In this document: one piece after another, positions 1 to 64,000 of the stretch
Layout: each line of letters begins with the position of its first letter
Numbering within the stretch: position 1 is the first letter of the stretch
Source of the DNA: Malacoraja senta
Lineage: Eukaryota
Reading direction: 5' to 3'
DNA length: 64,000 nt
Assembly: GCA_038087875.1 (NCBI GenBank)
Contig: CM075980.1
Location: 14,198,001 to 14,262,000 of the forward strand
The notes under the pieces: model-generated
What the model saw: only the letters and a program-made list of their open reading frames with translations
Database searches by the model: none
Told to the model about the DNA's origin: nothing
Program-made: the position numbers and the translations under genes

Positions 1-1655
1 TAACCACCACTCGTCACAGTTGACCTCAACTCCATTTATTCGCTTTGCTCCCAGACATTAAATAGAATTACAAAGTATGTCACTTTAAATATTTCAGTTT
101 GCTCAGTGTCCAGTTTAATTGGGAATTTAGTGCATTTTTACTGATCTTCCCATGATAAAGTACATCTGATCTGCTTTGGAAGCAATTAAAACAAATTATG
201 CCCTTCTCTACCTCAACACCAATGCCAGAGCATGGTTTCTCCATTCCATTTTTTCATACTGCTTGATCATTTTAAATACACAAATCAGATATACATTCAA
301 CAAGCAAAAAGTTCCACGAGAGAGGGGAAATTATGAGCCCCTCAAAGTTCTGTGGGTCGCCTGGCACACTGTCAAACACCTGCAGGGCTGCAGTTTTTTT
401 TTATTAGTGCGTTCTGCCTTTCTCTGTGATCATAAGCTAACTTGCAGGCAAGCGGTGGTAAGCTTAATCTTCCACTCACAGGCAATAACTACTCTCCAAC
501 TTCACCAAACTGCTGCTTGAACAATCCACCAACACCATTCATTGAACTGGTGGTTTTGCTGAATTTAGCCTGACTAGATTACTCAAAATTTTTAAACAAT
601 CAAATAATTAAACTGAGAGCACATCCACATCAAGTTATAATCGATGCTTGCATTTTTTTTTAAATTGATTGATGATGTTTTAATGCATGCATATATAATT
701 TAGGTAGAGAGTTACATTTAACTTATTTAAAAACAAAAAATGGAATTGAAAAACCCCCCAATAGATCACATTACCTCGATCATTCAACATTGTTTTGGTA
801 TAAATATTGTGTTTCAAACTGCATCCCTGCCTGGATCTAAAAGTGTAAATAGTCCAGTCCTAGTCCAACCCATTTTGCCCATCTTCATTCTGTTCCAGTT
901 GACCATTGGCTGTTACATTACCACCTTCATTTTCCACTTCACCAATTGTGGAGCATCCTGCTACGTTGTACTGAGCCAATCAGACATAGAGGACCATAGA
1001 ACTGATTACTCATGACAGGTTCCCAAGTTTCATGTCTCACCAAGTTTAAGTCGCCAAAATCAATATGTCATTATCTTAACCTAGGTCTCTAGCTATCTCT
1101 TATTACAATGGTAACAACAAGCCCTTCTTCCCACTATTGAGGCTGTGGATGCCATGCGAGATGTTTTAGAGAATACCAATATTCTTCATCTCACAAGAAC
1201 CAGTTGGCCATTGTCTTGTTGCTTTAATATATCAGGCCTGAGTGCTAGCACAGCCAGGCAACACCCCAGTGAAAATAACTAGAATGGCAACTCGCAACAT
1301 TGTTCCTTATCTAGTAAATATCTAAGTTTAGTATATGATTTCATTGTTATCGATGGCTTCTTGGAAAACATTGGTCCATCAATCAACACCCTGAGATTTA
1401 CGTTTAATTAAGTTGCATCTTCCCCTTATATTTCTTTGGATTCTCCGAGTACTTTACAGGGCACAAATCATCATCTATGTGGCAATCTCCAAAGGCTACC
1501 ACACCGTCACCTCAAATAACACCATTTAATAAACCTGTTGCCTTGAATCATTATTGGAATCCCATACCAAAAACTAGTGTCAGAATTCAATCACAAGAAT
1601 AATAATCACTTCTCGCATAAAAGCCCAATAACCCCGCACTCCTCCCAGAATCTTA

Positions 1656-1886
<231 letters not shown>

Positions 1887-3304
1887 CTAAATTTGTCGAT
1901 TTTAAAGGGAACCATTTTAGGGTAGATAGGAGCTTCGCTATCCAACAAGAAACAGAGTAAGCTTAAATTAATATTTTTCTGGTTCACTAGATGTAATAAG
2001 TGGCCATAGAGTAATAAAATACTAAAATAAGAAAACACGCACTTCAGTCCGACTTGTCCACCCTGACCTGGATGCCCATCTCCCTTAATCCTATTTTTCT
2101 GCATTTGGTCCATTCCTTTCCTATCCATGTTACCTGCCTAATGCTTTTTCAAAACTGTGACTGTATCTGTCCCTGCCACCTTCTCTGGCAGCTTGTTCGA
2201 TACACCACCACCATGTGTGTGGATAAACCTGCCCCTTGGTACCCTTTAAACTTTACCCCTCTCCCCTTTGCCCTATCTAGTTTTAGACTTCCCCACCTTT
2301 GGAAAAAGACTATGCCTATCAACCTTTATCTATACCCCTCATAATTATCTAAACTTTTGTAAGATCACCCCTTAGCTCTCATTTGCATTCCAACAAGAAC
2401 AATTTGTCTTTCAAATCTGCAATGGTATGGCATGGGTTCAGTGTAGGGGGCACACTTTTTGTAAATGATGGACGAAGTCATGCACAGTCTGAATGCTAAA
2501 TTTGCTGATGACACAAAGATAGATCAGAAACTAAGTAGTTAGGATGACATATATAGGATAATAATGGATACAGATAGATTAAGTTGATGGGTGAAAATCT
2601 GGCAAATGGAGAATATGAGAAGTTGTCCATTTTTGGCAGGGAAAAAAACTAAATGGTGAGAGATTATAGACCTCTGAAATACAAGCCATTGTCTATTCAC
2701 TCACCCAAAGCATGTGACAGAAAGCACTTCATACCTAATATCTGAAAACCACAGGCTCTCTATCAAGGGTTGCCAGACTGTTATAGTGGTAGCACTATTG
2801 GTAGCACCAGTGGTAGCTTTTGATCAATTGAATTCAATCTCTGATTTCATCTCTTGTACTGGACTGCTTCTAACTCGTCTTCCCGAACTTGTCTCTGCTT
2901 CAGCTCTGCTTCACCTAAACTTCTGCACCAAAACATTATGGATTATAACCATTCCCAACCCCTTTCTGTAAGGACTAGCTTATTTTTTGGAGTTCTTCTG
3001 AGTTCATCACATTTTTTCTGAAAATTCCATTGCAGTGCCCAGAGGCATTACCTTGCCTAGGATTAAGTGTATCGGCTCAATTTCCGATGCTTCCATCCTG
3101 ATGCGCACACATCAACACCAAGCATCTCATCTCAGAAAGTATTTCCATCACATCTTTGCTTCTCAGCATACAATTACTTTTGAAACACTTTAGCTAGTTT
3201 TTTCCAACTCTTCAAGTTTCATCACATTCTGACACTTGCAATCACAACACAATCAACTAAAGCAAGCTTTTAAGCCCCTTTTAATATATTTCTGCTGTCG
3301 TTAC

Positions 3305-3437
3305 CTGGGGCTCCTCAGTTGCCATTCGACACATTTCCTCTGGATCCAACTCCACAGGGTCATATCCCAGTTTAGCCTTGGCTGCAGCCTTCAAGTTCTG
3401 ACTTCCCACAGGCAGGTAACTGTCTCGTTTCACCCAT
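3305..3437 (-). CDS. POLE: POLE exon 13 ([44 protein letters not shown])
   Basis: 133 bp, AG/GT boundaries, protein match. Confidence 0.97.
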
Positions 3438-4849
3438 CTGAGATGAAGAGAGCATCCAAAATAATGACATTCAGTCCAACCCAAGTTAAGATAGAAACAG
3501 AAACCACTGTCATATAATAATGAGCAAAGAATACAGGCAAGCTCAAGCATTTGTTCACAGCATTCACTGGAGCAGCAGTTCCCATTCCATTGGTGTTCTT
3601 GCATTGGTCATTCTCAGATTTCTACACCAATTTAGTCCTAAACAAGTCCACTTTAGGAAGTCTGGTCAAGAGTTTCATTTATCTGTACAACTTGTATTTA
3701 TACTAGTACCTTAACATTGCAAAACACACTGAGTATTTGTAAACAGGTATTAGGGTAAATGATCAACAACTCTCAAAGTTTTATAAAACAGTCATAAAAG
3801 TAGGAAAGAGCAGGGAATTTAAGACGTTCAACAGCTAAAGGCATTGCTGCCATTTGCGCAGCAATTCAAATCAGAGATGATACCAGGCATGATTTTGCTC
3901 AGGTATCAAGGTGTTGGAGCTCCATCTTGTGGATCACGAATTTGTGAACTGTGTTTGCACCTGTTTAGAAATTACATTCAGTATGCTGCTGAGGGCTGCT
4001 GGTTTCGATGATGCCACTGGTTTATTGGTTTAGGTGCAAGCTAGATGTTCTGCCTCATGCATTGGCCAATCTTCTAGACAGTCTCAGAACACAAATTTTA
4101 ATAATTACTTTAGCTGGGTATTAGGCTTCAGTAACTGGAATTTGTAAATAAACTGCTTGCTCTCTCAGAAATCCACATAATGATTTAGAATGATTGTCAT
4201 TATGTTGGCTTCATTTGAGCATTATACAGTTATTTTACTACTACTTAGTCACAAAGGAGAATACGATTTGCTTGGCAAAGTTGCCATACTTACTGCTGTT
4301 CAACAGCTTGGTGGGTGATCACACATCCGTCTCAAAGAGTGTCATTGAATGACAATGCTAATTGTGGCTTTCCCCTCTACATTTGATAATAGCCCTTTGG
4401 ACTACTTGGACACATCTCTCCACAAAACTATGTATTTTGGGGGTAGGATTGGGGTTATAAGGAGGTACCAGAATGCAGTCTGCAAACTAAATTCTATAGA
4501 TATGTGTTGGCTTCCATTACCACCTACCAGGACCTCAGTAATCCTTTGTTCTACAAACAAGATGTGAACTGCGATGATAGTTGTAGTGTTTCTTAAGTCT
4601 TTCATCGTTCTGACACATGGTAGTTTGAAGAAGTCGTTCACAACTCCATGATAGTATTTTGGGAAGTGTGCAAATGAATTAGTTCCTACAACTTTCCTCG
4701 GCTTAGATACATAGAAAATAGGTGCAGGAGTAGGCCATTCGGCCCTTCGAGCCAGCAACGCCATTCAATGTGATCAAAGGTTGTATGTCAGCAGCCAGCA
4801 TTTCATTTTTGGTTGTGCATTTCCATACTTTTGGTACACTAGGCAGATT

Positions 4850-7070
4850 GATACATTTTTTTCCCTATACAGCTGATCACGCATTCCACTCTATGTACAT
4901 TTAGCCTTCAAATTTGTCCCGGAGTAATTGTTCCTCCACCATTTTGAATGATGATTCTGGATCCAGTCAGCCAAATACAATTTTTCCATGAGAAGACATC
5001 TTGAACTGATCAATGACACCTTAGTGCTGATTATGTTCATTTCATCTTTTGAAGCCATTCTTGAATCCTTCTTCATAGAGCATCTGCAACTGCTCATCTT
5101 TGTCAGCCTTCACTGTAATCTTTGTTAGTTTTGTTGTCACGTTAACAAAATGACCTATCTACCAATCCGGATCTCTTTTGTCTCAAGACATCAGTGATGG
5201 CAAGTAAGCTAGCGTATCTATTGAAATTAAATATTCATTTCAAAGTGAAATCATAATCCCCGAGCCTCAAGATAAAGTTTTGCAGTCTTCTGGTCACCCT
5301 CTTTTGTACATTTGCTCTAGCAGTTTATACTTCCATCATGAATTCATTTCTGCAGGGATGTGTGGAAATTCTAAAACTATATATGACCTTATATTTCTGC
5401 AACATGAGAACTTACGATTTGAATCCTATCAACATGGTTGCTTGCACATTGACTGCTCCCATGCTTTGAGGCATCTACCTGTGAACCTACATTCGTCTAT
5501 TGCAGTACATTTAGTTTGCCTCAGGCACATCATGTCCTTACATTTGTTAATGAAATAATTTACTGATCAGGACACAGTGCTGGTCAGGCAGCTTCTTTGG
5601 AGAACATGGATGGGAGAGTTTCAGGTTGAGACGCTTCTTTAGACACTTTTATCAATTTTTTATTAACCAGCATCTGCAGTTTTTTATTTCTATAATTTAC
5701 ATCACATTTGTGCTAGTGCTTTAGTATTTTCATCTCAGCGATTTACATCTCACTGATCATTTTCTAGGCCTGGCCCTTCTGACTCTTCCCAAAAGTTTGA
5801 AAAAATGGCAATTGTGAACTTTGACATCCCCTCAAGATCAGGGTGTTATCCACTGATCTCTTGTATCTTTTTAGTCTCATCTATGAAATATGCCCTGGAT
5901 TACTCCAAGGCAAACAAGTGGACCTTATTTCTTATATCGTCCAAATAATGTGTTACATGTTGTAACATTGAAGATTTCTCACCAGTTCAAATTCCAATAA
6001 CCATTCCTGACATAAATTTTGCTGAAACCTTTAATATTTGCCTGTGCGGTAACAATTTTTACCAGATTTGAGGGTGGGTAGCTTATCGTATTAGTAGTTT
6101 ACATATTCAAGTTTGTGAATCTCAGCATTTCTTTAACTATTCACTTGGCTTCTCTCCCCCACACACTGGAGTTTATCCTGTGAATAGGTTGAGTGACTTT
6201 GATTATATCTCTTTAAGCTCCATTCCTTTCCAAGCATTCTTTTCAATTTGCCTGGTATATTGTTAAGGAGTGGGAAAACACTTGTTTAATTTAGGATGTT
6301 GATGATATGCAAGGTTCAAAGCAACTAAAGGCTTCATCAAAATACTCTTGGTATATTTGGCTAAGGACTATTTTGCTTCTTCTTGAAGGGAACTTGTCAA
6401 TGAGCATAAGGATTTCATTTCCCAATACTGTCTTCAATATTCTTCACATCCAGCTTCCCAGATTATTTCACCTGTGATGTAGAACAGACTGTTAACATTG
6501 TATACGATGGTCTTTTGGTACAATCCGAGTAACATAATGTTAAAGGAGGCTCCATATCCATTGTGAACTTGGTTGTGGCTTGGTTCGTTGGATTGTTGTG
6601 TGGATATCATTTCACTGGAAACTGCGATATGCATTTGTACAGTTCCAATGTTTAGAGTTTCCTCAAATTCTATTGTCTTTGAAATGGAAACTTTGACCAT
6701 TTCTTTTCCGTTCGTCCTTTTAATGTTTGCACTTTTCATTTACACATCTTCTTCCAATAGTTGAGTTTTCTACATGATTTGCAGTTTGTAAATATATATG
6801 ACCATCTTTTCTGTAGACTTATGGCCACCTACAGGTTATAGAACTTTCTTGCAGTCTGGCTTTCCTTTCTTTTGATTCTCTTGTATACCTGCATTATCTC
6901 AACTTCATTTTCCAGCTCAGATGAAAAGTTCTGCTGTGCCGTCAACATCTACAACTGTTTACGTGGACATGGCTTGTGATAAATGAGCTCCTCTTTCCTG
7001 ATCAAAGTTCATTGCAAAGGTAACTCAGTCCCAAGTGAGTTGATCAACCAATCCCATATACAGCGACATC
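4850..7070 (-). mobile_element. Old, heavily decayed LINE (RTE-like)
   Basis: Scattered endonuclease/RT-like remnants; limits approximate. Confidence 0.35.
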
Positions 7071-7523
7071 ATCATGTGTTCCAGAAAACAAAGGAATGTA
7101 AATTTGCTTTCATATTTTAACATTCTGATAATTATCCACAAAGTTATTGTTCCCTCAGTTCGTCAAGTGCTTGAACTGTACAATCATCATGGTCACCTTT
7201 TACAAACACAGTATTCTCAATTACCATTCTTGCTATTCCCAGAGTTATATTTCTGATACTGAGACACTGCTCACAAAAATATTAGAGATTAAAACTATTA
7301 GAGATTAAAAATATTAGAGATCTTTAAACCTAGGCTACAATTTTGATTGAAGTCAATGCATAAGGAATGGGCTACTTTAAGCAACATTAAAGCATGCAAA
7401 TAAGTCTTTGGGAAAAAAAAATCATTTCAATTATGCTGACTGTCAATAAAGGGAAATTCATTCAGTCTTACGAAACAACTTTAATCGTTCTTTAATTACA
7501 GTTAAAGAGCCCAAATCACGTAC

Positions 7524-7643
7524 CTGTAGCAGTCCATGTGAATGCTTTGACTGGCTTTGAATTCACCCTGACTATCCTTCTGAAAGCCAATCTCTTGGTA
7601 CATGTTCAATCCATGCACCGCTGCTCGTGTCTCAACAAAAGGC
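7524..7643 (-). CDS. POLE: POLE exon 12 ([39 protein letters not shown])
   Basis: 120 bp, AG/GT boundaries, protein match. Confidence 0.96.
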
Positions 7644-7974
7644 CTGGAAAACAGACAAAATTACAATTCTGATACCTCTTTTTCTCTCCTGGTGCAAAAG
7701 AGATCAATGCATTTTGCGTTAACCAATGCTGCACCTGACATGATGTGGCAATAAAAATAGAACTGTGAGAAATAAAATAGAATACTGCACTATATCCAGA
7801 TTGGCTGCTAATAGAAACTTAATTATCATAGTCCATTGTTACAACAAATTCTGGCTATCTCCATTATTATTTAATGAAAGGCAATTTGCTTCTCAAATCA
7901 TTAAAATAGTGATTGCTATGTTATTTCACAATCTTCTTTGAACCAGGGCGACTCAATGTCTAGATGCAAGAGTG

Positions 7975-8945
7975 TCAATAGACAATAGGTGCAGGAGTAG
8001 GCCATTCGGCCCTTCGAGCCAGCACCGCCATTCAATGTGATCATGGCTGATCATCCCCAATCAGTACCCCATTCCTGCCTTTTCCCCATATCACCTGACT
8101 ATCTTTAAGAGCCCTATCCAGCTCTCTCTTGAAAGCATCCAGAGAACCTGCCTCCACCGCCCTCTGAGGCAGAGAATTCCACACACTCACAACTCTCTGT
8201 GAGAAAAAGTGTTTCCTCTTCTCCGTTCTAAATGGCTTACCCCTTATTGTTAAACTATGGCCCCTGGTTCTGGACTCCCCCAACATCGGGAACATGTTTC
8301 ATGCCTCCAGCGTGTCCAAACCCTTAACAATCTTATATGTTTCAATAAGATCCCCTCTCATCCTTCTAAACTCAAGAGGGTACAAGCCCAGCTGCTTCAT
8401 TCTCTCAGCATATGACAGTCCCGCCATCCCGGGAATTAACCTTGTAAACCTACGCTGCACTCCCTCAATAGCAAGAATGTCCTTCCTCAAATTAGGGGAC
8501 CAAAACTGCACACAATACTCAAGGTGTGGTCTCACTAGGGCTCTGTACAACTGCAGAAGGACCTCTTTGCTCCTATACTCGACTCCTCTTGTTATAAAGG
8601 CCAACATGCCATTCGCTTACTTCACTGCCTGCTGTACCTGCATGCTTACTTTCATAGACTGATGAACAAGGACCCCCAGATCCCCTGTACTTCCCCTTTT
8701 CCCAACTTAACGCCATTTAGATAGTAATCTGCCTTCCTGTTTTTGCTACCAAAGTGGATAACCTCACATTTCTCTACATTAAACGTAATCTGCCATGCAT
8801 CCGCCCACTCCCCCAACCTGTCCAAGTCACCCTGCATTCTCATAGCATCCTCCTCATAGTTCACACTGCCACCCAGCTTTGTGTCATCTGCAAATTTGCT
8901 AATGTTACTTTGAATCCCTTCATCCAAATCATTGATGTCAATATC
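7975..8945 (-). mobile_element. CR1 LINE 3' fragment
   Basis: SKFADDTKLGG, LVRPHLEYCVQFWSP, RVVSVWNSLP; frameshifted. Confidence 0.92.
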
Positions 8946-9095
8946 TAAGAAGACAAAATAAGGCGAACTCTAATGCAGAGTTGCAAAAGGCCAGACATCT
9001 TAAATCACTAGGCATACGTGAAAAAAATCAATTGTTCCAGAATCTAAAGTTGCATTAACAGTGACTGCATTATGATTAATAAACAAATCACTCAC

Positions 9096-9181
9096 CAATC
9101 AAAAGAGTCACCATTATATGTCACAAATATGTTAGGTTTACTTTCTTGGACGTGATCAAACCATCTGCGAATTAAGCTTGC
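9096..9181 (-). CDS. POLE: POLE exon 11, Exo II motif (ASLIRRWFDHVQESKPNIFVTYNGDSFDW)
   Basis: 86 bp, hand translation, gtgagt donor. Confidence 0.95.
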
Positions 9182-9315
9182 CTAAACCAAAATAGAAGGT
9201 AAAAGATCAGTGACAACATTTACAAAAACAAGTCTTTTTATTGAGACTTTAGCAAAGTATAGCCAACAGAAAATGTACCTTTGAAATCTGTACCTTTGAA
9301 TTGAGAGGCCATTCT

Positions 9316-9580
9316 CAAATAATAATAATAATAATAATAATTCATTTTATTTACTGGCGCCTTTCTAAAACCCAAGGACACCTTACAAGGCATAGAATCA
9401 CAAAAATACAAAACACATAATCGGAATAAATTAAATATAAAAACACCACAGTACACAAATCAAGGACAGAATTCAATTTCAAAAGCACAAAAAGAAAATA
9501 AGAAACACAATTTGAGGAGAGAGCAGCGGCGACCAATTCGCGCCAGCGTCCACTCTCCCCTCCGACCGCCATCTTGCACA
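9316..9580 (-). mobile_element. SINE-like element with L2-type 3' tail and (TTA)n end
   Basis: GC-rich head caagatggcgg; tail gtgtccttgggttttagaaaggcgcc...aaataaaatgaa(tta)n. Confidence 0.55.
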
Positions 9581-9664
9581 CAGACTAACAGGCACATTGT
9601 ACAGCTCAACTTGCTAAAAGCACCAAATCGTTCAACATAAATCTTAAAAATAGCAGATTAATCA

Positions 9665-9823
<159 letters not shown>

Positions 9824-10563
9824 TTACATATTTAGGTAAATTGAAATTGCACATTAATATGATGCAGCTAATAAAATTCCAACAACATGCATTTTCTGAT
9901 ATATAAACAACATCAATATGAGAAATATTCTACATGTTATGAGCATAAGAATGGGATTAGGTTTATTATTATCACATGCACAGAGGTACAGTGATAAGCT
10001 TTTTCACAAAGAGAATGGCGAGAGCATTAATATAGGGAGGAAAGTGGGGAACTGAGCCCAACCAACTCAAGCTACAGCTGACAACTTTGGAGGAATGATT
10101 CGGAGATCAAAGTTGGAAAAAAAATAGAATTATATCTAAAGCTGTCCACAATAAAAGATTTGCACTATTGGAGTGACGATAAAGGAATATTAAATCATTA
10201 TATTACTGGGAGGTAAACAAAAAAGTTACAGGGTTGGTGGCTGAGTGGGTCTTGGTGTGGGATAGATTATATCAGAAGATTGAATAAGTGGAGGATGGGA
10301 ATTGTCTAAGATGGGGGTCAAAGAGAATGATTTCCATCGTTCCAAACCTTAACTGGACTCCAATCACAATGGAATATTCACTATTCAATATTCTGACTGT
10401 TGGACAGAGATTAATCTGTCTTTTCCTAATTTTATTATTATTCAGTATATTTTCCAAGGCACATTGCAGAGTTGATATCAAATTTAAGGAAAATGCAACA
10501 ATGTTTTCTAAAGATTCTATAAAATAATCTTCTTATTCTAAATGTTAATATTGTCAGTTATCA

Positions 10564-10890
<327 letters not shown>

Positions 10891-11088
10891 CTATCACTGA
10901 GGCTTTATTGGCAGTTCTTGGTCTGGGGATAACCACACATTTACAATTAATCTGTATCATATCAGTGAGAAGAAAAACAACTTGTTCCAAAAACCTGTTG
11001 GTGGTTTATTAAAAATAAATAACATGGTTAATTGATGGTAGAATTAACTGTGAAATCGGATTAAACCATGTAGTTATCCATTACTTAC

Positions 11089-11169
11089 TGGTCGTTCAAC
11101 TAAGTCATCCCTACGCACAATTTCAGGAGGATAAATGCCACCATGGATTCGAATGTTGTACCAATGTGC
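11089..11169 (-). CDS. POLE: POLE exon 8 ([27 protein letters not shown])
   Basis: 81 bp, hand translation, gtaagt donor. Confidence 0.95.
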
Positions 11170-11396
11170 CTAGAAAGAAAGAATAATGAAAACCCATAAG
11201 AAACATGAACAGCATAGGCCTTCTGGCTATCCGTCAACTCCCACCATTTCGCAAGATCATGGCTGTCTTCTGCTGCAAAAAAGTACCAGATCACCTTAAT
11301 ATTCAGAAAATATAAATGAATAGCTTTTATTAAATGCAATGAGATTGAAACTGCAGAAAATGGACCATATTATAGAACAACTTGAATACAATGATG

Positions 11397-11511
11397 TTTA
11401 AGAAAGAACTACAGATGCTAGAAAAATCAAAGGTAGACAAAAATGCTGGAGAAACTCAGCGGGTGAGGTGCTGCCTTACACGCTGAGTTTCTCCAGCATT
11501 TTTGTCTACTT
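11397..11511. mobile_element. Palindromic Penelope-derived short element with 15-bp TSD
   Basis: Internal hairpin; ttgaatacaatgatg at 11382-11396 and 11512-11526. Confidence 0.75.
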
Positions 11512-11978
11512 TTGAATACAATGATGATAACTTTTCATCACAGCCACCTTTAATAGCTTAGGCTACAATTTCAGAGAACTCACCAGCAAAATATGTGTAA
11601 CTATTCCAAATAATCTGTCTGAAGATTAAAAGACTACTGCAGTCTTAACCTTAAATGTACATTCAGGCCACGTATACTCAAGTTCCATTAATATTGCAAT
11701 GGAGCTTCAGCTACAGATATTCTTTCACACAGCTCCTCGCCAATCAGCGATCAAACTGGAGGGTCAGAATAGTGGATACATAACCAGCTAACCCCTTGAT
11801 TGGAAAAGGCACAAGATCCAGAAATACACCAGCAATGGATTGGATGCAATAGAATTGGGAGCAATTATGAACCAGGTTAGGTTTCAGATTTAATTAACAG
11901 CATCCATTATCACAGAGAAAGACTTGACATCATTGGTCAAATGCATAACAACGATCTACATACAATCGGTGTGCTCAC

Positions 11979-12117
11979 CACTTGAATCTTCAGATCAATG
12001 GATACTCGGACATGATAAGGTACATCGTATTCTCGAATGTCAATAATATTTTCCATTTGATCAGAAATTTTTTTTGATGTTTCTTCCACTTCTGTCACAT
12101 TACCTCCGGCCAAGGCA
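11979..12117 (-). CDS. POLE: POLE exon 7 (ALAGGNV...[20 protein letters not shown])
   Basis: Protein match; tag acceptor, gtgagc donor. Confidence 0.95.
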
Positions 12118-14388
12118 CTACAATGAAAATAAATATCTTTGAACATATGAATAAATGCCATATACTCCTATATAGTGCAACTAAAATTGACAAAAACAAA
12201 CTTATTTTCAACAATGTACTAAAGAATTATACATAAACCAGAAAATGTATCCCTGATATGTGACCAAGATGAGACACCAGCAATTTCTGATCTTGGTGTG
12301 CAACATTCATCCCGATTCTCTGGCCTCTTAGTAATTGGGATACGAGGGGTTTCAACTGGGCAGGTCTCTTTCAGAGGAAAAACAAGAAAAAAAATCTTGA
12401 AGTTTTGGAACCTTTGGATAGAAAAACACTTGTGCTTAATATTTTTCCACTTTTAAAAGTGTTAAAATTGTGCTTGCTGCAAACCAGCGGTGACATAAGT
12501 TTAACTTCTTTAGATTGAAACATGGGAACAAATCTATTACTGCTTCCAATTCCACCATTTCTTACGGAGTTTAACTAATTTAAGTAAATAACAAAATATT
12601 TTACATTTACACTAAAGATTTAAAAGTTTGTTTAAAAAAATGTTGACAGTTCCAAATAAAATTCTGCTATTTATTTTAAAATTGCTTTTCTACTGTTTCA
12701 ACCTGACATTTTGTTCTTGCATAAACAAAAGTTTAGGTAAGTAGCAAATGTTATTAAAAGAAAGGCAGATCTTCCAACACGTTGTTGATATTTTTCACAA
12801 ATCACTTACGACCTTATAAATACTTGCAATTTATTAGAGACACTGAGCCAACAGTTAATGTTGGCAATTACCATCCAGTTAATTAGCTTTTTAAAAATCA
12901 TAAACTAATACAACTAGCCAATATTTCACTAATCACCGGTTAAACATTAGTCTCAATCAGTTCTTGGGACAAGATATTCCAGAGTCCATGGTTTGACATG
13001 CAAGAAACTTCATTGAACATCATTTCTCATTTATACAATTTTACACTAATCATCTCTCAACATTGACTATGAAGTTCTGTCTGATATTAGGGCACCCAGA
13101 ACAATCCAGAGTACTTTAACAGTTGTCTGGTCAATATTTTAAAGCATTACTCATTCATTTTAATTCTCATTTATGATTTTCCACATTCTTATTTTCTCAT
13201 ACTTTCTTTTCTTTCCCCGTGCTCGTCGACATGTACACAAGCACACCAGGTTAATTTGAAAGACAATGCGACTCATTCTCTCACCATTTAGTCTACTGGT
13301 TCCCCTCATCTAATTGGCTTGTAATATCAAAAAAATATGCCGCATTTATCTCTCAATCTTATTCTTTTCAAGTGGCCAAGTTTAAGTTTATTGTCATCTG
13401 CACGAGTACGGCGAGGTACAGGTGCAATGAATAACCTTGCTTGCTGCCAGAGGCTCACACAATCAAACAATTCACAAAGAAACAAATTACACATAAACAG
13501 CAAATAACATTCTATAAGAAAGACAACTGTGCAAACAAAGACATTAGTGCAAAAACATAAATAGAAAATAATACAAGTGCAAGAGGTAGACCGTAATGTT
13601 CCATTGTCAAAGCAGAATTAGGGTTAGATTCACAGCCAGAGTCAGAATCAAACAGCATGGAGCAGGCTCAACTTGGCCATAACAACCAAGATGCCCCAAC
13701 TAAGCTACTCCCATTTGCTTACATTTAGTCCATATCCCTTGGAACCTTTCCTCTCCATGTGCATATCCAAATGACTTTTAAATGTTATTATTGCATGTGC
13801 CCCAACTACGTCCTCTGGCAATTTAGAGACATGGAAGTGTCAGCACTTTAAAGCTCAAGAAAATCTACTCAAGCTTTAAAATGTTTGTACATTCATATTC
13901 AAAATTAAATGAAAATATTCTAATGTACAGAAGTTTGAAAATGCATACTTCAAATTTTAAGGACATTTTTCCCAGCTGCAATCAGGCAACCAAACTGTCC
14001 TCTCATGAGCTAGAGTGCAGTCCTAACTTCCCATCTACTTCATTGGAGATGTGTGAACTATCTTTAAATCAGACTTTATCTTGCACTGAATGTTGTGCCC
14101 TTTATCTGTGCTCTGTGGGCGTTTTGAGTGTAACCATGTATAGTCTTTTCTTGGCTGGATAGCACGCAAACAAATAATAAACTAAATTAAACAAAACCTG
14201 TAAACAAGAACACTTAACATGTTGAAAGTTATCCTGTCAATCCTGACTCCATTATAAACTTGCAAATATCACAAGTATTATTGTTCACAAGCTTTCTAAA
14301 CAATATGAAAGTTGCAGAACATGGGAAGCCAACAACAGTAGCATTTTAATGACACAAACAATACAAAGACCACTTATTATGGAAATAC

Positions 14389-14543
14389 CTGGACAACATA
14401 ACTGTATAGGCATCATTGGATTTCTCCCTCTCTTTGTTTTTCCTCACTGATGGAGAAATTTCCTTCCGAACTTTTAGCAGATCATCAATCGTGTTAAAGG
14501 CAAGCTTAATGTAGAGTCTCTTCAAGCCAACTAGGTGGTTAGG
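14389..14543 (-). CDS. POLE: POLE exon 6 ([18 protein letters not shown]...DAYTVMLS)
   Basis: 155 bp, AG/GT boundaries; follows a 94-bp intron. Confidence 0.96.
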
Positions 14544-14637
14544 CTGCAGAATAAATATATTTAATGATAATGTTACACCATCCAAACATTTTTTTTGGTG
14601 ATGGTGGAAAAAACAACAGAAAAAGCAGTAATCTTAC

Positions 14638-14730
14638 CAAATCCAAGTCTTCTTTCGGAATGGTTGTTATCTTACTTAATTTGCCTTGAAATTTCTTGGA
14701 CAAGAATGACGAAACCTCTCGCTCACACCC
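14638..14730 (-). CDS. POLE: POLE exon 5 ([31 protein letters not shown])
   Basis: 93 bp, translated by hand (absent from ORF track), AG/GT boundaries. Confidence 0.95.
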
Positions 14731-14924
14731 CTGTTTTATTTTTAAAAAGTTCCATTGTTATTTCTATTGTAACTTACTCAGCTTTTTATTTGTTTTGAAT
14801 AACCTTTTAAAACAATTACATATCTCACAATGAAGGTAATAATTGTTCTTAAATAATAATGATTTGGACGGCAAATATTTTGTAAACAGTTTATCCAAAG
14901 CAGTTTATTCTCAACAGGGGCACC

Positions 14925-15180
14925 AGGGCGGCTCAGTGGCACGGCCGTAGAGTTGCTGCCTTACAGAAGCAGGGACCCAGGTTCGATCCTGAATATGGGT
15001 GCTGTATGTACGGTTTGTACGTTCTCGCTGTGACTGTGTGGGCTTTCGCCGGGTGCTCCGATTTCTAGGTTAATTCGCCCTACAGTATGTTGGATAGTGT
15101 TAGTGTGCGGGATCGCTAGTCGGCACGAACCTGGTGGGCCGAAGGGCCTGTTTCCGTACTGTGTCTCTAAACTAAACTTG
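14925..15180 (+). mobile_element. tRNA-derived SINE with CR1-like tail
   Basis: A box tggcacggccgtag, B box ggttcgatcc, tail gggccgaagggcctgtttcc...(taaac)n; sibling copy at ~18400-18650. Confidence 0.8.
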
Positions 15181-15306
15181 TATTCTGCCACTAGAAAACA
15201 GAATATGCATATTTAAAAGTAACCCAAGTATGTGGATAGAACAAGTGCAAATAAACTTTGTGTGAGACAGATTGGGACTATTTTCACTGTGTCTTTTTCT
15301 ACAAAC

Positions 15307-15351
15307 CTTTTTTGTGGCAACATAGAAATAAGGTTGGAAAGGCAGAGCAAC
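15307..15351 (-). CDS. POLE: POLE exon 4 (VALPFQPYFYVATKK)
   Basis: 45 bp, AG/GT boundaries, protein match. Confidence 0.95.
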
Positions 15352-16486
15352 CTGAAAAAAAGAAAGAGACAATAAACTGACAACTAGCATGATGTAAAGA
15401 GACTTTTATTAAGTCTTTTCTAAACAGAGCTTTGCAAGATATTTTAATGTCAATGCTGTTCTGAAATATAGAAAAAATCTCTGGTACATAAAATTTCCAG
15501 AAAGTCAGTCATTGTAGCATACTCGAGAAATCCACTATTATTTCGGTACATTTAAGTCTATCGGTAAACAAGAAAAATTCAAGCCCCAATAACATAAGTA
15601 GGTAGTAAAGATGTTGAACAGACTACGAGGAACACCAACCAGGATAGAGATTGCAATGTTCTGAATGTCACATCTGAGGCAGGTAAAATGGAAAGCACTG
15701 GAAATACTTGGCAGGTCAGGAAGCATCCACGGGTAAAAAGACAAAGTTAACAAGTCATTGAATCAAAACATTAACTTTGTATCTCTCCATTGATATTGCC
15801 TGATCTGCTGAGTATTTCTAACATTTTCTGTTTTATTTCAGATTCTCGGCATGTGTTTTTTTGTTGTTTTACAACAAAAACTGAAATTAATATTTTAAGA
15901 TGAACTAGATTTTATGATAAAACTTCCATCGTGCTACAGTAACAGCTGTAGGCAGAATCCCAATCCACAACCTGCAAAAGCGCAATCTTACATAAGCAAT
16001 TAATTCCTATTAACAATTACACAAATTATAACTAGATATAAATTGCAAATAATGCAAAATGTTTAATTAGTAATGGAACTAAAGAGATCAGTCATAAATT
16101 TACTGAATGGTATAATGTATTTAAGAGGATGACATGACTTATTTCTCCTTCCAAGCAAAATGTCATCTTAATTATTTATGGTTAGAAATGTTGAATTTTA
16201 TGGTACAACAGATACTAAACAGTGGACCAAATTCATTATCAGATATAAAATAATTGAAACAATAATTCAGCTAATACACATAGAAAATGAAAGCCTGACA
16301 CAAATCTAAAAAAACCCACATTATTGAAGAGCATGAGGGTAACCACTACAGTCTATTAAGGGTGCAATTGCACTGGAAAGGTTGCAGGCATGGAAGAGAA
16401 ATTAGGAAAAATATCCAAAGCATGATAGGGTTTGGAATTCACTGCTGCAGTTGGCAATTGCAACACAAATCCTCATCTTATTTACA

Positions 16487-16962
16487 AGTTTACGAAAATG
16501 ATCCCAGGAATGAGTAGGTTAACCTGCGACAAGAGTTTGTCGGTACTGGACCTGTACTCGCTGGAGTTTAGAAGAATGAGGGGGGACTTCATTGAAACAT
16601 ACAGAATAGTGAAAGGCTTGGATAGAGTAGATGTGGAGAGGATGTTTCCACTAGTGGGAGAGTCTAGGACTAGAAGTCATAGCCTTAGAATTAGACATTC
16701 TTTTAGGAAGGAGCTAAAATTTCTTTAGTCAGAGGGTGGTGAATCTGTGGAATTCTTTACCACAGAAGGCTGTGGAGGCCAAGTCAGTGGATATTCTTAT
16801 GGCAGAGTTAGATAGATTCTTGATTAGTACAGTTGTCAGAGGTTATGGGAAGAAGGCAGGAGAATGGGGTTAGGAGGGAGAGATAGATCAGCCATGATTG
16901 AATGTCGGAGTATACTTGATGGGCCAAATGGCCTAGTTCTACTCCTATTCCTTATGACCTTA
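16487..16962 (+). mobile_element. CR1 LINE 3' fragment
   Basis: LYSLEFRRMRGDFIETY plus CR1 3' UTR. Confidence 0.9.
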
Positions 16963-17195
16963 TTTGAAAAATAGTCAGATGTGCATTTGTAAAGGAATTA
17001 CGTGGAGGTTATGGATCTGCTGATGGGACGTGAGGCCAGATAGCACTATTTCTTACAATAGAAAGCAATAGTCAGATGAAATGATCACCTTGTGTGTCAT
17101 AAATATTCAATAAATCATTAGGTACAGGTAGAAATGTCTTATGGCCTACATGTAAGCAGTGGAAAAGCAAGTACGTTCTGTATTTTGTTACAAAC

Positions 17196-17276
17196 CTTAA
17201 ACCTGTTTCCATCCTCCTCAATAAAATAATAATCCACAACACTGATCATTCTCTTGTCTTCATCCAGGATTTCAGC
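17196..17276 (-). CDS. POLE: POLE exon 3 ([27 protein letters not shown])
   Basis: 81 bp, AG/GT boundaries, protein match. Confidence 0.96.
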
Positions 17277-18169
17277 CTGCAAACCAAAATGTACACCACT
17301 TAGTTTGGTAAACAAAAAGATTTTGTTTTTGACATACATGTCCACCACCGATTTTCCGGCACCCTTGGTTCCAGATTATCTGTTTTGCTGGAGCAATAGA
17401 GGTCACATAATGATTCAACAATACACCTCTGATCCACTAATTACACACCTCCTGTGTCTCTAAAGCACATGGACTGATAGAAATGTAAATGAAACAAATA
17501 TTAAATGTAAATTACATTTACAACAAAACTTTCTTTCATGGGCAGGCGGTTAACAAGTTGCCCACTGAAGTCCCGATGAAGGTCGAATCGGCGGCTGCCC
17601 CCAGGACTGAGGCGCCGCTTTGTCAGCAGGGTGTGCCCGTCACCCTACACCCTCCAAGGATTCTGCAGTACTTGAATGGTCCACCTAGGTCGCCGGCAGG
17701 GGGGGGGGGGGGCTGACTTGCAATGCCCGTAAAGTCGGCCTTGCAAGTCAGCTAGGGGAACAGATCGGCCGGGTTCCAGAGCCCCGGCAACACGGGGCAA
17801 ATTCATCCCACCGATCAAAAGTCCAGCTGTGGAAGTCCCAAATGAGGTCGATATCAGCCACCTCACCCAGCCTAGTCACCACATTTTTGGGGAACTTCTG
17901 GGGGGGATTTCATGTGCGCTCTCATAATTTTGTCTGGATTAAAGGAGGTGTTGGACCATCAGTTGGCAGAAAATCAGTGGTGATCCTGTATTTCATTATA
18001 ATCCACAAATCTTATTTTGTCCTCTATATGATCACTAATATTAATCTGTTATTAAATCTAAAGAAACAATACTGGCCGTACCATCTGCACGTCTACTGTC
18101 CATTGGCCCAAGGTTATGAGCTGGCATTAATTGCTAGCAGAAATAACTGAATTCAAAAAGGCAACTAAC

Positions 18170-18305
18170 TGGGTGCATGTTGATCAGCCAGCCTGTTTTC
18201 TCTCCTGGATCTTTGAGGCGTTCAAATCCAAACCGTGCATCCATCTCATCTGTCCATTGACTGCGCTCCAGGCGCTTGAGTGCAGAAAGGGAAGAGCCAT
18301 CGTCA
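18170..18305 (-). CDS. POLE: POLE exon 2 ([45 protein letters not shown])
   Basis: Close match to recalled vertebrate POLE; cccag acceptor, gttagt donor. Confidence 0.96.
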
Positions 18306-19159
18306 CTGGGAAACAGAAGCACAAAGAAGCATGGTTATATGATCTGTTAACAGCAACTCATTGGCCAGCACAAGTACATAGTTGGATTATTATGTAATCC
18401 AGGTTGGCACAGTGGCGCAGCAGTAGAGTTGCTGCCTAACAGCGCTTTCAGCGCCGGACACCCGGGTTTGATCCCGACTACGGGTGCTGTCTGTACGGAG
18501 TTTGTACGTTCTTCCCGTGATCGCGTGCGTTTTCTCTGAGATCTTCAGTTTCCTCCCATACTCCAAAGACGTACAGGTTTGTAGGTAAATTGGATTGATA
18601 CAAGTGTAAAATTGTCCCTAGTGTGTGTAGGATAGCGTTAATTACACGTTGTTGTAATTTTGGTTTCAAGACATGATTTATAGATCTGACTTGGATCCTG
18701 CATTTTAACAGTGGTAACATTTCAAATGTTCTTCATTGGTTGTAAAGCAGTTTGGGACACTAAACCATGAAAGACATACAGATAAAAGCAAGAGACCTTT
18801 TTAAAATATCATTCTAAATAAAATTGTCATTGGCAGGGCATGCTAATAATACATGTCAATGTCCTGCGGTACAGCTGACAGTGAATGAGTTTTTAAGTAA
18901 GACGTGTTAACACTACATTATATCAGCAACAGATGCAAGCTCATGAACCCAAAACATTAATTTGGTTCCTCTGCCCAGAGAAGGTGCCAACCTAAATATA
19001 TTTCAGCACTTTATGTAGATATTAGTAGGGAAGGTACAAATCTTATTTTTAAACAGAAAAAGGGAAATAAAAAGGGAAGCTGGAATGAGAGATTGTTGAA
19101 GGCAGAATCTCAGCTCATGTGGTCAGGATGGACAAAGGTGGATTTTTGTTGTGGAAGAG

Positions 19160-19880
19160 GGTTATAGGAGCAAAATTAGGCCATTTGGCCCATCAAATCT
19201 ACTTCGCCATTCAATCAGGGCTGATCTATCCTTCCCTCTCAACCCTGCCATCTCCCATAACCTGACACTCTTATTACTCAAGAATCTGCCAATCTCCACC
19301 TTAAAAATTTCCATTGACTTGGCCTCCGCAGACATTCCACAGATTCACCACTCTCTGACTAAAGAAATTCCGCCTAATTTCCTTTCTAAAGGTACGTTCT
19401 TTTGTGCTGAGGCTACGACCTCTGGTCCTAGACTCTCCCACGAATGGAAACATCCTCTCCACATTCACTCTATCCAGGCCTTTTACTATTCGGTAAGTTT
19501 CAACAAGGTCCCCCCTCACCCTTCTAAATTTCAGCAAGTACAAGCCTAGTGCTGTCAATCTCTCAAATAACTCTGGTGCACGTAGTCGCTCCTTATAAAT
19601 CATACTCCCGTTAAAGGATCAACTACAAAAATCTTTCCTGCTCCCTTTCCAGCTTAATGGCACTTCCTATAGTTGGGTGACTAGAACTGCGCACACTACT
19701 GTAAGTGTGGTCTCACCAACATGACATCCTAACTCTTATACTTTATTCTGACAGATGAAGACAAACATGCCAAATGCTCTTTTCACCACCCTATCTATCA
19801 GCACCACTTCAGGGGACTATGTACTTGGTACCCCTAGGTCTCTGTTCCACACCACTCTCGAGGTCCCTGCCATTTACTGT
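19160..19880 (-). mobile_element. CR1 LINE 3' fragments
   Basis: FRRVRGDLVETYRIVKGLDRV...RVVNLWN. Confidence 0.85.
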
Positions 19881-20503
19881 GTTAAGACACAAAAAGCTGG
19901 AGTAACTCAGCGGGACAGGCAGCATCTCTGGAGAGAATGAATGGGTGAAGGAATGTGGACCCAAAATGGGGTCCCGCTGATTTGGTCCAACTTTTTGTGT
20001 CCATCATCAGTTTAAACCAGCATCTGCAGTTCCCCGCTCCACCCAGCGGCCAACCCCCCCAGTTCCTTCCTACACATTTACTGTGTTAGTCCTGGGTGTC
20101 ATCCGCAAACTTACTAATCAATTAACAACTAAGTCCTGAGCCAAATAGGTGACGGACAACAGTGGACCCAGCACAGGGCGATCATTGGCGGGGGTGAGAT
20201 GTGATACTGTGGGGCGATAGATCTGTGGCGAGGACGTGGGAGGAGGGTCCCGGTGCGGGGTGGAGGAGCCGGACCCTCCCTGCTCCTCCCCCCTCCCCAC
20301 CCCACGCCCTCGCTGGTCCAGCCCCCCCGGCTGTGATAACCGTTTGACCGGCGCCGGGCAACCACAGATCTCCATCCTCTCGCCACCACTGGCCCATAAA
20401 TAGGACACCGGCGCAGCATTGACTGCCGGCGCCCCTGCCTGTTCCACCCGTGAGACGCCAAAGGGCCCGAGCCGTCCGCTCCATCCTCCCCCTGCCCCCA
20501 CAC

Positions 20504-20664
20504 CTGTGATGCGCCGACGAGCCCGAGCCGGAGCCAAAGCCCGAGCCGGAGCCGGAGCCGGAGCCAAAGCCCGAGCCCGAGCCGGAGCCAAAGCCCGAGC
20601 CGGAGCCAAAGCCCGAGCCCTTCTCCGGCCACCGCCGCCGGTTCCCGCTGTTCCTCAGAACCAT
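20504..20664 (-). CDS. POLE: DNA polymerase epsilon catalytic subunit, exon 1 (MVLRNSGNRRR..., with a Gly-Ser-Phe repeat)
   Basis: ATG at 20664 in a CpG island; N-terminus resembles human MSLRSGGRRR; donor CAG|GTGTGG in phase 2 joins exon 2 in frame (AG+T, then DDG). Confidence 0.85.
20520..20620. repeat. Hexamer tandem repeat (gcccga/gccgga/gccaaa) inside POLE exon 1
   Basis: About 16-17 six-base units, read directly. Confidence 0.9.
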
Positions 20665-20830
20665 CGCCACTCGATTCGGTTCCCGCGCTCCGCCGCTCCC
20701 GCGAGACGTCGCCAGCAACGCCGTCACATCGTTGGTCCGCCGGCGAGCGCTGCCATTGGCTGCCGGGACTCCCCCCCCCCCAAGCATCGTAATTGTCCGA
20801 GTAAATGCGCAGCCAGCCGGGCCAGCACTC
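20665..20830 (-). promoter_or_regulatory. POLE CpG-island promoter / 5' UTR with E2F-like and CCAAT motifs
   Basis: CpG-dense; TTCCCGCGC at 20680-20688 (E2F-like); CCAAT on minus strand at 20755-20759. Confidence 0.6.
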
Positions 20831-20971
20831 CCAGTGGAAGCAAGTCTATCCTTCTGCATTAGGGCAGGCACAAAAAGCTGCAGGCACTCAGCGGGACAGG
20901 CAGCATCTCTTGAGGGAAGGAATGGGCGAGCCTTCTTCAGACTGAAAGTCACGGGAAAGGGAAACGAGAAA

Positions 20972-21995
20972 ATGTTACAACATTTTGAGATTTTAAAAAT
21001 CAAGTCTGTAATTTATCCCATCAGACAAAGCATAAAAAGAAGTTTAATTTGACACCTAATTCACTTTCATATCTTCAGTATTAAAAAAGTTATGGCCATT
21101 TTCATACTGAAATTAGCATCTTGTTCCCTATTGCTTTTCCATTGATTTAACTCAAAAGCTGTGATCGAGGACAGCCAAAAGCCCATAACTTTCTTAAAAA
21201 TTAAGAGAACTGAATGAAATTTTCAGTTATTATAGATTGAAGCATTCTGAAACAAATATGAAACAATCTTACTTGGATGACCTGAAATTAAAACATATAA
21301 TTAGTTAGTTACCTAATTGTAGCTAATTACAAAATTCAATTACTAGATCTAAACATCTATCCATTTCTTAAGAAAAGGTTAACATTTTTAAATAGCTTAA
21401 GTGTCCAAATAACATTCAAACAATAATTCACAATATAACATGATTTTTAAATCTCATTGTCATGAATTTATAGGCCAAATGGAAGGAATTTAATGTTTAA
21501 TTCCCGTAAATTAATGGGCATTTTAATCATCTTGCGAGTGGGTTTTTGTGGAACGCGATCGATTGGAACGTTGCATTTGTGGTGAATTTGAACCCCATAT
21601 CGGCAGGAAAAACACTGCTGGTTCGTATGGGGCCAAAATCACATTTTCGCCAAGGAAATTTTGATTAAAGTCATCCTAAGAAGCAAGTTTATATGTAAAG
21701 TACACGACTTACATTTTGTTTTGTCCCCTACGTGAGATCCGTCCCGTTGTAGGCGTTGACGGCTTTAGAAGTAGCTTTTTATTTTACTCCAGCGATTAAA
21801 TTGTCCCGCGATTTTTTTTTTTTAACTTCCGAGAACGGAAGTTGGAACGATTTTTCTGCAGCATCTTAACAGCCTGAGGAAGTTCGCCTCCGACAGGCAG
21901 GAGAAAACGGCATTTTAATCCTGCCCCCCCCCTCAAAGGCGCCAAAGTCGTGCACACGGCCAGTGGCAGAACTGCAGCGCCGCTGAAGGTAAGTC
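20972..21995. mobile_element. Probable non-autonomous DNA-transposon remnant between POLE and PXMP2
   Basis: Abruptly interrupts a Penelope-type repeat; non-coding; termini not resolved. Confidence 0.35.
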
Positions 21996-22139
21996 CCAGC
22001 TACACGACTCCCACGTGCCTGCGTTTGGTTCATATCCCTCCGAACTGGTCCTATCCATGTACCTGTCTAACTGTTTCTTAAACGTTGGGATAGTCCCAGC
22101 CTCAATTACCTCCTCTGGCAGCTTGTGCCATACACCATA

Positions 22140-22960
22140 TAGACGATGATGCAGAGAGATGTAGAACAATGAATTAAAGATGTACAAAAAAGTAACGATG
22201 ATAAAGGAAACAGGCTATTGTTAGATGTTTGTTGCGTGAGAATGAGAAGCTGGTGCGACTTGGGTGGGGGAGGGATGGAGAGAGAGGGAATGCAGAGGTT
22301 ACTTGAAGTTGGAGAAATCAATATTCATACCACTGGGTTGTAAACTTCCCAAGCAAAATATGAGATGCTGTTCCTTCAATTTGCGTTTAGCCTCACTCTA
22401 ACTCACTTCTGTATTATTCAGGGCGAGGGCTCGGTCTGCCAAGCACTCCTAGTTCATTACCATTGTCAGAGTGAGGCCACACATAAACAGGAGAAACAGC
22501 ACCTCATATTCTGCTTGGGGGGGCTTACAACCCAGCGGTATGAACATTGATTTCTTCAATATTGTTAACTGACCTACAAACACCCCCTGCCTTTTTCCCC
22601 TCTCAACCCAGTGCCCCACCTGGATTTACACCCAGTTCCCTCTATCCCCTTTCACCAATATTCCTTCATTTGACTTTACAACTTACGCCTCTTCTATCCT
22701 TATCTCAATCTTTTCATCTTTATTCTTTCTCCAACCATCTGCCAATCAACCCCCCCGCCCCGCCTCACCAGTTTCCACGCATCTCTTGTTGTGCTTCTCT
22801 CTTCCAACTTTCTCTCCCAGCCAGGACGATCAGCCTGAAAAAGAGTCCTGACCCAAAATGTCACCTATCCATGTTCTCGACAGATGCTGCCTGACCCCGT
22901 TGAATTACTCCAGCACTTTTTGGGGGTAAACCAGCATCTGCAGTTCCTTGTGTCTACATC
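22140..22960. mobile_element. Penelope-like fragments in inverted arrangement
   Basis: EQHLIFCLG...MNIDF GIY-YIG C-terminal remnants on both strands. Confidence 0.7.
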
Positions 22961-23069
22961 TCTGTTGTTTTTCCATCCTCTTCTACCAGTGACATAATTA
23001 CTGATGCTTTCCCAATTTCCAACCAACTTTGATATTGAACCATTAAAGTCCATATCTATCTAAGAGTCT

Positions 23070-23620
23070 GGAGATACCTGTTTGGAAACAGGCCGTTCAG
23101 CCCAACTTACCTATGCCAACCAAATTGCCTAACTACTCTCATTTGCCTGCACCTGGCTCATATACCTCCAAACGTTTCCAAACCATGTACCTCAGTCCAA
23201 GTGTATTTTAAATGTCATAATTGCACCTGCCTCCCCTATTTCCACTGCAGCTCATGCTCATCATATGAAAAAGCTGCCTCTCGGGTCCCTTTAAATTTTT
23301 CCCTTCTCATCTTAAATGTTTGTCCTCCAGTTTTAGACTCTCCACACCATGGGGAAAACAATTCACTTTATGACTGTCCCTCATGATTTTATAAACTAAG
23401 GTCTCTAACCTCAGCCTCCTGTACTCCAGTGAGAAAAGTCTTGGCCGAAATAGCTTTCCAACACAAACCTTGTAACATAAACACTCCAGACCCTGTAACA
23501 TCCTGATAAATCTTTTTTGCATCGTACATTTTAATGACATCCATCATACAGCAAGGCAACCTGTATTGTACATGGTATTCCAAATGTAGCCTTTTCAATG
23601 TTTTGTACAGCTGTAATATA
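23070..23620 (-). mobile_element. CR1 fragment
   Basis: RLHLEYHVQY, LFSLEYRRLR. Confidence 0.75.
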
Positions 23621-23699
23621 GACTCTCTTCAAGCCAAAACATTTAATATACATCTATTTACAGACATAGATATATTTCGGTATCGTGTTAGATATGCAG

Positions 23700-23834
23700 T
23701 AGTCAACATTCAGCCCTCCGGTGCCATTATTTACGGTAGCGAAGTAGCGATTTGTGTGTCGGGCCGCGACGACTCGGGCGAGACCAAAGATCACAGGGCG
23801 AGACGACAGGCAGCTGAGGCTCCGCTCCGAGTGA
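23700..23834 (+). promoter_or_regulatory. PXMP2 CpG-rich promoter / 5' UTR
   Basis: Local CpG enrichment directly upstream of the ATG. Confidence 0.5.
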
Positions 23835-23941
23835 ATGATGTCGGGGTACCCCACACCTGAGCGAACCTTCCATCGACTCCTGCTGCAACAGTACTTACAT
23901 CTGCTCAAGAAGTCCCCAATATTGACCAAGTCCGTTACCAG
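23835..23941 (+). CDS. PXMP2: Peroxisomal membrane protein 2 (Mpv17/PMP22 family), exon 1 (MMSGYPTPERTFHRLLLQQYLHLLKKSPILTKSVT)
   Basis: QYLxxLxxxPxLTK motif; in-frame TGA just upstream; AG|GTAGG phase-2 donor. Confidence 0.9.
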
Positions 23942-24589
23942 GTAGGCGTGTTTCAGCCGAGGCTGGAGCGCATTTCCTGGGGAAGTGCTGCCAGATGTCA
24001 ACTGCGAGATTATTTTATTTCTCTTGCTTTTAGCAAAATGTGCGCCCCCACGCCAGTGAATATTCACGAACTGCATGTATTTTATGAGCTGAAGAAGATG
24101 GTGAATTAATTGTCAGCAAAAATCGCTGTAATTGCTTGAATTTTCGCAACGCACCAACTTTAAAGTACCTGACTGGCCATGGATTGAATGCAAAACCGAA
24201 AAATACATAAATGACTTGAGAGGTTTCGTCGTGCTGTTTTGTAATCAAAATAAGCATTTAAAATAAATCTCCTTGAATACACAACGCCATGTACATCACT
24301 TCTGCGATGGAACTATTCCATACATTTATCTGAATAAAACAATTGAATCTTTTTAATGCTTACCTTGCCGTCCAATTCCTTTTCAGAAGGATGTTTCCAT
24401 ATTCCTTTCAGGCAATGAGTTCCAAATTATATTCACCATCTCCAAAAAAAGCTTTTCCTGGTATCTTCCTTTCATTCATCCCCAAAACTATTAAAGCAGT
24501 GAAAAGGAACTGGAGATGCCGGTTTACAGAAAAAGACACCAAGTGCTGGAGTAACTGGATGTTCGCTGGCCCTTGAACCATCCACAAGA

Positions 24590-25220
24590 GTCATACTGCA
24601 TGGAAACAGGTCTTTTGGCCAACTCGTCCATCCTGACCAAGATGCCCATATATGCTGATCCTAAACGTCCGTGTCTGGCCCATATCCGTCTAAACTTTAC
24701 TGTCCATGTACTATCCCAATGTCTTTTAAATATTGTTATTGCATCTGCCTCAATCACTTCCTTTGGCACTATATGTGTATCATCACCTGTGTGAAAAAGT
24801 CACCCCTCGGGTTCCTATTACTGGTAATTTTTTCCCTCTTAACTTTAAATTAGTTCTTGATTCTCCAATACTGGGAAAACGACCATCCGCATTCAGCCTA
24901 CCTATTCCCTTCATGATTTGATTCACCTCTGTAAGATCACCCCTCAGGAATAAAACATTAGCTTGCTAAACCTCTCCCTGCTGCTCTGGCCCTTGAGTCC
25001 TGGCAAGATCCCCACAAATCTTTTCTATGACCTTTCCAGCTTAATGGCATCTTTCCTACAGCAAGGTGACAAAAACTGAACACAATACTATGTGGCCTCA
25101 CCAATATCTTGTGCAACTGCAACATAACATCGAAACGTTTATACTTGATGCCTGAACTGATGAAGGCCAGAGAGCCAAAAACCTTTTTCACCACATTGTC
25201 TACCTGTGATGCCACTTTGT
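24590..25220 (-). mobile_element. CR1 fragment
   Basis: VVKKVFGSLAFISSGIKYK...LVRPH. Confidence 0.8.
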
Positions 25221-25586
25221 CTATTTTTATGCTGCTCACTATTATCACATTTTCAGGTTTTATGGCATCTGAAAATCTGAACATTTTACTCATACATGCA
25301 TTTCTATATATCGGATGATAGCACTAAATAGAAGCATATCTTAATATTGTAGAGTTGTGGTGTCTTTCTCAGTGATAAGCTCCTGGAGGGAGAACACCTC
25401 CGAGTTATATTTTCCATTTGGTGTTAAAATAGAAAATACATGTTAATCAAGTTTAGCTTTCCTGATTGAAAAGTCCATGAGAATCTCATAATATTGTTGG
25501 CAGAATATATGATGATTGAAGTAGATTGAAATAGAATGCAAAATGTTGTTGATTATTCTGCATTACAAGATGAAGAGTGGAAGGGA

Positions 25587-25715
25587 TTTTAACAGTACAT
25601 TTTGTTAACAGGTTGAGAATCCTACAGAAAGGATATATTTTAATCCCTGGTGCAGGGATTAAAATATATCCTTTCTGTAGGATTCTCAACCTGTTAACAA
25701 AATGTACTGTTAAAA
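25587..25715. repeat. Perfect 63-bp inverted repeat with 3-nt loop
   Basis: 25587-25649 is the exact reverse complement of 25653-25715. Confidence 0.95.
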
Positions 25716-28700
25716 AGCCAAATAAGTGACCAAAATTAAATATTTGTGTTACACTTTGTACATCCAAAACATGTTTTTGAAATGGATAGTTACAGATTGC
25801 ATATTTAGTTTTTCCATTTTATTTTTATTTTACATCTTATTTGAAAGACACCTCGGAAGAGCTGCAAGATAGATTGCTAATGTATTTACATTATATTTAT
25901 GGTATTGCTAACTATACCCAATACCTCTTTAAAGAACTTTTACCAGTAAAATAAAAAAAATAAAATTGGGATAATTTTTAACTGAAACATGTATATTTTT
26001 ATGAAACCGTGCTTGATCCGTAAGCAGATAGCATTATGAGTTTCACTGAAACCAATGATTTATTAACTTAAAAGTTCAGAGCATATAACTACAGTTAATC
26101 ATTTACCACAAAGTCATGGACAAAGTACTCATGGTTAAAGACTGCAGAAGTCCAATAAGCGAGTTCGGTATTCTGATGGGATTTGTCAAAGGTCACTCGC
26201 TATAAAGAAAAAGCGAACGAAGCGCTAGCTGCATAAGCTGTATGTAAATTCTTATCTTTATTCATGATTTATGTGTGAAAATATATTTAATCTGAGGAAC
26301 AGGGGTGCCAAGTAGCGGGAGAACGGGTGTAACAGCGAGAGAGAGGGGGCAGATGCCAGTGGGACACAGGGGAGAGCGCGCACAAACCTGCGCCTCATCC
26401 GTAGCCCGGGTCGAGCTCATGTCCCCAGCGTCGCGGCTGCTGCCAAGCCACTGCCGAGCCGCTGCTGGACCGCCTCCGGGTGTCCTGTCCCCGCCCAAAG
26501 GGCGGTCGGAGACGTCCGGGGCGACCCCGGAGTGGTGGCCCACAGGCCCGCAGCCGGCACGGGTGGGAGGCGCCTGCTCCAGCCCGGCCCAGCTCCTACT
26601 CCCGAGGAACCCATTCCTTTTCACCGGGGATGCTGCCTGTCCAGCCGAGCCGCCGCACCCCCCGCTCCACCCAGTGGCCACCGGCCAACCCTCCCTGCGC
26701 CGGTGGGGGCCGAGCGCCGGCTGTCGGCGGGGGTGCGGGGTGCTGTGGTGGCTCGGCTGGATGGGCAGCATCCCCGGAGAAAAGGAATGGGTGACGTTTC
26801 GGGTCGAGACCCTTCTCTGGAGATGTTGCCTGGCCCGCTGCGGCGTCCGTGTGCGTCCCCTCCAGCGCTCAGCCCCCACCGCCACCAAACCTCTTCATCT
26901 GAATCACAACACCCTCCACCAGCAGGGCCTTTGATGCCGGAAGATTACCAGCAGCTCCAGAGGAACTGATTGCCTATCCCAGCTCCGACTGACTCACTGT
27001 TTGTAATGACATGCTCTTCACTGGGGGGCAAACCCACGGCCACTGGACAAGGAGAGAGGCGCTGCTGGCCGTCCCCGGGAGCCGGAGCGAAGCCGGGCTA
27101 GAGCCGGCTACGAGCCCCCCGCGCCGGCTGCGAGCCTGGCCCGACACCTCCGGCCACCTCCAAACGGGCGCGGGACACCCGGGGGTGGGGGACGGGGACG
27201 GCCCAGCGGCGACCCCGACCCCGACCATGGATTCCGACCCGAAGTATAACGCACTCACTGAAACAAAGGTCTGATAACCAAAGATAACACACAGCAGATC
27301 CGCACCCTCCAATGTTTATCTCTAGTGGACCTATGACCTGGGCATGCGCAGTCGGAATACCAAACTCGCTTATTACACTGAAGACATTTATAACAACTGA
27401 GTTCAAAACGTTACACTTGTAGCACTAGTCATGGACATGCAGCTGTATAATAATGAGCAATGCTTGGACATTGTTTCTGTTTTATTTATGTACACTGTGA
27501 GGAAAAGAGCATTTTCCATATTTTCTCCTGATATCAAACACTGTCAGAAGGATGTTGATTGAGTGCTTTGCACAACAGTGGTAGGTGAATTAACATAATC
27601 CAACGTGAACCCAAGGAAAATTAATTACTTTTTATGGGGAACAGTTAGAAACCATTTCTAGGGAGACATTTTGCTGTCCAAACAGAGAAATTACAGAAAA
27701 CTATGGACATATACAAAATGTCCTGGAATTAATTAGTGCTGGGCTTTAAAGATATGCAGCAAAGATCTGAAAATAAATACAGTGGTTAATGGGACTAAAA
27801 TATGAGCTTTTTGCAAAGGGCTTGTAGTTCCTTGCATATGAAAATATAAGAGGTGATTATTTATGCAGTTTAACATGATCCTGCACCTGCACCTTCCACT
27901 CCAAATTCCATACAATATTAACCTGGAAATATATTGCTACTTCCTCGTCATTGTCTGGTATTACTATGGGAATAACTTTACACGGATTGCAATTAATTGA
28001 TGGAATTAAGGACGGGTCAATGAATGAATGTACTCTTTACCAGTGATGCACACATACTATAAATGAATAAATACGTTTTTTTGGGTAAATCGAGAAAAAT
28101 ATATAATCGTGACTGAATCCTTTACAAGAAGGAATAAAAATTAGACCTAGGCTGATCAAGTGTGATGTAAGAAAGCTCTTAGAGGTCATGGCATTATGCA
28201 GCACGGAAACAGGCCCTTTCACCTAACTCATCCATGCGACCAAGATGCCCCATCTACTCTCGTTCCAATTACCTGAATTTTAACCATATCCCTCTAGACC
28301 TTTCCTATCCATGTATCTGCCCAGGTGTCTTTTAAATACTGTTATATTACCTGCCTCAACTGCCTTCCATGACAGCTTGTTCCACATACCCATCACCCCC
28401 AAAGTGAATAGGGGCTGGTGGAATCAAGGGATGTGCGGAGAAGGCAGGCAGGGGTTATTGATTGGGGACGATCAGCCATGATCGCAATGAATGGCGGTGC
28501 TGGCTCGAAGGACCGAATGGCCTCCTCCTGCACCTATTTTCTATGTTTCTATGAAAAGGTTGCCCTTCAGGTTCCTATTATATCTTGCTCCTCTCACCTT
28601 AAACTTATGTCCTCTACTTTTTGATTCCCCTACTCTGGGATTATGGGTTAAGGAACCAAGGCGAGAAGCTGCAGTTAAGATACAGATTATCCATGTTCTG

Positions 28701-28967
28701 ACTGAATGGTGGAATTGTATCAAGGAGCTGAAAGACCTATGTCCATTCCCATACAATAGTAAAATGAGAGCTACTGCCTCATGTGAATATTTCAACACAA
28801 CTTGCATCGTCATTTTTCACTAGGTGGAGGAAAATAAAGAATGAAAAGTAAGATTTTGCCTTCACTCTTGTATCCCCCAGCTGCCTTCCAGTAAAGGACT
28901 CCAAATGAGAGAGGGAGAGTGGTCTTCAAAATGCTCAATTGTGTTTATTTTTTCACCTTCTCTCCAG

Positions 28968-29084
28968 TGGCATTCTGTCAGGACTTGGAAATGTTTTGTC
29001 TCAAGTGTTGGAGCAGCGTAGTAAGGGTCGAAGTATATTGAAGAATCTGAACTTTGGAGGTCCGATCAGATTTGGAGTATTTGG
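28968..29084 (+). CDS. PXMP2: PXMP2 exon 2 (GILSGLGNVLSQVLEQR...GGPIRFGVF)
   Basis: Pyrimidine tract plus cag acceptor, gtaaga donor; matches GILSALGNFLAQ...GGPLRYAVYG. Confidence 0.93.
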
Positions 29085-30204
29085 GTAAGAAAGCTCCAGA
29101 CTTTTTTTCACCATTTATCAATTCTACATTTACGTTTGTGTTTTATCTGACATATTGTCAACTTTATTGCAGTTATCGTTTGGTCACAATGCTACTACAT
29201 ATGCAGAATTCCATGTATAATAGTGATGTCTTGAGTGGCTGGGGTTATGGGTAATCCTGGGGACTGACTAGGTTGTGACATTGCAGTAATACACATTCTT
29301 GTATTTGCCTATTATATCCGTTATGCCTGCAGTCCTTTGACAATTGTTATGTTTGAATTATTCCCATTTTTAGCTTTTGTTTTGCAGGTGGTTTCAAGAT
29401 CATTGTAAGATATAGGTCAGGAGGGTAGAAAAACGGCCAGTGGATTTTCCAGCAAACTACCCACCACATGCAAATCATATTTAAAGACAATTGAAATGAA
29501 GACCGATAAATCCTATAATTCTTCATGTAAAGCAGTGTCTCTTGTTCTGATCTAAATTTCTTGCATTTAATCTCAATCCTTCTGCACCCAGTAACAGAGC
29601 AGTGCTACCCATTTATCTCATATTTAAACACTCTTCCATCCATGCACATTGTTGTTAAAGTCAAGGTCACCATGTAGCTATCTGGCTGAAATTATGGTAA
29701 TGTTAAAGATTATTTGTTACAATAATCAATTAGCGGATGTATGATGATCAGTGACGAACAATGATCTGGTAATAAATGATCTGGTATGATGTAAATATTT
29801 CAGGTAAATAGGAGATTGTTCAAGAATGCAAGAGCAGGGTGAAATGAAACATGAAGTAATCACTGGTGCTTGATATGACTGCTTTAGTTTATTATTAATG
29901 TCACATCTACGGAGATACAGTGAAATCATACCATGCACGAAGTTGTGCAAATGTGAAGATAAACAGAATGCAGCTTATAGTGTTTAGCTGCAGAGAAAGT
30001 GCAGGAAAAAAAAGCATAAGCACCACAATGAATTAGATGGGAAGATTGGGAATTCAAACTTAGTGTATAAGAAGTCTCTTCATGAGTCTGATAACAGCAG
30101 AGAACAAGCTGTTCCTGAATCTGGTGGTACGTGCTTCAAAGTTTTTGAATCTTCTGTCTGACGAGAGGGGTGAAGAGAGAATGACAAGGATGTGAATGAT
30201 ATAT

Positions 30205-30860
30205 AGAGTCATAGAGTCATATACATGGAAGCAGGATCTTCGGCCCAACTTACCCATGCTAACCAACATGCCCCATTTAGACTAGTTCCACCCGCTTGCA
30301 TTTGGCCCTCATCTTCCTAAATCTTTCCTATCCATGTACGTGTCCAAATGTATTTTAAATGTTGTTATAGTACTTGCCACAACTACCTCCTCTGGCAGCT
30401 AGTTCAATATACCGACCATCCTTTGAGTGAAAAAGTTGCCCCTTAGGTTCCTATTATTTTTTTCCCCCTCTCACCTTAAATCTATGTCTTCTGGTTCTTG
30501 AGTCTCCTACTCTGGGTAAAATGCTCTATGCATATACACTATCTATTCCCTTCATGATTTTATACATCTCTATATGATCACCCCTCATCCTCCTGCGGTC
30601 CAAGGAATAAACTCAGCCTGCTTAACCTCTCCCTATAGCTCAGACCCTCAGGTTCTGGCACCATCTTCATAAATTTTCTCTCCACCCTTTCCAGCTGAAC
30701 AACATCTTTCATATAACAGTGTGACCAAAACTGAACACAATACTCCAAATGTGGCTTCATTAGCACCTTGTATATCTGTAACCTAACATCCCAACTACTC
30801 TACTCAAAACCCTGACTGATGAAGCCTAACAAGCCAAAAACCTTCTAGACCATCTTATGT
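30205..30860 (-). mobile_element. CR1 fragment adjoining the Tc1
   Basis: KPHLEYCVQFWS...LSYRERL. Confidence 0.8.
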
Positions 30861-30861
30861 A

Positions 30862-32504
30862 CAGTACCCTCGATAATGTCTGGGACAAAGACCCATAATT
30901 TATTTATTTGCCTCTGAACTCCACAATTTGAGATTTGTAACAGAAAAAAATCACATGGTTAAAGTGCACATTGTCAGATATTAATAAAGGCCTTTTTATA
31001 CATTTTGGTTTCACCATGTAGAAATTACGGCAGTGTTTATACATAGCCCCCCCATTTCAGGGCACCATAATGTTTGGGACACAGCAATGTCATATAAATG
31101 AAAGTAGTCATGTTTAGTATTTTGTTGCATATCCTTTGCATACAATGACTGCTTAAAGTCTGCGATTCATGGACATCACCAGTTGCTGGGTGTCTTCTCT
31201 GGTGATGCTCTGCCAGGCCTGTATTGCAGCCATCTTTAGGTTATGCTTGTTTTGGGGGCTAGTCCCCTTCAGTTTTGTCTTCAGCATATAAAAGGCCAGC
31301 TCAATTGGGTTCAGATCGGGTGATTGACTTGGCTTCTCAAGAATTTACCATTTTTTAGCTATGAAAATCTCCTTTGTTGCTTTAACAGTATGTTTGGGGT
31401 CATTGTCTTGCTGTAGAATGAACCTCCGGCCAATAAGTTTGGAGGCATTTGTTTGAATTTGAGCAGATGGGATGTGTCTATACTCTTTAGAATTCATTAT
31501 GCTACAAACATCAGCAGTTGTATCATCGTTGAAGATAAGTGAGCCAGTACCTTCAGCAGCCATACATGCCCAGGCCATAACACCCCCACCACTATGTTTC
31601 ACAGATGAGGTGGTATGCTTTGGATCTTGGGCAGTTCCTTCTCTCCTTCATACTTTGCTCTTGTCATCACTCTGATATAAATTAACCTTTGTCTCATCTG
31701 TCCACAAGACCTTTTTCCAGAACGGTGGTTGCTCTTTTAAGTACTTCTTGGCAAACTGTAACCCAGCCATCCTATTATGTGGCTAATATGTTCAAATTCA
31801 AAGGTTTGCATTTGAAGTGTAGCCTCTGTATTTCTGTCCATGAAGCTTCTGCAGACAGTGGTCATTGACAAATCCACACCATACTCCTGAAGAGTGTTTC
31901 TGATCTGTGGGACAGGTGTTTGGGGATTTTTCTTTATTATAGAGAGAATACTTCTGTCATCAGCTGTGGAGGTCTTCCTTGGCCTGCCAGTCCCTTTGCG
32001 ATTAGTGAGCTCACCAGTGCTCTCTTTCTTCTTAATTATGTTTCAAACAGTTAATTTTGGTAAGCCTAAGGGTTGGCTGTCTCTAACAGTTTTATTCTTG
32101 TTTCTCAGCCTCATAATGGCTTCCTTGACTTTTATTGGCACAACTTTGGTCCTCATGTTGATAAACAGCAATAAAAGTTTCCAAAGGTAATGGAAAGACT
32201 GGAGGAAAGACTAGGTGCTGAGAGCTCTCTTATACCTGTATTAAGGAGGCAATTAAACACACTGAGCAATTACAAACGCCTGTGAAGCCATGTGTCCCAA
32301 ACATTATGGTGCCCTGAAATGGGGAGACTATTTATAAACACTGCATGGTGAAACCAAAATGTATAAAAATGGCCTTTATTAAAATCTGACAATGTGCACT
32401 TTAACCACATGTGATTTTTTTTCTATTACAAATCTCAAATTGTGGCGTACAGAGGCAAATAAATAAATGATGGATCTTTGTCCCAAACATTATGGAGGGC
32501 ACTG
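30862..32504 (-). mobile_element. Tc1 transposon, IR/DR type, full length with decayed transposase (~31114-32156)
   Basis: ~220-bp ITRs starting CAGT with inner direct repeat ccataatgtttgggaca; TA target duplications; KHSGGGVMAW and QQDNDPKHT motifs. Confidence 0.93.
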
Positions 32505-32929
32505 TACTTTATCTTATATTGCAGTCGTTGGAGACATGCCAAATTTATTTTGTCTTCAGATGAGGTTGTGTGCTCTCCTAGCCATAACTCTCTCCATCGC
32601 ACAAGATTAAACTAGTTTAGCGAATTGAACTTCCTTTACTGAGCAGCCATACAATGGTGCTGAATGGTGTTGATACCCAAACCACTTCCTTAAACTATGA
32701 TACATATTGATGATCCACCTTCCCTTGGAACCAACCAACATCCTTTTATTTTGATCAGCAAAACATAATTATATAAATCTGGGTCCCTGCCTTGATGTGG
32801 GATATACACTTATTTCCTTTGTCTCTTACAGCGGAAATGCATAAAAGCTGCTTAAGGTGTCAAAGGTCATATTTCAAATAATTGAAAGGAGTATTCTCCA
32901 ATTATAGGAGTTGCTTCAAATCTAGTAGA

Positions 32930-35100
32930 TAGACTCAAAAAGCTGGAGTAACTGCGTTTCATACAGCATCTCTGGAAAAAAGGAATAGGTGATGTCTGAA
33001 AAAGGGTCTCAACCCAAAACGTCACCTATTTCTCCAGGGAAGCTGTGTGACCCGCTGAGTTACTCCAGCTTTTTTGTGTCTACGGTTTAAACCAGCATCT
33101 GCAGTTCCTTCCTGAGGCTGTGAGGTTCCCTGGTAGGCTGACTGTTGGCTAGAGACGGGTGTGAGCCCAAGAGGGATACATAGTTGTGAATTGTGGAACT
33201 AGTTAACCAACTTTTAGGGGGGGAAAGGGGGAGGGGAGTAACATATTTGTAGACGTTACATAAAATTGGGGAATTCAACGTTCATACTGTTGAGCTGTAG
33301 GCGACCCCAGCAAAATATGAGGTGCTGTTCCCTCCAATTTGTGTGCTGCATCACTCTGGTAATCGAGGAAGCCCAGGATAAAAAAGCAGTATGGGAATGG
33401 GAAGGGGAGTTAAAGTGGTTAGCAACAAGGAGATCAATTGGGACTTGGTGGACCAAGCGCAACTGTTCAGCGAAACGGTTGCTGTATCTTCGCTTGGTCT
33501 CATTGATGTACAGGAACCACATCGGGAACTCTGGGTGCAGCAGATGAGGTTACAGGAGGTGCATGTGAATCTCTGTCTCAACTGGAAGCACTGCTGGGGT
33601 CCCTGGATGGAAGTGAGGGAGGAGGTATAAGAGCAAGTGTTACATCTCCTGTGGTTGCAGGAAATGGTACCTAGAGAGGGGTTGTTTTGAGTGGGAAGGG
33701 ATGTGAACTAAGGAGTTGCGGAGGGAGTAGTCTCTACAGAAGGTGGAAAGAGGTGGAGAAGGCAAGATGTGATTAATGGTGAAATTACAATCACAATAAT
33801 ACTTTATTAGCCAAGTATGTTTTGCAACATACGAGGAATTTCATTTGCCAAGTCAGTCTTACAAATAAAAAGCAACGAAACACACAAAATGCATTTTAAC
33901 ATAAACATCCACCACAGTGCCTCCTCCATATTCCTCACTGTGATGGAAGGCAAAAAAAAGTTTAGATCTCTTCCCTTCTTTGCTCTCCCACGGTCGGGGG
34001 CCTCAAGCCCTCCGTTGACGGGATGATCTTGACTCCCGCAGCCGGCGGCGTTTAGGCCCTCCGCATCGGGGCGATCAAGCCTCCGCATCGGGGGAATGTC
34101 AGCTCCCACGTGCCGGGCGATCGGACCCCGGGTTGGGGCTGGTTGAGCCTCTGCGTCGTTGGAGCTTCCCGACTCGGCCTCTCCCGGGACTGCGAGCTCT
34201 TGATGGTACGTCCATAGGCCGGAGCGATCCGAGGCAAGGGATCGGCTCCGATGATAAGTCCACGCTCCGCAGTGGGGCTCAAGTCAGTCCGAGGAGGCCT
34301 GCAGCCCCATCGATGGTAGACCGCAGAGCGACCGGAGATGCAACCCGGAAAATATTCGCATCTCCGGCAAGCTAAGAGATTGAAAAACAAAGTTCCCCCC
34401 GACCCCCTCCCCCTCCCCCTTCCACCACATAGATCAAACCGGAGAACATTTACACAGACTTTTAACACACACTAAAAATAAAAAAAAGATGAAAAAACAG
34501 AGAGACTGTTGGCGGGGCTGCCAATCGTGCGGCTCCCCTGTTGGAGTTAACAGAAATGTCTGAGGATGATGTGTTGGATGCAGAAACACCCTTTCCCATT
34601 CCCACACTGACTTTTCTTCCCTGGGCCTCCACTGCCAGAGTGAGGCTGCATTAACATTGGAGGAACAGCACCTCATATTTTGTTTGGGTAGCTTACAACC
34701 CAATGGTATGAAGGTAGAATTCTCCAAATTTAGGTAACTTCAACAGATAACTCCCCCCCTCACCCCCCTCCCCCTCCCCCCCTCCTCCACTAAAAGTTGG
34801 TTAATTAATTTCACAGTTCGGAACTATGTATTCCTCTTGGTCTCTCACCTGTCTCCAGCCAACTGTCAGACTATCGGTAAACGGCCTTGCCTGAGTTCTT
34901 CTGTTACCAGCCCCGATTTGTCCTGCTTTTTTCACTTCCAGTTCTTTCTCCCACTCCCTACAAATTCATTCCAAAGAAGGGACCTGAGCTGAAATGTCAC
35001 CTATCCGTTTTCTCCAGAGATGCTGCCTGATCTGCTGAGTTACTCCAGCACTTTGTGTCTAGCTTTGGTATAAATCAGCATCTGCAGTTCCTTTTTATTA
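32930..35100. mobile_element. Penelope-like element remnants (minus ~33250-33780, plus ~34590-35100) flanking a GC-rich SINE-like insert (~33790-34545)
   Basis: LYINETKRR...RFAEQL...VANHFNSPSHSH...EQHLIF GIY-YIG motifs; inverted partial duplication typical of Penelope elements. Confidence 0.75.
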
Positions 35101-35850
35101 CATTTTGTCTGTAGTTTTTGTTTTCAGTATGTGATCACGATTTTCTTTACTAAATACTTGTTTTCATTGCACATTGTTTTCCTGTAAAATGTTGCTTCCC
35201 ATCTGTTAGCCCCACAGATTCATATTTTCTGTGCTCTTCTGTCCAATGTGTGCACTTTAAGGCTGGTCTTGCCAGTACATCTGGGAATACCAATGAAAAT
35301 TGCACAACAGACATCATCAAACACAATGGTCAACCAACAACGATGCTTTTGAACTGAGCTTTAGATTTCAAAAGCTATTCATCAACATAGTTGTTTTCAC
35401 CTCTGCAGCTTTACCCATTTGTATCTCAGCTCATCACCACAGGATAGTGCGTAGTATCTAGAGCTCTAGGGGCCAGCAGAATCAAGGGATATTGGGAGAA
35501 GGCAGGCACGGGTTACTGATTGTGGATGTTCAGTTATGATCACAATGCATGACAGTGCTGGCTCGTAGGGCCAAATGGCCGCCTCCTGCACCTCTTTTCT
35601 ATGTTTCTATGTTTCTCTGGTGTTTATTTGGAAACTGTTAAATTCTATCTTGTTTGGTCATTGCTTCAGTTATTTGTTGAGAAAATACTTGAACCATTAA
35701 TTATCTCTGCATCTCCTTGCCACAGATGGACGACTTCCTGTCATAAAAATTGTACAAACTTTTATTGTTAAAGATGAATAAGAAAGAATATAAATATTTC
35801 AGGTTACTTTACTTCAAAAAAGTGTTTGTCCATTTCATTTTGTGTTTCAG

Positions 35851-36013
35851 ATTGGTCTTCACGGGCCCTCTAAGTCATTACTTCTATCTTTATCTCGATA
35901 AATTGATTCCGTCCAATGTTCCCTACTCCCAAATAAAGAGACTGCTGCTGGACCGACTGATGTTTGCCCCAGCATTCCTTGCTCTTTTTTTCACAGTGAT
36001 TACTCTACTTGAG
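35851..36013 (+). CDS. PXMP2: PXMP2 exon 3 (LVFTGPLSHYFY...RLLLDRLMFAPAF...LLE)
   Basis: 163 bp, protein match, AG/GT boundaries. Confidence 0.96.
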
Positions 36014-36949
36014 GTGGGTCCTACTAATTGTTATGATGCCAGATAGATATTATGGGATGCATCCAGTGAATTGGCCTCCACTACCTGCATTTGGAACAAA
36101 CGCAAAACAAAAGAGCGGAAGGAAGATGTGAGACAGGTTTGAAGAGTTGCGGATTGTAATCCCAGAGGGAGGAAATTGGTAGGTGGGGTGAGTGGAGGGA
36201 AGAAATGTGTGAGTCTAGGTTTGGCACAGGGAAGGGAAGGGAAAGATAGGGGATGGGGGTTGAGGGAGAAAATGAGGGGTGTTTTGAGAGTTTACCTAAA
36301 ATTGGAGAATTCAGTGATCATACCCATTGGGTTGCAAGCTGCCCAAGAAGAATACATATTTAAAGAATACCCTTCTACACTGAAGAAGGGTCTCGACCTG
36401 AAACAACATCAATCCATGTTCTCCAGGGATGCTGCCCAACCTGCTGAGTTACTCTGCCACTTTGTGTTCTTTTGTGTATTAACCAGCATCTGCAGTTCTT
36501 TGTTTCTTCATATTGTGCGGTAATTGTCATTCTTGACAAGCAAATGTTGTAAAAGAATAGCTGACAAAATCTTTATGGTATGGAGTTATAAGATATCACA
36601 TAGTGAAGCTGTAGACCCTCTGTTAAAAAGAACAATTACTCAGACCTTAAGAAGGAGCACATGACTTTTTTCATTGAACACCAAAATAGTAAATCCTAAA
36701 TTTAACAATGTAACAAATTAATAATGCACACCAACTCATTCATCATCCTGCCAAGTCCAGTTATAATGCTCACAGACGCTGCAGGAACAGTTTTTGCATA
36801 TATATTTTCAATTTCCTTAACAGTGATCCATGTAACGAAGCAATACTTAAATGCATTTAAACATTTAAAAGCATATTTAAAAGCACTGTAAGATTAGCAG
36901 AAAGTATTTAGAATTTGTTCAAGATAGTTCTCGAATGGCAATTAGTCAT

Positions 36950-37630
36950 AATCACACAGCACAGTAGCAGGTTCTTAGGCCCAACTCGCCCATGCCATCC
37001 AAGAAGCCTCATCTACGCTGGTCCCACCTGTTTGGCCCAATATCTATATACTATTAAAGTGTGTGGGTGTGTGTGTTTTTTTTATTTTTCTGTGAAAAAG
37101 TTGCTCCTCAGGTTGCTATTACATTCTTTCCCTCTCACAAATCTATGTCCTCTGTTTCTTGATTTCCCCTATTCTGAGTAAAAGTCTCTGTGCATTCACC
37201 CTATCTATTCTCCTCGTGATTTTATACACCACTATAAGATCACTACTCAGTTTCCTGTGCTCCAAGGAATAAAGTCTTAGCTTGATCAACCTCTCCCTAG
37301 AGGTCAGGCCATCTAGCCCTGGCAGCATCTTGTAAATCTTATGTGCACTCTTTCCAGCTTAATGAAATCCTTACTGCAGCAGGGTAAACAAAACTGAATA
37401 CAGTACTCCAAAACAATCTCACCAACATGTTGTGCAACTATAACATAACATAACTTCCCAACTTCTGTACCCAATACCCTGGCTGTAGAAGGCCAATGTA
37501 CCGAAAGCCTTCTTGACCATTCTACATGTTATGCCACTTGCAGGGAACTCTGTACCTGTACTCCAAGATCCTCCCCTCGCTCGCACTCCCCAGGGCCCTG
37601 GCATTCACTGTGAAGGTGTTGCCCTTGTTT
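36950..37630 (-). mobile_element. CR1 fragment
   Basis: VKKAFGTLAF, LYSLEHRKL. Confidence 0.75.
37043..37078 (+). mobile_element. Short Helitron 5'-end remnant
   Basis: A|TCTATATACTATTAAAGTGTGTG interrupting a CR1 fragment. Confidence 0.4.
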
Positions 37631-38191
37631 AACTCAGTGGGTTAGCATCTGTGCATGGAAATGGACAGATGATGTTCTGGGTCAGGATCTTTTGGCGACC
37701 AAACCTGCTGAGTTCCTACAGCAGTTTGTGTTTTTACTCAAGATTCCAGCATCTGCAGTCTTTTATATCGATATTTAATTATTTTTTAATGTATTCTTGT
37801 TTAGTTGACAGCAATGCGATCTTTAGATTGTGAATTCGAACCTGTGTAATAGTGCAGTGAAGGTTGGCACATTGACACTACATTGCTGAGGGTGGTGTTA
37901 AAGCATTTGTCTGGTTGTTTCATTGACTTGCATGGTTATGAAAGATTCCATGGAACTACATGTAAAAAAACAAGGAGTTTTGCAGGTGTTCTGCCCAAAA
38001 TTCTCTAATCAGTTTTACTTGTTTAGTGTATTGATGATGTGGAATACTACCTTGCCTGTGAATGAGCAAAAGTCACTGGAATAGTAATTATTTTTTTAGG
38101 ATGCTGTGTGGTGACTTACTTTGCTATATATCATTTGGCTATAATGAGCCAAATAAATTAACTAATGTGATCAAAAATATGTCTGAAATAG

Positions 38192-38311
38192 GGAAAGAAC
38201 TTGAAGGCATTAAAGGAGAAGATGCAGACTGGATACTGGATAGCTCTGAAAATGAATTGGAAAGTTTGGACCATCTTTCAGTACATTAACCTTAATTATG
38301 TGCCTGTTCAG
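38192..38311 (+). CDS. PXMP2: PXMP2 exon 4 (GKNLKALKEKMQTGYWIALKMNWKVWTIFQYINLNYVPVQ)
   Basis: 120 bp, hand translation in a frame different from the listed ORF; NWxVW...Q.IN..YVP motif. Confidence 0.94.
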
Positions 38312-39012
38312 GTAAAGTAAATTTGCTGACTGGTATGATGTCTGAATGTTTTGCCTGGACCACATTGAGCACTGTCAATATGTCGGAGCAGCCATTTTCA
38401 AGATACACTTGTATAATCCCATAAACTTTCAGAATCATTAAGCATTGTTGTTGGTAAGAATGGTAATGCATCAGCAACTCCATATTCAACTCAACTGTCT
38501 TAAATCCCACCAGTCAGTTACAGTGCTTGCATATTTTGGATGACTCGAGAGCACAGCCCTGAAAGTTAAAGAAAGCAGAACTAGCTTCTATGCACTCTTG
38601 TAACAATGTTTGCATTTGGGTTCCAGAGAGCTTGGTACACAGTCTTTAGGTATCTGTATTATATGTTAACTCAAACTAAAATGCCAGGGGCAAAAAGCTT
38701 GTAGATGATTCAAAAACTGGACGAATGTTTGGCAGTGCCAAAGAGTCATAAAGTGTGGAAACAGGCCCTTCGGCATAACTTTCCAATGCCGACCAATAAG
38801 CCCAATCTACACTAGTCCCACTTGCCTGCATTTGTTCATATCCCCCTAAACCTCTTATCCATGTACTTGTCCAAATGATTTTTAAATGTTGTGATAGTAT
38901 CTGCCTCAACTACCTCTTCTGGCAGCTCCTTCCATGTACCTACCACCCGTTGTGTAAAAAAAAAGTTGCCCCTTGGGTTCCTATTGAATCTTTACCCCTC
39001 ACCATAAATCTA

Positions 39013-40037
39013 CAGTACATTCAGAAAGCATTCAGACTCCTTCACTTTTTTCCACATTTTGTTACGTTACAGCTTTATTCTAAAATGGATTAAATTCATT
39101 TTTTTAATCATCAATCTATACACAATACCCCATAATTATAAAGCGAAAACATTAAAATTAAATAACTTAAATATCACATTTACATAAGTATTCAGATCCT
39201 TTACTCAGTACTTTGTTGAGGCACATTTGGCAGCGATTACAGCTTTAAGTCTTCTTGGATATCACGCAACAAGCTTGGCACACCTGTATTTGGGTAATTT
39301 CTCCCGTGTACTCTCAAGCTCTGTCAGGTTGGATGGGGAGCGTCGTTGCACAACTATTTTCAGGTCCCTCCAGAGATATTGGATCGGGTTCAAGTCCGGG
39401 CTCTGGCTGGGCCACTCAAGGACATTCACAGACTTGTCACAAAGCCACTCCTGCGATGTCTTGGCTGTGTGCTTAGGGTCGTTGTCCTGTTGGAAGGTGA
39501 ACCTCTGCCCCGGTCTGAGGTCCTGAACGCTCTGGAGCAGGTTTTCATCAAGGATTTCTCTGTACTTTGCTCCGTTCATCTTTCCCTTGATCCTGACTAG
39601 CCTCCCAGTTCCTGCCACTGAAAGACATCCCCACAGCACGATGCTGCCACCACCATGCTTCGCAATAGGTATGGTATTGGCCAGGTGATGAGCAGTGCCG
39701 GGTTTCCTCCAGATGTGATACTTGGTATTCAGGCCAAAGAGTTCAACCTTGGTTTCATCAGACCAGAGAATCTTGTTTAGATGCCTTTTGGAAAACTCCA
39801 AGCGTGCTGTCATGTACCTTTTACTGAGGAGTGGCTTCCGTCTGGCCACTCTACCATAAAGGCCTGATTGGTGGAGTGTTGCAGATATAGTTGTCCTTCT
39901 GGAAGTTTCTCTCATCTCCACAGAGAAACTCTGGAGCTCTGTCAGAGTGACCATCGGGTTCTTGGTCACCTACCTGACCAAAGCCTTTCTCCCCCGATTG
40001 CTCAGTTTCGCCGGGTGGCCAGCTCTATGAAGAGTCC
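39013..40037 (-). mobile_element. Truncated Tc1 transposon (second family)
   Basis: TA|CAGT end; ORF 39262-39969 with WSDETK, KHGGGS, QDNDPKH and SPDLNPI; other end missing. Confidence 0.9.
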
Positions 40038-40039
40038 CT

Positions 40040-40245
40040 CTCTAGATGCGCCTGAGGGTTGGGGGCTATGCGTGAGTGGATAGGGCAAGGATGGGGTAAA
40101 AGGAGCGAATAATATTAATATAATATCAGGGGGGGGGGGGTTAGTGTGTGTGGGGGGGGTGGTTAGTGTGTGTGTGATGCCGCAGGCCCCCCCCCCCCCC
40201 GCATCCGGGCGTTGAGGGGACGGGACCCAACGGGTCCCACTTGGT
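40040..40245 (+). mobile_element. Helitron 3' fragment
   Basis: Similar to 42410-42640; gggaccc-aac-gggtccc hairpin; terminal CTAG degenerate. Confidence 0.65.
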
Positions 40246-40251
40246 TTATCT

Positions 40252-42640
40252 TCTATCTATCTATCTATATACTTTTAAAACTCTGTGGCTGTCGTCCGTC
40301 CGTGCGGCTGTACGTCCAACGTTCTGCTTGCCGCGCGGCCTTTGACACCGCCCCGCGCCCACACAGCGCGCGGAAAGGCCCATATTTTTGACCATTTCCA
40401 AACAGATTACATTTATCTTTACAAAAAGCCACTCCTGATTAAATTCTGTCCTGTTTATGTACACGTTTTTTTAATAAAATCCATCCCCCCCCCAACCCCA
40501 ATGTGATTTTCTCCAATTGTCTCCGATTTTCTCCGAAAATGACGCCATCTTTTCCCCCCCGATTTTTTCCAAAAACGACGCCATCTTTTTTTCGCCGATT
40601 TTCACCCAGGGGTCTGAAGCACGTTCGGGAACAACACCCCGGGGTGTCATCCATCCCCCCACCAACCCCAATTTGATTTTCTCCCATTTTCTCAAAAAAC
40701 GACGCCATCTTTTTTTCGCCGATTTTCTCCGATTTTTCCCGAAAACGACGCCATCTTTTTTCCCCCGATTTTCACCCAGGGGTCTGAAGCACGTTTGGGA
40801 ACAACACCCCGGGGTGTCAAGCACTTTCGGGGACCAGACCCAACGGGTCTGCACTTGGTCTAGTATACTTTTAAAACTCTGTGGCTGTCGTCCGTCCGTG
40901 CGGCTGTACGTCCAACGTTCTGCTTGCCGCGCGGCCTTTGACACCGCCCCGAGCCCACACGGCTCGCGGAAAGGCCCATATTTTTGACCATTTCCAAAGA
41001 GATTACATTTATCTTTACAAAAAGCCACTCCTGATTAAATTCTGTCCTGTTTATGTACACGTTTTTTTAATAAAATCCATCCCCCCCCAACCCCAATGTG
41101 ATTTTCGCCGATTTTCTCCGAAAACCACGCCATATTTTTTTCCCCGATTTTTTCCAAAAACGACGCCATCTTTTTTTCGCCGATTTTCACCCAGGGGTCT
41201 GAAGCACGTTCGGGAACAAAACCCCGGGGTGTCATCCATCCTCCCACCAACCCCAATTTGATTTTCTCCCATTTTCTCAAAAAACGACGCCATCTTTTTT
41301 TCGCAGATTTTCTCCGATTTTTCCCGAAAACGACGCCATCTTTTTCCCCCCGATTTTCACCCAGGGGTCTGAAGCACGTTCGGGAAAAACACACAGGGGT
41401 GTCAAGCACTTTCGGGGACCAGACCCAACGGTTCTGCACTTGGTCTAGTATACTTTTAAAACTCTCTGGCTGTCGTCCGTCCGTGCGGCTGTACGTCCAA
41501 CGTTCTGCTTGCCGCGCGGCCTTTGACACCGCCCCGCGCCTACACAGCGCGCGGAAAGGCCCATATTTTTGACCATTTCCAAAGAGATTACATTTATCTT
41601 TACAAAAAGCCACTCCTGATTAAATTCTGTCCTGTTTATGTACACGTTTTTTAATAAAATCCATCCCCCCCCCCAACCCCAATGTGATTTTCTCCGATTG
41701 TCTCCGATTTTCTCCGAAAACGACGCCATCTTTTTCCCCCCGATTTTTTCCAAAAACGACGCCATCTTTTTTTCACCGATTTTCACCCAGGGGTCTGAAG
41801 CACGTTCGGGAACAACACCCCGGGGTGTCATCCATCCCCCCACCAACCCCAATTTGATTTTCTCCCATTTTCTCAAAAAACGACGCCATCTTTTTTTCGC
41901 CGATTTTCTCTGATTTTCCCGAAAACGACGCCATCTTTTTCCCCCCGATTTTCACCCAGGGGTCTGAAGCACGTTCGGGAAAAACACCCAGGGGTGTCAA
42001 GCACTTTCGGGGACCAGACCCAACGGGTCTGCACTTGGTCTAGTTAACTATTAAAAGTCTGATCTTGGATGTGTGTGTGTTATCACATCTTCGTGAAAAA
42101 AAGATGACAAAACTTTGAATTTGAGCTGTCGGTCCTCGGGTCAGGTCGTGTCCTCGGGTGGGGTCCTCAGGTCGGATCCACTTTCTCCCCCTCGGCCCCG
42201 CCCCCTCTCTCTCTCTCTTCCCCTCTCTTCCCCTTTTTTTCCCTTTTCCCCTCTCTCTCCCTCTCTGTCCTTCTCTCTCTCTCGCTCTCTCTGCCCCCCT
42301 CTCTCTCTCCCTCTGCCCCTCTCTCTTTCTCTCTCTCTCTCTCCCTCTCCCTCTCACTGCCCCTCTCTTTCTCTGTCCATCTCTCTCTCTCTACCCCCTC
42401 CCTCTCCAGCCACGCCTGCGAGTTGGGGGCTATGTATGAGTGGATAGGGAGGGGGATGGGGTAAAAGGAACAAATTAATAATATTAATATAATCTCAAGG
42501 GGGGTGGTTAGTGTGTGTGTGTGGGGGGGTGGTTTGTGTGTGTGTGTGGGGTGCTTAGTGTGTGACTCCGCAGGCTGCACCCCCCCCCCGCGTAACCGCG
42601 CGTTGAGGGGACTGGACCCAACGGGTCTCACTTGGTCTAG
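40252..42640 (+). mobile_element. Cluster of four non-autonomous Helitrons: three ~590-bp copies ending 40863, 41448 and 42043, plus one related element ending 42640
   Basis: 5' TC start; each unit ends in a GC hairpin followed by cacttggtCTAG|T; no TSD. Confidence 0.8.
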
Positions 42641-42659
42641 TAATACTGTAAATGTGTCC

Positions 42660-43230
42660 TCACAAGACATCCCAATGTCTATAATCAAAACTGCCTGATG
42701 AAGGCCAATGTACCGAAAGCCTTCTTAATTACCCTATTTTGCTGTGATGCCACTTTCACGGAACTATATACCTGTACTTCTAGATCCCTCCGCTCTGCAG
42801 CACTCCCCAGTCCTGTCATTCACTGTGTAGGTTAGGCACTGATTAGATTTTCCAAAAAGCAACACCTCGCACTTCCCTGTATTAAACTTGATCAACCATT
42901 CCTCAGTCTACCTGCCCAACCGATCAAGATCCTATTGCAATTTTTGACAACATCTTCACGAATTACAGTACCACCCACTTTAGTGTCATCTGCAAATTTA
43001 TTAATCATGCCTTGTATGTTCTCATTCCAAATCATTGATATAGATGACAAACAGCAATGGGCCCAGTTCCAAACCCTGAAGCACAGCACTAGTCACAGGC
43101 CTCCAGTCCAAAAAACAACCTTCCACCATCACCCTCTGCTTCTTTCCATGAAGTAATTTTCTATCCAGTTGGCTAACTCTCCTTGGATCCCTTGCGATCC
43201 AACCTTCCAGAGGAGCTGAACATGTCAAAT
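42660..43230 (-). mobile_element. CR1 RT fragment
   Basis: QRVMVEG...LQGLELGPLLFVIYINDL, KFADDTKVGG. Confidence 0.85.
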
Positions 43231-43418
43231 GTTGCGTGAGAAGGAAAGATTTAGATTAAAGGAGAATATCAACGTTGACTGGGCAGAAAAGTGGCAAATG
43301 GAATTTAATTTGCAGAAGTATATGATAATGCACATGGAGAGACTTTAGAGATATTGAGCAGAAACAGGCCCTTCGGCCCACAGAGTCCTTGCCGACCATC
43401 GATCACGCTGCACACTAA

Positions 43419-44124
43419 AGGGCCTGTCCCACTTGGGCGACCTAATCTGCGAGTTTAGAAGAGTTTGCCCTCGACTCAAACTCGCAGCATGGCCGACATG
43501 AGGTCCTAGGAGGTCCTATGAGGTCGCTCGAACTCTCCTTCATTTCCGAGGGAAGTTCCCGAATATTCGCGGCCTCAGCTAGGTCGTGGACAATTTTTCA
43601 GCATATTGAAAAAATTTCTGTGAGTAAAATTTGGTCGGCATGGGTCTTTTTAACTTGTAGTGCAGTGGAGTGGGGTCGCTATTTACTTACAGGCAGCCGG
43701 GCATTTTGATTGGCTCATTGGAGTTTCAGGACCAAGGAAGACCTACCGATAGGTGAAATGGTATAATAACTTTATTATACTTCTTAAAAGTGTCTCCACT
43801 CCTTATCCCCCCCTTCTCCCCCCCCCACCCCCACCCCGTGCTCTCTAAAGGACTTACCGTTACTGTGCAGCCGTTTTACCTTCATCTTCATCGCGCAGAC
43901 AGCGCTCTTCCGCTTTCCCTGGCTCCCGCCTTCGCTATGTGTTTGTGTGTGTGTGTGTGTGTGTGCGTGTGTGTGAGTGTGTGAGGGATCGGTCGATGCA
44001 GCTCGAGGTTTCAACGCGGACGGTCGATCCAGCTCGAGGCTTTTCAGGCGAGTGCCCTCGAGCTGGAAGGTCAAAGACACTCTTTTTAACTCGCCAATTA
44101 GGTCGCACAAGTGGGACAGGCCCT
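43419..44124. mobile_element. PIF/Harbinger-type MITE nested in a tRNA-SINE (SINE ~43343-43418 plus 44128-44330, minus)
   Basis: TIR agggcctgtcccacttg...caagtgggacaggccct; TAA TSD. Confidence 0.88.
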
Positions 44125-45323
44125 TAACATTATCCTACACATTGGGGACAATTTTTACCAAAGCCAATTAACGTCTTTAGTGGGAAGAAACCGGACCACC
44201 TGGAGAAAACTCATGTGGTCACGGGGAGAACTTACAAACTCCATACAGGCAGCATCCTTAGTCAGGATTGAACCCGGGTCTCTGGCGCTGTAAGGCAGCA
44301 GCTCTACCGCTACGGCACAGTGCCACCCTAACAAGGCAAGAGATTACACAATGAATGAGAAGATATTGAGAGTGGTGGAAGAATAGAGATATTGAGAGTG
44401 GTGGAAGAATAGGGAAACCTTGGAATCCATATCCACAGATCTCCAAAGATAGGCAGGACAGGTCAATGCAAGATTTTAAATGTGTAAGGAAATCTATGCT
44501 TCCATTAATGGTCAAAGAATATAGGAGGAGGGAAGTATGCTTCAAAAAAAATGAAGCAAGCCACAACTTGAGTAATGTCTATAGTTCTGGTAGCAGATTG
44601 CAGGAAATAAATAATTGCACTTGTGCAATTGTGGACATGAGGACAGCCAGAACTGTCTTACAGTATTTACAGCAAAATGGTGGTGTGGCTGTCGGGATTG
44701 CTCAAGGCAGTGCATGGCTTAATCTTAATCTTTTGTCCAAGAACTTGATACAATTGTCTTCTTATCAGACCATTCCTATCCAGGTCAATAACTGATTTGG
44801 CTGGATAAAATCTACTTCTCTCATCATTTTAAAATAATCATAATCTTCGGTTTTCTTACACAAGATACCCAATTCTTCATGGCTAAGCTTACAACTAAAT
44901 TTCAAGACTCAAGAGAGAGAGTCAAGTGTATTTTATTGTCAAATGCCCCTAAACGGAACAATCAAATTCTTACTTGCAGCAGCACAACAGAAATGTAAAC
45001 ATAGTACTCTGCTTTTATTGGTTTTGCGGCTATTTTGGTTGTGCGGTTTTGTATATTCACAGGAGTTCTATGTGAAATCGCAGCTGCAAGCATTATAAAA
45101 GTCTGCAGTGTTTTGTGCTATATATTCAACATGGGCACGGCTTAAAAGGTTTTTCTTCCAAATGCTGTCTTTGCAATGTTCATTACGATTCATTGATCAA
45201 TTGTGACCCTTAAATTCTCTTCTTTTTCTCTTAACTCCTGGTATCTAAACGACATGGTGTAAACCTTCCACACAGAAGCAGTCACTTTCTGGGAGACAGT
45301 ATTACACAACCACATATGTTCTG

Positions 45324-48300
45324 TTTTACTTCGGAGTCACGTGAGTGACTACGTGAAGAACCCCGCCAGTGCGCCTGTGCGTCATTACGTCAGACGCCTT
45401 GACGCAAACGGACGCGAGGAGCAGAGCTCCTCCAGTGGTTTGTAGTTTTTACAACTACAAGGTAAGTAGAAACTTTTTAAAGTATTTCCAGGTCCGTTTT
45501 CTGTGGGTCTATGGGATTTTTTCACAGACGCCATGGAAAAAACGGGCAGGGGGAAGAGGCGTGCGATTCAGCCGGCAGAAAGTCGGGAATCTCCGAGTAC
45601 AAGCCAGCCACCTCTAACCCCGGTACAGTCGCCAGCGGTGAGCATAGCGACTGTGGACCTGGGACTGATGAAAACTCAGTCAGCGCCTGTCGGGCGAAAG
45701 GCCAAGTTTAAATCCAGACGGCCCACGGAGGAGGAGTCCCAGGCAATGGAAGCTCCAGGGCTAGATACTGCCTTTGTGCGTATTAGCCAGATGGAAAGCC
45801 TTCTGCATAGGCTATTGGAGCAAAGTACACTCAGGGAGTGTACTGAAATACAAGCTGCTGGAAGCAGCCTAACAGCACCTGGCACAGGGCTGATGGAATG
45901 CACCCTCAGAGATGAGGAGAGTGCTATGGGTCATGAGAGTTCAGACCCCGACTCTGACGGTGAGGCTATACAAGGTGAAGAACTGCAGATACCAGATATT
46001 CCACCACTGGCAGTACGCTTCGCTGCCCCGTCAGGGTCAGGAGAGCCACTAGGAGATGAGCTGGCCTCCTTAATAAATTACTTGGTTTCCCATCAGCTGG
46101 AACAGCAGGAGATGGATGATGCTGCAAGAAAGCATGAGACCCCAAGCAACTGTGTGTTGCTGAAAGAACCAGCAGTGAATCAAATCATCTGGAATCAATT
46201 GAGTATGACTATGAGAACTCAAGAATTAAAATTGCAGAGAATATTAAAGCTGTTGGGTTCTGGAATTACTGCTTTTGCCAGAATAGCAGATAAAAGCCAA
46301 GAGATGACGGAGTTGCATCAGAAAGCACTGGGGTTGCTATGCAGCACCCACTTCGAGATCAATTGTCCGAGGAAATACGGCCTATTATGAATCCGAAATT
46401 CGCAGCACTCTACAAACCAAGTAATGTACAATTACCCAACTTACTCTTTGGAGAGGATCTCAAGAGATGTGTTAAAGAGTTGGAAGATGAAGCGAAAACA
46501 GGATTGATGAAAACATCAATGGTTGTAAAGTCTGTAAAGAGGAATATCCTTTCAGACGTCATACGGATCCTGGACAGGACCAAGTCGCTCATTAACGCAG
46601 GGACGTAGCTGGCGGCCTGCAGCGGGAGCAAGAACCAGTGAGGGTGCTTCCGGGAGAATCCAGGAATCTCAGAGTACTCAAATGACTCAAGAGGTAGGTG
46701 GACCTGGTTCTCATGGGAACATACTAACTGGATTAAGTCCAAAAGTTGGAGGCAGATTATGTCTCTTCTATAAACAATTGGAAGATTACTTCAGATGTGG
46801 TAATTCTGAATAGTATACAAGGATTTCGAATTGAATTCAATCCAAATTATGATTTGCCTGTCCAGCATGTTCCTAGCAGAATTCTCCACTTCTTCGGCAT
46901 GGACTTGAAAGGCCGAGATGGCCTGTTTTCCTGCTGTAATTGTCATATGGTTTGCACAAAAAGAAGTGATGGAGGTTCAAGCTGCGTTTCAAACCCTATA
47001 TATAAAAGGTGTTATTGAAGAATCAGTCTACCAAATTCTCCAATTTGTGTTAAATATATTCCCCCGATAAAAAAAAAAAATTTTTTTTAAAAGGATCGAG
47101 GATGTGGGATTATTCTAGACTTGACAAGTCTGAATCCTTTTGTTTAATTTAAACATTTTAAAAAGAGACATTTGTGACTGCCAAACAACTTATTTCAGAA
47201 GCATGTCATATGGCAACTATAGATTTAAAAGATACATATTCAGTATCTTAAATTTACATGGATGAACCAGTTATGGCAGTTCAAAGCTTTGCCTAATGGG
47301 TTAACGTCCGCTCCCAGAATATTCACAAAATTATTAAAACCAATTCTGGGGTTGCTAAGAAGCCAGGGTCATGTACTAATGGCATATTTTGGATGATGTC
47401 CTGATTATAGGAAGGACAAAACAGTCAACAGAAGCATCTGTGGCAGTTCTGAAATCAACTTTTGAAAGTTTGGGGTTTCTAATTCATCCAAAGGAATCAA
47501 GGTTAACACCATGTACCTCGATTGATTATTTGGGGTTCACAATTGATTCAGTCCAAATGAAAATTACTTTGCCCAGTGAAAAAAGGGTGGAGTTGATTAA
47601 AGATTGCAGTAATCTGGTAAACGAGCAAAAACCCTCAATCAGACAGGTGGCTCGAGTACTGGGAAAATTAGTAGCAGCATTCCCAGCAGTCCAATTCGGA
47701 CCATTACATTATCAACAGCTGAAGAGAGTTAAAGAACAGGCACTGAGAATGCATGTTGGTCATTTTGATAGAACCATGCAACTGACAACAAATGCTGTTT
47801 CTGATCTGCAGTGGTGGATTCTACATGTCTCAAGCAGTTCCAGCAGAGTGCTGATTGAACAAACCTTCCATGATATTACAAACAGATGCCAGTACACTAG
47901 GATGGGGTGAAACTGACTTAGCATCTAGCTGCGGAGGCAGATGGAATCAGGAAGAGTCATTGTTACTGCAGACATGGGCAGTTAACTATTTGGAGTTTTA
48001 GGATGTTTCTATGGGCTCCAAGGTTATTGTTCTAACACAACTAAAAGGCATGTTCAAGTTCAGATTGATAAACACAACAGCAATTGCCTATATTAATGAT
48101 ATGGATGAAATCAAGTCAGGGTCATGTGACAAAATGGCTAATCAACTTTGGACTAGGTGTATTGAAAAGAATATTTGGATTTCAGCTATCTATCTACCAG
48201 GTAGAATGAACACGATAGCAGACACCAGGTCACGAAAGTTCCATGATAAAAAGAATGGATGTTGAATCGAGAGGTATTCAATGATATAGTAATCAGATTT

Positions 48301-50146
48301 GGAATGCCCGTCATTGACTTGTTTACATCTAGACTGAATCATCAGCTATTGAGATATGTCTCATGTGAATCAGATCCAGGAGCAGTGGCGATTGATTCTT
48401 TCTCGCTACATTGGAGTGGTATGTTGTCATATATATATTTCCACTTTTCTGCCTTATAAGCCAGTGTTTGCTTAAAGTCAGGCAAGATGCTGATTCAGGT
48501 GTATTGGTAATACCAGATTAGCCTACACAGCCATGGTATCCGTTGATATTAGAATTAACAACACAAATGTTGATGAAAGTCCCAAAAAGGAGTAATTTAT
48601 TGCTGCACCCTGTAACAGGGAAACAACATCCATTACATGATCGTTTGGATTTGTTGATTTGCAGGTTTAAGAAGGCCTTTTCTGGGGCGAGGACTGTCTG
48701 AGCGTACTGTGGGCATGCTTACGGCAGCCTGGAGGAAGAGCACTCAAAAAAAACCCAGTACCTTTCTTATATTAAGAAATGGGAAAAGTTCTGTGTACAA
48801 ACGAATTTGCAATATAGTACTGCAGATATTTCAAATGTTTAGAAAATCTGTCAAAACTCTATTATGATGAAGGTCTGAGTTGTAGTGCAATTAATTCAGC
48901 CATAAGTGCATTGCCCTCATATTTGGTTCTGGATTCAGAAATAAACCCAATTGGGTCACACCCAATTCTTTCCAGACTAATGAAAGGAATCTTTAATTCC
49001 AAACCACCGAATCCTAGGTACATGACAATCTGGGATGTAAGTGTGGTACTGAAACTACTTCGTGAATGGTCACCTAGTGTGTCTTTACCTTTGGTCAAGC
49101 TCAGGATGAAAGTATTCATGCTTATGGCATGAGTGACAGCACAACGAGTGCAAACACGTGGAAAATTACAAATAGACACTATGGAAGTAACTGAAGACAA
49201 GGTTACATTCTATATCTATGACCTATTAAAGCAAATTAGGCCAGGTGTGACAAGATTAGCTGCATATCCAAATGATCCTTGTCTCTGTGTTAAGACATAT
49301 TTGTGACAATGCATTGAGGTCACAAAGAATTTAAGAAATACGGAAACTGGGTTGTTAATCACACACAAGAAACCACACAAGAGAGTTTCAATACAGACTA
49401 TTTCCTGATGGATAAAAGAAGTCATAACAGCTGCTGGTATTAACACTTACGTTTTTACGTCTCACTCGACTAGGGCAGCAGAAAAGTCGGCGGCCAGGGC
49501 ATAAGACGTCCCCGTCGACCATATCCTCGCAGCCGCCGGATGGTCCAATGAGTTGATGTTTCAACATTTTTACCATCGGCCTATTGTTAATGCGGGATTG
49601 TGTGCAGAAACTATTTTAAGTTCTGTGTAAATTCCTCTGGTTTAAAGGGGATCTGATTAATTTCATTATTGAAATGAATTACTGCATTTGTGGTACAAAT
49701 GTTATTATGAATGCATGATTGATTATTCTCGTTCCGAGTCAATCTATGCAGTGAGAAGCCGGGATTGATCCACGGCATGAAATCACAAAGCTTTAAAATC
49801 TTCACGTAGTCACTCACGTGACTCCGAAGTAAAATAGTAAGATTAAACGAGAACTTACCTAAGTTTGAAGTTTGATCTTTATTTTATGAGGAGTTACGTA
49901 GGTGATTACGTGCCCGCCACGACCCTACCCTCTATCATAAAGGTCAGATGGAAGTTCTTGTATTACTCGTTTTATTATGAGACTATATTACTTCGGTTGT
50001 TGTTTTTTGTGATTTCACACCGCTGCTTTGAAGATTGACGTGCAGGCGCACTGGCGGGGTTCTTCACGTAATCACCTACGTAACTCCTCATAAAATAAAG
50101 ATCAAACTTCAAACTTAGGTAAGTTCTCGTTTAATCTTACTATTTT
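45324..50146 (+). mobile_element. Full-length DIRS1-like tyrosine-recombinase retrotransposon with degenerate ORFs, in PXMP2 intron 4
   Basis: gag-like ORF ~45533-46600; RT (LPNGLTSAPRIFTK, (Y)LDD) and RNase H ~46750-48260; methyltransferase-like (IDLFTSRLNHQL) ~48260-48670; YR (FTSHSTRAA...GW...FY) ~48690-49630; ITR 45350-45384/50036-50070; ICR 49799-49912; TTTT at both ends. Confidence 0.93.
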
Positions 50147-50481
50147 CTGTTACAAAACACACATAGTACATTTTGGGTGCTCCTTAGACAAAACTTTCAG
50201 CAGGTATCCTTCTAGATAGAGATTGGTATGAAGTAGATTAAATAATTATTGGGTTAATGGTTTGAAAACCCTAAGGATTTTTATACAGAATTTAATGGGA
50301 ATAAAAACAAAGTACCGTTTTGTTTTTTCCTCAAGACTCCAGCATCTACAGTTTCTTGTGTCTCCATGTAAAGGGAATAGTTTGTTTCTCATGGTACTGC
50401 AATGCTTTTAGTATGATTATTATGAATGTCAAAACACTATCATGTCTTAATTACTGTTTTTCTTTGCTATTTGGTTTGCAG

Positions 50482-50550
50482 TTCCGAGTGCTGTTTGCAA
50501 ATTTAGTAGCTCTGTTCTGGTATGCATACCTTGCTTCAATCAGAAGATGA
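50482..50550 (+). CDS. PXMP2: PXMP2 exon 5 (FRVLFANLVALFWYAYLASIRR-stop)
   Basis: Protein match; spliced CDS totals 576 bp (191 aa plus stop). Confidence 0.96.
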   Translation, partial: FRVLFANLVALFWYAYLASIRR

Positions 50551-51849
50551 AGCCTCATCATCAATACCCATCACTGCTTGGAATGATTTCTTTCACTCAG
50601 AGAATATCCTTCAAAGAGTAAATGATGGACTTGTCAAAATCCAAACATAATTTTCTATGTATTCCCTAAACATTTAATAGATGGATAATTGTTTTATTTG
50701 AAGAAAAGTGCTTTTGTGGAAACTGGAATTTGCTGTGAAAAACTTACAATTAGCTGGATTTTTTAAACTACTGAACATAAACTAATTCCGCAAACTATTT
50801 TCTACATTGGATTTTTAAGTACAATGGATCTTTAATAATTATACTAAATGGTAGTATTTAATCAAGTATTTAAGTTGAGATTGCAAATTGTAAGAACCAG
50901 GCAAGAATGACAAATGGGTCGGTGTGCCTGTGAGGCAACCTAGCCTATGGGTTGGGCTACCTGTGATAGCTAGCCAATATATACATAAAGAGAAGAGGAA
51001 TTTCTTCTATGAGAGGGTTTAGAATATCTGGAATTCTAGAAAGCTATAAAGGTGGGAACTTCACAGACATTTGGGCCACTGAAGAGTTTGGGCTATGAGT
51101 GAGAGTGGGAAAATAATATGCTGGCAAGATTGGATCAGCCATGCTCTTATTTCCTTATTGAATGGTGGATCAGGCTTAAGAGGTCAATTGGCCTACTGCA
51201 GCTTTTATATTTTGGCATTCATGCAATTTTCAGCTCTTGCAAAATGGAAAATCTTCCTTGCAAAATGCAAACATTTATGAAAATGGCCGTTGAAACACAC
51301 TTCACGTTATTTACTCAACAATTTCAGGATCAAAATGCCAATTGTTTACGAAGTCTACAAATTCTAAGTATCATTCTCAAGAGCTAACGCAAAATGGAAT
51401 TATTGTTTTTCATAAGATGGATTTTCTTATAATTCTTTTATGTTAAACTGTAATTGTCAATGGGGAGAAAGTCCTCACAATGAGTGACTTCAATGTGCTA
51501 GCATATATTAAAGGCTCAAGGAGAATTGATATGTGTATTGTCAAGTGATTTATTTTCTTGGTCCAATAACATGATTATTGAACCAGGACATATCCATTGT
51601 TTTTTAAATTCATTTAACCATCTTATTGTTAATGTAATACCACGTAATGTTGCAGTCTTCCTGAGGTCATTAACTCTCAACTGCTTCTGGAGAAGAAGTC
51701 TGTGTAATCCAATTGCTTTCACTAACCTTTGTGTTTCATGGTTAATTCCTTGATAGTCCAAAGAACAGTGCTGTCCAATTCCGTACTGTGCAGCAGTAAA
51801 TCAACCATTCAAACATCATCTCATGCATCTGCAATGCCATTATATAGAA

Positions 51850-52715
51850 CATATAACAGTCTTACTTAGACTTAGTTCCTGCCACACTGTTGAGTGCATT
51901 GGGCAACAAGCTTTCGCCATTCTGTTTGGTTATATGCGACGTCTTCCACCCTCGTTAGGCTTGCGTCCCGGGCTTCCAAATCCTTCTGGAATGTTCGCCT
52001 CCATGTGAGTTTTGGTCGGCCTCTTTTCCTTCTTCCGTCAGGTTGCCATGTCATTGGTATCTTAGGTGCATGTTCTGGTGACATTCTGAGTACATGTCCT
52101 GCAAATTTCATCCTGTGTATCTCTATGTCCTGGCTGAGAGGCTTTGTTGCAATTTCACGGTAGATCTCCTCGTTTGTGATGTGGTCTCTGTAGCTAGTCT
52201 TCAGGATCTTCCTTAAGCAGTGTTGGAATGCATCCAATTTATTTTTCATCTTCACATTGATTTTCCATGTCTCACTGGCATAGAGAGCTGTAGGGAGGAC
52301 TACGGACTGGAAGAGCTTGACTTTTAGCATCTTGGATATCCTGCCACTAGACCATATTTGCTGCATTCGTCTGAAGACTGATGCAGCTTTACCAATTCGG
52401 GAGTTGATGTCGACCTCTACATCTCCATCTACTGTGAGCATGCTGCCAAGATAGGTAAATCTTGTGGCGATTTCCCACAGGTTCCTCATTGATTATCAGT
52501 TGGTCTATTGGCTGCTGGTCTTCAGTCTGCATGGTCTTTGTCTTTTGGCAGCTGATCTTTAATCCAACCTTTGATGCATTCTCCTCCAGAGCGGTTGTCA
52601 TCTCTAGAAGGGTGTGTCTCGACCCTGCTAATAGTGCAATGTCATAGGCAAAATCTAGGTCTGTGGGGCGTCTACCTGTTCACGGTATTCCAAAGTCAGG
52701 TTTGTTCATTGTCTT
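51850..52715 (-). mobile_element. RTE-clade LINE, 3' portion
   Basis: DLDFAYDIALL, FTYLGS, YASETW, RKRGRPKLTW; continues at 54447-54630. Confidence 0.85.
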
Positions 52716-54446
52716 TCCCTTACCTCACATAATTCCATTCACGAAGGAGAAGGATATGGAATTATGTGAGGTAAGGGAAACGAGCAGAGTAGCAATGGAA
52801 ACTGTGAAATTCAAAGAAGAGGAGGTGCAGACACTTTTGAAAAATATGAAAACGGATAAGTCTCCAGGTCCTGACAGGATATTCCCTAGGACATTGAGGG
52901 AAGTTAGTGTAGAAATAGCAGGGGCTATGACAGAAATATTTCAAATGTCATTAAAAACGGGAATAGTGCCGGAGGATTGGCGTACTGCGCATGTTGTTCC
53001 GTTGTTTAAAAAGGGTTCGAAGAGTAAACCTAGCAATTATAGACCTGTTAGTTTGACGTCAGTGGTGGGCAAATTAATGGAAAGGATACTTAAAGATAAT
53101 ATATATAAGCATCTGGATAAGCAGGGTCTGATTAGGAACAGTCAACATGGATTTGTGCCTGGAAGGTCATGCTTGACTAATCTTCTTGAATTTTTCAAAG
53201 AGGTTACTAGGGAAATTGATGAGGGTAAAGCAGTGGATGTTGTCTATATGGACTTCAGTAAGGCCTTTGACAAGGTTCCTCATGGAAGGTTGGTTAAGAA
53301 GATTCAATTGTTGGGTATTAATGGTGGAGTAGCAAGATGGATTCAACAGTGGCTGAATGGGAGATGCCAGAGAGTAATGGTGGATGGCTGTTTGTCAGGT
53401 TGGAGGCCGGTGACTAGTGGGGTGCCTCAGGGGTCTGTGTTGGGTCCACTGTTGTTTGTCATGTACATCAATGATCTGGATGATGGTGTGGAAAATGGGA
53501 TTAGTAAGTATGCAGATGATACTAAGATAGGTGGTGTTGTGGATAATGAAGTAGATTTTCAAAGTCTACAGAGAGATTTAGGCCATTTGGAAGAGTGGGC
53601 TGAAAGATGGCAGATGGAGTTTAATGCTGACAAATGTGAGGTGCTACATCTCGGCAGGACAAATCAAAATAGGACGTACACGGTAAATGGTAGCGAATTG
53701 AGGAATGCAGTTGAACAGAGGGATCTAGGAATAACTGTGCATAGTTCCCTGAAGGTGGAATCTCATGTAGATAGGGTGGTAAAGAAAGCTTTTGGTGTGC
53801 TGGCCTTTATAAATCAGAGCATTGAATATAGAAGTTGGGATGTAATGTTAAAATTGTACAAGGCATTGGTGAGGCCAATTCTGGAGTATGGAGTACAATT
53901 TTGGTCGCCTAATTATAGGAAGGATGTCAACAAAATAGAGAGAGTACAGAGGAGATTTACTAGAATGTTGCCTGGGTTTCAGCAACTAAGTTACAGAGAA
54001 AGGTTGAACAAGTTAGGTCTTTATTCTTTGGAGCGCAGAAGGTTAAGAGGGGACTTGATAGAGGTCTTTAAAATTATGAGCGGGTTAGACAGAGTGGACG
54101 TGGATAAGCTTTTCCCATTGAGAGTAGGGAAGATTCAAACAAGGGGACATGACTTGAGAATTAAGGGACAGAAGTTTAGGGGGAACATTAGGGGGAACTT
54201 CTTTACTCAGAGAGTGGTAGCTGTGTGGAATGAGCTTCCAGTGGAAGTGGTGGAGGCAGGTTCGATGTTATCCTTTAAAAATAGATTGGATGGGTATATG
54301 GACGGGAAAGGAATGGAGGGTTATGGTCTGAGTGCAGGTAGATGGGACTAGGGGGAAGTATTTATTTTTAATTTAAAAAAATGTAAATGTTCGGCACGGA
54401 CTTGAAGGGCCGAGATGGCCTGTTTCCGTGCTGTTATGGTTATATG
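52716..54446 (+). mobile_element. Young 5'-truncated CR1 LINE with uninterrupted RT frame, inserted into an RTE LINE
   Basis: ORF 52663-54351 (SPGPD, YRPVSLTS, DFSKAFD, GVPQGS, YADD); 3' tail gttatatg; probable gtctt duplication. Confidence 0.95.
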
Positions 54447-54630
54447 GTCTTCCGCATGACATAGTAGATTGTGACAATAAATAGTAAGGGGGATAGAAGG
54501 CAACCATGTCTTACCCCTGTGACAATGACAATGAATTCTGTGTTTCCTGAATCAACCTTGACGCAGCAACTGGATCCCTTGTAAAGGTTCTTGAAGATGT
54601 TTATGAAAGCCTCTGGGATGCCATACACTT
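54447..54630 (-). mobile_element. RTE-clade LINE, upstream part split off by the CR1 insertion
   Basis: YGIPEAFINIFKNLY...TGVRHGCLLSPLLF...VMRKT rejoins MNKPDFGIPW across the CR1. Confidence 0.8.
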
Positions 54631-55839
54631 TAAGAACAGTACAGCATAGAAAAGACTCTTCGACCCTAATGCCTATGCCAATCATGATGCCAAATTAAAC
54701 CAATCTCCTCTGCCTGCTCTGTTCCATATCCCTCCATTCCTTGCACATCCATATGCCTATCTAAAAGCATCTTAAACACCATTATTATGTCTGTTTCCAC
54801 CACCACCCCTGGCAGCATGTTCCAGGCACTTACCACTCAGTGTAAAAGAAAGCTGTGCAGATTTCCGTTAAACTTACCCTCTCTGACCTTAAACCTATGC
54901 CCTCTATGACATTTCCACACTGGGAGAAAGGTTCTGACTAACATGTTCGTAATTTTTATCTAGACATCCCTCAATCTCTGATGCTCCAGAGAAAACAGTC
55001 AAAGTTTGTCAAACCTTACCTTATAGCTAATACCCTCCAATCCTGGCAGCATTCTGGTAAACCTCTTCCGGACTCTCTCCAAACCCACCACAAACTTTGA
55101 CCATGAATGCATATAATACTCCAAATGCAGCTGAACCAAAGTTTTATAAAACTACAAATGATTTCCTGACTATAATGCCATCTGGCTTTTTTTATCACTA
55201 TTTTTTCTTGTAAGGGGGCAATCATCCATTTAATTGGCTGTGGTGCTTCAAATTATGACAGTACACCCTCTTTCAATCTGCTCCTGATGGGAGATACTGT
55301 CTTGTGGTCATTGTGATATGGTATTTTGAAGATCAACTCAAATTTGGCACATTTAAAATCTCATAATTTAAGGGCCTTTCAATCTATAGTACCATTTTAG
55401 TAGGATAGGCATCTAAATCATCTGGCTGGATTATTTTATTAACTCGTCTTTTGTGAAGACAGATTTATCCACCTAACGTAGAGTGAATTAATCTGCAACT
55501 CTGAGATTCTCCCAGGAAGATGCAACATGCTAATTCTTCACATTTAATTTCACAATGCAACAGTGCACTTCCAGCAAATCTGGACGTGATGGGGTGTGCA
55601 GCAAACTGGACATGTCATCTTCAATGGGCATATTCGAAATGATGGAATCAGAGCTCTGACCTCTGATGAGCTGCCCACATACTTCTCTTCAGCAGCTCTC
55701 GGGAAACCCGTCCTATTGGTGTAAAGCAGATGAAGGGGAAGAAATGAACCAACACGATTTGTCTCAATGAAGGTTAAATGATTATTGTATGTAATGTTTA
55801 GTGCCGTCATGTATGATTTGCCCTATTCAAGATGGCAGG

Positions 55840-56066
55840 CCTCCACGAAGTGCGGCCCTCATTTAAATAACAGCCAGCGCGTGCCGTGCCGTGCCGGCCC
55901 GCGGCCGTTGGTGGCTGCGGTCGACGCGCGCTTGGGGTGCGCTCCGGGAGCGCGGGGATGGGCAGCAGCGGCAGTCCTTTTGCGCTGCGCCATAAGTAAA
56001 TCAAACAGCCCGGGGTTTTTTTCACCTCTCCTTCGCAGCGAATGCTCTTTACTAGTGTAAATAACA
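55840..56066 (+). promoter_or_regulatory. CpG-island promoter upstream of the UBL exon
   Basis: Abrupt GC/CpG-rich stretch with no recognisable repeat. Confidence 0.55.
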
Positions 56067-56337
56067 ATGAGCGACGATAGCGACGAATCAAACTCCTTTG
56101 AAGTAACTGTTTTGCTGGCGGATGGAAAGGAGGTGAGGGTGGAGATTAGGCCGGACGACACGATCGAGGATGTGAAGGAGAGATTGATCGCGGAGATCGA
56201 GGGCAGCAGCTGGCAGGTGGTGCGTTGGAGCCCCGAGCTCATCACCTTGGCGTCCGGTCACCTCCCACTGAACGACGACGACACGGTCGCAGAGTCTGGA
56301 CTTAGGGCAGAGTCTGCAATTGTTCAACATTACACAA
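56067..56337 (+). CDS. Putative first coding exon of an unassigned gene with an N-terminal ubiquitin-like domain
   Basis: FEVTVLLADGKEVRVEIRPDDTIEDVKERL...[18 protein letters not shown] parallels the ubiquitin pattern; lies in a CpG island; acaATG start; phase-1 donor A|GTATGT. Confidence 0.65.
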
Positions 56338-58321
56338 GTATGTGCCCCTTTGGTTGGTTACTTCTCCGGGCTGTTATATTTGGGAAGGATCACATATTCC
56401 AAATTAATAAAAAAATAACGAAGTTGTCCGATTTGATGGCTATGAACCTGTATTGGTTGGAGCTTAGACGAATGAGGAGAGAAGAGGGGAGTACCTCATG
56501 GAAAACCACTGAATAATGACAGAGAATGGATGTGGAGAGGATGTTTCCAGTGGAGGGAGAGTTGAGGATCAGAGGTAACAGCATCAGAGTAAAAGAACGT
56601 ACCTTTAGAATGGAGATGAGGACAAATTTCTTCAGAGAGACGGTGCTGAATCTGTGGAATTCATTACTACAGGTCGGTGGAGGCCAAATCATTGGGTAGT
56701 TTTAAAGCGGAGATTGATAAGTTCTTGATTAGTAAGGGCATTGAAGGTTACAGAGAGAAGGCAGGAGAATGGGTTTGAGAGGGAAAAATAGATCAGCCAT
56801 GATCGAATGGCGGAGAAGACTTGATTGAATGGCCTAATTCCAGTTTTTCACATGATCTTATGATTGTTTATTCACCAGAATAAATCATAAATTAAGTACA
56901 ATGGATCATAAAAAGATGGGCATGCTTCTTGGATTAAGTAATTGGGAATAAGAAAAAGGTAATTGAATTTATAGAAAAATGCAAAGTTGAGGTCTAATCC
57001 TTTTTAATGTTCCCAAAATTTCATAGCTAATTACGCTTTACGAGTGGACACCCAGTGATTATGTCCAATAATCTGATAAGTGATGTTATTATGATCAAAA
57101 TCTCTTATCATCTTGCTCTGTATGTATGAGGTAGTCAGGACAAGAGTGTGATCGGGTGTGGAGCAGGTAGCGACCATAAGGTCCTAAATGAGTTCCTATC
57201 AATATTCACCATGGAGAAAGCCATGAAAGTTAGTGATTTCAGGGAGTGGTAAGCGGATAAATCTGTAGAAGGTCAGTATTAAGTAGGAGATGGTAGATGC
57301 CATGAGATACATAAGAGTTGATAAATCCCAACGGCTAGGTAAAATCTATTCCATCTCCAGAGATGCTGCCTGATTGCAGAGTTATTCCAGCGCTTTGTAT
57401 GTAAACCGACATCTACAGTCGAAGATCTATTCCCTGTTGCTATGTGAATCAAGGGAGGAGATAACTAGGGACTGATGGAGGCTGTTGCATTTTTGTCAGT
57501 CACAGATGAGGTGCTAGAAAACTGGAGGATAGTTTATGTCCCTTTATATAAGGGCAGCAGGGATAAGACAGGTAGCTGCTGGCCTGTGAGCTTTTAATCA
57601 GTAGTAGGGATATTATTGGAGAAGATATTGCCTGGATTGGAGGAATTTAGTTATGGGAAGAGATTTGATGGGTTGAATGATAAGCAAAATAGGCTGAAGG
57701 ATGACCTGATAGGATATATAAAATTATAAGGGGTAATGATAGGATAGACAGTCAGAATTGTCATCCCATGGTAGGAGTGTAAAATGGTATTGGCTTAAGA
57801 TAAGAGGAAGACATTGTAAAGGTGATTTAAGGAGAACGTCTTACACTGAGAATTGTTGATATCTGGGACTTGCTGTCAGTTGAGGTGGTGAGTCCGATGC
57901 AATCACTACATCCCTTGCATATCCATGTACCCATCTAAAAGCCACTTAAATGTCACTATTGTATCTGGCCCGTCTTCTGCCCTTGGCAGTGAAGGTCCGG
58001 GCACCGAGCATCTACTTTAAACTTTCCCCCGCTCACCTTAAACCTATGCCCGCCTGCGTTTTCACTGTGGGAAAAAGATTGATTATCTAAAAAAACAGAC
58101 AGTACTAAAGCAACTCAGTGGGTCAGGCAGCATCTCTGGAGAACATGGATGGGTGAAGTTTTGGGTCGGGATCTTTCTTCAGACTGATTGGGCGGGAAGA
58201 AAGCTAGAAGTGAGGAGGGGCACGAGATAGCCTGGCAAGTAACGGGTGATACAGGTGAGTGGTTTCTTGATAGGCAGATGGTTGGACAAAGGTTAGAGAT
58301 GAAAGGAAGGTGTGAGACAAA

Positions 58322-59012
58322 AGGGCCTGTCCCACTTGTCCTTGGCACGCAAATTACGCGACCTCGTGGTCGCATTGAGCTGCGATGGTCCCGTGAAGGT
58401 CGGGCGCGATTACATGCATACGCACAGCCGTCTGGATCCCGTGACGTCATTTGAAGATGGACACAAAGCTGGAGTAACTCAGCGGGATCGGCAGCATCTC
58501 TGGAGAGAAGCAATGGGTGATGTTTTGTGTCGAGACTCTTCTTCAGTCTGAAAAGAAGGGTCTTGACCTGAAACGTCACCCATTGCTTCTCTCCAGAGAT
58601 ACTGCCGGTCCCGCTGAGTTACTCCTGCATTTTGTGTCTATCTTCAATTTTATTGGCCCCGCTCTGGGAGTAGAAGTGGGGGCGGATCCGGACCGCAACG
58701 GCCGTGAGCCCCAGGCCGAGTTCGGCGATCGTTTGCCTGCTTCTGCTGCTGTTGGAGGTGAGACGTTGCGTCGCGCCAGGGTCTTGGGCCTGTTCCACTT
58801 TGGCCGTCAGTTCCGCAACAGGCCATTGGTGCGCGAAGATTTCATTCACTACAAAAATTTCGGCGCCCCGTGCGATGTCGCGCACAACTACATACCCCTC
58901 CGCGCTTTTAAGTGGGACCGGCCCCGCGCGGCCATACGATGCACGTGCGCCTCAACGCGACCACGAGGTCGCGTAATTTGCGTGCCAAGGACACGTAAGT
59001 GGGGCAGGCCCT
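58322..59012. mobile_element. Harbinger-type MITE, itself interrupted by a palindromic Penelope-derived element (~58452-58647)
   Basis: TIR agggcctgtcccactt/aagtggggcaggccct with long subterminal inverted homology; 3-bp AAA flanks. Confidence 0.8.
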
Positions 59013-59099
59013 AAAAGGAGATGCTGACCGACCTGCTGAGTTAGTCCAGCACCTTGTGTCTTTTTATGTCTTTCCAGCATCTGCAATTTCATATTTCTA

Positions 59100-61800
59100 T
59101 TTTATGATTGTCTACCCTATCTGTGTGTCTCATAAATTTCTATTAGCATATAAAGTTCTATCAGCATTTCCTCAGTCTCCGACACTCTAGTGAAAACAAT
59201 CCAAATCCTCTCCTCATAGCTCATACCTTCTAATCCAGATAGGTTCCAGGTACACCTCTTCTGCACCCTCTCCAAAGCCTCCACATCCTTCCTGTAATGC
59301 GCAACCAGTGCTGCACACAATGCTGCAAATGCTTGGAAACAAATTTACTGGAATTTATTTGAGGATGTAACTAATAGAATTAATGGTGAAGAACCAATGG
59401 ATGAGATTCATTAGGTATTTCAGGAAGCTATCAATAAGACTGCAATAAGAGAATAGCATGCAAAATTAAAGCACATGCATTATGGATTGGTGTGAGATGT
59501 TGATATGGATAGAGAAATAAAGTGTAAGAATGGGTATTTTTCTAAATGGCAGGCTGTGGCTTGCAGGGTATCAGAGGACCAGTGACCCCTGTCAGGACCC
59601 CTGATGTGCGTGATATATTTTAATGATTCGGATGAGGGAATTAAATGTATGTCTAAGTTTGTGGGTGACACAAATTTGTGTGGAAAGGTGAGCCTTGAGG
59701 AGGTTGCAAAGAATTTCAGGTTGATTTGCAAGTCGAGCAAATAGGCATATATACAGGTATAACAGGTGCAGTGTATGTGAAGTTATTCATGTTGATGATG
59801 ATAAAATAAATTATTGAATGGGCAAGGGGGAAGTGCATCAAAAATATAGGTGTTCTTGTGCACCAGTTACTGAAAGTAATCATGCAGGGAAAGCAGATGA
59901 TCAAGATGGCAAATTACATGCTGGACTTCATAATGGGGGGGTGGTGGGGTGAGTAAAGGAGCAGGATTGTCATGTTGCGATTATATAGAGTTTAGCTTGA
60001 CTGCACCAAGCTAAGCAGTTTTGACCTGGGGAATATTCTTGCTATTGAAAGTTCGGTAAAGGTACACCAGACTGATCCCTGGGATGGCAGGTATGATGTA
60101 GAAAGATAGAATGAGTCAAATGTTTATATCCACTATTTTATTTGAAGATTCAGTAAGGATCTCAAAATGTAATAAATTCAATCAGGACTGGACAGACAAG
60201 ATGCAGAAGGTTCTTTCTGATGGCTGGAGAATCCAGGACAAGGATCAAGATCTAAAGATAAGGAATTAGCCACTTGAGACAAAGATGAGGAGAACATTTT
60301 CTTCCATGAGTTACAACCTTTGAGAATTCTCTAACTCAGAAAATAGTTGAAACCAAAACATTAAATATTTTCAAGAGAGAACTAGATATTTTTCTGAGAA
60401 CTAGCGAGATCAAGGATAGACAGATGAAACACAGTATTGAATATCATCAGCCGTGATCATATTAAATGATGGAGAAGGCTCAAAGGGCCAAATGGCCTAT
60501 ATCGGATCCTATTTTTCGGTGTTTTAATGTTTTTTATCTTATCAATCGTGGGGATGCCTGGTCAAATTAGGGGTGTGATGCCATCCACCTAAATTGTCAC
60601 AGTAAAGTTAGATCAGTGACAATGAATTTTATTGACCATGGACAGAGGTTCTTTGTGTCAGAAGCATAAACCATAGAACGTTACAGTACAGGAACAGATG
60701 CTTCAGGTCACAATGTCTGTGCCAGACATGACGGCAAAACTAACTATTATTACCTACACTTAATCTTTATCCCTCCATTCTCTGCATATACATATGCCTA
60801 TCCAAAAGTCTTTTAAATGCCACTATCATATCTGTCTCCACCACCACTGCCAGCAGCATGTTCCAGACACACCCCTCTCTGTAATAAAAAAAGTCCCGCC
60901 TATCTCCTTTAATCTTTGCACTTGCACCGTAATGCTATGCCCGCTAGTATTTAATATTTGCATCCTGGGAAAAAAAGTCTGTTTGTCTACCATGTCTATG
61001 TTCTGATAATTTTATATACTTTTATCAGATCCCCCTGCAACCTCTGGCATTCCAGAGTAGATAATCCAAATCAGTCCAACTTCTCCTTGTAGTTAATAAC
61101 CACTGATCCAGGCATCACAGTAAACCTCCTCTGCCCCTTTCCAAAATCCCCACATCCTTCCTGTATTGAGGTAATCTGAACTGCACGCAGTACTCCAAAT
61201 ATGGTTTAACCAAAGTCCTATAAGCTGCATCATGACTTCCTGACTCAAACACACGCCATGCCCTGACCAATGAAGGAACTGCAGATGCTGATTTAAACCG
61301 AAGATAGACACAAAAAGCTGGAGTAACTCAGCGGGTCAAGCAGCATCTCTGGGGAAAAGGAACAGGTGACTTTCCGACCCGAAATGTCATTTTCCTTTTC
61401 TCCAAAGATGCTGCCTGACCCGCTGAGTTAATCCAGCTTTTTGTGTCTATCTTAAGCATTCCAGGTGCCTTATTTACCACTTTATCTACTTGTGTTGCCA
61501 CTTTCAGGGAGTTATGGACTTGACCCCAAGATCCCTTTGCACTTCACTGCTATTAAGGGTCTTGCCATTAATTGTATATTTTCCCCTTTCATTCAACCAC
61601 CCAAATTACAACACCCCACACTTGCTCGGAAAAAAATCCATCAGCCATTTCTTAGACCATTTCTCTAGCTTATATATATATATCGCTCTGATTACTTTGA
61701 CAGCCTTCCTCACAGTCCATGACCACAACAATTTTGGAGTCATCTGCAAACTTGCCAACCAACCCATCGACATTTACGTCCGAATCAATTATATACAGTA
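59100..61800. mobile_element. Cluster of decayed CR1 fragments in both orientations
   Basis: VGKFADDSKI, LERVQKR and CR1 3' UTR remnants. Confidence 0.7.
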
Positions 61801-63390
61801 CTAGTCTAAGTGGGACCCGTTGGGTCCCAGCATCACACGGGAGGGCTGGTCCCCAACGCAATATTCCACCTCTCCACCAATTCCAATATTGCTCGCCAGT
61901 GGGGGGAGGGGGGGCTTTCTGTTGCGCTAGTACGGGTGTTGCGGGCCGAAGGTACTGGTTTCCAGAGGGCTAGTATAGACATTGTGGGCCGAATGGATTC
62001 TTGGGCTGGCAGCCAACTGTTACAATGATTTTAAAAGCCAAGCCAAGGCAAACAGTTTGGCTGCAGCCACCTGACAACCAAAATTCACTTTGTGAACACA
62101 AACTTTTTCAAAGGCGAGGCAAACAATTTGGCTGCAGCCACCTGACAACCAAAACTAATTTTGTGAACACAAACTTTTTAAAAGGCGAGGCAAACAATTT
62201 GGCTGCAGCCACCTGACAACCAAAACTCATTTTGTGAACACAAACTTTTTAAAAGGCGAGGCAAACAATTTGGCTGCAGCCACCTGACAACCAAAATTCA
62301 TTTTGTGAACACAAACTTTTTAAAAGGCGAGGCAAACAATTTGGCTGCAGCCACCTGACAACCAAAATTCATTTTGTGAACACAAACTTTTTAAAAGGCG
62401 AGGCAAACAATTTGGCTGCAGCCACCTGACAACCAAAATTCATTTTGTGAACACAAACTTTTTAAAAGGCGAGGCAAACAATTTGGCTGCAGCCACCTGA
62501 CAACCAAAATTCATTTTGTGAACACAAACTTTTTAAAAGGCGAGGCAAACAATTTGGCTGCAGCCACCTGACAACCAAAATTTATTTTGTGAACACAAAC
62601 TTTTTAAAAAGGCGAGGCAAACAATTGGGCAGCAGCCACCTGACAACCAACATTTATTTTGTGAACACTAACTTTTTAAAAAGGCGAGGCAAACAATTGG
62701 ACAGCAGCCACCTGACAACCAAAATTCATTTTGTGAACACAAACTTTTTTAAAAGGCGAGGCAAACAATTGGGCAGCAGCCACCCGACAACCAAAATTCA
62801 TTTTGTGAACACAAACTTTTTTAAAAGGCGAGGCAAACAATTGGGCAGCAGCCACCCGACAATCAAAATTCATTTTGTGAAAACAAACTTTTTAAAAAGG
62901 CGAGGCAAACAATTGGGCAGCAGCCACCTGACAACCAAAATTCATTTTGTGAACACAAATTTAAAAAAAGGTGAGGCAAATAATTGGGCAGTAGCCGCCT
63001 GACAACCAAAATTCATTTTGTGAACACAAACATTTAAAAAAGGCGAGGCAAACAATTGGGCAGCAGCCACTTTACAGCCGCATCGAGGGGACTCACCGTG
63101 GAGTAGACGTGCATTCAGTGTTATTCGCAGCTCTGCCAGACCCAGGAAGCGTGACCCTCTCGCTTCCTGGGTCTGGCAGAGACTGAGTGAGGGACTACAC
63201 TTCCGGGTTTTATAGTCCCTTCCCCCCCTCTCTGATTTTTCATCGATGGGAAAAATCCTCCGGTGCCGGAAGGCGGAGGGGGGCTCTGAGCGAGGTGGCC
63301 AAAAATGACGGCCGTAAGTGGCGGCGTTCTCTCGGAAATCGCAGCACAGTGGGCCAAAAACAGTCAAGATCAGACTTTTAATAATATAGA
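61801..63390 (-). mobile_element. Non-autonomous Helitron carrying a 71-72 bp minisatellite, inserted in a CR1 fragment
   Basis: Minus strand A|TCTATATTATTAAAAGTCTG ... tgggaccc-aac-gggtccca hairpin ... CTAG|T; CR1 resumes across the site without a TSD. Confidence 0.85.
62050..63070. repeat. Minisatellite, 71-72 bp unit, 14 full copies plus a partial
   Basis: Unit starts at 62050, 62121, 62192, 62263, 62334, 62405, 62476, 62547, 62619, 62691, 62763, 62835, 62907, 62978, 63050. Confidence 0.95.
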
Positions 63391-63609
63391 TACCACAAAC
63401 AGAGGTCCCAACACAACCACTTCATGCATAGGAGTTCAACAGTTTTTGAGGAGCTGCTAGGACAAACTGCTTTATTTGAAATATTTCACTGAATATTTTG
63501 GAAAATATACAAAACATTTTGTAGAAGGAAAGATTGGAAATCAGAAATGTAGTCATCAGTTAATATCATACAGCTTTATTGGTCACAATGTTTTGCTTAT
63601 GTTTTACAG

Positions 63610-63642
63610 CTCCAGATGGATCCGGAACCATTGATTACATGA
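63610..63642 (+). CDS. Possible downstream micro-exon of the UBL gene ((T)PDGSGTIDYM)
   Basis: ttttacag acceptor and gtaatg donor; phase 1 fits the 56337 donor; otherwise unsupported. Confidence 0.3.
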   Translation, partial: LQMDPEPLIT

Positions 63643-63824
63643 GTAATGTTTTACTTTACCTTCTTGTTAATTTAGAAAGTGTATATAACATAACTCTAAA
63701 TATATGTGTCTCATTGCATTCAAAACATGACGATATTTATAATTCTTTTTCAAATATACTCCAGAAAGAAAAATACTGATGATGTAGATATGCCCATTTT
63801 AAAATAAATGAAATGTGCTATTTA

Positions 63825-64000
63825 TCTCTATACCTATAAAAGTCTCATCTTGTATGTATGTGTGTGTGCGTGTATGCGTGTCTTTCTACCTTCGTCAAAA
63901 CACTACGCGCTAGTTGAAAATTTTACAGTTTATAACTCGCATTAACCTGGTCGACGCAATAAACAGGTTCCCTTCACATTTCATCCTAAATTTTAAAAGT
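63825..64000 (+). mobile_element. 5' end of another Helitron-family copy, running off the window
   Basis: A|TCTCTATACCTATAAAAGTCTCATCTTG(tg)n resembles the starts at 42044 and 63390. Confidence 0.6.

What the first reader, a model, noticed from the sequence alone, without database searches (positions are those of the whole stretch)
40252..42640. Stacked Helitrons with a built-in tally: four TCTA copies match four CTAG ends
Seen: four Helitron-type 3' ends (hairpin plus CTAG at 40863, 41448, 42043, 42640). Units 2-4 start without the family's leading TCTA (CTAG|TATAC..., CTAG|TTAACTATT...), while exactly four TCTA copies sit at 40252-40267. The solo copy at 63390 begins TCTATATT. Known: Helitrons insert between A and T without a TSD. 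Inference: each new copy inserted at TCTA^T in the previous copy's 5' terminus, leaving one TCTA upstream per event. The array would then be a self-targeting nest and the (TCTA)n run a count of insertions. Units 1 and 3 share variants and a 10-bp segment missing from unit 2, and unit 4 is a different subfamily, which argues against simple tandem duplication or one rolling-circle concatemer (that should give CTAG|TCTA junctions). Caveat: the outermost TCTA is preceded by T, not A.
Basis: partly seen in the sequence, partly recalled or inferred. Interest (0 to 1): 0.78.

Follow-up and report, generated by a model that had tools for sequence, protein, structure and literature searches.

The report
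Stacked Helitrons with leftover TCTA heads
Four rolling-circle transposons (Helitrons) lie head-to-tail inside an old Tc1 transposon of a skate-like fish, most likely because each newcomer landed four bases inside the head of the previous one. The four leftover TCTA heads fit that idea, but one locus cannot prove they count the insertions.

Summary

- A fifth, degraded Helitron tail lies directly upstream (40035-40248), with an intact hairpin but no CTAG.
- The 7 bases between that tail and the run (TTTA TCT) are in register with the run. The count is therefore 4 perfect copies plus 1-2 imperfect ones.
- The stack replaces about 570 bp of a Tc1 element.

By homology with the bat Helraiser left end, TCTA belongs to the element. 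Each junction then carries the canonical A|TC and CTAG|T marks of an insertion at TCTA^T. The junction between different subfamilies (unit 3|unit 4) has the same form. Repeated insertion into the resident head is my best explanation (about 0.5).

The argument that units 1 and 3 share variants is weak: a simultaneous origin of the three units is not rejected (p about 0.07-0.1). The genome-wide test of the tally could not be run, because no other copies were reachable.

First-stage readers noted the same idea at several other places in this genome; none of those notes has been checked. Helitron self-insertion and tandem arrays are already published. The fixed TCTA^T site and the run of orphan heads appear to be new details.

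The parts
40035..40248 (+). 5'-truncated Helitron of the unit-4-like subfamily ('Xup'). Only its 3' part remains. The hairpin GGGACCC-AAC-GGGTCCC is intact and the terminus reads GGTTTA instead of GGTCTAG.
   Evidence: 77% identity to unit 4 positions 356-593; alignment runs to 40248; hairpin fold; hairpin core match.
40249..40267 (+). TCT followed by four perfect TCTA copies. Read as orphan 5' heads of the stacked elements; the last copy (40264-40267) is the head of unit 1 itself.
   Evidence: the only tetranucleotide run of 4 or more copies in the window.
40268..40863 (+). Unit 1 (A type, 596 bp), starting TATAC and ending with hairpin plus CTAG.
40864..41448 (+). Unit 2 (A type, 585 bp), headless. 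It has the most private changes, lacks one 10-bp repeat copy, and its hairpin is weakened by a G-to-T change.
41449..42043 (+). Unit 3 (A type, 595 bp), headless; 97.4% identical to unit 1.
42044..42640 (+). Unit 4 (X type, 597 bp), headless. It starts TTAAC and shares only its head motif and tail with units 1-3. It contains a CT-rich tract.
39013..40036 (-). Tc1/mariner element that hosts the stack. This is its 3' two-thirds, with a transposase ORF at 39262-39969. The TA target duplication lies at 39011-39012.
   Evidence: Pfam HTH_Tnp_Tc3_2 and DDE_3; sequence read.
42641..42650 (.). Last 8 bases of the other Tc1 terminal repeat (TAATACTG) plus the second TA of its target duplication. About 570 bp of Tc1 between 40036 and here are missing.
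   Evidence: Alignment with the reverse complement of the Tc1 end at 39013.
61801..63390 (-). Solo reference copy with canonical flanks: A|TCTATATT at the head and CTAG|T at the tail, with no target duplication. It carries a 71-bp minisatellite.
63827..64000 (+). Another head of the unit-4-like subfamily (TCTCTATACC...), preceded by TTTA. The element runs off the end of the window.

Best explanation
This is a stack of non-autonomous, Helibat-like canonical Helitrons built by repeated integration into the left end of the copy already there.

Unit 4 arrived first. Each later unit (3, then 2, then 1) was joined between the A and the T of TCTA^T, four bases inside the resident head. The resident copy kept a headless body behind the newcomer's CTAG, and its orphan TCTA was pushed upstream. 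The TCTA run is therefore mainly transposition-made, not slippage-made.

Shown: the junction anatomy and the homology of the ends.

Inferred:
- The transposase (RepHel), which binds and nicks left ends, chooses the resident left end as its target and cuts at the second A^T rather than at the boundary.
- The three A units arrived close together in time, possibly from one circular donor.
- The upstream fifth tail and the deletion in Tc1 are separate events.
For: 1. Three junctions lack exactly the first four bases of the downstream head, and the junction between different subfamilies (unit 3|unit 4) has the same form.
2. With TCTA restored, the unit 4 head has the same 13-base length before AAAAG as the unit 1 head and the 63827 head.
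3. Every junction reads CTAG|T, and the run reads A|TC three times. These are the canonical insertion marks seen in the solo copy and in de novo Helraiser insertions.
4. The Helraiser left end begins TCCTATATAATAAAAG, and its 5' boundary was mapped by experiment. The skate heads align to it from their TC, so TCTA is part of the element and not flank.
5. The 4-base loss has no flanking microhomology that would produce it by slippage (read directly from the sequence).
6. Each A unit offers 32 AT sites and unit 4 offers 20, yet the same site was used three times. This points to a directed process.
7. The run is the only one of its kind in 64 kb, and the two other heads in the window carry a single TCTA.
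8. Self-insertion into Helitron 5' ends has been proposed for Fusarium and Metarhizium and for maize.
Against: - The run is preceded by TTTA TCT, in register with it, and by a fifth tail that the model does not place. The count is 4 versus 4 only for perfect copies.
- As the run grows, it offers several TCTA^T sites. All three insertions had to use the innermost one.
- There is no age gradient among units: variable-CpG transitions private to units 1, 2 and 3 number 2, 0 and 2.
- A star tree for the three units is not rejected.
- Helraiser showed no local hopping, and its documented internal-AT cut in the left end is on the bottom strand, not the top strand.
- This is a single locus. No other copy of the A type could be retrieved.
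Confidence: 0.5

Rival explanations
1. There were only one or two real insertions at TCTA^T. The A unit was then multiplied, either locally by unequal crossing-over or at integration, as a rolling-circle concatemer copied from a circle whose junction had lost TCTA. The run reached four copies by replication slippage, and the match with four ends is a coincidence.
For: - The two A|A junctions are identical, and the units are exact whole multiples.
- Private substitution counts of 7, 13 and 4 do not reject a simultaneous origin (chi-square p 0.07, exact p 0.095).
- Units 2 and 3 share two states against unit 1 near the 3' end, which is a mosaic pattern expected from recombination.
- About half of Helraiser circles have aberrant junctions.
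- Tandem arrays attributed to rolling-circle replication are reported in plants and bats.
- The extra in-register TTTA TCT shows that the run has mutated like a microsatellite.
Against: - A concatemer from a TCTA-less circle would bring no TCTA at all. One to three copies would then have to grow to four by slippage, which is slow for short tetranucleotide runs (general knowledge).
- Unit 2 sits between the two most similar units. Its private changes are mostly transversions (8 of 13, against 2 of 9 in units 1 and 3; Fisher p 0.10). This hints at a different source copy.
- The model still needs at least one TCTA^T insertion to explain the unit 3|unit 4 junction.
Confidence: 0.3
2. TCTA is not part of the element but its preferred target. 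The family inserts at TCTA^T, and here it landed at the end of a pre-existing (TCTA)n microsatellite. The units are then precise tail-to-head concatemers or boundary insertions.
For: All three heads in the window are preceded by TCTA. Under this parse every junction is precise. The tail itself ends in TCTAG.
Against: - The elements would start with TA or TT, against the conserved 5'-TC of Helitrons.
- The heads align with the Helraiser left end from its mapped TC.
- No TCTA repeats follow the last CTAG.
- The window holds 165 TCTAT sites, and none outside a head lies beside a recognised Helitron end.
Confidence: 0.07
3. The array, or its unit number, is an assembly artefact of a repeated family.
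For: Near-identical 0.6-kb repeats are hard to assemble, and no read data are available.
Against: The units differ at 2.6-5% of positions, with unit-specific indels. The outer junctions join cleanly to a Tc1 element with its TA duplication.
Confidence: 0.05

Closest known systems
Helibat / Helraiser (canonical Helitron1 of vesper bats)
   Same: The left end is TC, then TATAT-rich, then AAAAG. The right end has a hairpin about 11 bases before CTAG. Insertion is between A and T with no duplication. The elements are non-autonomous and carry captured promoter or exon cargo and minisatellites.
   Different: Helraiser showed no local hopping or preference for its own ends in cell culture. The skate heads have TCTA where Helraiser has TCCTA.
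Self-insertion and multiple 5' termini in Fusarium and Metarhizium Helitrons (PMC5148889) and nested maize Helitrons with multiple termini (PMC3288121)
   Same: Both involve a newcomer inserting into or next to the 5' end of a resident copy, which leaves duplicated 5' pieces. For a three-copy tandem in Metarhizium, the authors offer the same two explanations considered here: insertion into the 5' end twice, or rolling-circle replication.
   Different: In those cases the duplicated 5' pieces are tens to about 200 bp long and the insertion sites vary. Here the site is fixed at base 4|5, so the orphans are 4-base units that line up as a microsatellite. In maize, 99% of internal 3' ends have lost CTAG. 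Here the three internal ends keep it and only the upstream fifth tail has lost it.
Rolling-circle tandem Helitron arrays in plant centromeres (Xiong, Dooner and Du 2016, as cited)
   Same: Head-to-tail arrays of truncated Helitrons.
   Different: From my recollection of that abstract, those arrays have many 5' ends with a single 3' end. Here there are several full 3' ends and only one full 5' end. This array is short, lies in a gene-rich region, and mixes two subfamilies.

Membership tests
Canonical Helitron (Helitron1) | 5' terminus TC joined to a host A | tested here: met
   Solo copy GGTA|TCTATATT; head at 63827 TTTA|TCTC; array TTTA|TCT at 40248/40249. Units 2-4 lack their TC because they are headless.
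Canonical Helitron (Helitron1) | 3' terminus CTRR joined to a host T | tested here: met
   CTAG|T at 40863, 41448, 42043, 42640 and in the solo copy at 61801. The upstream fifth tail does not meet this (GGTTTA).
Canonical Helitron (Helitron1) | Short hairpin 10-12 bases before the 3' end | tested here: met
   Stems of 5-8 bp with loop AAC, 11-12 bases from the end. The core GACCCAACGGGTC occurs 6 times against 0.6 expected. Single-hairpin z-scores are weak, as expected for short stems.
Canonical Helitron (Helitron1) | No target-site duplication | tested here: met
   The solo copy's flanks, GTGGTA and TACTGT, share no duplication.
Canonical Helitron (Helitron1) | A RepHel-encoding autonomous partner in the genome | not tested
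I did not look for one in this window.
Precise rolling-circle concatemer | Tail-to-head junction CTAG|TC, as in Helraiser circles | tested here: not met
   The junctions read CTAG|TATAC and CTAG|TTAAC. The precise junction is defined.
Precise rolling-circle concatemer | Units equally diverged from one another (star tree) | tested here: inconclusive
   Private substitutions number 7, 13 and 4; p is 0.07-0.10.
Nested self-insertion stack | Both canonical insertion marks at every event, and the same junction form between different subfamilies | tested here: met
   A|TC three times in the run; CTAG|T at three junctions, including unit 3|unit 4.
Nested self-insertion stack | Number of orphan heads equals number of elements | tested here: inconclusive
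   There are four perfect TCTA copies for four ends. A further in-register TCT and a TTTA lie directly upstream. A sample of one locus cannot settle this.
Nested self-insertion stack | Age gradient, with the oldest unit at the 3' side | tested here: inconclusive
   CpG counts are 40, 39 and 40, and private CpG transitions are 2, 0 and 2.
Slippage-born microsatellite | Repeat number varies among solo copies, individuals or species independently of unit number | not testable with these tools
   No other copies or genomes could be reached.

The most novel reading that the evidence does not exclude
This Helibat-like family uses the left end of resident copies as a preferred integration target and cuts at a fixed internal A^T (TCTA^T). 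Stacks would then grow upstream, and each event would deposit one orphan TCTA. That would make the run a microsatellite born from transposition, and a readable count of events until slippage blurs it. It would also be a natural record showing that the transposase's recognition of its own ends guides target choice.
Probability: 0.3. Interest if true: 0.65.

Novelty: new variant of a known kind. Interest (0 to 1): 0.45.

Why it matters
How Helitrons choose targets, and how their tandem arrays arise (by concatemer replication or by repeated insertion), is still argued from few cases. A family that repeatedly integrates at one fixed base inside its own left end would give a natural, countable signature of the integration step. 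It would also explain how short tetranucleotide microsatellites can be seeded next to transposons. If the pattern does not hold genome-wide, this locus is an ordinary small Helitron cluster.

Tried and rejected
1. Reaching other copies.
- DNA scans with the tail pattern or the hairpin pattern found nothing: metagenome contigs, viral contigs, prokaryote genomes.
- Three protein searches with Helitron-borne ORFs found nothing: a junction-spanning 192-aa ORF, a 73-aa ORF next to the A head, and a 141-aa ORF next to the solo head.

2. Empty-site reconstruction. I looked for paralogues of the flanks of the solo copy and of the 63827 head, to decide whether TCTA is element or target. There are none in the window.

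3. Tree argument. With three units and no outgroup, 'units 1 and 3 share variants' cannot be told apart from 'unit 2 changed more'. The star tree is not rejected.

4. Age gradient from CpG decay. The counts are too small to be informative.

5. Microhomology-mediated deletion of TCTA at a precise junction. Rejected: the direct repeats available there would remove 5 bases, including the G, not the 4 bases observed.

6. The Helraiser in-vitro cut at an internal AT of the left end. It is on the bottom strand, so it gives only general plausibility, not a direct precedent.

7. I found no event history that yields the exact TTTA TCT spacer in fewer than three extra mutations.

Full report
**What is there**

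- Four perfect TCTA copies occupy 40252-40267.
- Three units follow at 40268-40863, 40864-41448 and 41449-42043. Each starts TATAC and ends with a hairpin and CTAG.
- Units 1 and 3 are 97.4% identical. Unit 2 is about 95% identical to each.
- A fourth unit, 42044-42640, shares only its head motif and its last 35 bases or so with the others.
- The internal junctions read CTAG|TATAC twice and CTAG|TTAAC once.
- The run is the only tetranucleotide run of four or more copies in the 64 kb, against about 1e-4 expected from composition.

First, there is a fifth Helitron tail directly upstream of the run. Positions 40035-40248 align at 77% with the 3' part of unit 4, right up to the terminus. The hairpin is intact, but the end reads GGTTTA where the others read GGTCTAG, and the final G is absent.

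Second, the bases between that tail's GG and the run read TTTA TCT, in register with TCTA. The A at 40248 precedes a TC at 40249. The parse that satisfies the A|TC rule therefore gives five head remnants (TCT plus four TCTA) for four downstream ends.

Third, the whole stack sits in a Tc1/mariner element.
- Its 3' two-thirds lie at 39013-40036, with a minus-strand ORF that matches HTH_Tnp_Tc3_2 and DDE_3.
- Only the last 8 bases of its other end remain, at 42641-42648.
- TA target duplications lie on both sides.
- About 570 bp of Tc1 and the 5' part of the upstream Helitron are missing, so a deletion has also occurred here.

**Are these Helitrons?**

Yes, they are canonical ones.
- The solo copy (63390 down to 61801, minus strand) has A|TC at its head and CTAG|T at its tail, with no duplication.
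- All tails carry a 5-8 bp stem with loop AAC, 11-12 bases before the end.
- The hairpin core occurs six times in the window, against 0.6 expected.
- The Helraiser junction oligonucleotide, given in the supplement of PMC5876387, ends in CACTAG and continues TCCTATATAATAAAAG. The skate heads align to that left end from their TC (TC, a TATAT-like stretch, then AAAAG or AAAAC).
- The Helraiser 5' boundary was mapped by experiment. By homology, TCTA therefore belongs to the element and not to the flank.
- With TCTA restored, the head of unit 4 has the same 13 bases before AAAAG as unit 1 and the head at 63827. Units 2, 3 and 4 thus lack exactly four bases.

**What the junctions imply**

Each internal junction is CTAG|T, and the run reads A|TC three times. 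These are the two marks of a canonical insertion between A and T, placed at TCTA^T of the downstream head. Three further points support a directed insertion process.
- The junction between unit 3 and unit 4, which joins different subfamilies, has the same form. Copying of one unit cannot explain that.
- The 4-base loss is not what microhomology at a precise junction would give. That route would remove five bases, including the G.
- Each A unit contains 32 AT sites and unit 4 contains 20, yet the same site was used three times.

I therefore rate repeated integration into the resident left end as the best explanation. The idea that the transposase binds the resident left end and cuts at the second A^T is inference. 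Helraiser does cut an internal AT of its left end in vitro, but on the bottom strand. It also showed no local hopping in cells.

**Tests of rival origins**

The alignment of the three units gives these private changes:
- unit 1: 7 substitutions;
- unit 2: 13 substitutions and 2 indels;
- unit 3: 4 substitutions and 3 single-base indels.

- The 10 bases missing from unit 2 are one copy of a 10-bp tandem repeat.
- Two sites near the 3' end group units 2 and 3 against unit 1, which is a mosaic pattern.
- Unit 2's private changes are mostly transversions (8 of 13, against 2 of 9 in units 1 and 3; Fisher p 0.10). This is a weak hint of a different source copy.
- CpG counts (40, 39, 40) and private CpG transitions (2, 0, 2) show no age gradient.

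A scenario with one or two insertions followed by unit duplication, or a concatemer from a circle with an aberrant junction, remains open. About half of Helraiser circles had aberrant junctions. A TCTA-less concatemer would, however, bring no TCTA copies, so the run would have to grow by slippage.

**The count**

Four perfect copies for four ends is what the stack model predicts if every insertion used the innermost site. That requires the site to be chosen by its distance from the left-end recognition sequence, not by the pentamer alone. The window holds 165 TCTAT sites, and the solo copy inserted at GGTA^T, not TCTA^T. The adjoining TTTA TCT and the fifth tail show that the region has had extra events. 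The equality is suggestive, not proof. The two other heads in the window each carry one TCTA. That is consistent with the model but is a very small sample.

**Reaching other copies**

Nothing was found in any of these searches:
- metagenome contigs;
- viral contigs;
- prokaryote genomes;
- the protein collection, searched with three Helitron-borne ORFs.

The window holds no paralogue of the solo copy's flanks for an empty-site test.

The scan's notebook shows that first-stage readers recorded the same idea at several other places in this genome (s1-172336, s1-191450, s1-184395, s1-175118) and recorded further head-to-tail arrays (s1-178068, s1-181377, s1-207017). None of these was followed up. 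They are leads, not evidence.

**Literature**

- Tandem Helitron arrays are known in plants and bats and are usually credited to rolling-circle replication.
- Self-insertion into the 5' end, leaving multiple 5' termini, has been proposed for Fusarium. For a three-copy tandem in Metarhizium the authors give the same two alternatives considered here.
- Nested maize Helitrons give rise to elements with multiple termini, whose internal 3' ends have nearly always lost CTAG. The upstream fifth tail here looks like such a pseudo-terminus.
- I found no description of a fixed 4-base insertion site inside the left end, or of orphan heads forming a microsatellite. I also found no Helitron work on skates among the papers returned, though that search was not exhaustive.

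**Verdict**

The nested-insertion reading is the best of the available explanations (about 0.5), but it rests on one locus. The 'tally' is unproven and locally imperfect. This is a new variant of a known kind of event, of moderate interest. Its value would rise considerably if the genome-wide census supports it.

Noticed in passing
window 39013-40036 and 42641-42650: A Tc1/mariner element with a 235-aa minus-strand transposase ORF (HTH_Tnp_Tc3_2 plus DDE_3) and TA target duplications. Its 5' third, about 570 bp, has been replaced by the Helitron stack. The Tc1 itself interrupts another interspersed repeat, and a second copy of that repeat lies near 37460-37640.
   Followed up: partly
window 61801-63390 (minus strand): The solo Helitron carries a 71-bp minisatellite of 14.4 copies (62046-63070). 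Near its head (about 63095-63220) it has a TATA-box-like motif, a short exon-like stretch and a GTGAGT donor. This matches the 'TATA-Inr-exon1-donor cassette' noted elsewhere in the genome (s1-140851).
   Followed up: partly
window 63827-64000: A head of a further unit-4-like Helitron, starting TCTCTATACC and preceded by TTTA. It has an extra TC before TCTA and runs off the end of the window.
   Followed up: no
window 40479-40820, and the same part of units 2 and 3: Each A unit holds two internal repeats of about 170 bp. Each repeat has two copies of AACGACGCCATCTT (11 matches in the array, none elsewhere in the window) and a perfect 14-base palindrome, ACACCCCGGGGTGT. The units are CpG-rich (about 40 CpG per 596 bp), which suggests captured promoter-like DNA. 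From memory only, the GCCATCTT core resembles a YY1-type site.
   Followed up: no
window 40864-41448: Seven of unit 2's 13 private substitutions are C-to-A or G-to-T, and none is a CpG transition. In units 1 and 3, private changes are mostly transitions. The cause is unknown.
   Followed up: no
window 40130-40174 and 42499-42551: Both unit-4-type tails carry a duplicated G-run plus GT-repeat block (period 22-25 bases) just upstream of the hairpin. Unit 4 also has a 200-bp CT-rich tract at 42202-42406.
   Followed up: no
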